Positions 1 through 64,000 of a stretch of 64,000 nucleotides of DNA are shown here, in pieces. This DNA comes from Tubulanus polymorphus. Its lineage: Eukaryota > Animalia > Nemertea. Location of the stretch: the NCBI RefSeq assembly GCF_964204645.1, contig NC_134025.1:26206299-26270298 (forward strand), written 5' to 3'. The notes below the pieces were generated by a model. The model had not been told where the DNA came from. It was given only the letters and a program-made list of their open reading frames with translations, and did not search any database. Position 1 is the first letter of the stretch. Every line of letters starts with the position of its first letter. Both the position numbers and the translations under genes were made by a program.

Positions 1-1330
1 GAAGTGGTAATCATAAGATAAATACTGTACCAGCATACTGGACAAACAATGTAGATTTACATAAGTAAACTGATAATATGTAACACATCTGTAAAATATG
101 GCTATAAACTGCAGTTTTAGGGTTTGAAGTGCCTTCCTGGATAAATATAATTAATACTAGGCGATATAAAACACATGTTACCAGAGAGACTCTGAATATT
201 AATGAAAACAAAAAATTTCATGCATGAGACATTGAGGTATTTTGATGGTTTCTATTATAAACTTGTGTATTCCTGAGTATAAACAGTTGCAGTCGACTAA
301 CCAAAATACATTCAAATATGGAATTTAAGAATTTTACCATAACCCAAAAGGGTTCTACTATACCTCTATCTTAGGATTTGGTAAGAACTCACCTGCGTTA
401 CGTGAACTAGGTACCTATGGTTTAGTGTCTGTCAGTGTTACTCGACTTACGCCTAGAAACTGGTGTTTTCAGTCTAAAAAGTGTGTATGTTTTTTTTTCT
501 GGTTGGAGGTGGTATGTGGTAGTATTTACGGATGAATGAATGAGTAAGAAGGAAGAATGTTTGCCAAGAGGATTCATAAAAATAAAAACTTCTATGAACC
601 CCACCTCAGCAGTGGATGGAAGGTGCAACATTTGTACTTTGGTGCTCGGTAGTAAACGTAGTGGAAATTACACCCTGTATGAGTTTGAACAGCCTTCTGA
701 TCTGCCACTACAAGCGTTAGAGGCAACTTTTTCTTTCTCAAATTCTTCAATATTCTGATGGCAATATAGCGTAACATTTTATGACCATATCGCCTCTCTC
801 AAGTACTACACGATGTCCCGAAACTAAGATGCTCAGACTTGTATTCATATGAAAACATTAGCCAGTGATAAAATTCACTCAATGAATACATTAAAAAGGT
901 ATATTCGATTTGAGAAATTTACCTTCGATGTCCATCTTCAAAGAAATTTACAGTATGCAGCTGTTTATATGCGAGTAGCCATGTTGTTTCTACGCGATAT
1001 GAAATGTGGTGCGGTACTGAGTGAGGCATTGCAGAGCGAAACAGACAACACATTGGAAATCAATATTCATCGTCCATATTCATACGTTGTCGACTGTTGT
1101 GAAATTCCAGGCATTCCATCTGGCTTTTCCTTCGAACAATAATTTTCCATAACAAAAATATTGTTCAGCTAAAATTTTGCTTGTTGGAAATTTACACTTC
1201 AGTTAATTTAATAAGTAATTCAATCAAACAGTTCATATACAAATATTGGCCTATATTAAGTAAAGTAGTCACAAATAATAATACTATAACTAAAAGAGGC
1301 CCCTTGCCAGAGGAGCAAGCAAACAGACTT

Positions 1331-1420
1331 CACTGGTGTGAACGCTTGGTCCGTTCTAAATTGAAATGGACCAAACTTAGTCCGTTCTAATTAACATATG
1401 ACAATGTGAACGTGGCTGTA
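1331..1420. repeat. Dispersed repeat or TE remnant related to 50830-51050
   Basis: Its reverse complement shares ccaagcgttcacaccag and ttggtccatttcaatttagaac-like segments, and gtccgttc subrepeats, with the anoctamin-intron copy. Confidence 0.55.
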
Positions 1421-1670
1421 ATGGGCATGATATGATCTTGGTGTAATCCGATGATTACTCCAAGATATGATGAAAGACCTTCGTGAAAAGGACCAAAGCT
1501 TAGCGCTTGAAAAGTAAAAGGATTGTCAGAGTCCATTTCAAATAATTTACTGATAAACCCTCATCAATCAAGGCAACAATCCTCTAGAAAAGTATCTCTT
1601 ACATCAAAATATATCTAATTTTTGCTTATGAGCATGAACACATTGACACACAGTTCACTATTTTGTCATC

Positions 1671-3295
1671 TCAGATGTTTTGATACAACTGTTCGCCATT
1701 TAAGGGATCATTGGTAAAATCGGTATTTTCATAGACAGCATGTTCTTCCATAGAAAACTCTTCATTGTCTGCTTCATATCCTTCATTATCCTTTTCTAGA
1801 TATTTCCTTATATCTGCGATATTATCATAGTCGGCTTGTTTTCGTGGTGACTGCAGATTGATCGCTTCTAATCTAGGATCTATGTCTTCACTGTTTTCAT
1901 CAGCAGATACAATCTCTAATACATCGGTGGATACTACTGGTATCGTAGACTCCGGCCTCTCGACTGGAGGTTCAAATCCCGTCTTCGTCTTTGATTTCGA
2001 AGGTTTTTTATTTCTGAAAAATATATTTTCGTTCAAACTTGAATAACTTCTCATAATATCCCCTTTATAACACTAATCAAATTTTGTTTTATTTATTGTC
2101 TTACCTATTCTGCATTTCATTACGCTGATTTCTGAATCTACTTGGTGGACCAGGCTTCATCCTAGATGGCTGACTAAAAAGCATAATATAGAATGATCAG
2201 ACTCGAAGGATACCTTGGTTTCTACAATCCTGGACCCAGTTCCACAGTTGTGAGATAAGAGTTAACTCGGAGTTAAAGTTTGTTCATTTTCGATGAGTTA
2301 ACTCGGAACTGTGGAACTGGACCCTGGGGCCAGTTGCTCAAAAGTTGGTTAGAATTAACCAGTGGATAGTTGACATAGTGACAATTAAAAGGTAATTGTT
2401 ATTATGGTATCTATCCACTGGTTTATTTAACCAACTTTTGAGCAACTGGCCCCTGCAAACCTCGCCTGAATAATATTTATTAGCATGATTATATTATATT
2501 ATTTTGACATGATTTTTTTAAAGGAAATTCGATCCTGAGAAAAACCTGAGAAATTTTCCAAATCTGAATGAAGGCAAAGGTATCGACCTATTAATGGCAT
2601 GAATTGTACAAGGTTCATTCACAGAATTGATCAATTTGAGGAATATGTTTACTTACTTGCTGCATCGTTTTCTGCACAGTATTACTATCAAGATTATCAG
2701 AATTAAGATGATAACTCCTACTATCGTTGGAACAATTATTTGTATCAAATATTTCCCTTCTGGATCAAGAAAAAAAGTGTACCATTCATATATTTACTAT
2801 ACACGAAAATGGTATTATTTAAAATCAAATTAGAATTATAGCGATACATAACAGGTTTCATTTACAAGAGACACCAGCGTTTCGTAGAAGGAAAGTACTC
2901 GAACGCATTTTAGATTACATTTAAAATCGGTAATATTGGGCTGTGAAATTCTTCGAAAAATTTGACAAAAAATACAAAATAGTAAACAATTTAAAAGTTT
3001 TTAGCAATAGAATATATGAGCATTTTATTAGCAACCAGGAAACTGGACGCTTGACACTGCGAGTGCAATTACCTGTTCCAGATGATGTCGAATTTGTTGT
3101 GGAAAATGTTGTAGTTGATTCATTTGATACTTTGGTTGCGGTTGTTACCGGTGTACTAACTTCACTAGCTGTACTAGCTGTAATGTTTGTACTAGCTGTA
3201 ATGTTTGTACTACCTGTACCAGCTGTACTACCTGCACCAGCTGTACTACCTGCACTAGCTCTTGTACTACGGGTGTTTTCATCAATTCTCCCCAT
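1671..3295 (-). CDS. Predicted single-pass type III membrane protein (245 aa): Ser/Thr-rich mucin-like ectodomain, one TM helix, cytoplasmic tail with three YxN motifs; nested antisense in an ASCC3 intron
   Basis: Four GT-AG exons splice in frame: 3295-3073, 2759-2657, 2173-2105, 2013-1671 (738 nt). The ATG is in strong context (AATATGG). Sequons NIT, NIT, NES, NST; TM IIVPTIVGVIILILIILIVIL followed by CRKRC; tail has YDNI, YENT and terminal YQNI. Start codon choice is inferred. Confidence 0.8.
2233..2323. mobile_element. Short palindromic MITE, PIF/Harbinger-like (family A)
   Basis: Ends gacccagttccacagtt ... aactgtggaactggacc are inverted repeats, flanked by CTG on both sides. A related copy is at 13450-13558. 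Confidence 0.75.
2327..2452. mobile_element. Palindromic MITE, PIF/Harbinger-like (family B), abutting the family A copy
   Basis: Perfect TIR gggccagttgctcaaaagttggtta / taaccaacttttgagcaactggccc with inner accagtggatag / ctatccactggt, and a CTG target duplication. Confidence 0.85.
3163..3270. repeat. Degenerate 18-bp coding tandem repeat (STAGAG/STNITA units) in the mucin-like exon
   Basis: Repeated units such as gtactagctgtaatgttt and gtactacctgcaccagct. Confidence 0.85.
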
Positions 3296-3956
3296 ATTAG
3301 ATGGTTGACCACATGCAGTTATAACCAAATCTCCTTAAATACAAACAAATCAAGGTTTATATGTAATGACCTTTTACATTGTTCAACATACCACAATTTC
3401 AGTATGGTTTTTCTTAATATCTAGGTACTTGTATATAGTCTTATTTCGTAGGCATGTTATAGAAAAGATGATACCTCAACTTTTTTCACTTTTTCATCTA
3501 GAGTCCCTGTGTAGAAATATCATTACTATATATAGCTATCATATACTCACGTTATACACCATTAGATTAAAGAACTTCCTCTTTCAATCTTAACTTGTAA
3601 ATGTTGTGAATATAGTTTCAATCATGACCAATGAATAATTTCTCCTTCCGTGTTAGTGTCCTTTCTTTCTCGATAACGTTCACATAGGCATTAAAATAGC
3701 GAAAGTTCTTAAGATAAGGTATATCATTCGTAGCTGCTGTGTGTCACTAATTTTATTCTTAGCTCGGTGATATATATTTTGTATACTTGAATACGAACCC
3801 AAGAGATTTGTGTCATGAACAAGTTTTTCCTTTTGAGGACATTTATATATACAACATGGAAAATCCCAATATCACTGATAGTGTTTGACTGTGTTATTGT
3901 TTGCTTAGTTATTCAAAATTTTAATGACTCAGTATATTGTCCTTCTAATTTTTCAG

Positions 3957-6410
3957 CTACTACAATCTAGATTCACCAGACCATGAAACCATTAACAAAT
4001 ATCTGTCCAATTTGGTGGAAATGTCCATCAGAAACCTTGAATTTTCATATTGCATAGAAGTTGGTGAGGTAAGTATGTAGAAAAGTGTATTTAATTCAGT
4101 GGGTCCACCTTCGCAACAGGACACTTATTAACATTGTTTGATTGCGACTTTTCAGGATGAAAGAACTATCAATCCATGTACTTTGGGTCGTATTGCTTCA
4201 TACTATTACCTGCATCACAGCTCAGTTCGTGTGTTCAGAGATGAGCTCAAACCCGATTCATCAATACCAAGTCTTCTAGAGATTCTCTCGGTAACAACGA
4301 TCATTTTCCCAATTTTTAATTACCGGTACTGCTATTTATTCAATTCGCCACATTGGGAAATTCATCATCTTCCATTTCTTATTGCAGTACGCTCATGAAT
4401 ATTCAGACCTTCCTGTTAGACACAATGAGGATCAGATCAACAGGTAAAAATCTCTTGATATACACATAATTTACTCTTCTTACATTGTGCATTCAAATAT
4501 TTAGATATCGTTTCTTATATGTTTCAGCGAATTGGCGGCAAAGCTGCCATTACCAGCACCTCCGAATTCATTTGACAATTCAAATACGAAGACATTTCTA
4601 CTATTTCAAGCTCACTTCGGTCGGATTCAGTTACCTTCCACTGATTATTTAACTGACACAAAATCAGTTCTCGATCAAGCCATTCGTGTACTGCAGGTAT
4701 TTCAGTCTGTTTTAAAGATATGAATTCTGAGCAAATGCTGTATTTTTCATCAGTTAACAAGTTATGCGTTCAATTTGTTTCAAAGGCAATGTTGGATCTG
4801 ACGGCTGATCAAGGATGGCTAGTGTCAGCTATACGTATAATACACATACTACAAATGACCGTGCAGGGTCGATGGATACATGATTCCAGTCTTCTTATGC
4901 TTCCTCACATTGAACACTATCATCTATTCTGCTTCAGGTAATAAACCAACAGATGAAATGAAATCATATGTACCCGGTATACGCCATGATATTTTTGTTT
5001 TATATTCTCTAAAGAAACCCTGAGAAATATGGATTGAAGTCACCTCCTATAGAGACAATCGCCGAGTTGGTTGTTGCTTGTGGTGGTTCTATGGAACCAC
5101 TTTCCTCGATGTTACAAGGAGAACTAGCTCATCATCAAATAGAACAGGTAATAGTTTTGTTACAGACACCTGAGGATACACTTTGTTTCTTTTTGTGGGT
5201 AGGGCTTTCTGTCCTGATCAGACAAATTACTGTAAAGCAATCTTGCTTGCATCCAAGATGTGTATACATAGCTCTCAACTCACTGAAATGTTTCACTAGT
5301 TTTAAGTACCGAACATATCAATTAGTCTATCACCTGACATTTCTCATTTTTCCTTTCTAATGATTCCCCCAATATTTGAAGTTATGTTTGGAATACACGT
5401 GTAATAGTAGATCTACTAGTGGTGATTGTTTGAAAAGGGAATATTTTTTTTATATTTTATCGGTTGCATCTGACGCCCTGAATCTATCTCTGCCTTCTCC
5501 AGTCATACATGATTTTGTCACTTTCAGATTATTTGTACTATTATTTCTTATCAGACCAGATTTTTTAACCATCATTTCAGATTTTCCAAGTGATGCTTCA
5601 GATGCCTATCATTGATATGAATATTGAAGTGCAAGGTTGGTGGGAAGGACTCGATGGGCAACAAGCTAAACATGCCAACATACGACACAGAGGTACATAT
5701 ACCATACATTGAGCCAGTTCTGTTGATTGGTGTAAAAAGTATTTAAACAGGATTTATCTGTTCGTGGCGGATATTACCCTAATGAATAGATAAACAGTTC
5801 CTGGTGAATACATAATGTAGATACATGTACTGAATTTTGTAGAAGTGAATGTAATGCAGATTCGTATTTATTATTTTCAAGGTGGACGACGTCCTGATGA
5901 AGATTGGATACAAGTTCACGCTGACCAAGAATATGTGCTAAATATTCGTTTGACGAGGCTTAATAAAACAAAGGTATATTTTCAGTCATATATACATGCA
6001 AGTGTTAGGCATTGTGTTGATAAATTACTGAATGCATTACCAGTACATATATCTTTCAGAAAAGAGACAGCAAGGCCTTTGCCCCAAAATTCACGAAGGC
6101 CAAAGATGAAGGTTGGTTCTTGATTGTCGGCGATATCGAAAACCAGGAACTGATCGCCATCAAACGTATTGGATTCGTTCGCCAGTCGACAAATGTGACT
6201 TTATCAATATACAGTCCAGAGAATACCGGTCGCGTGATCTACACGGTTTATTTATTGAGTAACTGTTACCTCGGTTTAGATCAGCAGTATGACATCTGCT
6301 TCGACGTTTTACCACCGAGCATCGAGGCACAAGTCAACACGGAACTGAAAGGTGAACTAGAGGGACTAGATTTTGGAGACAATTCTTTGGATATGGATGA
6401 AATGCGATGA
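3957..6410 (+). CDS. ASCC3: Activating signal cointegrator 1 complex subunit 3 (Ski2-like helicase), last 9 exons, C-terminal Sec63 region; 5' part lies outside the window
   Basis: Approximate exons 3957-4068, 4157-4290, 4388-4443, 4528-4696, 4787-4937, 5015-5147, 5581-5692, 5882-5973, 6060-6410. Peptides YYNL..INKYLSNLVE, GRIASYYYL, LPVRHNED, DYLTDTKSVLDQAIRVLQAMLD, APKFTKAKDEGW and CYLGLDQQYD match my recollection of ASCC3. AATAAA near 6579. Confidence 0.93.
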
Positions 6411-8590
6411 TGTACAAAATACACGTAGGTGATTGGAAAATAAATATTACAAGTTTTTAGCCTATTCTTTGGTGTCTGAGGATGTTAACTTGCTATTTAC
6501 TTCTATGTCCATATAATCTGTCGATACAACTAAGTGTTGTCAGGATGATGGAATTTGCTATGTACATTGTACATGTAGTAATAAACTGTGATAAATGAAT
6601 TCCAATGTTTTATTTTAATTGATGTAGAAGTATCTTCAGTATATCCACTTCAGTTCCCTCCATAACCAGTCGTTTTTAATAAGTTCAGCTTGAATGCAAC
6701 CATATCCAGAGCTTTTTACACAATCGAATATAGATTTGTCTTAAAAGTTACCATTGACAGAAATAGGGTAATAATGTAACCTCAATCCACTGTACATAGA
6801 TGTACATATTCAAATCTCTCACAAAGCAATGACGACAAAAAAAAAAGGAAGCAACAAAATTAAACCATATTTCATTTTATTATATGTTTTTCAGCGTCAT
6901 GCAAATATATATAAAAATAGTACGAGTATAACAAATCAATTATTGAGTTATTCAGTGATGCAATAGTAGCAAACTTAGCCACAGACTACCAATAAGAAAA
7001 TAATAGATTTAAGTAAAACCATTTGAGGAACTAGTACAATGAAATTGTCTAGTTTTCAATTGATATATTAAGAATATATCTATCCACTTCCCTAGTGGCT
7101 GGCTATAAAACTACATGTTTGTGTAAAAAAACTTCCCATTACCAGTCTAGAGTTTTGTACTAAATTCTTATTTCTTTTTCAAACTACAATTACTCTCTAA
7201 TGGTTTAAGATCTAACGCTAGAGATGTGCATTAGGATGCGTACAGGGTTGCTAACAGATTGGAGCATTTAGCTAAGAATAATGAAGAGAAGATAAATTCT
7301 AAGAGTATTAAAGAATTGTCCATGTTTTTTCCTGAGAAAATATTCAATGTCAAGTAGAAACTACCACCAAAATAGAAGTCAGCAAACCCGTACGCATCAA
7401 ACTGTAAGACTCAAAATCACATATCAATATGACCTGAACGAACATGCCAACAGATGAATTTGAATAGAGATTGCATGGAATGGTGTCAGATGCAGAATGT
7501 CACATAGTTTAGTAACGCATTAATGAATCGATGACACTGGAAGGAACAATAATTTCACTGCACATTAACCAAAATTGCACAAATAAAACATATTTTACAA
7601 CAAACTGCATTCATAATATGGCACTAGCCTTCCAAAACCTCAGTAAATGGAAAATCACTCAAACAATTATTCAGGGTCTACAGACAGCAATAAAACTAAA
7701 ACCAAGATGATGTATATAATGTTGTCAATACTATACGATAGATGGCGTCATTGTATTTAATTGCTAGTCATTTATGCATAATGAGATTGACAAGTAAACG
7801 ATTGATTTTACACGGCAATCTTACATATATGGGCCAATCTACATGTACATACACTCATATTGAAATTCTATTCACATGCCCAGTTGTGTTACAATTATAA
7901 AGCCAGGTTTTACGCTTGGCTACACAGCAGAAAGAATGGAATGTGAAGGGCATTTAACTCTTGAACTTCATAGAAAATCTTTTGTGCACAAAAAGTTCGT
8001 TATCAACTAGTCCACAATTTACCGGTATTCAATTTTTCTTCTTCAATCTTATATGCATTTGAATATAAGAAAAGCAATTTGTATCCAGGTATCATCAATA
8101 CTACTTTAAAGCTTGCCTATATTACAATAACTTGTAACTGTTCCTTATCTCACAAGGTTAAATAGTAGCGTATTGATGTATACATTTAATACTGATTTTA
8201 CATTGAATGTGCATTCATATACGACATATATGGTCCAATTCCATATAATCAAAATATAAGCCCATACATACATTCTCACAAAAGCAATATGATAAAGAAA
8301 CTCTAATCACATTGCGATTGCGATCACATCTGACATACCAGTATTTAATGATTGAGATTATAGTAGATTCATGTCATTTTAAGCAGCAGTTGCTCATGTG
8401 TATCTTGATTATTATATTTCATCTCAAAAGTTTTGGAACTTGCACTGCGATCCAATAATCGTTTTCTAAGCTGAAAAGAAATTGTAAATGACAAGATGAC
8501 AAATTTTCATAAGAGGAAACAACTGGAGATTAAGCTACCCTAAAGGCCTAAAAGTTTGATATCAAACTACTCACTTGATCACCATTAGGC

Positions 8591-11500
8591 CTACTTAAGC
8601 TTCAAAAATTCTTCCAAAGTTTCATCTTCCACTGCCGTCTCAAATTGTTGATAATCCTGAAAGCAATTAATAGTTAAGGCGGATATTCCTATGATGATTG
8701 ATACTACTACCGGTATACTATACTATAACTTACGCCACAATACTGATCCCCATTCGCAATTTGAGGAGGGAGAGCCTTGGGATCACCAGCTATTTCTCTC
8801 ATTCTCGTTTTTTCATCTGTATTTGCAGAAATATCAACCTTTTCATATTGAATCTTTTTACCATCTAATATCATCTCGATTCTCTGCTGATGTTTTTTGA
8901 TCTATCATCATAAGAAATAAATGAAAATTGTGCATCAATTCTATCATTTGCTTTACCCATACTCATTATTTATATAAATTCCAACAATAAATGCATTAAT
9001 AAATTGATTATAGACGGACGCCGGGCGCCGAAGGCGCCCGGAGGACGTCCCTTTGGTAAACGCGTATATGTGGATACTACGAAGTGTCTTCTTAACCGAT
9101 TCTGACTAGCTGACAAAGTCAGAAAAAAATGACGTCACTTGACGTCCGGTTTGAAGTTCATGGGGAAATCGGAAGTAGAATTACGTCACGCTAAAATCCG
9201 GCAGCCCATTAACTAAAATAAGGCAATTTATGGATCGGGTTATTTCAGAATTTATTTATTTCATGAAATTTCGAACAAGATTGGGTCGATGAATAGTTAA
9301 ACAATGAACCGCGTTGATCGAACGAGTTCGAAAATAGCTGAAATCCCCTTAGCAACGGGAGCGAATTCGATAAACAAACCACGCGCCGGCGCCCGGTTCA
9401 GTTATCATCGCAGGTTCGAATCCCGGAGAATTACGCTCTCGCGCGCGTGCGACAGTCAACCCCAGCCGCAGCGCTGAAATATTTAATCATTTATCAAATT
9501 TAATGACCCTAAAACTGCGATGAGTCGTGTTGTCACGATTTGCTTAACATTTCAAGGCAGCGCGGGGGATCGGCGGCACGGCCGACATCGCGGTCGTCAA
9601 AAACATTAGTCTTCGCCCCTTCTTTCACCAAATAAGGAATTCGGTACCGCTGGCCACGTGCACTATTAACTTTGAGCCGTAGATTCCCGGATCTCGACAT
9701 TACCGGAGGATTAGAAACAAATAAATATTTTTCGCGAGAGAAATCAATTTTTGTATTGACATTTGAATTTTACTGCTGATAATTAATTCAATTTGACTTT
9801 CTGGCAGAAAAAAATTATGCGATCGATGCGTTTCAATGTGTCTTCCTTTACTTTTCGAATGGAGCTAATCTCTAAATTAACACCAGGTCAAATTCTTCAA
9901 TCTTGCAAACCGTCTCAGTTTCACCATAATGTCGGTGTTTTTACATTTCGGGTATTACAAAGTATGGTTTATAAACCATTGAAAAATTCCTGATACAAAT
10001 CGAAATAGTAATCTTTTTAGCAGTGGTAAACCGACCTACCCCGGGTAGCCAAAGACCATTATTTGTTTAGTTAAGAAATTGGTCAAGTTATTTTCATAGA
10101 AAATTGAATTTCATTTGATCTACAGATGCAATGAACAGGTTCATTACAATTTTCCTAATCAAAATATAAGCCAAAATTTTTAATAACCAGAAATTAATCG
10201 AACCTTAAAGTTGAAGTTTCATCTTTCTTTCCCCCACCACTTAACTAAATGGCATTAGTTTTCATTTTTCCAAGCTTAACAGTAAGAATTGATTTAATTT
10301 CTTCAATAATTTAATGCTCGGGGCCCAAATCTACAGAACAATTTCAACGTCGAAATAAAATTGATAGACTTTAAGACTTAGTAAGAGTTTCTTTCCAGTT
10401 TCATTGACAACAATTAATTTTCTCGGTGTTTTAGTCACTGACATTATTTTGTATGGAAGACCTCAGACGACATACGAGATATGAGATATAACATACGAGA
10501 TATGAGATGCAACATACGAGATACGACATATGACATACGAGGTACGACTTATTTACAGTACGGGTGTCCGTCCGCTAGCGCCACCGCAGTGTATGTTTTT
10601 TCAATATTTACTGCATATAAATCGTTTAACATGGTGACGCGTACAGTCATCGTCAATTATATGAAAACCAACATAGTCAACATTTTATTCAAACCAGAAA
10701 TAGATTTCTTTTGGATAATGGACACCTGGACCGGACACAACGATTAGGCCATACTGTGAACACCCTGGACTAGGCGCGCCGGCCGTTCCTCTCCCGCGGG
10801 CGACGAAAGGTTTTTCAAATCACAAAACTAAAAAGATATCAAACTGTTCAAGTTCATAATATTATGCTATTTCTTGTCTTCCTTTGGTCTGAAAACGGCC
10901 TGGTGTTCAGGAGCCGGGGTTCCGGTTACTCACTGCCTGCAGAAAAAATAACTACTGTTCACCGCCCGCCGTAACCGCCGGCTTTTCTGCATCAGAAATC
11001 AAAATTCTAAATCCGCAGCCGGAAATCCCGGCTCCCTTGTACCCCTCCTCAGCTGTTTGACACCCCTGCCTGAGTTCTTGAATCCCAAACAACCAGGGAA
11101 CCCGTATATCGCCCTGGTATCCAGATTAAGAACTCCCGTGCACTCTCTCAAGGTGTGAAATCCCCAGCTAAATTCCATCCCTATCGAGCTACCGGGGCAG
11201 ACTGGTGAGTCCACTAGACCAGCCGTTGAGAGTCGAGACTGGCCAGTTTTCGCTAACCGTCAGGGCAGTATGCGGCACTGTCTTTCTGAAGCCATAGTCT
11301 GGGGTCCTCCCCTGAAAATTTGTTCAATTTAGGTACTTGTGTATTCTGAGGGCTTTTTGGCTATCTTTTTTTCTGACATCTTTCATGAAAAGGGCCAATG
11401 GCTGAATCTGTTACATATTATAGGCTATACCAAAGCTTTTGACGAAAGACCAACGATATGATAGGGTCAAATTATACTGATAATAAACATTGTTATTGAA

Positions 11501-11630
11501 TTTGAATTCAACATTCTTGACTGTGTTGGGACCTCAATTCATACAATCAAACTGAGATATTGCGATAACCAAACCATTAACTTACTTCTTGATTTGACGA
11601 GACGGTCGAAAAATACAAAACAATGCCCAT
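8591..11630 (-). CDS. SH3BGRL3: SH3 domain-binding glutamic acid-rich-like protein 3 (92 aa, thioredoxin/glutaredoxin-like fold, no CxxC)
   Basis: Exons 11630-11586 (MGIVLYFSTVSSNQE), 8901-8734 (IKKHQQRIEMILDGKKIQYEKVDISANTDEKTRMREIAGDPKALPPQIANGDQYCG) and 8656-8591 (DYQQFETAVEDETLEEFLKLK*), all phase-0 GT-AG. Matches the recalled family motif PPQIxNGDQYCGDY...TLxEFLKL. Confidence 0.92.
9011..10600. mobile_element. Non-autonomous Helentron/HINE (DINE-1)-like element in SH3BGRL3 intron 1
   Basis: Abrupt GC rise at 9011; subterminal inverted repeat gacggacgcc (9013-9022) / ggtgtccgtc (10563-10572); perfect hairpin ccgggcgcc-gaa-ggcgcccgg (9021-9041); catacgaga-type tandem array 10468-10548; T-run at the right end; no TSD seen. 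Confidence 0.6.
10468..10548. repeat. Degenerate minisatellite (acatacgagatatgagat...)
   Basis: Visible ~21-bp repeats with catacga subunits. Confidence 0.8.
10908..11039. mobile_element. GC-rich palindromic MITE-like element
   Basis: ggagccggggttccgg at the left pairs with ccggaaatcccggctcc at the right; inner tgcagaaaa / ttttctgca. Confidence 0.55.
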
Positions 11631-12054
11631 CTTGCGTTAGTTGAATGATGTAGGCCTAGTACCACAATAAACCCAAATGGTAACTTGAGTCTTGACAGTC
11701 AGTGGTGACTCCAGATTTATTCAAAGGCAGCACGGACAGCCTGTATATGAATTCAAATTCAGTTTATTGATACAATTTATATTTTAACGTATGGCACGCA
11801 ATATTATCGTGTTGAGTTGAGCGTCAACAACTGTCAACGGGCCCAGTGTAACGTGCAGTGTCGTATTGGTTTTGCCGTTGATATAATCGCATAAATAAAA
11901 GCCTCCTCGAGACCAGTTGGTGGGCTTGGTTGGGGGTGAAAGAACGAATAAAACAGGAGTATCATAAAAAGCCCCCGGAACTCTTAAATCGATTTAATTT
12001 CTTTCAGTTTATCTTACGATTTAGGGGGCCTCAATCCAGGCAACCTCACGCACA

Positions 12055-12220
12055 GGGGCTCGTATCAGAGTTGTAGGTAATGTAAAAACGATGATAATCT
12101 GTTAATCAAATGTATATAGTAGTTATTTTATATATACTATTACTATAGACATTCAGGATTAACTAATAATATTAGATTATCGGCGTTGGCATTACCTACT
12201 ACAACTCTGATACGAGCCCC
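12055..12220. mobile_element. MITE with a 22-bp perfect terminal inverted repeat
   Basis: ggggctcgtatcagagttgtag ... ctacaactctgatacgagcccc around an AT-rich core. Confidence 0.85.
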
Positions 12221-13449
12221 TTGACCTCACGGATGACATTTATTCTCATACAACAATTATACAAAATGCCAAGAGTACTCGAGGAATTAATGTAAGCTCC
12301 TCACGTGGACTTTCAAAAACAACTAGTAGTCCAACCACGCAGAGAATTATGGAATCGGGAACTGCTGTGAATATTCCCGGAGTCACCCCTCTTAGGGTTG
12401 AGGATAGTTCCGATCAAAACGACGAACCCGGAAATGAAATTCATGTATTTTAATTCATAATTTTTTTCAAGGTATTTAAATTCTATGAGTATATTCAATA
12501 CACGTTATAGTACCGTAGCAAATGCTTGTGCACCAGTCGTTTCTAGAATATTTCAAGGGATGCTGGTAATTTTTGTGTTTTTGCATAACGTTTTATTAGT
12601 CTGTGTTTTCTCCGTTTTTAACACACAAATATTTAAGTCTCTGATTTAAGACGAGCTTCACTTATGGCTAGGTACTAGATCTAAGGTGTAGGTCTATAAC
12701 CTAGCCATTCTTCCCAAAAAGGGAATCCCATGAAATGGTGTGGTATTCGGGACCAGTCCAGGGCAGCAGTAAACACGAGTCAGGAGGGCCTTGTGTGATG
12801 CAAAAAGTTTTTGTCCCCAGACCCCAGTGTCCTGGAATGGAAGACTTTACTAATATAGCCCATATAAAAAAGACACTAGGTTGCTGGGGTCAAAAACTTT
12901 TTGCATTAGACCCCTATGGACTCAAAGCTGGACCATCTGATTTATTGTTTATTTTTGCCAAAATTTTTGACCTCAACTAGGTTACATTCCTCATTATAAA
13001 CTCCTTTCAAAATATGTCAGTACTCCTGTCCCCATAACCTAATGTGCAGTGATTCATGTATTATCTTGCTGCGTTTTTATTTGACGTACCGACATATCAT
13101 TTTAGACTGAAGGAAGGTGGTAAGGACCACCCGGAATAGTTCTATAGGCCTATTTTCATGAACTTTTTAGTCATTCAATTAGGCCTAGGCCTATTATGGA
13201 ATCTACGTTCATTGTTTCATCATGGAGACTGTGATCAACTGATTCATTGCCAGTCAGGCTTGGCCTGGGGGCACTGGGGCCTCTGACACAAATTAATTGA
13301 TCTCACCTAGTATTCAAACTAGGTACCGTACAAAAAATATTTTTTCATAACATAGGCCTACCTGGGACAATTTGTAACACAAATTGATTTTCGTAAAAGT
13401 AGGTTTCAGACAGAATTACAGGCCTATTTAGGCATCACTTCATATACTG

Positions 13450-13558
13450 GGTCCAGTTCCACAGTTCTGAGTTAAGATCTAACTCTGAGTTAATCAAATA
13501 AATGAACTAACCTTTTTAACCCAGAGTTAACTCTAACTCAGAACTGTGGAACCGGGTC
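13450..13558. mobile_element. MITE family A, second copy
   Basis: ggtccagttccacagttctgagtta ... taactcagaactgtggaaccgggtc with CTG/CAG flanks. A degraded end of the same family is at ~55545-55620. Confidence 0.8.
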
Positions 13559-16500
13559 CAGCCTGTTACAATTTCATTTTTCACTCTTTCATGAGCTATT
13601 GTGCTTTATCTTTTAAAATTGATTGTGCCGGTATCTGATTTTACCATTCTTATCTAGAAATCTGATTGCGTAAATAATAGGATCAAATATTATAAAAGTG
13701 CGTACTTCTGCTTTTTTAGGTTAAACCTAAATATAAATCTGTTGAGTCAAGTTTAGTGTTTTTCATTTCAAACTCAAGAGATCTCTACAGTATGGAATTC
13801 TGACCAAAAGATTTTCTCAAGTCGATTCTTTAAACTGGGATTTTTTCATTCATATAATCAGTGACATCATAGCATCAGCACAAATGGATATTTAATTTGA
13901 AGGACTGACTTTGACCTTGAAATATCAATTCAATATCGTGGACAGTAAGGCTTCATCTCCTTGGTGACAGAGAATTAAACAAAATTTCTAAATAGATGGA
14001 GCTGTGAGGCATTGATTTTATTATCATAATGAAAGCATTTGTATCACATGACAGCATCACTTGGTCGTCGCTGACGACGACGTATAGATTCTGATGTAGC
14101 TGTATTGATTTTCTTGGCGTTCTGCTGTGGTAATCAGTGGATGTTAATCAGCTGTATTCATCGAGGTAGGTACAACAAAAATCTTGTTTCTTCACTGACT
14201 TTTTTCAGTAGGCATGTTATTAGAAAACGTAGTTTGAATTGACTAAAACTGCAAAATGATAAGTTGCTTATGAATTCGATATAATTGTTACTGGGCTTAG
14301 ATATACTCATTTTGCAAGCAGAAATCCATGGTGGGTATAGTATTGATGCCTATACCATATGGACATTGATGATTTCAGCCATGGTCAAAGGTTCGTGTAT
14401 GTTGTAGCATTTGCAATTATTGTTATATGGTTCTTTATAAAATTGTTGCAGTGATATCCAGGGTTGAAAACAGTGGATAAGTAGTCATTCAAAATGCATT
14501 TCATCACTGCGTTCAATTTTACATGAATGTCTTTTTTCATTGTCATTCGTTGCAGGAAAATGAATCGGGCACCTGGGATTTTTAGTATTCGAAACGTTTA
14601 AAACGATTTTCATGAGCCATGATTTAAAATTCAAATCGTTTGAATCGAAATAAGATATTCTGGTTTTGATGGTACAAATAATAGCCAAACTAATCTAACT
14701 ATGATGCTGGCATTCAGTTCTATCTAAGGTTTATGAAAATAGATGAAACATTTGTAACTGATATTTCAATGAAATTCCCTTATATTCATAAGCCTATATA
14801 CCAGGAACTTTTATAGAAATTGCTAATATTAATATTCCATTTAAAACGTTATACCAGATATGTTATTGGCTATTTGTATGTATTTACCGAATACGAAGCT
14901 GCAATGAATGAAGCTATTCTATATGATGAATTGTCGTGTCACTGGCACTGTATGAAATTTTAATTCGTCGTTAATTATTATTCACTTGATGAATATGGCC
15001 TGGAAGTGGGCTGTATCTGTTGAGTGCGTGTATGTGTGTCTATATATGATGAATATGTCTGGCTGCCAATATTGCTGTCGCTAGTCCTCATCATCAGCTT
15101 CAGAAATCAATCCGTCTAGAAGCCTTTGACAAATTAATCATCCACGTATTATTAATTATCATATGTTCACATTCTTATAAGCTGGTAATATTTACCTCGG
15201 ATTGATCTAAATCGCTGGACAGAGATCGTGTAAACCATCGAATAAATTATCCCTTGATCATAATTATATGCGTAGGCTATCAATGAAGTACAGATACAAT
15301 TTCTTTGCAAAGGTCAATTTTTTTTACTAAGAATGTTATTCAAGACATCCAATTAGATTTTTAGAAAAGAATTCAAATTTGGATGCAGAGTTATTTTGCT
15401 TTGAAGGATTTGTCTTCATGAGAGGTTCTTCATTTAAACTTTATTGATCTGTAATGAATATGGTGGCCTGGGGATGCAGTTTTGAATTTCATAATAGATA
15501 TTTTGCGGAGGGGTGAATTTTCATTAGGTTTTATTTTCATTCGTATTTTATGTTAGTGATATTTATGGATATACAGGTGCACGATACTCTCAAATTACGT
15601 TTCCAAAAACAGTAGTGTTTTCCATCGATGTATAATGGTATGAATACATGTTTTGACTAAAAATGTTCGTATGAAAATATCAGATCAATTTGTGAATATA
15701 TGAGACTAAGAATAAGGCTTTGAGTCCAAGTCAAATGCAAGCTTCATCATATCAGTAAGATCTAAGTGTGGGTTGGACAACTGTTAAAATCTTTCTTTGT
15801 GCCGACTTATAGACAGAAGCTGTAAGACAGCTGATCTCTCTGGGAGTAATTCGATTTCCAGCACGAAACAAGTCAGCAGCGGTTCAAGCGAAAGTTATCT
15901 TAGCATGTTTGCATTCGCAGCGAGATGTATCGCCAACTGGTAGTGCGCAGGGACTATTGTCGCATTGGTTCGATATTCATTATTCAAATTTTTTCATACC
16001 AAACCTGTGTTACAAGTCCCTGTGTGCAACACCATTTAATGTTGTTTCCCGCTTCAAAACCTGATAAGCCGTCTCTTACTTTCAAATCATAAGGAACTTT
16101 GAATTACATGTAGTACAGATTTTTTCAAGAAAAAAATGGGATGGCAATAGGAAAGAAAACAAAAATTTTTTTTTTTTTATAATAGGCGTTTTTAAAGTCC
16201 AAGTAATACTGGAGCCATACTCCAAGTAATTAGAAAAAGGCATTTGAACGATTTGTATCCCATATAGCAGTTCAAAAGAAAATACATATATAATGACCTA
16301 AGCATGTTGTATTTAGATCAAATCTCCATGCTGGTTGAATTTTATAAAAGTTTTTTTGTAAAAACATATTTATCGCCTGAAACATTGCCTTTCATAAAGT
16401 TACAAAAGAAAATAGAAGTTACATGTTTAATGCACAAGGAGCGTTAAGCTCTTTTTAAGTAACATACAATTTAACTATTAATTTACTCCAAATTTTGATA

Positions 16501-17610
16501 TGAAAACCTGAATGAAACTTTTAACAATATATGTCTAACATCAAAAACCATAAATGCCATCGATGACTGGCTGTTGTTTTGGTGTAAATGTTACCATGGT
16601 AACCGCAGAGACCCAAGAGTCGTTAGCAATAAAGTTACTCGTAGATTTTCCAATTCCGTATTCAGTACTGATCTACCTGTTGCATGTGTTGCAATATGTC
16701 CTGGTATCATAATTTGAGGAACTAGAAAAAAAATCTGCAGTTGATTGTTCCAACTGACGTTAATTTTATCTTGTCATTTAATGATTACTCCAAGGTTTTA
16801 TGAAATTAGAAGCTCCATGAAAGAGGAATGTACAGGTCATATTCGGCTGTAGACCATGATGGATATTTAGAAATAATTTTTGGCCCGTCCTCAAAAATCG
16901 TTCATTGTTTCAAAGTTCTAAAAGTGGGAATGTAAAGGCAAATCACTGAATCGATTATTGAGAAATTATTTTTTCACTGTCAAATTGATTCATATTTAGC
17001 TGACAAGTTTTTCTCCATCTTTATACAAATTTTTCTTTAATCAACGTAGTTCTATTGGAAGCGTTTTTAATGATTATAAGAAAGTGAGCTCGTTTTTAAT
17101 CGTTTTTTGTTTGTGAATTTTGGGATCCACCCATGTATTGAATTATCTGTCATTCCGTTTGAAATTAATGCTATGAACAAGTCACAGGTGGTGGTGTATA
17201 ATACATGTACATAAATGCCTGGTGACTGGAAGCAGGATAATAATATTCCCAGGTTCGGTTTTTGATCAATGGATTATTTATTCCATGAGCTTAACCCGCA
17301 TTCAAATATATTGCATAACACTAAAAACAGCAAATAAATGTTATTTCCAGTTACGGATTAGAGTCAGTTTGTGGTGTGTGCATTGTATGTTATGCAGAAA
17401 TTATAACGCCATTTCAATTTGTTTTGTCCCCGGAGACCTACGACTATCGGTCGCTGTTGTTGATTTTTTACTCAGTTTATTCATCTATTCGCTAGTTCTA
17501 TGTATCATATGTTTCTGACATCGAGTGTATGTCTATATTTTACAGGAATTATGAACTGGTTAAGTCTGGTGGTTGAACCCTAAAGAAGTGTTACACCAGT
17601 AGACTAACAA

Positions 17611-17645
17611 CAGCAGCAGCAGCTACAGCAGCAGCGACAGCAGCA
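17611..17645 (+). repeat. Interrupted (CAG)n tract in the VPS13 5' UTR, directly before the ATG
   Basis: cagcagcagcagctacagcagcagcgacagcagca ends 5 nt before ATG 17651. An acceptor tttacag at 17545 implies an upstream non-coding exon. Confidence 0.85.
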
Positions 17646-17650
17646 CCATC

Positions 17651-20600
17651 ATGGTGTTTGAAAGCTTAGTGGCTGACTTGTTGAATCGCTACTTGGGCAA
17701 ATATATCCAGAATTTGAACACAGAGAATCTAGATGTTGGCATATTCAGCGGTAAGTTCAACGGTTTAATCAGTTATAGCATGGACTCTAAAAAAGTCCAT
17801 GCAAATTGCAAGATATTCCTTCCAAACCAGTTTTGATAGAAAACAGGATGCACATGAAAATTTGTGTAAAATCAAGAGGGGAAATTATTAGTGACTTGGC
17901 AATTGGTTATTCTGTGTGGGTACAAACTGCAGGGGTCTAGTCTTAGAATATTAGTTCCTTAGGATCCGTCATCATGAAATTACTTTCAAACTGACACCTC
18001 AAGGTGAATATGATGCTGCTATGATATACACATGTACAATGTTTGGAAAATACGAAACTGGATTATATGCCTTTGTGGAGGGTGAAACTGCCCTAGACAT
18101 TTTTCCTCCATTGTTCTTTCAGCGTGATGATGAATAATGATTCCACTATCTCACAGGCGGAATCAATGCGAAATTACTGTTTTGTTAATATCATTTTGAT
18201 TTATTCGCTTTATTTATTGCCTGAACATTCGTTGCAAGGATTATTTCCTCCTATATTCCGCTTTCAATGAATTTGCTGTATGTCGACATATAGACTCGGT
18301 TGAGATAAATTGATGATAGTATTATATCGACTGCCAACAGAAGCGATACGTGGAATTAGAATTAAATTTACCAGCGCAGGAGACATTATCAAGTCTATAG
18401 AATACTGGTTATCTGACTTCATCTGCAAATGTTTTACATTAGTCGACTCCACAATGAGAGTGATATGTAGAATTTGAATTAAATTCACCTGCAGGAGCCA
18501 TTATCAATTTCATCGTATTCTGGTTGTCTGACTTCATCGACAAATGTTTTACCATTAGTCGGTATAATATATGAAAAGAAATTCATAATTCATTATAATC
18601 ATGTTTGCGATTTAGCCCTCTTCATCAACGCTCGGAGTGGATTTATTTCTGTCCCGGTATTATTGATTATATGTTATTATTACTTAATAAATGTACTACA
18701 CGGCTCTCCTCGAGTCAGACTGTTAATATACAGCTGCGAGGAATAAAGAAAAATGAAAATCGGCTTTTAATTAAATAAAGCTTAATTCAATACTCACAAT
18801 TGAATACTCTGTTACTCAACGAATCTCACGTTGTAATTAGTTTCCGCTAGACGTTCTTCTGTCGTTCGTACCCTGTGGATAAATCTTACTTTTTATGCCT
18901 TGTAAATGCCATAAGTCACCACGCTGGCAGTTCGACACTAGCTGGCGGTATTTTGACATTTTCAGCGAAATTACTGTGAAAGCCTATCTATCAAAGCGCC
19001 GTAGACTTATTATTTTTCAATTTACTTTCATTATTTCGCGTGAAAATCTCTGAGACTGAACTCGCTGAAAAACGTTGAATAATGAAAATGCGACTAAGAG
19101 TTGACATTCGTTTAGACTAACATTTATATTGATGAGTTTCAATTGTTCATTTTAGGACAAGTTGAACTTTCACATCTTCAGTTAAAACCTGAGGCATTGG
19201 TAAGTCATGAATCGATACTGTAATGATACATGCCTGACAAAATAAATCCCTGACATTTTGAATTATGTTCGATTTTGTTCATATTGCAGTTTGAACTCGA
19301 TTTACCAATTGAAGTTAAAGCTGGTTATGTCGGTAAGTAATTGAAAAGTCATTCATTTCTGCATCGACGCAGATAACTGTCACTTCCTTATAAGGAGTTA
19401 GCATCCCCGAGGACCCACCTACATAGAATCAATATTTCATTGCTGCAAAGACACATTTTATTATCATGGTGTGGTCACGATTGTTAATCAGATTTGACGT
19501 AGATATCGATCTTTGCAACGAATACTGGCGCTTGTTTTCTTTAACGCTTGTATTCATCGTGAAAAAAGTACTCATGCCTCCTCGATCATCTTCCTGATAA
19601 TTTTCGGATACATCTACGTAGTGTAAAGGCTTATTTATAGAATGATCGTGACAATTCTCTCGTAGTGTGACATTTATGATGACCTGTGGTGCTGAGGCCA
19701 TCAGAAGACATACTGAAATATACCCTTATAGCCTTATCATGCCTTTCATAGAATAGGTGAAACTGAAGTCAAGCAAATGATGATATCAATAATTTATTAA
19801 TCTCTTGTTGCGTTATGAGTGGATGATATTTCAAATACCTGGTATCAGTGAGCACATTGATGTGATATAAGAACAAATGTTTCAAATGTCAGGACAGTCA
19901 CTCTGAGAATGCATGTTCATCTCGAAAATCATCAGTGAATATCATAATAATCAGGGTTTAAGTTACAAATATGGACTGTTAACTATAACATCTGATTTTC
20001 AAAATTCACATCAGGTTCAGCTTTTAGTTTCTCCCTGTAAAACACGATAAGCCATTAGAAGCATATTCTAATGGCTTGTGATTAATTATCAGAACTTTGA
20101 AATTCAATTTAATCGCTAATCATGGTATGGGCTTTTGATTGGTAATTAGTCTAAAAGCGACATATGGATGTTGAAAGACAGGGTATCTTGATGTATAAGA
20201 TTGATAGATGTTTAATATATACCCTACTGCTATATATCAAGAAGCTGATTTTCCTTCTGGGCAGGATTTTTTTTTCAAGTTCGACCATCCTCAGCTGGTT
20301 TGTAGTGTGGGTTAGATTCTAACCAGATGGTTTTTATATGGTCAGTCGTCTTGCCCCTTGGTAGACGATGTATGGTGGTGATTCATTGTAATTGCCATTC
20401 GCAAAGCGTTTCATATCACTGCCTGCCTGTCTCCGTGGATGATTGATAAGATAAACACGGGCTTGTCTTTGGCATTAAGATTGTGCGACAGAGTATCATC
20501 GAGCTATTAACCTTGCAGTGAGCAATAAGCAATACCGTAACTGTTATTTTCCCGCTTTTTAGGTAAGATCAAAGTGAATATACCGTGGACAAGTTTATAC

Positions 20601-23600
20601 ACTTTACCAGTTATTGCTACATTGGATGATGTATATATCCTCGCCGGGCCGGTGTCCGATCGAAAATATGAAGGTGCCGAACAAGAGAAAGCATTCCTTA
20701 ATGCCATAAAGCGTCAAAAACTCGCGAAGTTAGAAAACCCATCATTAGGAAATGGTACGTCGGAAATGAATCGTTAATCACAATGATACCTGTTGAATCT
20801 GAAGTAGCGTTTCTTGATGTTATAGATTTGTTCTCTTCATTCCAGAAAAAGAAGATGATCCTGGTTTTTTTGACAAATTGGCATCAACTATAATCAACAA
20901 CATTCAAGTAAGGAGATAAGAGATTCATGTAATCAGTCATTTGCATCGAAAAACCTGTGAATTGTGAAATATTTTCACATTCGATTTCTAGGTGTTTGTA
21001 AAAAACATTCACATTCGTTATGAAGATAAGGTTACGAATCCTGATCATCCATTTGCGTGTGGTATCACAATTAAGAGCCTTTCAGCTGAAACTACCAACA
21101 AACAATGGCAGGTGACACATATAGATGCCAATGCACCAATGATTCACAAGGTATGTCAGGTTTAAGTATGCCGAGTATTTTGATCAGTCTGGGTTAGAAT
21201 AATATTGCTGATGAAAATGAACTGTAACAAGATTCAATGTAGACGTATATCTGCTGCATTTTAGTGATGAAACTTTTTACCTTTTATCTTATTTTTTGTA
21301 GGTGGTATCATTGGATGGCTTGTCAGTATACTGGAATCCATATCTACCTGAACAGAGTCTTGTGAAATTGAAGCTTCACACTGATGCATGGCGGGTAAAC
21401 ACAGTTTATTCGCTTATGAAAAGTAATACTGAAGCAATTATTCTCCGCTTTATTTCTCATGATATACTCGTGATTTGTTACAGAATCTTCTGAAGAATTC
21501 CATTGAATCACATAGTATTATGAATGAGGACTTTGATTTTAGTGAGTACATCTTCAGTATATATAGTGGTTATTATACAAACAAAGGCGTTTTCTAATGA
21601 AGATTTCTCCTTTGTTTTCAGTTGTAAAACCAGTCTCAGCTGTCATGAAAGTCATTCTCAATAAATCAGATGAGTTTTCCTTGCCTAAGATATTAGTGGA
21701 TTTCTTGTTGAAGGATTTTGACGTCATGATCTCCCGACAACAAGTGAGTACTGCCTTTGCTAGTAGCCTGCATTTTGTGACTTCACGATGTCTAACTAGA
21801 TATTATGATTGACAAGTCTCACATGATTTTCTCCCACTTTTTCCAGTTTCTCAATATTCTCAGTCTTGCCGAATCATTCAAAATGATGAAAGTCAACGAA
21901 CTCTATCGCAAGTACAGACCAAATGTCCCCTTGCGAGGTAATGCAAAAATGTGGTGGCGGTATGCTTTTACGGCCTATGTTGAAAACTTCTATCGACCAT
22001 ACACCTGGAAGCATATCAAAGAACACAGGTAAATCTGGTGGATAATTTCATTCATTTTTATTTCAGTAGCTGTTAGGTTTTTATAAATGAATTATTGAAA
22101 TTTCAGAAACCTGTATCGCAAGTATAAAGATGCATTCAAAAAGTACCTAGAAGACAGGTCTGACCAGAAAGTAAGAAGCAGTCTGCTTCAAATGGAAGAT
22201 AACCTTGACCTTACGAATATTGTTCTTGCTCGAGAAGAAGCCAAACTTCAGGTCGGTATAACCGGGGACGTGGCCTCCCTGATATAATAGAGCTGAGAAT
22301 TGAATAAATGATAGACTTCTGAAAATATTGCAGTATCTGCATGAAGCCCCTGAAAGAGCCAAACGCAAGAAAAAAGAAAGCTGGTTCGCTGGTTGGTTTA
22401 GTTCTGATGATGAAGAGGAAATTGACATCGCCCCAGATAAGAATAGAGGTTTGATATACTTGGAGTTGTTTGATATAATCATTGAATTATTATGTATTGA
22501 TATATTTTTATATTTTACTCTTCGGAATTTAGACTGGTTTTCTAAACTGACCCCTGAAGAAAAGAAACAATTCTATGAAGGCATTGGTTATGATGAAAAT
22601 GCTAATGTAGTGGATCGACCGGCTGATGTAAGGAAGGACATTCAACAGTTATTGAATTCTTGTTTTTCATGCATTAGAATATGTATGGTACCAGTGTTTG
22701 ATTTCAATTCTTTTATTATTTTCAGTACATTGAACATAAAGTGAACGTTCATCTGAAAAGCTGCGTTTTAACCTTGGTTAATTATGGAAAAGAAGTTTTG
22801 AGAATGTCTGTAACTAATTTGATATCGGCATTGGAAAATCGCCCACAGTCAAATGGAATGAGGTAGATTCATTGTATATCATTTCGTTGACATTTGCTTC
22901 TATTTGTTGTGAATGAATGCTTCCTGAAATGAGTTCTCTACCAAACATAAACATGTGGGTCTGCGTTTCTATTTATATTCAAAGCCTTCATGAATTTTTT
23001 AGGGTTATAATGCACGCTGAAGCGAAAAGGTTAATGAATGCACCTGTGAATATGACCAAAAATTTAGAGTGGTGTTGGTTATTCAAGAAATTGATCTTCA
23101 TTGATTTTTCATTTTGCACATTCAATTAATTAATCATGAGGAGCTCTACATTTGAGATGTTCAATTTGTTTCTTTTAATGAATGACAAAATTTATTTTAG
23201 TTTCTCAATGCGTAAAATTAGTCCGCCATTCGAAATGTATGACTTGATGCTTTTTTTCATTTTCAAAATCCTTAATAATGTTAATTTCAATATAGAGTGA
23301 CTGGGAAGACTGAAAGTTTCATTGTTGAAGGTGCATCAATAGAACATGATCTAGTTCCTATTATTACATCTGACATTGGAGTTTATGGTAAGTTACGCCG
23401 CAAACTTCCTTGATAAGGAATGAATCATAGTAACACTATGCTTATCTTGCTGGGTATATTGGTCTTCATCTTGTTGGGGAATAAGTCCTTTTATTCTCGC
23501 TACAAGTTTACCTGCAATATATGGCCATGGTTGAAGAACCCACTTTCTATCATCTGGATTTTTTTGGCAAAGTTATTCAGTGGCAGGTTAAGACGGATTC

Positions 23601-26600
23601 AATATGCTGAGTTCAGCTTTTTTCATTCGGGAATCAGTATATTTATCCAAATATTAAACGATAAAACACAATCAAATATCGGAGATCCTTTGAATATATT
23701 TCAGACTTAACGGGATCTATGTTAAATTTGTGTTTCGAACGCGAAGGCCAACTTAGTAAGAGTCACTAACACTCTCAGTGTTGCCTTGATTGCATATTGT
23801 CAAACTATCTTCCTTCTTGGGTTCATGCGTAACTCGTGTTTTTCATTGTTCATATCATTCCCTTCAATTCGCTGAGCAGCCGCTTGTGCACAAAAGATGG
23901 CAATCAATAGATATTATCAAAACCTGTGTATTTCAAATACCATATTAATGCTTATGCTGTACCAACAGAGAATTATGAAATGCTGCAGATTAAATAAGTA
24001 TGATGTTCTGACGATTTTGACTAATGTATTTCATGCCCATTTTCATGATTTCTAGCTTTAACTGGTAAGAGAGCATTAAGCATTACGCTTTCTATTTGAA
24101 GTGCCAATTTGTGAAACAGGTTTTTAACTGTAGATTCATTTACAGTTTCCCAAAATTATCTTCTTATTCCTATTCAATAGGATTCTGTACACGCAAAAAA
24201 TTCAGCTTTGATAAGCAAGAATTTCACATGATATTGAATTTCTATTCACTCAATTTTTAAAGGCTTATGTTTGGGGTTTATTTTTTCTATAAATCTGATT
24301 GCTAATTTGTGTGGATTTTTTTCAAGAGCTGTTTCACAAAACATATCACTTCAAATTTATTTGACGTCATACTACTATCTTTTGTATAAAGGATTTAGCT
24401 TTTCGAAATTCTTATTACGATGTATTTTTTTGGAATTACACCTGAACGAAGCCTGTACTAAAAGCTATTTAATACTTTATGCAGAGCTTTAAGGTTCTTC
24501 TATCTGAAATGAATGCTTGTTTCGAGAGAGCTTTTCATAAGGATGAACGCAGGTGTTCTACTAAAGAACCTGGCTGTTAACCCTTTAAGCTCTGAAACGT
24601 GGACAAAGACATCGGCTTGTTTTTGCTGCCTCACATTTTACTCATCCTATTTCTTGGTTTGCAGTTCAAAAGCTATTTATGATATGATTTCCACATTTTG
24701 TGAAATTGATATAATGAAATTTGTTATTACTATCGGTGCATGCATTAATGATAATTCCCTTGGACCAGCCTCATACTTGCCTCAGCTTCTGAAGGACATT
24801 TTTCAAATCACTGATGATGTTTTTTTTAATATTGTAGTTGTAGCTGCTTATAATTATGAATGTTGTTTGATTGTGATTATTGTGTGCTTTTTCAAATAAA
24901 TTTTTTCGTGTATTATCATTTCATGATAAAAACCTTCTTCTGATTATGAATTATTTTTCAAACATTTAGCCCTTATATAACATACTATAATTTAGCATGC
25001 TATCACCAATCTCAAAGCTCACATCGGATTTTTTTCCTAAACTGAAATCATTTGTTTTTCAATCCTCTATGGATTTGATCCACAGTATGTACGTACATTT
25101 GGTGTGGCACATGAATCTGTTCCAAGGGTGTTTATCAATGAAAATCAGTTTTCATCTGAGATAGTTCAACATTCCAAATACCAAACTGAGAATGAAATTT
25201 TAAGTTAGATCGATAGAATTGTCTTGGTATAGATTGATTTAAGTTATATTTACGATTTCTTCCAGCACCTTCCCAACTATCGGAGGTTTTCAGCGTGGAT
25301 GTGAATATCAATCCACCAAACAAAGAAGCAGACATCGCTGCCAAACTCTGCGTACAACCTGTTGAAATTGTCTATGATGAGGTATGAAAGTTTTTCTAAA
25401 TATAACACGCTATCGTTTCCTATCTTAGATGTTTAACATGAGCGCTTTCTTTCAGCATTCTGTGAATGAGGTGATTGCATTCTTCCAAGTTCCGCACAAA
25501 ATAGTTGACGATGTGAAATCAGTAGCGATTAAAAAGCTAAAAACATTACAAGAATTCAGCCGCGCCGGATTACAATACGCAATTGACAATCATAAGGTAA
25601 AGTTCGTTGAGAAATCCGCTGGAATATACTACTATATATTTTGTAATGCTATAGATGATATTTTAATGGCTGTGGTCATATGTGATGAATTTATCATTCT
25701 TTGTAGATGATCGATTTATCTGTTGACATGAGATCACCATACATAGTCATCCCTGAGTATGGAACACTGCACAGGTAAGAAAGCAACTGAAGTAATAATT
25801 CTGTTTATTACAACTTTTCGCTCTGGATGCTCTTAGATAAGATTTCTATTCTGATGTTCATGTTTTCACAGAGGAGGAAATGTACTTGTCATCGATCTTG
25901 GTAAACTAAAAGTACAGAGCGAATTACAGCCTAAAAACCAGTCATTAGAGGTATGTAAACTTCTTTGGACTTGCAGTCATCTCTTATTCAAGTGTTACTA
26001 TCATGGACAGTTTGTCTTTTCAGAACGCGACTATGACGGAGATTGAATCACGTTTATACGACAAGTTCAATCTGACTGTAACTGACGTCAAATTGCTTCT
26101 TGCCGATTCGGGTGATGACTGGCATACAGCGCAAACTCAACCAGAATCAGAGTACCACATCTTGCCTAATGTTGAGCTTAAAATGTCACTATTCAATTCG
26201 ATAAAACCGGAATACAAACAACTACCTAGGTATCAAATAGTATTTCCGTTTTAGAGCAAAAGTAAATTATTTCCATGTAGATTACTAAAAGTTTTGTATT
26301 CTTTTATCCAGGCAAAAGGTGCAAGCTAGTTTGCCAACACTTAAGGTGAACGTGTCTGATCATAAGATCATCATGTTAGCGATGTTCTTCCGTAACATTC
26401 CGATACCTAATAGTGAGAGTATGCCGGCATTAATTGAGGATACAGTCGACGCGCCAGTTGAGTCTGGTGTCCTTGGCATCATGGTATGTGTTTCATAAAT
26501 GCCTTTTTTACATAATGTTATTGTTGATTCAACTAGATTAGTGCTCACATGATGAATCTGGTTATTCATATAGGATATGAAACAATGTCAAAAAGATGCA

Positions 26601-29600
26601 GACTTCAGCACGCTGAAGGGAATTGCGTGCAAAGTGAACAGAAATCATGTACGTAAGAAAAAGTTGGATTCGGCTGATGGAGCAGTTATGCAACCTGCTA
26701 GAAAAGTCTCTAGAAAGAAAAAGAAATTGACAAAAGAAAGTAAGGTTTAGTCACCATTTCTTTAATGTTTTTAATATATTGTAGTCATTTATTTACATTT
26801 AACTCTTGGTTTATTGTGTATATGCATTGTTTCAGCCTCTATATACTTCCCAGCTGAGGAATCAGCTTTCGAAAATGTAGGAGCATCAGTTTTAGAAACT
26901 GATTATCATGATGATCATGATGATTTTGATGATGATGATGAGGGTATTCTAACGTTACGAACTTTTTCATTTTGCATGGGATTCTAATATCATCGCGCAC
27001 TCTCCTTTATCTAATCAGAACTTTGCTTATGATGACTTTGTGAATTGAATGATTAACGGTAGCAAAAATGAAACTAATATATGATTTTCATTAGATTTCT
27101 CTGATTAGGATCATAATTGAGACACAGCTTTTTACTGATTACTAACTTTATTTCAATGAGAATATGGAAGTGATTATACGTACCCTTTTACATGTGCAAA
27201 CAAAATTTTTGTTACTTCCTACAAATCATTGCGTTTAGATTTTTGATTTGTTTTAAACAGGACATATCAATAAAAGAATTATTGAATCTGAAAGGTTATC
27301 TATATAAAAGGATGCCTGGCATGATCATACATTATATATGCACATTCCTGCTGAGATCTTTTCTCATTTGTTTTCTATCTGATTTTCAGAGAAAGAATAT
27401 TTCTATTCGGCTTCTGACCATTCAGATGAAGATGTCGAGGACTGGGCGAAGTAAGTTCTGCCCTTCCCTCAACCTCACTCAGTTTTGAATCAATTTTCCA
27501 TTTATTTCATTTTTTCACTCCCATTTTGTAATTATAGACCGCTAAATCTAGAAGTGGTCGATGACTCAAAATCGAAAAACAACAGAGTGAAGATATTGCT
27601 TCGTTTCACCCTCGTGGAGGTCGTCATACAGATCGCTAAACATTCCAATGCAAGACGTGATGTTCCATACCTCATGTTCCGTATCAATCGAGTTAATGCA
27701 GATATCGCTGTCACCGAGTTTGGACTCGCTACCAATTTAAGTCTCGGTGGTCTTGAGCTTGTGGATAAAATTCATACAGGTATGTGTCATCCTTATAAAT
27801 GCTGTATATACAATTCAATTCGCAAGAAGACTCTGTTTCTTTTGTATTTATGTATAGGAAGTTCTGGTGAATATCTAGAAATGTTGAGTTCCAAGGCAGA
27901 TTCTCATCTCATTTCTTTCATGTATAGGAAGGTAGGTTTTGTGCTTTGATCATCTCAATGGTCTTCGTTGGCCTTATGTGATAGATTTGATGCATGATAT
28001 TTTAGGTTGATCCAATTTGTCCAGACTTCCAGCAGATTTATCGATCGATTGAGCAAGGCGTTGTTGTTGACTTTTCCACTCTGGACATTACGTTAGATAA
28101 AGTGGCCATTGTTTACCTGTACTCATTTGCAACTGATTTACAGGAGAGGTAATGTAGAGTCGACTTCATGTCTGTTTATCTCACTGATTAAACATCAGTT
28201 AGTAATATTCTACTCTATTCTAGTATTGCCCAGGGAATGTCTCGGAGTGTAAATACGCCTATATCTACACCTGGATCACTGCTTGAAACTTCTAAATCAA
28301 TAGCATCAATACCACAGGAACTGATAAAGAAATATGATGAACGTAAGTGTACATAATTGTATGGAAGCATCATTTGTCCAGAAATTGGAGACTTACTTAA
28401 CATGTAAATTCCCATACTTTTTCAGCCGATCTTTCAATGCCTATTGGTTCTGTGAAACTATGTTTTGTTGCAAAACTGAAAAATGTCTCTGTTCACTTGA
28501 AAACCATGGATGAACAACTAGCTGATATACACATGCAAGGTACTTCACATTGTAGAAACACTTTTCTTTTATCACTGGCCTGAACTTCGTCTAATTCATA
28601 AATCCTGATTTAAATTCTAGGTCTTGAAGCAAAAGTCACTGTAAGAAGGAACAAGACTGTTTTATATTCACGTCTGAAGACAATTCTTATAAATGATGCA
28701 ACTGTTGGTACACTTTATCCAGATGTAAGCCTGTATATGATAGTTCTTGTCTTGTAAACCTGAAAAGATTATCTTGTTTTTGATTGTTGCTTAAATGGTA
28801 ATTTTCAGATCTTGAGAGTAGACACGGGAACGGTATTTGATATGAAGGTAACAAATAAAAAGCGATGAATGATTGCAAAACACATGATTGAAATATTTTC
28901 CATTACATAAATGTACTCATTTGTTTTATATCACTTTTTTTAGCTGATTCTTTATAACAAAGAAGGAATGAAACCTGAAAAGCGAAACGAAGCTTTAGAT
29001 TACAGTGTTAGAGCACGAGTAGGTCGGCTTGAAGGTGTATTCCTGTACAAGTTTATATCAGAGCTGATGAGTTTCATTCGTCCGTTGACTAAACTCACAT
29101 CTCGTAAGAATGCTTACATTCAGGCAGCATCTGATGCTGTCAAGAATCAGGTATGGTGCATTTAAAGAATTATCCCTTCGAATGATATTTTATGACTCTC
29201 AGCTCGAATGGTATATATCCATTATTTCTTTATAAAATATCTAGATGACGGTTATACAAGAGGAAGGTAAGAAGATCGTTCTTAATATAAATGTGCTAGC
29301 ACCAACAATTTGGATGCCACAGAACTCAAAGTCGCATACTATGCTGGTTGTTGAGCTGGGAGACCTCAGTTTGAAAAACTACTTCGACTTCATCGACCAA
29401 AGTGATGGAAAACGACAAGGTTGGGAAACATATAACATGCACATAAACTCAATTCAAGTTCACAGGTATTGTACCTATTTTACAGCTGACCTTCATGAGT
29501 ATAATGATTAGTAAATTCTGGTTATTATCTATGATACTTTTTGTGTTACAGATCAGTCCTGGTGTCGTTAAATTCTGTTACTCATTGCCATAATATCATT

Positions 29601-32600
29601 GATCCAATTAATATGAGATTTGTAATGAAACGAGCCCTGAAGCCACTTTACACAACTGAAGCACAATATCAGGTCGATGGTAAACTTGATATTATACAGG
29701 TAATGTTTGCTTTATAGAACTTATAATCTAGCTTAAAAGGTAGTGAGTAGCAATTCAGGTTTCAACGTTTTATCAATTTGAATTTAAGATGAATGTGAGC
29801 CAGAAGGATGTGCAAGTAGGTGTATCAATATTCACAGAAAATATCAAAGAGGCTAAACCAAAGATGCGCACTGCAGGTATGTCAAATACTGTATTCAAAA
29901 TTTTAGAAAGTTTAAGTTTCTTTGGAAAAGTATAGAAATATGATATTTGTTGTAGAAGCAATTGATAATTCGACACAAGGCAGAGAAGTATTACCTCATC
30001 CAGAGATTGATGTCGATGTAATGCCAACTCCAACTACTGCTGAACCGAAACCACTCTTAACGGCTCAGCTCGCTAAAGTCTCCTTCGTCATGGAAGGCAT
30101 GAAATTAAAACTACTCAACGAATCAAATACAAATGTAAGTTCACTATAGCGATATCTCTATTCATTAAATTACTAGATCAATATGCTTAAAACTCATTAA
30201 ATTACATACATTGTAGACTCCCGATTCATGTGGAATGTTGAATTCATTGTCGTTGTTTGAAGTTGGTGAAATAGTAGTGAAAGCAGCAGTTGATACCGAC
30301 AAAGCGATGCAAGTTCAGTTGACTTTAAAGACGATTGCTCTCGTCGATGACAGGTCTGATAGCGATTTAGCTGTGAAAAGGATATTTCAATACGTTGCGG
30401 ATAAAAAACAGACAAAGGCCAATGATGTTGTCTTACCAATGGTTAGTTTTATGTTCCAGAAAGCTGTAAATGGAGCCATGACAGGTATGAAACATGAAAT
30501 ATCCAGCTAGATAGAATTATCATCAACAGCAGACGACAATCAATCCCTTTCAAACTTTATTAAATGTCACTGAACGATATTTTACAGTTAACCTTGATGT
30601 TGAGAAATTCAGGATAAATATGAGCTTGGCGTATCTGTTAACTCTGATGGGATTCGCCAAGTCATTGTCGGAAATTGGTTCAGCCTTCGATAAAACAGAG
30701 AAGCCACGTTCCTTGCCAGTACAAACGATAGCTAATAAAGACACTCCAGCAGCAACACCCACAGCCATGACAGGAATAAATACTCCTCCTCCACCTCTCG
30801 TTATCAATGCTCGTTTGAAAGAATCTGAAGTTCTTTTCTTCTTCGAGCCGGCAAATAAAAACAGCAAGATTCTGGTTCTCAAGGTGAACATATCTTTTGC
30901 TATAAAAAAAAGATCTATCATTATTATGACATTTCCAATCATGCATTTGTTGATGATAATATTTGGATGTTATGTATCGATGTTTAGGTTAATGCTGAAG
31001 TTGGTTACAGTCGGGAAGATGGCGATATTCGTCTCGCAGCTAAAGTCAACGATTTACAAATATTTTCCTGCGTCTTCGGCAAGCGCAGCACAACTGCTTT
31101 CATCGTAAGTATTTAAGCGTTTACGTTTAATCTTATTTGTGATTGGTTGAATCAATCTTTGAAGATGTTTTATTTCATAGGTTCTTCATCCATGTAATAT
31201 TCACTTTAAAAGATCAGTAGCGACTGATACTGATATGGTTGTGATGGATGCGCAGATTCCTGATATCAAAGTCAATATCACTCCTTCTATTCTGCACATG
31301 GTCAAAGAAGTCATCGCGATTGTGAAAGAAGAACTTGCTTTGCATGTAAGTCTAACTGGTTCCACCATCGAGATTGTCCAAAAAACCTATCCATGAACCG
31401 GTTAGCTAACTTATCATAGAGATTTATTATTTCACTTATCAGAAAAAACCTGAAATCATAGTGACTGAAGACAAGGAGCCTGACACCGATTTATGGTCAA
31501 CGAAAACCATTTCACTGAAGAAATGGTTATCTATGCCATTAGGTTTGTATGCTAATTTGACTAATGAGGTGTCAATTATGGCAACCTGCATCATGATTAT
31601 CATCGCATATTATGTTATTTTCAGATGAAGAAATCTGTCACAGTGTGAGCTTCAATCAAACCCAAGTTTCTAGTGAGACGTTCAATTTCAGCATGAAGAA
31701 AATACTTTTGACATTTGAAGTTGAGACTGCTGACACACATATGCCGGTTGTAACTGTGAAATCTTCAATTGCTGGACACTTTGATGATAGGGTAGGTTAA
31801 ATGGGAAGCATCCCTAAAGCTGTCCATTATCTATATGTAGTAAGTAATATACATGAAAGTGTCCACTTGATATTTCAGACCCAGCTCAATTCAGAAATTC
31901 AGCTGGAAGTATGTTACTTCAATGAAAAGTTGAACGTTTGGGAGCCTCTACTCGAACCGGTTATGGAAGAGGAAACCGAATATAGACCCTGGGAGGTCAC
32001 GGTCAAGGTGACTTTTGCATGATCATATTATCGTATCATTCGATTAGAAGTTTGTCCTCCGATAAGGGCTTTAATCGTTGTTTTCATTTTAGATGATAAA
32101 AGGACCGAGTCATCCAATCCGATGTGTGTATAATACGATGACGATGGACGGTCTCGACGATGTGGATGGTGACATAAACGTTTTGATGTGTAAAGCTAAA
32201 GCGAAAGTTCAAAATTCAGACAGTGAAACCGATTCAGAGAACGAGATGACAGTCATACAACCGAAAACAGAAAAGATTCGAATGAGACATGGTAGTGATC
32301 GAAGTTATGGTATGTTTCAGCTAGTTCTGTAGTGTTTTTTTGTTTGTTTTTCCTTTATTCTTGAAAATTTTGATGGGATTCGCGGAGCACAGGTGACAGA
32401 GTCACTTAATTATCCAAGTATTTAGGTCATGATAACGATGCTACTGCATGTCAAACGTGCATGATTTTTCAGATCTAGATCGAGTTTTGGATACTATTGA
32501 AGGTCCAGAAACTGCAGAAAATGTAAAACGTAAGACAAATATAGGAACATGCATTTCTATAGACTAAACTGGATGACAATATGGTAGTTGGTAGAGGGTG

Positions 32601-35600
32601 TGCACAGAATTCCTAACATTTATTTTCATACATAATGCTTCTATTAACAGCTTCACCTGAGTACTAAAAATCACTTCGTGAATTAGAGGAACACAGTATT
32701 AATCTTTTCTTCCTGATGATGAAATGCTGATATGTATATCGGGCTTAATATATTCCTCCATCCCTATATAAAAATCTTAGAAATATCATCGGTGCTGGTT
32801 CGAATCCAAGGTGGAATGAGACTTTCATTTTGTTTTCTTCATATTGGTGAAACTTCTCGCTTTTCTCTGCTATGATTCAAACTTTTTTGATATGGTGACA
32901 GATTTCACAGAGTCTGGGTAACTCGTCTCGGTGATTGTTCTAAATTTTCCCCCTGCATGTTGAATTTCAGACTCACTCAGCCATCACAGTACATGTAGCA
33001 TACAAGGTGAAAGTGACTCGGAACCCGAGGGCTATCTTAATACTATCAGTAGTAAACTGGGTAGTATATTCTCCAGTGAAGACAGCGATGCTGATTTAAG
33101 CGATAACGAAGTCGATGGTGACCTATCGCTTGAAGATATCGTCGAGAAGCCCGTTTTCCTGACAGCCTCTGGTCCTCAGAATGTGGATGAGGGTACAGAA
33201 AGTGGATGTATGTGTGTCCTCATACATGTTGTTGTCACACATTATATACTTTTCTGTATTCTTATTGATTTCGTGCACGATTTTCATTAAGCTTATGATT
33301 GGATAAACTTTACCTTGGTTTTTACAGTAATTTCTTATCACAAACACTGAATATCTCATTCCTTTGCTTTGCACAAACATTTTAATGTAAAAGGATTCTC
33401 TGCTTGTTTATCAGTCTTCATGCTTCTTTATTTACCTCTGGTATGTACTGAATATATTTACTTTTATGTGTATCATTTTCAAATTGACTTCTGATTTACA
33501 AATCACCTATACTGAATTTTAAAATATTTTTTGGTTAGATTGCTTACCTACACAACCAAACTAGTTAAGATATGAATGATGTTTCATTTCCTTTTTTTCT
33601 GATATTGCTTTATTGTTTTGATTAAGAAGTAACATTGTTCAATTTGCAGCTATTGACAGCGATGATGTCGATGGACCCGATGAAGAGGAGCAGTGTACAT
33701 ATCTAGTTGTAGATTCAAAGGATAAACTGCTCTTGAATGTTACTCCAGAAGGCATCGATGTTATAACTGATGTAATGAAGGTAAATGTCATTTCCAAATT
33801 GTGGTTTTTGAGAGTGAAATTGAATGGGTTTCATATGAATATGTGGTGTTTGTTTTTGATAGAGCCTCACAAAGGACCCACGTGAATACATGTCCAGCTA
33901 TGTGAAAAAGCCATCTTTTGAGATCTACAATGAGGTATATGATTTGATTTACGGGCGTAGGGAGGTTAAAAGATATGAAAATCACAATGTTCATTTATAT
34001 TTCAGTTGGACTTGAATGCTAAAGTTCGCCTTCCAAGTGATGTTACGGTAGGACCATTTATAATCAGTCTCTCTAAATTCTGAATTCTATCTAAATCCTT
34101 CGAAATTTGCTTAGACTAAAGTATCTCATATGTTGGCATGCTTTGTCATTTTTTGAATATTCATAGTATTTCTCCTTTTATCGAGGCGCCCTCAACTACT
34201 CTCTTGTCTTGTGTTTGTGTTGTAAAAAGTGTTGTCTTTTCAGGAGTGTGACTTGTTTCCAAAATCAAACAAGGCTTTTCCTATACCTAGTTCTGTTTAT
34301 CCTCCCTGGGATACTGAGGTGCCCTCTGGTTTTGTTACTTTTCTTACCAATCTCTCACTTGAGCAATGAATGAAGTGATTTGAAATCAGCTCGAACTAAA
34401 ATCATCAATAACATCCCAGCTTTAAATATTTGACTCACAATTTCCAAACTTTGCTTTTTGGCCTCCCTCTTTGCCTTAGTTGCTGATTTCAAAAATATTT
34501 GTGGGTTTAACTCGGGTTTTTGGAGCTTGCTTGCTGTGTGATGAGTTATTCATCTTTTAAATGGAAAGTATTCAATTACACAAAAAATTAGTGGTAAGAT
34601 TTGGCACGATGATGTCACCATTAGATGTCAAATGGTGGTAGCTATTATACTAACTATGATGTAGTATAACTTGGGGTTACTAATAATGGTATTTGAATCA
34701 TTTAATAGTATCATATACTATTGCCATCACACTGCTTCTGCACCTGGATATGAGATGATAAATAGTGTTTGGAAAATTTATACCGGTATATGGAATGTAG
34801 AGAAATCCTTCACGCTATGTTAAAAAGCAAATCTATCATTTCAGGCATATAAGAAAAATCTACATAGAGTCGAAGTAGAAAATGATTGTTTGGAGGAAGA
34901 TGAAGATAAAATAGATGATGTTGATTCGAAATGTGTAGACGAAGATGATGAAACAGATGGAGACATGAGCTTCCTGTCTAAAGCTTTAGCTCTAGTCGGT
35001 ACAAAAGCTATTAGTTCCGCTGCATTTGTCTACGAGGAAAAATCATTCAAATCCCCGCAAAAAGAAAATGAAGGCATGCATTTGCATTTGGATGGATTCC
35101 AGGCATTGGAGCATTTGACTCTGAAAAGAGCTGGCAAATATATGGTTGCTTTGTCTCCACAAAAGGTAAATATCGGGGTCATATATTGAATAATTGTTTA
35201 AATTATCAAATATTGAATTAATATTAGATATTTCTATTCATATTTTAGCATGAAACGGATTATTGCATTGTGTATAACGTTGATGCAGTACACGGCAGAA
35301 AGGTTGTGACTATTCGATCTCCACTACAGGTTGGTTAAGTCTTCTTTGTTTGCATTTGCCTTTTTCGCATGATTTAATGAAGCTGATTTATATTCTTGAT
35401 ACAATCTTTCATTCAGTTGGACAACCAGCTAACAATGGCAGTTGATATATTCTGTAAAACTGAAGAAGTGACCAGACTGGGAGAGACTTCAACTGCTACT
35501 AATGCTGAAGAGTATACAAAGATTGCAACAGTAGAAGCAGGCGAGAAATATGCCATACCACTGTTTATAGCTTATCATTGCCGGCTTTATGTAGGACCTG

Positions 35601-38600
35601 CTGGTATTGGGTATGCATTATTTTCATTTGAATGAAATTTATTTCTTATTTACTGGCTGTATTATCTGATGATTGGCATTGTCATTGAAAAACATATGTT
35701 GAATTATGTAATAGATATCAGAGAAGCTTTAATGGAATTAGCTGGCAAGATTTAAGCGCGTTAAAAGACAAGAGTAAATTCTTCTTATGTCTTCCTGAAC
35801 AAGGCGAACAGAAAGCTTTCAGTTACAAGGTAAATTATGATTCACATTGACCAGAGATCAATCTGAATAAATTCAAACATTTGTTTTATATCTATGGCTC
35901 ATATTTTTCAGGTGTCCCTGGCTAAAGGTATTCCTACTGATCAATTTGAAGACTTGCCAAAGATGATTCCAAACTATACAATTCAGCTGCATCCGCCAGT
36001 CATACTACACAACTACCTTCCGTATGATATTCAATTCGCGCTGGAAGGATCCGACCCCAGTAGTTTAACACATGGGGAGATGACTCCCCTATACACTGCT
36101 GACTTGCATAAAACACAGAAACTGCAGATTCAGGTACATTTATAATAGATATACCAGTATGTCTTGTATGCTTCCATTACTCAATTATGGATCCCCATCC
36201 TCAATTCTCTCATTGTTTGCAGTTGAATGAATACCTGGGTTTGGACTGGTCTGGCAACCTTGAAGTTACCTCGGAAATGGATGAATTTAAAGTTGTATCG
36301 ATGGAATTAGACGCTGCTCATGACACTTCAAATGTCAATCAACAACTCAGCCTAAATGTTCACACAAACAATATTATATCCATGCATTTGTATGTCTATA
36401 GTCCATATTGGATTGTAAATAAATCCGGATGGCCGATTCAACTGAGGGTAAGTATCATTTAACTACACAGTATCTGTTAGTTTTCTATGATAGAACTCTA
36501 TGGAACTTCATGATGATATTTTCTTATGTTACAGGGATCAGGATCGGATGCTTTGTTTGAAAATGAATCTTTATCTGAGCCAATTCTCTTCCGATACAAG
36601 AAATACAAACGAAAAAAAGTAAACATTGAATCTAAGTTGTACATCAATATTCCTAATGGCTACTCGTAACTTGTATGTATCATTTCCAGGCTAAGATTCG
36701 TGTTTACAACTCCAAATGGTCGCATTCTTTTTCCTTGGACACGGTCGGAAGCAGCGGTGTCGTTATATGCAAGGATAAAGAGAGAAATCGAAAATACCAA
36801 TTCCACTTGTACGTTCAGATGTCAAAATTAAAACTGACCAAGATTGTCACAATTGCTCCCTATTTCCTGATGGTGAACACTACAGATCAACCGCTACGGT
36901 TTATGGAAGTCAATACAGAGGCTGACTTGTGGCTTGATTTACAACCAAATGAGGTATGAAAACAAATTCAGTAGATTTCAGCTCAAGTCATCATTGTCTA
37001 TCATATTCACTGTTATGTTTAGGTTGCTCCATTCTATCCAGTCACGGAGGACATGTTTGTCACTGTAAAATACGCTCAAAGTAAAGCCAACTTCCATTCA
37101 GAGACATTCCCTATCAAAATGAGCCATTCCTCTGTGCTACGTATGGAAAATGGGGTAAGAAAAGATTAGTTGCTTATCTCTGTCATGTCTATTCGGTCTG
37201 CTTATTCTTGTGATCTATCCTGTATAGACTGCTTTGGTTGTGGAGGTTGCTGGAGGAGTGGAAACATCGGTTACTGTAACATTCCAGAAATATGATCACG
37301 GAGACGCTCCTGTTCGCGTTGAGAATTTGTGCGAAGATGTCTTCATCAAATTCCATCAGAAGTATGCGTCTTTTTATGACGATTCATCATAGCATCTGTT
37401 CTCATTTCTAGGAGTTGTGTATTTAAGCTATTTTTTGTAGGAATCAGAGTCAAGTTTCGTTATTACCGCCATGTCAGTCCATCTTGTATACCTGGGATAA
37501 TCCTACTTCAGAACGAACTCTCATGTGGAATGTTTATGGCAATAAAAAGAGGACAAGTTTCCCAGCTTTCATTAATAAGGTATTCTATATTCACACAATA
37601 CTTACTGGGTATATCTTATTTCTAATGATATTATACTTGACCATTTTCAATGCCTCTGACTTCCAGGATGGCTTTGGCGAAGAAAGACTGTCTATTCAGA
37701 CAATTTCTGGTACTAATGATAACACTAAAGAGAGTAACCACGGTTATTCTAGTCCAGATGATGACAGCGAAGTCGACTCAGGGCTCGAGTCTTTAGCCAA
37801 TCGCACAAGGACCGATAAAGTAGTTGTTTATTGGGCATCCTATCTAGATGGCTTACAAAGAGTAATGTTGTTTACACAAGATGAACGTGTTGCTAAAAGG
37901 GCAAAGAGGGTAAGTCATCCATCTTCATTTATATATGTGTCGTTCCTGAAATGAATTGAATGGCATTTCGACATTTTTGATAATGATTATTTTCAGATAA
38001 CTGCTGCCGAGAAGGCATCAATGGCACTCTACTTATCATTAGACAGCATAGGAGTGTCTCTCATCAATAAACTGGATGAAGAGGTTGCATTTATCAGCTT
38101 AATCAGTTCACCCGCTCTCTGGGATGTGGAGGTTAATGGTAAATGGAAAATGTTGAACATGGAACTGGCGTCTTGGCTGGAAGACCGTTATAGAACAGGA
38201 ACGACACAAGCCAGCCTTCAGGATTACATCGAGGTTAATATTCAATAATCCTTGTCTCTACATGAATGCAGTATGTTCACTATCATTGTAATCTATTATA
38301 TCGGCGATTGTGATTTTAGCCAGGTGATCTGGATGATATTGATACTACAATTAATGAGGAAGTGTTCTTTGATTTGTCATTTGAGGTAGAACCAGAGCTT
38401 AACAAAATGATTATTAAGGTTTCCACTTTAGTAGAAAAGCTGCATAGGTTCCACTGGCATGGTCAAAAGAGCTTCTCCCCTACCATAGCTGATAGCAGCT
38501 TTGTTTTCAATTAGACCATCATTACACACCCAGCAAGTGCTAGTGTGGTGTAGTTGGTAGCAGGGTGTTTGAAAATTTTTTTTCTTTCTAAGAATATCAG

Positions 38601-41600
38601 AAAAAAGCCTTTGTTTTTGTTTTCTTTTAGGCTGACTTGAAAGAGATGACTATGACCAAACCGTTTATGGGAAGTATCAGACGTACATTCCACCCGGCTG
38701 TATTCTTCAGTTATCGAAAATCTGAACACAATACTGCTGTACATGTGAAGCTGCATAGATTACAGGTACTTGAACTCCGTCTGAATTCTCCATATACCAT
38801 CACGTACAATTGTCTTAATATAATCACGTTTTGATGATGTTTTTATTTCTTAGATCGATAATCAACTTCCCGATGCATATTTTACAACCGTGTTATATCC
38901 AACACCCATCCCACATTACATACTGAGAAAGACCGGATCCAAGCCTTTTGTTGAACTCGCTTTTATGAGACGTCAAGTACCAGAAAACAGCATCGATGCA
39001 TTTAAGTGAGGAACTATTTCCATTTCATAATGCTCGGCTATAGTTACAGTACAGTATAACGATGCTCTCAAATTTATTTTAGGTATTTCCAGGTGCTCAT
39101 ACAGGAACTGAGCCTGAAAGTTGATAAAGGATTTCTCTTGTCAGTCTATGACATCTTTTCTGGTTTACAAGAACCGAAAAGTGAGGTAAGATACAGATTC
39201 ACCAATTCTTAAATGAAAAGATATGACATTTCTGATGAAATCTTATGATCTAATGTATCGTGATTTCAGAGCGTACAGTTGAGAGCGGATTTGACTATTG
39301 CTCGACGTAGTTTGAAGGAAGCGGCAAAAATCATGGTGAGAGCGGAAACAAATATAATATACACGCATGTAATAAAGTAGAAATGTACTTACTCCTTTGA
39401 TTTCTTCGATTTCTTTTCCATCAGGTTGCATCCCGACCTCAAAAGATACTTTATGAACATTTACACTTGTCTCCATTAAAACTGAATGTCAGTTTCTCAT
39501 TGAGCGGAAGAGTTCACGAAACTGATGAATCCAGTACATTCTCCGAGAACATCCTTGAGTTCTTCCTCAATTCTATAGGAGTCACATTCACAGAGGTCAA
39601 AGATGTTGAGTTGAGGTATGTAGCAATGTTGATAATAAACTGTGAAAATTCATTGCTGTCTCTTTTCATGGGGTAAAAGATTTTGATGATTATCATTTTT
39701 CAGGATGGCATATTTCGACCGTAAAGGAGCAGTTCTTTCTACATCGCAGCTGATATCTGAAGTGAAATCTCATTACATATCACAGACAATACAACAGTTA
39801 TATGTACTCATTCTTGGACTGGATGTGCTCGGTAACCCATATGGCCTTGTTAAGGACTTCACACAAGGATTGGGAGACTTCTTCTATGAACCCTTTATGG
39901 TATGTCTCAAGCACTTTCATTTTTCCTTCAATCAATAGAAGAAAGTCCAATCATTGTTTAGAAATTATTTATTTCAGGGATCCATCAAAGGTCCAGATGA
40001 ATTTGCTGATGGAATTACAAAAGGAGTTCTAAGCTTGCTTGGTCATACTGTTGGTGAGTTAATAGATATTTTAAATCTATTAATTAACTGAATGTAATGG
40101 GTACTAAATCATACCATAGGATTTTCAATTTCAATTTTGATGATGTTTTTTTAGGTGGAGCTGCTGGCTCAGTGTCTCTCATTTCTGGGTCTATCGGTCG
40201 AACATTGGCTGTTCTTACTTTTGATGATGATTACAAACGAGTATGTATCATTGTGATAAACTACCCCTAAGCATGTCTATTAACTAGTCAATTGATACTT
40301 TCTGTGGTGATTTTAGCGGCGTAGACGAGAAATGCAGCAGCAACCTAAGGATTTTCCGAGTGGATTGTTAAAAGGCGGAAAAGGTTTTGTGATGGGTGTA
40401 GCTCTTGGACTGTCAGGCGTTATCGTACAGCCAATTAAAGGTAAAATTCAATCACTTGTTTCAGCTTTGGCTCCAGAAAATACATGTAAATGTACAATAT
40501 TTATTGGCATAATTTACAGGAGTTCAAGAAGAAGGTGTGGAAGGATTTTTCAAGGGAATTGGCAAAGGTCTTCTCGGTCTGATCACTAAACCTGCTAGTG
40601 GATCATTTGATATGATTAGTATGGCATTTGATGGGCTCCGCAGGTAAAGATATCAATGTTGTATGTGTCCCTGTACATGTGCATGTGTGTATGTTTCATA
40701 GTTACGTGAAAAGATTATATAGTGTTACATAGATATTTTCTCACTCCATTTATTTCAGAACGTTTTACAAGTAAGATTTCAAATAATGAGACATTTTGAA
40801 TGTTTGTTGCTCGTCATGAATCTGAGATTCTATTATTAATACCACCCAGCTCTTACCAACATATGAAAGAACCTTGACCTATCTTCCTGACACTATAGGG
40901 CATGTTGTGACTTAATTTGTCATAAAACGTTTATTTTAAAACTACTGATAAGGCTGCAGCATTCTATTATCCACTTCATTTAACATCAGAAGCTGAACTT
41001 CACACAAGTTTTTCAGGATGTCTCTAAAAATTATCGAATACCGGCATATAGATGTAACAGTAACTTATAGCCCCCTCTGCTATATATGCTTGAGTATCTT
41101 ATTTAATGCATATACTTTTCACTAAATCATTAAATCAATCAATTCACTTGAACATTTAGAATGCAGTTACATATTAACAAATGAGGGATTAGGTATCATA
41201 TAGATAAAGGATCACATTATTTTCACATTGATTTATCAACCTGGAAATATGATTTCAGTCTTTTTTTGGGTGTGCTTTATTGAAAGATATCAGCTGTTTT
41301 GACCAAGCGAATTTTCGATTGTAGGGCTGCAGAGATGGGAGACCATGTAGTTGTACGCATGAGGTTGCCGAGATACATTCACCCCCAACTGGTAGGTGAA
41401 CTGGATGATAACAAATAACAAATGATTTGTCAAGGTCTAGAATCTCTTGAATCTTACCTTATTTCCCTTTCTTTAATCGTAGGGATTGAGACCGTATTCA
41501 ATGTATCAGGCAACTGGCAGAAGATTACTGATGAACTTGAATAAAGGTGAATACACATTGTCTGATGACTATTGGGCACATGCTTCACTGACTAAAGAGG

Positions 41601-42078
41601 AAAGGTCCGATGTTGCAGTTGTGACTTCAAAGTAAGTATACTCAAAATGAGTATAAGTCTCGTTTGTGCTATATACATCATTTGAGTGATTGAACCTGCG
41701 TTTTGTCATTTTCCAGGAGGATATTGTTATTAGAGAAGTGTCGTTTCTGGGGTGATTGGGATGTAGAAGTAGATGAACCACTAGAGGCTATTATTGGTAT
41801 TCCAGCAGTTGTTGACAAAAAACTTATCTTCAAAATATCAAAGGTAACATCTTAAGGCTCTATAGTGTGTATTTTTACAAATCTACCGGGTATATAGATT
41901 CATCGAAATGTCTGTGGTCGTTTGTTTCTTTTTTTAGGATAAGACGTCTCACAGCATATTTGCGAGTGACGAACGTGAGATTGAAAGTGACGATCCGGAA
42001 ATTGTGAAGTGGTTACAGATGAAGATACAGTCTGCTGTTCAACTTTTGGAACAACGAAAACTTATGCACATGTGTTAA
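17651..42078 (+). CDS. VPS13: VPS13A/C-like bridge-like lipid transfer protein, complete multi-exon gene
   Basis: Chorein-N start [30 protein letters not shown] (exon 17651-17750); [37 protein letters not shown]; VAB-repeat peptides ([23 protein letters not shown]); APT1/ATG2_C region [28 protein letters not shown]; stop TAA at 42076-42078. Confidence 0.95.
18376..18561. repeat. Diverged local tandem duplication (~115 bp period) in VPS13 intron 1
   Basis: gcaggagacattatcaag...tctgacttcatc..caaatgttttac.ttagtcg occurs at ~18376 and ~18491. Confidence 0.75.
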
Positions 42079-42878
42079 AGGAAAAAGATGCATATCTTAT
42101 AACTGAACTTAATATTCAGCTCAATAATATCAGGAGCTCTATGTCAAGTGTCTATAGCATATAGATTTAGATTCTTATTACTGTTTGTCAAGTCCTGTAT
42201 TGTTATTGTTGGTATTGTATGCATCCAGTGATTCCTAGTGAAATGAGCAAATGCAAATCATTGTCCCAAAATAAACTTATATTTTGTAATACATATATAA
42301 TCAATCATATCGCGCTTTATTTATGATGAATTTGTTCTTGAAATGTATAATGTGGTAGTTATATGCTACTGGTAATAATTGTTGATGGTGTAATCGGGAT
42401 TAAGTAAGATATTTTTTCCACGAGCGCTTATGGCATTATCCTGACATTACATGTACATATACACCAAGCTAACGGGAGTGTGTGCAATTAAAAATTTTGA
42501 TGATAGGACGCATGTTCTCATGAAATAGTCTCGGGTATATGTCTGAAAGAATTACCAGTATGTGGTTATCGATATCATCGTATATGCGAGTAGTATGTGC
42601 ATGTATTGTTTTTATCGTGGGACCTGTAAGAATAGAGATACATCTTCAAACAAGTAACTCCATTTTGATTACAATACGCGATAGAGTTAACTCCGATATC
42701 TCTACTCTAAACATTATATGAGTTCCGTTTCCAATTACCTCAATTGAAATTAATCCTGATGGTGTATACTAGAGTGAAACTAGACGCAGGGGTTATGATT
42801 AAAGTCAAACTGCCTCTGATGTGATCGATTATGCATTCCTCTTAGTTTCAAATAAATTTATAGATATGATATAAATAA

Positions 42879-42882
<4 letters not shown>

Positions 42883-42927
<45 letters not shown>
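42883..42927. repeat. (AT)n microsatellite in the probable VPS13 3' UTR; a second tract is at ~43019-43041
   Basis: Direct reading of the sequence. Confidence 0.95.
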
Positions 42928-42929
<2 letters not shown>

Positions 42930-45900
42930 GTGGTAATGGTATTATCATTATTAATATTCCATGTATTATTATTCAGATGTATGTGATGAAACTATTGTGA
43001 TATGTAACTTATGACTAAGATATATATATATATATATATATGTATGTATTGTGGAGGTAAATTACAGATATGAAACGAGGTGGTTGTTGTAAATAATCTT
43101 AATAACATCCTTCTTCAAGGGTTTAAGTTATCGCTTCTGTATGATGTTCATGTACTTACTTTCTTCCCGCTGCTATTTTTGAATTTGACTTTCGACTGAA
43201 ATCCAGCGCCCTGTAGCACATTTTATCCCTGATCAGTTCAATCATTTTGGTTGATACATAACTTCATAAAAGGAAGCCAATTTTTGGACTGGACTTATGA
43301 AGGTGCAATGGGACCGTGTGATGCTTAATTCTTAATACATGCTATACTGAATTATCCATCGTAGATGTTTTAGTACATTTTTCTCATCTGAAAAATCGAT
43401 TAATTCATTATGGCAATGTGGTAAGCGATGTGAGCTTAATTCATCATAAAATATTGATGAATACTGAAAAACTGAGATTGAATTACATTGTCTCAATTAA
43501 TTATATCACTATTACTGCAAATCACAGTCACTCTTACCTAAAACTGCATATCAAACAACGTTTTATTTTTGTATATTTTTTGGAAAATCTACAAATATTT
43601 TTAACGATATTCTTTATCGCTTCTCATGCTTACTCTATTTTATGCAGTTGTTATTCTAAATCAAGAGATATTTTATCATCCCATTATATTCGGGATCGTA
43701 ATATTTGGAAGTTGGAATTTGCGATTTGGTAATGATTATGTATTCTAGATTAGATTTTTGTTTTAATGAAATCAGAGTATTTGTTATCAGTCTTTTTATC
43801 GAGGAAGAAATACATAGGGCAAGGAACAATCGACTGACTATGATGTATTGTGTTACAATCGTCTTTATTTATTATCGGTTGTTAGAGGTTTTCCCGTTAA
43901 GTTTTATATCGTGTCAATTAGAAATATTTCCTTGATTTATTGTACATATTTGTGAATACATATTATACAATAAAGATAAAGACAATAATGATACACAAGA
44001 AAAAAAACTTTCCAACTTCATTTATCTGTTGGTTATCTGGTGCTTCTCCAAATTCGGTTGCTGTTTGTAGTGCACCTTATTTTACATTTAAGCTCTACTT
44101 AGGGGGAGGGGTGCGAGTCCTGTGGGGATGATTTTGATTTCCAGTGTGGATGATGATGATTTGGTTGTGAACTTGTGATATCCTGTTCCCATTCAAATGG
44201 CGAAACAACGGAAGACCATAAACACCAGAAAAGGAAATACATCCATGAATTGAAATTGTGTTCATTCCCTGTTCAAATTACTCTTAAAGTGTAGCTAATT
44301 GATTGACGTAATACTTAGCTAATGTTATTGAACTAATTTAGAAACGACTGTATTTACTCTGGGTCAAGAAAACCTGACTCTCGGCGACTAAAACAGTCGT
44401 TTCTTACACGCGTTAACGTTAGACGAATAATTACGTTGTCTTATTAATTAGTTTGCGAGTAATTTGAACATGTTTTGAATTTATATGTACATTTTTAGAG
44501 GTCTCTATTTCGATTTCGGGAGGTTTTTGAAATTTTCCCAAGAGTTTAAAGGGTATTCCGAAGTTTTGCGCCAGCTGTCGGAATTTCAGTGAACTAAATT
44601 GACAATGGAATCTTTGTATAGAATTGATATAGATTTTCAGATACGTATGGTATGAACTGAGAATGCTACTGCGGCATGCGAGGTGATCTTCTTCGGGAGA
44701 TTAAAGGTTCGAGAACGTACCAGTATCAAAACGCTTGCAAATAAGTTTATAAATTCTTGCAAATTGCTACTCAACTGTTTTCAGAAATTATATTTTTTAC
44801 TGAAAACAAGTACATTTGAGTAATGTAACGCACTGAGTAGTGTGGATGCTGAATAGGGGATACACCGGGTGTTTAGGTTTGAAACCGATCAATTGGTACT
44901 GCCGATGATTAGTCTGATCGCTGAATAAAGTGTTCCCAACGGTCGGAGAGCACAACTGAAAATAACCCTAGGAAAAATGAAAGCTGTTGTGGGGACCGAG
45001 CACCGTGTGCTCATCTCTAAATCCACACAACGAGATGCCCAGTGTTTCCCAACCATTCCGCATTATTCTAATGCTAAACGTCATAAACTACGTTTTGTGT
45101 GTAGAATCACGCAATTACGAAACGAGTATGCAGCCTTTTCACATTAAATATACATATTTCCGATTTTTCTACCTCCATAAAGGCACCATTATGGCTGAAA
45201 CCCGCTGAGGTGCTTTGCAGCATTAAGTTCTGCTCTTTCGTGAACTAATTATCTAAATTATCAATTTCAGCTTTCTAGATTTTCTTCTATTCACGGTAAC
45301 ACGGTAACACGTCAACCCCATACGAATAATTTGCGGCACCCTTCGGAGAGATGTCGTATCCGCACAGCGAGAAGCATTTTCTATCAACCAAGGAAAATCA
45401 ATTCTCGTAATTAACCAATTTAGATAGTAGTAGTGGAGGTATATGCATACTCATGCAAGTTTTATGCACTGCCTGATTAGTAACTGAAAAAGATCAGCAG
45501 GTAATATTCTTTTTTAGTCAAATCGCGAGACAAGATGTGAGATTAGGCTATACGCATACGTATATACGTAGAAAAGTGCGAAAGTGAATTCATTCGTCTT
45601 TTATCATTTATCATAGATTTATATCTACTTTTTTGAAATCCCGTCCCAGAACAGAACTATCATAGTCAAAACAGATTTACACGTAACAGGAAAAGTAAGA
45701 GAAATCTGTGAAATGTTAGCGAATAAAATCTAAAATCTATTTTTAAAAGTGTTCGTTTTTCAACGGATATTTTCAACAGTTCGCTCTGATTTAAAAATGC
45801 AGCTTGAATGAAATTGGAATCAATTCTAAATGTTCCGAAATTGTCTTGAATTTCGGCCTGACACACATACGCAAAAATGTTTTCTATTCCAGAGACTTTC

Positions 45901-45987
45901 ACCTGCTCATTCATACATTTAAAAACACTCACTGCGTTTATGAATAAAAAATGAGAAATATAGATTTTATTCATTGTTCAACGCATA

Positions 45988-47112
45988 TTACATGATTGTG
46001 CAAATGGAAGACGGTTCCATTTCTGGTTTTTTCAGGTTATTTTTCATACAATCGTTTGCAGTAATAACTCTGGATATCTTAGATACATTCTGATAATTAT
46101 CGGTCGATGATATCGATGTAATCGATTCAGAGTCGTTGGTTTTATCTGATCGATCAGTTTTATATTGATCAGGGTCGTTGTCTTGTTCGCCATTGCCCGC
46201 GGGGGTAAGGACATATTTTCGGATAAAACCCCAGTATTTATCCGGGGTGCTATGATCTATCGGTAACAATCGTAAAACGTGTTTATGTCCCATACTCGCG
46301 GCCGCATCGCGTAAACTCCGCGGATACCCGATCGTTAGGCAATTCGTCTGATACGACACATCTTTCATATAAACATCTATATTTTTATTATTGAGCAGTT
46401 CTTCCATTCGAAGTTCGTCTCCAGCTAGCGTGGCGTGTATGAATTCCAGGCTAGCTCGATTTTGTTCCAGAAGCTCGACTATACTCAACTTTCTGTTATT
46501 TTCTCGGGCGTAACGAATTAAACTCTTACCATCTCGCGATACGCGAATGCGACACCAAGAATTTACCAAACGTTCCGCTAAATCGAGATCGTTCCTTTCC
46601 ACAGCTCCCCATAATCCCGGTTCGAACTTCTGATACCAATGCAACACTTCTAGTTCGAATGGACTGTGGGACTCGTCGATAATCCCTCTGTCCGATACTG
46701 GGCTACAATCGGCTCCGCATCGAATCAATGCAACTACAACATCTGGAAGCATCTTTTCAAGCGCCTGATGCAAGGCCATCTTACCCTTGTAATCCCGAGC
46801 ATTCACATCAACTCCGGCATTTGATAATAGATAGATCATCTGAATATACTGGTTCTCGGTGGAAGAATGGACATTATCTAATACAGTATGTAGATACGTT
46901 GTACCAAATTCATCATCTCTTTCCAGTGAATTTTGTCCCATTTGTAAACATAGCAACAACTGTTCCGGACAAGCTGCACATATCGCCCGATATATCGGAG
47001 TTCGTCGGTAACTGGGGGTTTCAATATCCAACTGGAATTCATCCATCCACGCTGTTGATGTCGTATCGTCGCACAAAAAATCATATATATCTCCTATTGC
47101 ACGAAAACTCAT
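45988..47112 (-). CDS. Ankyrin-repeat protein, 374 aa, single coding exon, C-terminal CaaX box (CTIM)
   Basis: Uninterrupted ORF with ankyrin-like motifs TPIYRAI, GTTYLH, AGVDVNARDYKGKMALHQA, LIRCGAD and FIHATLAGD, a S/T/D-rich tail, and the ending SSICTIM*. Confidence 0.85.
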   Translation of the reverse strand: MSFRAIGDIYDFLCDDTTSTAWMDEFQLDIETPSYRRTPIYRAICAACPEQLLLCLQMGQNSLERDDEFGTTYLHTVLDNVHSSTENQYIQMIYLLSNAGVDVNARDYKGKMALHQALEKMLPDVVVALIRCGADCSPVSDRGIIDESHSPFELEVLHWYQKFEPGLWGAVERNDLDLAERLVNSWCRIRVSRDGKSLIRYARENNRKLSIVELLEQNRASLEFIHATLAGDELRMEELLNNKNIDVYMKDVSYQTNCLTIGYPRSLRDAAASMGHKHVLRLLPIDHSTPDKYWGFIRKYVLTPAGNGEQDNDPDQYKTDRSDKTNDSESITSISSTDNYQNVSKISRVITANDCMKNNLKKPEMEPSSICTIM

Positions 47113-49420
47113 TGCAAATTGTCTCGCTATTCGGAACTCATTTTGAAATCTGTCGCTCTACTATCGACGTTTGCCAAATCCTATTGAATAGCGAATTAAC
47201 AACGAACAGTATTGCTGTTGGAAACACACGTCTTTACAGACCTTACTGAAAGTCGTCCATGCGTGATGAAATAATATGTCACATATGTACGTACGTCATA
47301 TAAAACTGGTTGAGTGTTTGCAGTGTGGTATTTTTACGGGACAAGTTTATCACGCATATTGAATATAAGTACGGTTCGTGTTTATATATCGTGCATCGAT
47401 TCCCTGATACATCTCCAGGAAGATACGACCTGTCCGTAATCAATGTTCGTAATTGATACGAAATTTCAATTTCCCTAATCTACGTCACGTATAGATAGTA
47501 CTTTCACATTCGTAATCAATTTGAAATTACTACAAAACCTGGGGAATAGAAGCATAACTTCAGAATATTCTTCCATGCTTAATGAATAAAATTAATTAAT
47601 TGATAAATTAAGGTGCTTAATGAATAAGTGTCGTTGTGGGGTGTAATGGGATATGTAATTATTCAAAATAACGTTGCAACGCAATACGAGCGCATGACAA
47701 CAAGAAGTTACAGGAATTGACGACCTGAGTTCATGCGTAAACTTCCACCGGGTTTTAACTTAAGTTAGAAGCACAAGCAACCTAACAAGTCCATCGAGGT
47801 GTTCAGACGTTTGTCTCCAGTCGAAAAAAGTAGTCGGCGAAACCGACACAGGAACCACTTTTTCAACTGCGTTGATATTTTTGGATGTTTCGACGGAAAA
47901 ATTAAACATTTAGATATAGCAAAGCAGCGTAAACAGGTTTCCTGCATTGCTGGTTTAAATGTCGTATTAGAGAGCGCACAAAGATTTCGTCGAAATTTAT
48001 TTTTATCTTTGTATTTTATCAGTTAATAACATTATAAATACGGCTATTTAGATGCAACGGTCAAACACAAATACTGCATATGTGGATCCGCAAAGCTTGA
48101 GGAAACGCACGATGTAAAATACGGACCGATGGATAGATTTGATCTATGTTTGCACAGATAAAGCAAATATGTTTTACAGTGGCAGCTGAAATATCAACAG
48201 GTCCGACGAGCTTCTAGGATTAAAGAATCTACTGGCCCGATTAGAAATCCCTGGCCTCGGGCATGGCTAGCACCGTAACGACCGTAAGACTAGACGCCAA
48301 CCGTTGTTTTGCAGACATAATGTAAATCGATGGAATTCTTCAGCCCAGCAATTTAAGACAGATAGCTATATGCAAAATGATAAAACAGACAAATATATTT
48401 TTTCATCACATTATTACTGCTGTACAAAATCATACAAATTCAATATAAGTCTGATATCAATTCAGCTGTGACCTGATGCACCTTCCAAACCATGAATTTT
48501 TAACAAAACAATTGCTTCAAGCAATTATCAGAGATTCAACTTTGAATTCATTCAAATATAACAACTGTTCTGAATCCGAAGACCTCATCCTTTTTGGTCA
48601 CTTCAGGTCATCACTCGCCTTTAATTTTATACTTCATTCAATCTTATACAAGAAAAATGATTTTTTTGTCAATAAATACATATTATTAGCTTAAATTGAT
48701 TATTTCTTTAACATTGTGTGCAGCAAAAGAGTGTATTTCGTGGATTCAAAGTGAAATTATTATCATGATTGAGATTAACGTATTCAAGAATGCCCATCTT
48801 AGCATTCAGCACCAGACAATTTTTCGTATCAGTTCGAAACCGACTAAGTATTAACAGTTACACAGTTATACTATACACATATGACTGAAACATAGATAAT
48901 TTTCATAATGCTGTACTGGTTAGTTTAACATGCAAGAATACACGCGCAAGAAAAATATCATTTACAAACAGTTTAATGTAAAAAGACATGGAGTACAAAG
49001 AGTAAGAATAGAAAATATAATACGATGTATAAAGAATAGCGTAAACTACATGAAGCTACTGACGAAGTCACTAAGACATTTTACATTTTACTAAAACAGT
49101 TGAGTGAGTATAGTTGAAATAAGCCAAAAGTAGATAATGGTTAACAATTTAATCTTTTATCAAAACATAGAATCGTATGTTATCAAGTCAATCTTTATAT
49201 CGACTAATAATACATGCTTCTAGAATAATTTATAGTTCTAGTTTAAACAGATGCACAGTTACAATGAAGAAGGATAGGATAAGAGCAGTTGACAAAATCA
49301 TCAGATCCCCTGATCGTCCAATTCAATGCGAAAGCACCAATGAATCAGTTATCACAAACAAATTAAGTAGAAAGGGTGCACGCATATAAGCAGATACTGC
49401 GAGAGACAGTCAAAACACAT

Positions 49421-52400
49421 TCACTCAGTGTGCACTGTCACTATCTGATCTTCTGAGTCAGTTACGGTACCCTAAAGCTTGAAAGTAAAGTAACTTAGAC
49501 TAAACTCGATATCAGTTTCAATTCGAAAATTGGAAACTCTGCTACAATGTAAAATACGTGATAAATTGACTCTTTCAAAAGTTTAATACAATAACAGAAA
49601 CTGGTCAGAATCAACAAAATTATACTCGATATATTATGAATATAGCCAATGAGATTAGATAAATATATATAACCTTTTACATCTTTAAAATACATTGGAT
49701 ATTGTTACTTTGTTTAGATAATAGTGGCAACAATGAAATCATTATATAAGGATAGGCATAGAATATCTAACTCGCTACTGACAAATAGCAATACAATATC
49801 AACTGAGATTCTAAATATCTATGAAAGCCTAAAATATAAAATGGCCTCCTACAAATGAGCACTTCGCACTTTCCGGCTTTCAATTTCGTATATTGCTTCC
49901 TTCGCGATGTAATTCTCACGCAGCATTTGGTCCTTGACGGAGCGCGGAACGTCGGGGATGAGTACGTTCAATAACCACGTCAACAGGATAACCACGTGCT
50001 GCAAGTGATGAAAAAACCGTTGCAAAAAACTAATTCCTGTCATGAAAACGAGGTACTACGGTGTTATTTATCTATCTTACCTCGAAAACAATGACAAAGC
50101 TGATGCGTGCTGCAAATATGTGCCAATACGTCAGTGTGAACTCGTATTCATTAGGGGTGTCAGGTGCTGATCTATAATCCCGATACCTGAAACAAATATT
50201 ACATCATCAGTACTTTAATTCGCTAGTGATCCGATTCAATTAAGCATCATATAGATAACTGAGAACTTACCTGCAGTAGGTAATGTTAGCATAATCACCA
50301 ATAATAGATGGTTCGGGATTGCTTGAACTCTGAAAATCTGCCACTTTAAATGTAGATAGAGAGCTGTTTATGTAACCAGTGAGGGTATCTTCGTTAGTCA
50401 TCTTGTAAACCATTTTCGGTATGAAGTCAGATGTGAAAGCGATGATAAATGCCTGCAAAGTTTAGGAATCATTTTTAGAAAGTATGCATTCCAAAAAAAA
50501 AAGAAAAGAACAGAGAATTGGTTCACGATCAACTTACATTACTGATAACCGCAATTCTTGAGACAGCCAACAGTATGCTGTACCATATTCCGATATCTTG
50601 ACCTCTTTGCGCCATTGGTCGACGCCATTGAGTAGTGAATTTGTACGCGTCCACTCTGATCTCGATTACGTTATTGATCAATGCGAATAGAGGTGCCAGC
50701 GGGAAAGCAGCCACAAAGATCGTCACAAAGCCATACTGGATTACTGAAATATGAGATACAATTTCAAAATAGCCATTGGGCTGGGAAATCATTTGATGCT
50801 GGTCTCATCAATCCAGGTTTTGAATATAATGTTCACACATTCTATAGGACATTCTAAATTTAGTCCGTTCCAAGCATTCACACTAGCCCATTCTAAATTG
50901 GTCCATTCCACTTAAGAACAAACCGATTTAGACTGTCCAAAAGTCTGATCCAGGGCATACTAAATTCTAGTCAGTTCTAATTTATTCCGTTTGAGGTAAG
51001 AACCAAATGAGAATAACTAGAACTAACTAGCAATAGTGTGAATCCGGCCTTGTTGCGCAAACGAACTAAACATAAAAAATTTTACCCATTTCTAGATATT
51101 CCTCAAATAAGCCTGTATTTGCCATTGTGTCCAGATCATAATCCTGTTCCCAACGTGTATAAACACTCATTTCATGTTTTTCTTGTTTTCTAGCTGCCCT
51201 AGACAGCCACCAATTCTTGATTTTCCTGAGAAAATAATGTTGTCGATATGATAATTTTTCCAGATGATAGAATAAACATCAAATGTATATTCAGTAAGTT
51301 TGGTTTGTTCTCAGTTGTTTTTACTGATTGACAATTCAAAAGTCCCCAGAAAACTGAAACTTCTGTAATCACTTCATAATGAAGGACAAACTTACGGCAG
51401 CATGATTTCTTTGAAGTTATTAATGCCCTGTTTGCCAACCATGGTAACTCCAAGTTGAATACACAGTTCAATCAGACAACCAGCTGGATCACACTGTAAT
51501 AAAAGTCAAATCATGCTGTAACTATTACATACATGCTTCTTCAAATCATTTATCACCAAGATCATTACCAATCAACAGTTCATTATGAAATTCGCAGAGA
51601 AAAGCATTCATATTAGTAAATTTTTATACAGAAATTGAACAATTACAACATGCATTGAGATTGACTAGCAATGGAATGACGTGGTAAATATACAAGTAAT
51701 ATTCACCTCTTCTTGTCGATAGACAAATGAGTAATCATAATTCCCAGGTCTACCAATTAATCTGTTAAAAACACAAAGTTACTAATGTGCACAACACGGA
51801 TTCTGTTATAACAAACACTAAGTGCAAACATGTATAAGTCTACGATAATTTCTCAAAGTTGCGCAAATAGTTAAAGTAATGTAATGAAAGCTTTTGAGAA
51901 AATATGTGTAGGTTCCTGAACTAGGTAGAAAATACAATCTGAGGACAATGCTGAAATTAATACCGGTGTGAAAATGAACCATTATCATTAAAGGACAAGA
52001 GCAGTTCTTCACTCCATGAGTACTATCAAAACCGCATTACATGGTCTCAATCGGATGCCGAATGGAGAAAATCATGCATCAGAAAATTGACAGAAATGAA
52101 AATTAGGGGCAAGAAAATCACTGCACTCATGCATTGACGTAAAGGATTCACAGAGAGATATTAATTGAAAATCTAAAAATATTGGTTAAATTCAAAGTCA
52201 AAATAGATTTGTCTTCAAAGCGTAGGAAAGTCTGTACGTTGGTAAAATTTCTGACAAACATTCACCGCTAAAACCCAATATTTCTATGAACCATGAACAA
52301 ACCATGTCTAGCCATGCTTCGTGTGAAATATAGCTCAAATGCAATAGACTCAGCAAGAATAGAGCTGATAGCGATAAATTTCTTTCAATCAATTCTTCGT

Positions 52401-55400
52401 ACAAATCATAAGATAGTTATGGTTATGGTTTGTCCATAAATGTTACAACTAATGATGAAAGTATTCTGATTTTCACATCGTGCAGTCATCGGATACCTCT
52501 TCTTGTCTCCACTGCCCAAACAATTTCCTAGTGCCAGGTTGACCGGATAATCTGTGTAAAATTTGCGTAAAGAGAAGCTTTATACCACGGAAGAAAGACG
52601 GAAAACATGTATTCATCATATCAGTAAGAGTAACTGTATGATTCAAAGTACGTATTATGGAAACCAGCATTGAATAATACAAGAGGAAAACCTCAAAGAA
52701 TAGAATGAAAAACATGCATTCTCAATATGAAATAATAAGTTCGAAGAAAAAGCTGCAACCTACGCGTATGGGTTTAAATGTGTTGCAATTCAACAAATGT
52801 GTGGACAAAATGTGAAATGAGGTGTAACTGAATAATATTCTTTTTCTTAATTCTGTGTAACAATTTTACATGGCACGACATGTGTATGTATTATTAGTGC
52901 CTTTCTGTGATGTGTTTTGAACATTGTTTTTGCTGACATCAGTTGGGTTGGATATAAATTCAAGATGGTATCAACGGTTAAAGCATACACGAATAAGGAT
53001 TTATTTCGAGAAATTTTTTTTAATGCATCAGCAAAGAATGTATTTTCTATCGCATAAGCTATTGGATAAACTAGGATATCAGCAAAACTGAAAATCGATG
53101 GCTTAGTACGACATCATCACATAAATTTTACACCTAAATCATCTACCTCTTCTTGGCGGTAACCAAAGAAAGTCTTTTCCCCTGGGGCTCCTGTAAGTCT
53201 GCAGGGTTTTAGAATAATTAATGTTACACCTAATGATTATACAATCGAAAAAGGCAGTGTCACAACCACTAGAGATTCCCTCTCTGCTGCATAAACAGCT
53301 GAAAAAACTAACCTTCCTTTGAAAAACGCAATGTAGAAAATCGTGGAGTAGTAGTTGACAAATTGGAAACAGAACATCTTAAACGTCAACCTATCGTCAT
53401 ATTCAGTTTCAGTTCGTGGATTTTCTAAAATGCAGATTAAATTGGTGAAGATAGTTGTAATTTATATCATAGTATTCGTCGATTTTCAATTCGAACTTTG
53501 ACATAATCTCACCCCAATTGGTCAGAAACAGAGCAATTCTCTCATACAACTGTAAATACATGAACAAACAATTAGCACCCATGAAAGGTTAACCAAGCGG
53601 CGGGAAGGGGCGGAAATCGTATTCATACCTTGTTTAGAATCATGATGATGATAAGAGAGATAAGAGCAGCCGTGGCAGTCGTTAGAATCTTAGCGTATTC
53701 TCGTATGATACCGTCCGACGAAGCCGACATCAGAGTTACAATAATAATACGATAAACAATGATCGCGAATACTGCACAAAGACACAGGCAAACCTAGCAA
53801 TAGGAGAATCATACGTAATGAATAGTCAAAAATCTTTCAAATCAGATTCGTATATTTGCGTGTATGTGTTTGTGCTTGGCTGCCATACTAACCATGAAGA
53901 TGCAAACAACAAATGAACTGCAATCAATCGGGGCTCGTTTATAAAATGGTACGTAAGGCTCCTCTTCCTAATCAAATACATAAAATCATTACGATCTGGC
54001 TGAAATATTCACAATGAAATCATAATACAACAAGAACCCAATTTTCGAACCTGCGTGACCGGATTTCTTCTCTTGTCATTGACAGCAATTTCAAACTCTG
54101 GTCGAATTACTTCCTGAAAAGGGGAGTTACCGTAAGTTAATTGAATTCAGCCCCTTAAAACACCGAAAGAGTTACTCAATTTTCACTGCACTATTTTCCA
54201 GTACCTCCTCTTCCTCAAACCCGGCCACATCCCAGTCATAACCAATTTCAGCTTCTTTTCTTTTCCACATTTCCAGGAACATCGTGGCTGAAGAAAGAAT
54301 TACATGTACGATGATAATAGAATAATAATCGTTTCATGTGAGATGTTTACGACTTGAAAACTTACCCCAGAGACACATAAATCCAGCAAAGAATACAGTA
54401 GCCGGATTATCAAATATGTAAGTTAACCGTGAAAACAGACAACTCTTTTTAAGTTTCCAGTACGCGCAGTACTTGTCACAGAGAGGACACATTATCAAAC
54501 CACCAGCTTTTGTTACGTTGCATATATCCTCACTGCAAATGATCAAAATCAATCGATCATTAACAGTAGAAATGTCTTTAACAACTAAATCCAAGACATC
54601 AGTTTATACCTGGGGATATTATCAAATATAGTAGCACATCCATAGATGAATACGGCCAAACCGATTATAGACGCGGGTATCAGCATGCTCGTGTAGAAAC
54701 CTAACCAACAAAAGTATATACCAATCTTCTCTCCGAAATATTTCCTGCAATACGAGAAAATATACTCACAAGCTTATATCGTGTCTGCATGCATCGAGAC
54801 CAATGAATGATGCACTAAATGTAAACTTACCGGATAAGATCTAATGGCTGATACTTGTACCACATCCGCGGACGAGCCCAAGCTTCATACAAAAGCTACA
54901 AAATCAAATAAATGGTGACAGTGAAAAATGCGGACCCAGTGCAGCTCTGTAAATCACGACTCAATTTAATAAAAGATAAGTCAAAATCAATTAGTTTGTT
55001 ATTGTTTAACTATTGAAATGCACTATTTGAGAATTGCTGACCAAAGATTTTCTAGTCAACTTACATGTCTCTCATTCATAGCGCCCTCGGTTAGAAGAGA
55101 ATGTTCACTTGTGTAGCTTCCCTGAAAGAACAAAATTGAATAATTATATTACGCAGCAGAAATCCAATAAATTTAGTTGATATCAGTTATATTTACCTCG
55201 TGCAGTGGATAACACGCTGAAAATGCTTCAATATTCAACAATCGCCTTATACCTATTATCAGAAATGAATATATTCCAATTAATACATACACAATTTATA
55301 CCTCATTTAGGTTCTATAACTGAAGTAAAACTTCTCAACTCATTTCCGTAGACAATGCCAGCCGTTTATGAATAATACCTATTTTCTTTTTCGGTTCAGA

Positions 55401-58400
55401 CATGTCTTCTTCATCGGATGTTGCTGAAAATCCATAAGGACATCTGCACAGGATATTCCAAACGATACGACTTCTCTGGGCATTAGTGAAAAACGTGCTC
55501 TTGTCTTCGATATGGAACCTTTTAAAATAATGATACTCAGTTGAGAGTGAGTTAAATTCTAAATAATTCAATTGTGACTGTTAATCCCTAGTTAGAATTC
55601 AGCAATGGAACTGGGTCCAGATACGTTAAAATGACACTTACAGTTCTTGATTATTCCTGTTGAATGCCATAGTGAAGTAATCTGGGTCATCATGTAAGAA
55701 TCTGTCGCCCAATTCAAATGGGTTCGGGATCTTTTCAAAACAGCTTTTCTGTTGCTGTGCATCTTTCTACAACAGAATACAATTCCGATCGTTAAGCTAC
55801 AAGAATATAGCCTAGTAAGTTAGTCATATAGTTCTTTCCAGTGATGAATAAAAATACATCAGATATTAACAACTAAATGATTAAACATGAATAGCTCGAA
55901 GATTCTACCACTATATGATAGCAAAACGTGTGTTGCGATGATTAGAAAATTTCCTCTATTCTCTCAAACAATTTCCAATCCATTTTACCATGCAACGCAG
56001 TGCAATTTCAATGATGTAGAATAGAAAAAAAAGATAAACAATTGACCGACTACAATTGTGAATAACCTTTCAATCAATCAATAGCCTTGTGAACAATGGA
56101 TAAAATGAGCTAAGCACATTTGAATACATCTGAAAACACTGAAAATTAATAGGCGGAATATATGAATACGGTTCTGTGTATGAACAATATATGACACTTT
56201 TTTAAAAAGATCATTAAGTGAAGCAAGGTGTAAAACTACATGTATATATGGGTTATTTAGTGCCCGTCTCAATATCACCTACCTCTACCCACGACTGAAA
56301 CAGTGCATTAAACTGTGGAACCAAATCTGATGTAATATCCTGAAATGTAATGCCCAGCGTGCTCACGTAATGAAAATAAATCTCCGAAAAAGAAATATAA
56401 TTTCTCGTTAAATGTGCGCGCAGAAAGGAAAATAGAACCTCCAAATATTTTGGCGACAGAATCGTAAAAAATTGATTAATTGTTGTGAAATGAATCCGTA
56501 ACCTTGTGAAGAAACAAGAATTGTTAGTAAATGCTCATGAAAAGAATCTGAATAACTGTACCATAACTTTTTCGAGTTTGACTCTAATATGAGTAAGAAA
56601 GCTAAAGAACTTCGTTTTTTTAGATGGTTCATTTGGAGAAAGTTCCTGTAAAATCCAAGCATGGACGTTTGATGGCATAAGAAGTTTCAAATAAGCTGCA
56701 AAGGCTTGATATATTTAAAGCATTAAACTTGCCTCATAATGCAACAGTGAATCCTGTAATTGAAGGAAATTTGCTTTGCCAATCCGAGGAAAAGTAAAAA
56801 TTCCATGATACAAGGAAATTTCATGAATAAATAAATGTTTCCATCAACGAAAAGAAATTGTTCACTAGGAAAGTTCTCATGATCTAAGAAGCAATAAATA
56901 TTATGAAGCGCACCTCTCTAAACTACTTAAAGCCAGGTGCTTATGAACCAATTAGGAAAAGAAAACTATGGTTCATGAGTGAGTGTGGGTATTCTAGTGG
57001 TACAGATGGAAAAACCTTTCTTCCTTTTGATTAAGTTTCGTACCATGATGCGTAACATAATCAACCTGGCTTTATATTCACAACACCGAAATATTTCCAA
57101 AAGAAACACACATCATTGAAATTAAGAACACAGTGCCCATCCTTTGTGTTTTGTTAAAAAGAATCTTAAAACCAGCACTTCAAGAAATAAGGAATGATGT
57201 CAATGAATTACCTCATTGCTTCCGTGGCCCTGTCAAAAAACATGTCATCAAATACTATGATGTATACTAGTGATATGTAATAATATGAAGCTTCTATTAG
57301 GGGCATAAGTGCAAAGTGCTGTAGGAGGTTGGGGTGACTATCCTATCATCAATATCTGCTGCTACACCCTGATAATATTGACTACCTCAATGGCACCGTA
57401 TTGAGTAGTAGGTTTACTTATTTGACTGCAGGTTTTTGTGGCAGCACACTGAAAATTTGATACAAAATTTCCAAGCATCACAAAAGCAGTTTCGTTATCT
57501 AGTTAGTATCATTCTAAGCTTGCATGTTCATAATTTCATAGCTGAAATGATTTTTTTCTCTTATTCATCTAATGAGAATGTTCTATTTTGCCAGTTTGCA
57601 CAACACAGATACTGGTAATGCTTTTTCGGCATTAAACAACAAAGGGATTGTTTATCAACGGTAAATTAATATGCAGCAGAAATGATTTCTTTTTCCAATC
57701 CAACTCTTTTGTTGAGTATTACAAAACAATACATGTACTACAATCAAGATATATTTTCAAACAACGATTCACAAATATTTTCAGGAGCTTCGTAAATCGA
57801 TCTTAAGACATACCTCAGCCAATGGCATTTTCATTTTCATCAGTTCTGCATGTCTGGTCAATACTTCCCATGTCGCATGCAATTTGACGTAGCATATTTT
57901 ACCATTTTGCGATTTCTGAAAGATGAAGAGCCGGGAAAGTTTGTTAGTTTGTATTTTCGAGAGGCAAACAAATCTTATTGAAAAGAAGAAGTATTAATGA
58001 GCAGCGTTACTAGCACGTTCACAACTAAGATTTTTTTCAGTGAATTTTATGAGCATAGTGTTGCTATATTTACAAGTGATTCATCTAAATAGCTATTTCT
58101 GTGTGAGGATCATCCAGTATTTCAGTAAATCAAGGTTAAACATAAAATCTGAACACTGGTATGTTAGCGGATCCAAAACAGCCGAAATCAAGATTTATAA
58201 ATAGGTACAATCGAATCTCAAACAAATTAAAACTGAATAATTAAACTGGCAACTGATGATAATAATTGCCATTATTACTTGTACATCACCATGGTAACGA
58301 AAAGAAGAGATATGGGAACCACCCTCGCCGACAATGAACAGGTCGATTTTGTCAACATGTTTCCTGGTCTCATATGAAAAGTAATGTTATATGAATGTAA

Positions 58401-61400
58401 TAAAACTATTATCAATAAGATTGGGTGTCACCGATCTGAGCTCCTCGAGTGTGCGTTAAATAGAGAAATATTCAAGTTTCGAGGAAACTGTTATACCTGA
58501 TCCAAGTATTATGAAAGGTACATTGTACTGTTAATAGATTAAACCATGAAAATTGATTAGCTACTTTATTAAAACGATGTCGAATAGTGAATGTTAGTTA
58601 CTACACACAAATTAATCAGACGTGGCAGAGATAATTCATTAATCTATTTACCGTCCACGAACTGATGATAATCTGCTCAAGGAAGAACAAAAAACGTCAT
58701 GCATTTTTTAAATACTTTTATAGGAAAATTAGTAAGGCAATTTTGGCCACACTATAACGAGGCTTATCAGCTTAGAAACACATCTATTTCATTCTGCCAT
58801 GCTGAAATGACTTCATTCATTTATTATGGATAGATGCAAAAATACATTAAGAGGATGTATTTTTGATAGAAGCTAATTCAACTGATGACACATATTTGCT
58901 GCTATAGGCAAACATTTCGAAAACTATTCAGGGTTTGGCAGTATGCCTTCCTGTGTAACGAGGGAGTGAGGGAGTGTTTAGAATCGACGTATACTCATCA
59001 AAGCACTTCTAAACCTAAAGCACAGTCGTTGAGATTTTTCATTTCGCTGATGCTGATAGGAACCTAGTCTGGTGGATATATTTTAGAAAGTGTTTATATC
59101 TGCAGGAATGAAGAGAACTGTAGCTATAGTAGTAGTAATTACATGCTTCTTCCGTTTATTTTCTTTCTGAAAATTGCATAAGAGAAATATACCGGTGGAA
59201 CCCTAGCGAGGTCACTCCTTGTTTCTTTAAAGTTAACATTTTATTGTATATACTCAATTTTGAATAAGATTATGAGATATTCATTTGATTTATGGTTTTT
59301 GTTACGTTTTTTTTTACAAAGAAAGCGATTTTAGTTTAAATTTAACATTCTAAGCTATGGACTGGTTTTCATCAGCGTGTTAGAATCCAGTCGTATTGAT
59401 CCCAATAGACTGTTTCGAATAGAATCCTGTGGTCTAAAACCAGTCCAAATTATACCAGAGCTTTGATGCCATGCACTGAGCTCGGCGATGATAGACGTAG
59501 GCCTACATACCTTTTTCTGGTGCCATTTAAAAAAATCAAATTCATTCAATGTTACATTCGAACAAATTGACGAATAAAAAGAAAAGGAAAAAAGATCAAC
59601 ACAAAATTCAGATCAAATTATGCACCCACTTTTCAAAGAAATGCTATTCTATAAAACGATACATTTAGGTTAAATAAAATGTAAATTTTTTCATGGAACA
59701 CACAAGGAAGACATCAAGTCTACATGAAATCAGTTTTGTCCCTTATCATTTAGAGAATTCAATGGTAACTAAAAATCTAGCACTTTTACCTCCTTTTCTT
59801 CTATTTCCAACTGCAGGCCTTCCTCTTCTAGATTTTTCATGAATATATCTCTTTTGTCCTTCTTCTTGGCATCTTTATCTTTAGTTCCATCGTCGATAAA
59901 CGCCAAGATGTAATCGATCTTTCGAACTCCATCATCGAAGAAACACGTTTCCTTTTTGGAAATTTCCTTCTGCAATTGAATATGAATTTTATGAGCGATA
60001 GAGATAAAAATGAAATAGCTGCCACCACGAAGTAGGGTCAGAAATGAAAGATTCAGTATTTACAGCGATATCTTTGATTGTACATCGCATATGATAAAGC
60101 GAATGCTTTTTTGGAGACAGTACAGGACAGGAGACATAGCCCTATAACAATATAAAGTATGTATGGTGTAGACACATGGAAACAAGTGCACAAGTATATC
60201 AACTATAACACCAGCACAGAAACTGGACTAATTCATGCAAACAATAACCTATTACAGAAAGAATTTCATCATCGATCTACTAACAACTGGTGGAAGTTCA
60301 ATGTTGATTATTCTAAAAGCAATGTGTATATATTCTATCTATTTGAGAGATTCGACAACATGAAAGTGCTTCACCGAGGTGCGGAAAGAACGTGGTGTTA
60401 CCTTAGGTGAATGTCCAGGTGACAGTGGACTCTTCTCATCAGCATGCTACGTATAGAGAGCGGTTTAAAGAAAGTGTCAGTAGCCAAAAGACATGATTTA
60501 CTTCACAGCACGGGACCCAATAGTGATACGTTGTTGCTGTTGTAAATTGTAAAACCTCACAACTTTACACAAAATACTACCACATTTAAATGAAGACATT
60601 TAGTGGAAACATAAAAGTATCATCGCAGCAAAATTTAGCGGTACAAGTGATGTAACAGCGACATCATGTACGGCGAATATACATCATTCTTTTGTATACC
60701 GGTACCTCAGACCAGACATCATATCCAATACGACTCCCTAGAAATGTTTCTTTTTATCAATATGATCAAATCAATCTCCGATGGAGAATGAAAAAAATTA
60801 CCTCAATCAATCTCTTATAGATATTCATTTCAAACATTTCCGGCCACATAGATCCACATCACAGGACAAGGGCCTCATATAACTGAACCACCTGATTGAA
60901 ATGCCGACCTGACCAGAAAATGCTTCAGGAATTTATCATATCATGGGGGCTACTGTCCACAAATAGCGCTAAATGTACATTATACCTAGTATTAATAAGT
61001 GAATAACCATTGACTAAAAATACTGCATGTTCACGCGATTTGTAAGAGGGATGGAAGGTCTTTGACAAATTGAAGCGCAGCTAATGATCGATTCAGATGA
61101 CTAAAGTAGTAGAGATTTATTACACAAGAATCCCTCGACATTCTTTTAGAGACATATACCAAACCATAAAGCATCTTCTACATACAGCAAAGATTTGCAG
61201 CAATCTACTACGCGTTCAAGTATCATATAAGGCATGAAGCGAATAGCTCTGAACGCAATACAAATATTTTTGATTGATGTAGAACAAACCAAGGAATCGC
61301 TTCCCTGGAAAAACCTACCAGCAATGCATCATCACTTTTCAAAGGTTCTGATTCTGAGATTTCGGTCATAATTTTGGTTTGAACGAAGCAAATTATCACC

Positions 61401-63728
61401 GTTGAAATACCGTTACATGTTACAACAGTACGGGTGAATATATGATTGAAAATATACATACTAATAAAATATGAAACAATAAATGAATGTGTGATATCGA
61501 TCTATGGGGAACATCTGTTGATGATTGTACTTCTGGTTTATTTGATGATTAGATCAGCCAAAGTAATGCAACAAGCTAATAACTATCATTAGTCGTGGCT
61601 TTCCTCCAGTTTAATATTACATATTACTGTCGGGTGATATTTTTGTGATGTTAATTTAGCTATTCATCTCAGTAAGTAATTACATATACTACATTAGTAG
61701 GATGTGGACCTTTCGTTAAAATCTATAACGTACGTAAATGTTAGATATTAAGCAGATTGCGGCGTGGTTTTGTATTCACTTACTCGCTTGAGTTCAATTT
61801 CAAATGTATAAACTAACTGAAACATAAAACGTAGCAAGTTCTGAAAACTGCGCAGTCTGAACGCGATCGACCGAGGTATCGAATACTCAAACAAAAAAAG
61901 AACTGAGGAACCAACACCATTAATCAAAAAAGTAAATGAAACACCTTCCCAAAAACCAGCCGAGGCATTCTGAGGAACAATAAGGTTTTACATACTATAA
62001 CACTTATGCAAGCAAGGGGTATTCTCTAAGGTTCCATGCCTTAAAAATCAAATAAATATTTTAGACACTTATTGTATAGAAGGATCACCCTAGAGTAATG
62101 ATTCATCATGTATACTGATTATTATTTGTCAATGAATAATACAACAGGTCTTATTCAAATGCATGCCATGTTAGGAACATTGACTACTACATAATTTCAT
62201 GTAGTAATTAAATGTACTACCAGTACACTAATACTGTAGTATGTTAGAACTCAACTTAGCAGGACTCTCCAAGCGATTCTTAATGCTTAGTCACTCTTCT
62301 CATAAACAACAAAGCCCTGGATTCCTATCTTTGTTTTGCTCAGAATAATATTAGAAAGATATTTGGTCTTATACAAATGTTACACCAGGGGCTAGTTACA
62401 CGAAAACTAGCTATCCTTCATTGAACTAAAAAATGTTTAACTAGGGCCTAACTGAAAATTATCCCGAGTTTCATTGTTTATATAGGCCTACATGATGGGC
62501 CGAATCTTTTAATCAACGTAATTTTTTTTCAAAATACTCAAATTATCATTCATAATTATTTCCAAAGATAAATACATGCGAAGTACACGGCTAATACAAG
62601 ATACAAATATCATATGTATGAATAATTGTAATTCCAAAAATGCGAAAATTCTAAAAAATTCTATAAAAAATACAAAGAAAGGGCAACAGACTTATATTGC
62701 TGACTTGCAAAAGTATCTAACAAGCTTAAATAGGCTGGTTACCTTTTTTGTACCATTGACAGGAGACTGAAAAAGAGTATTGCTATGTTAATTGCCAAAG
62801 GGCAGGTCAACATTTATATTTTGTCCGTATTTGTTAAGAGCTACCTAGTTCATACCACTATAACAGCTTGTAAACATTTTCTGGATAATCCAAAGTGCAT
62901 ACATATCAAGCTGCACAAACACTAATAAATGAACAATTTTCATTTTCATTACCTGATTATCATCACCATCTTCAGCTTGCATATCCCCAGCATTATCTTC
63001 TTGATCGCCACCTGAATGGAATGTTTTATAACCCTTCAATTTGTTTCGATTCATTTTCGCATATATATTCTCTGACGGTGTAGAAAAATATGTTATCCGA
63101 ATTGTTCTTCAATCTATGTTAATACTGTTACGACTGATATTCATCTTAACCCAGTTTACTCTTCTGTACAATATTTGTTCAACTGTTTGTCGCAAGACGA
63201 TTTTTCATAGCTGTTAAGTATGGCAATATATATATATACACTTCACGGCAGATTAGTTCAGGGCTTATAGGGCAAGCACTCAGCCATAATGAACTAAACA
63301 GGGCAAGTAGTGGTCAAAAATAACTATTTTATGAAATCCATACAATAATCATGAATTACTCAGCCATGAGACTGAACACTTGGGTGCATATGTACTAAGT
63401 TTTATATCTGATATTGTAAACATTTCAGACTAAATACAATATAAAAACTTAACCATATTTTTCTTTTATTGATCAATTCATTTTAATCTAAAATGAATGT
63501 ACTTGAATGGATCATTACCTGCAGCAGGGGTGTGAGCCTCCAATCCAATGGGGGCAGCACCATCATTGCCCAGGGGCTCAGGTTCGGTTTGACCCTCTAA
63601 ACCAATAGGTGCGGCTCCATTGCTAGGGGGCTCTGGCTGAGATTGACCTTCGAATCCGATAGGTGCGGTTCCACCGGGCTGCTGATTCTCCAAATTTGGA
63701 TAAAGTGGATTAGCTAATCGTTCAAATC
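49421..63728 (-). CDS. Anoctamin (TMEM16) Ca2+-activated channel/scramblase, ANO1-7-type; 5' end extends beyond the window
   Basis: Exons encode [14 protein letters not shown] (59969-59790), [72 protein letters not shown] (53424-53313), [14 protein letters not shown] (51493-51397), [19 protein letters not shown] and IPDVP. Final exon 49471-49421 ([16 protein letters not shown]). Confidence 0.95.
50830..51050. repeat. TE-derived repeat in an anoctamin intron, related to 1331-1420
   Basis: Internal ttctaaatt/gtccgtt subrepeats and ttcacac ... gtgtgaa inverted ends. Confidence 0.55.
51707..51761 (-). CDS. Anoctamin mutually exclusive exon C (55 nt): (R)[18 protein letters not shown]
   Basis: ttttaacag|A...GAAGAG|gtgaat, phase 2 to 0; closest to the recalled vertebrate FVGRPGDY. 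Confidence 0.88.
52497..52551 (-). CDS. Anoctamin mutually exclusive exon B (55 nt): (R)[18 protein letters not shown]
   Basis: tttacacag|A...GAAGAG|gtatcc, phase 2 to 0. Confidence 0.85.
53147..53198 (-). CDS. Anoctamin mutually exclusive exon A (52 nt): (R)[17 protein letters not shown]
   Basis: ctgcag|A...GAAGAG|gtagat, phase 2 to 0. Confidence 0.85.
63519..63728 (-). repeat. Anoctamin N-terminal exon (210 nt, phase 1-1) with three APIG[F/L]E peptide repeats
   Basis: Translation [70 protein letters not shown]; ttctag acceptor and gtaatg donor. Confidence 0.75.
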
Positions 63729-64000
63729 CTAGAATTCACACAGAAATAAAAGGTCATCATTTCAATGTCACAGTCCAAAATCTGTTTATTGAATTATTAT
63801 AATTAGATCAATCGAGACAAATATATTCCAGGGGTCTGGGCAATGTTTGGGCCGAATACCGTTCTATACAACACAGTTAACAACAAAGTTCCGAGACCAA
63901 GGTTGCAGGGGCCTCACTTCACCAAGAATCTTAGTGTCTGATGTACCACAGACACTAAGATGCGAACAACATTTTCTCGATACTTTTAGATCACTGCAGC

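Follow-up and report, generated by a model that had tools for sequence, protein, structure and literature searches.

Tandem duplicated exon substitution, in which adjacent homologous internal exons are used one at a time, is known from slo/KCNMA1, para/SCN, CACNA1C (8/8a) and mrp/ABCC9. In the part of PMC9741552 available to us, these ion-transport genes keep key residues and show recurrence of the event in orthologues across phyla, and no anoctamin is named in that part of its main text and supplement. Three homologous exons also occur side by side in the C. elegans genes lev-11 (5a/5c/5b) and gly-5 (9b/9c/9a); homologous exons in this organism measure 83-248 nt, and 14 of 19 clusters of exons whose length is not a multiple of three depend at least partly on nonsense-mediated decay (PMC4165533, accessible part). 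In unc-32, RBFOX and a UGCAUG site select one of the mutually exclusive exons 7a/7b (PMC3585155, accessible part). For the TMEM16 family, the accessible part of PMC8835819 describes vertebrate splice variants that change function, namely segments a-d and exon 0 among TMEM16A/B/F, exons 4 and 14 of TMEM16B, and V1-V5 of TMEM16F. All variants listed there involve cassette or terminal exons that affect the N-terminus, the first intracellular loop or the C-terminus; the list contains no homologous swap and no variant of the TM5-TM6 loop.

The gene of Tubulanus polymorphus described here carries three homologous exons between two constant exons, and shares with the systems above adjacent homologous internal exons that are probably used singly, retention of key residues, an ion-transport host and recurrence in orthologues of other phyla. 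It was analysed in a 64 kb window (the whole stretch of DNA studied, 64,000 nucleotides), and all its features lie on the minus strand. The constant upstream exon (53313..53424) encodes TM5 and ends with FFKG plus the bases AG in phase 2; the constant downstream exon (51396..51493) begins in phase 0 with CDPAGC at the start of TM6. Between them lie alternative exon A (53147..53198, read 53198-53147; 52 nt, 17 residues), exon B (52497..52551, read 52551-52497; 55 nt, 18 residues) and exon C (51707..51761, read 51761-51707; 55 nt, 18 residues). A preliminary description had claimed three paralogous exons with intact AG/GT sites and a common end, and this was borne out: the copies are adjacent, share one phase, have intact AG acceptors and GT donors and agree in their final nine bases. 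Their likeness exceeds chance, as the minus strand of the window contains the 11-base string formed by exon end and donor in only three places, all of them in the trio. When a loop profile built from 75 non-Tubulanus sequences was compared with 750 candidate AG..GT segments, exon C ranked first (E 1e-8), exon A came next (E 0.02) and exon B matched weakly (rank 16, E 11); the homology of B is based on eight residues common with A and C. At five of these eight residues synonymous codons differ among the copies. A search for a fourth or decayed copy found none, either in the 34 AG..GT segments of the cluster or in the 750 of the window. An acceptor-like stretch at 52852 resembles the B acceptor, but the sequence after it is unrelated and it does not mark a further copy.

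The host gene (49849..63729, minus strand, stop at 49849) is annotated as anoctamin-4-like with a model of 983 aa (XP_074649330.1), the first ~27 codons of which are unplaced within the window. Its protein belongs to the ANO1-7-like branch of the anoctamin/TMEM16 family by sequence and ten-helix fold, with matches to PF04547 and PF16178, to mouse TMEM16A (E 1e-215) and, in Foldseek, to TMEM16A and TMEM16F (E 1e-52). TM5 is closer to TMEM16F than to TMEM16A: equivalents of TMEM16F Q559 and Y563, where TMEM16A has K and S, are both present, and the constant upstream exon holds them together with the equivalent of TMEM16A K603. Glutamine thus stands at the Q559 position instead of the lysine of TMEM16A/B-type chloride channels, and we predict that the protein works either as a lipid scramblase activated by calcium or as a poorly selective channel.

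The proposed rule that exactly one of the three exons must be included held in a model of the gene assembled from the window sequence: with A, B or C as the sole copy the frame stays open to the natural stop (737-738 aa), and with none of them, or with AB, AC, BC or ABC, every product of this model stops at aa 433-451. We consider it probable that the tandem copies are spliced singly to give three anoctamin versions that differ only in the exposed TM5-TM6 hairpin, with a decay-backed, Rbfox-type choice that fine-tunes the outer mouth. According to this explanation, one exon was duplicated in tandem to yield three copies, one of which would be spliced into each transcript; C would represent the ancestral-type loop, A and B would be derived copies, and wrong exon combinations would be cleared by nonsense-mediated decay.

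A swap at the same site was found in annotated orthologues. Isoforms exchange exactly the stretch between FFKG and CDPAGC in the nemertean Lineus longissimus (XP_064628634.1 vs XP_064628633.1), the annelid Owenia fusiformis (CAH1799994.1 vs CAH1799995.1) and the priapulid Priapulus caudatus (XP_014662739.1 vs XP_014662740.1), or 3 of the 20 clusters examined; these swaps are seen at the level of protein annotation, from which we infer tandem exons in the respective genomes. The other 17 clusters have no swap among their listed members, and the differences in the Mytilus, Haliotis, Branchiostoma and Acropora clusters involve one or two residues, mostly between species, and are not swaps. The 30-residue flanks are identical within each isoform pair. 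In Lineus, the difference between isoforms X8 and X9 is confined to residues 667-684, and the first swapped residue is R in one form and S in the other, as expected from a phase-2 junction after AG; since the two isoforms are otherwise identical, separate paralogous genes were rejected as the source of the variants in this species. This residue is the junction equivalent of R605, and in the alternative forms of Owenia and Priapulus the RxEE end is altered as well. The annotated isoforms are split 1/4 vs 3/4 in Owenia and 1/6 vs 5/6 in Priapulus, and the derived-type loop is the commoner form in Lineus (14 of 15 listed). Each of these species has two forms among its listed members, whereas Tubulanus has three, and the derived loops of different phyla have no detectable likeness beyond the PG/PA core. 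In a FastTree phylogeny all four genes fall into one protostome clade (support 80; 99 for its spiralian part). No model with two loops in tandem was present among 148 screened of the 150 best representatives, in 106 of which the loop was found.

Because the same segment is swapped in Lineus, Owenia and Priapulus, we regard the Tubulanus trio as an instance of something that either recurs or is ancient, and the outer-loop swap is likely to be a recurring splice switch. The three-phylum swap adds anoctamins to the ion-transport families with recurrent exon duplication. A more far-reaching idea, which we hold tentatively and rate as unlikely, is that a splice switch on the TM5-TM6 loop predates the nemertean/annelid/priapulid split and comprised a loop like that of TMEM16A together with at least one divergent loop, of which molluscs kept the first type only and arthropods a divergent type only. 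The switch would then change the pore mouth in its ion preference, its access for lipids, its gating by outside pH or its contact with a partner outside the cell. If this is true, the natural chimeras lend themselves to probing the region of the TMEM16 vestibule that is least understood. The preliminary description knew of no such array at this position. Our literature search likewise found no TMEM16 mutually exclusive exon, and two of its matches (PMC4555475, PMC12592175) concerned CaV1.2. Two-way swaps at the site are, however, already part of the automated annotation of three further species, which takes away some of the novelty, although our search turned up no publication on them. The event type is already known as tandem duplicated exon substitution; the orthologue swaps are newly noted here.

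RNA evidence comes from one sample, with spliced contigs in set X2; sets X3 and X4 hold short unspliced pieces only, and absent cover or joints in contigs were not taken as evidence. At one X2 contig end, 15 upstream-exon bases and the shared AG are joined to B, which demonstrates use of the B acceptor, and the joint 51493-51707 demonstrates use of the C donor. Both joints stand in the one informative contig, which runs from the upstream exon into B, retains the B-C intron and is spliced onward from C; it would stop seven codons after B and may be either an assembly path or a genuine dead-end RNA. An X2 contig begins exactly at 53200, on the AG that also closes the upstream exon, and gives no more than a hint that exon A is used. 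The contigs list no exon A junction and no copy-to-copy joint, and a full transcript with a single copy appears in none of them. Mutually exclusive use as first proposed is backed by frame arithmetic, by RNA for the B acceptor and C donor, by the C-only NCBI model and by single swaps in orthologues.

These data bear on the different reading that protein is made from C only, or from C and B, and that A and possibly B are decoys, rare or unproductive, or feed a regulated intron-retention/decay route that sets the gene level. Such an arrangement would account for the one NCBI model found, which uses C and from which exons A and B are both missing, for intron retention in the sole RNA contig over the cluster, and for the missing A junction. 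However, the frame of A and B has stayed open, and both retain the 3n+1 length and the eight shared residues despite synonymous change, none of which decoys need; the contig in which the upstream exon runs into the B acceptor has a high mean depth; and the derived-type loop prevails among the annotated Lineus forms. We consider this reading quite improbable.

With regard to the mechanism of exclusion, the introns between the copies are 595 and 735 nt long, and steric exclusion was rejected, as it needs less than 40 nt (PMC4165533, accessible part). Exclusion could instead operate through competing RNA pairings between a docker and selectors, in place of protein factors and decay. A 21-nt intronic repeat lies just upstream of the exon A acceptor (53217..53237, minus strand) and downstream of the exon B donor (52436..52456, minus strand), with 19/21 identical positions, a similarity reached in 0 of 200 shuffles, and has a partial third copy at 53120-53137; in addition, the intron just past the A donor and the B acceptor region form a 20-nt, 80% complementary pair. 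Yet no common pairing partner was found for the repeat copies, and in this one genome the best duplexes of the outer introns with the rest of the cluster were equalled in 2 to 11 of 20 shuffles. A pairing mechanism is rated as a poor prospect, and neither a steric nor a docker mechanism was found.

Since both introns are spliceable and no docker pairing stands out, decay is our preferred route: exclusion is likely to proceed through frame and nonsense-mediated decay, steered by GCAUG-binding factors. Seven intronic GCATG sites, candidates for Rbfox-family binding by the motif of PMC11874969 and the accessible part of PMC3585155, occupy 51512..52717 on the minus strand (52717, 52317, 52132, 52077, 51653, 51536 and 51516); four of them are TGCATG. 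The motif was spotted by eye prior to testing; in the 1657 nt of cluster introns it occurs seven times in sense and never in antisense orientation against 1.4 expected, a count reached in 0 of 1000 shuffles, and the gene's other tested introns have six sites in 5858 nt. TGCATG is only seventh among hexamers, and its count was reached in 12 of 1000 shuffles. Exon choice may differ between tissues under the control of an Rbfox-type factor that acts on the GCAUG sites clustered near B and C. The C. elegans clusters have the same combination of exons not divisible by three, long intervening introns pointing to decay-backed exclusion, and nearby UGCAUG sites (PMC4165533, PMC3585155, accessible parts). 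They belong to another gene family and their regulation is proven by genetics, whereas in Tubulanus it is deduced from motif counts; the Tubulanus exons are also shorter (52-55 nt) and encode an outside loop.

The swapped exon corresponds to R605-E624 of TMEM16A(ac). Its preliminary placement in the TM5-TM6 outer loop was right, but R621 lies within the exon, where it is invariant, and not outside its end. In TMEM16A, R621, E623 and E624 have been linked to anion selectivity (PMC4751199), to activation by outside pH (PMC8835819, accessible part) and to blocker potency (PMC10245117), and at this locus the outer vestibule loop with their equivalents is swapped naturally. At the positions equivalent to K603, R605, R621, E623 and E624 the three Tubulanus forms carry the same residues, contrary to the expectation that the exons alter charged residues known to matter for selectivity; between these fixed residues only the hairpin varies. 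PMC4751199 names two further selectivity residues, R515 and R788, and both are outside the exon.

The preliminary description had read the swap as a switch of selectivity or function, with different anion/cation preference or channel vs scramblase activity. The segment does line the outer vestibule, net charge varies among A, B and C as claimed (-1, +1, -1), the equivalents of R609 and Y613 differ between copies, and the orthologue forms change the R605 equivalent or the RxEE end. Nevertheless, besides the fixed charged residues, the Q559 position, which shifts Na/Cl permeability in TMEM16F, is encoded by the constant upstream exon, and the mid-loop sequence is variable across the anoctamin family, so we find this idea weak and judge it unlikely. 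Given that the conserved charges of the vestibule do not change, we favour tuning over conversion: the swap would adjust how ions, lipid head groups or blockers reach the outer mouth, its sensitivity to outside pH, or surface contacts or trafficking, and would not convert an anion channel into a scramblase. Like the vertebrate TMEM16A/B/F variants, this would be anoctamin splicing that changes function, the effect in Tubulanus being a predicted one. An N-glycosylation sequon is absent from all three copies. The three isoforms differ by about ten residues on one backbone and provide a clean test of the role of the outer loop.

The anoctamin-4-like gene of the palaeonemertean ribbon worm Tubulanus polymorphus carries three homologous exons on the minus strand, A (53198-53147, 52 nt), B (52551-52497, 55 nt) and C (51761-51707, 55 nt), each bounded by an AG acceptor and a GT donor, and all located between the exon that ends with FFKG plus AG at 53313 and the exon that starts with CDPAGC at 51493. 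In a gene model from the window, the introns of which are largely confirmed by RNA joints, inclusion of A, B or C singly gives an open frame to the natural stop (737-738 aa), and inclusion of none, two or all three leads to a stop at residues 433-451. The coordinates and the frame test thus bear out the preliminary description of three exons of 52, 55 and 55 nt with AG/GT sites, exactly one of which fits the frame. Eight residues are common to the copies (L, G, P, G, R, Q, E and E), five of them encoded with synonymous codon differences, the final three codons being identical. Scored with a profile built from 75 non-Tubulanus loops, C and A are the top candidates among 750 in the window, and B is weak (rank 16). 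A, B and C are a real set of exons, likely mutually exclusive and probably functional.

One exon in the window is a 100% match to the NCBI protein "anoctamin-4-like" of T. polymorphus, a 983-aa model that uses exon C and is the sole member of its own cluster; A and B are therefore absent from the searched protein collection. The host protein matches TMEM16A and TMEM16F by sequence and predicted fold, and its TM5 is nearer to TMEM16F, carrying the Q559 and Y563 of that protein. TMEM16F Q559 is oriented towards the permeation path, and a lysine in its place lowers the Na/Cl permeability ratio (PMC6690719, in excerpt). We infer that the host protein is a putative scramblase or poorly selective channel.

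Four sequence runs cover the stretch, none of them on record as RNA, and the spliced contigs are found in one of them, X2 (one sample, one study). At the start of one X2 contig, 15 upstream-exon bases and the shared AG are joined to exon B; the contig then runs on across the B-C intron and exon C and is spliced from the C donor to 51493. Because it contains both joints, the B acceptor and the C donor are used in RNA. This contig is not a single-exon transcript, a stop being predicted seven codons past B, and may represent either an assembly path across several forms or partly spliced RNA. Another X2 contig begins exactly at the AG preceding A (53200), a position at which the spliced path and the unspliced one would converge, and gives a weak hint of exon A use. 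No copy-to-copy or skip joints are listed among the contigs, which show presence, not absence.

Steric exclusion was rejected as the mechanism, since the introns between copies (595 and 735 nt) far exceed the under-40-nt limit in C. elegans, a species in which 14 of 19 non-3n clusters are at least partly NMD-dependent (PMC4165533, in excerpt). Docker-type pairing within the cluster is no better than in shuffles. The motif GCATG, spotted before testing, occurs seven times in sense and never in antisense orientation in the cluster introns (1.4 expected; 0 of 1000 shuffles reach seven), and TGCATG occurs four times, a count reached by 12 of 1000 shuffles. A GCATG-type element is bound by RBFOX proteins (PMC11874969, in excerpt), and in neurons RBFOX picks a mutually exclusive exon of unc-32 (PMC3585155, in excerpt). 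A 21-nt intronic repeat flanks A and B (53237-53217, 53137-53120 and 52456-52436), and is above chance, attained by 0 of 200 shuffles and with control stretches at 16-18 of 21, the window size having been set post hoc; no shared pairing partner was found for its copies. It is a candidate splicing element or duplication remnant. Separately, 20-nt arms of 80% complementarity (52554-52573 with 53114-53133) would allow pairing of the B acceptor region with the beginning of the intron that follows A.

The swapped exon is the equivalent of R605-E624 of mouse TMEM16A(ac), and its product is modelled as a TM5-TM6 loop with short strands (residues 672-690, pLDDT about 72-81). In TMEM16A, anion selectivity is affected by K603, R621, R515 and R788 (PMC4751199, in excerpt), E623 acts as a sensor of outside pH (PMC8835819, in excerpt), and inhibitor potency is affected by K603, E623 and E624 (PMC10245117, in excerpt). 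The selectivity, pH and inhibitor residues in or beside the swapped exon are identical across A, B and C; the differences are confined to the mid-loop, which is variable in the family alignment, and they take in the positions of R609 and Y613. Net charges of -1, +1 and -1, as originally assigned to A, B and C, were reproduced on recomputation, and they derive from those variable mid-loop positions. The exchange had been proposed to alter selectivity, but the known charged residues in or beside the exon are the same in all three forms, and a fine-tuning role is favoured over a selectivity switch.

Twenty related anoctamin clusters were compared, with at most 15 members listed for each, for example out of 22 for Lineus, 62 for Mytilus and 81 for the oyster cluster. 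Among the protein models listed, same-species isoforms exchange exactly the FFKG-CDPAGC segment in three of the 20, by protein annotation: Lineus longissimus (one against 14 of 15 listed; forms X9 and X8 differ at 667-684 only), Owenia fusiformis (one against three of four isoforms) and Priapulus caudatus (one against five of six). The other 17, namely six mollusc and five arthropod clusters, one each from a bryozoan, a hemichordate, amphioxus, a coral and a sponge, and a second Lineus gene, have a single loop type among the members listed, five short fragments being without the loop region. When 50 proteins are placed in a FastTree tree after excision of the loop, all four swap-bearing genes share a clade with those of molluscs and arthropods (support 80; 99 for its spiralian part).

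Pairwise scores place C among the canonical GRPG-x-Y loops, at 75 with Capitella, 73 with amphioxus and 71 with one of the Owenia forms. The derived Lineus form scores 49 with A, 42 with B and 33 with C, and the X9 form 39, 24 and 48; A and B are closer to the derived loop than to X9, and C is the reverse. Since C sides with the canonical loops and A and B lean toward the derived Lineus form, sequence comparison suggests that a canonical/derived pair predates the Tubulanus-Lineus split within nemerteans and that A and B came afterwards. The derived form in Owenia does not resemble A (-5) or B (-7), so that a single ancient origin and repeated duplication are not separable at 18-24 residues. 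Besides its swap-bearing gene, L. longissimus carries another anoctamin gene that is sister to it in the tree (proteins P0006 and P0020); the loop of this second gene is similar to the less common of the two forms of the first (score 77), and exon roles were possibly divided after gene duplication. Arthropod orthologues (e.g. P0088, P0064 and P0054) have a single loop among the members listed, longer (23 residues) and without RxEE, which the alternative Owenia form likewise lacks; the arthropod loop may descend from a derived copy, the pairwise scores being low.

The literature documents tandem duplicated exon substitution well: it is over-represented among ion-transport genes and has frequently arisen by convergence (PMC9741552, in excerpt). 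The trio adds to this known kind of event, its interest lying in the outer-vestibule position and the recurrence across three phyla. Vertebrate TMEM16 variants in one review involve cassette or terminal exons in other protein regions (PMC8835819). ANO1-ANO10 or anoctamin entries are absent from those supplements examined of a human catalogue (PMC5740500) and of PMC8373072, and from those of PMC9741552 and PMC7954323, small files that may lack gene tables; "anoh" is absent from the text of the C. elegans survey PMC4165533. No TMEM16 mutually exclusive exon was found in the full-text literature, a scope short of most subscription papers, of the Drosophila catalogue of such exons and of the fly genes, including subdued (PMC3814000, in excerpt).

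Elsewhere in the same anoctamin gene, two candidate cassette exons with in-frame AG..GT boundaries (57229-57212, 18 nt, and 56645-56562, 84 nt; minus strand) lie between the exons at 57814 and 56339 and are missing from the NCBI model; Lineus and Owenia isoforms vary too at this N-terminal spot. Short elements at 58836-58868 and 50873-50910 have matches in several further contigs from the DNA run and are dispersed repeats within introns. Just downstream of the gene, an apparently intron-free frame (about 47070-45990, minus) has codons that by eye appear ankyrin-repeat-like. On the plus strand, an exon at about 40470-40630 resembles the C-terminal part of a VPS13-family protein.
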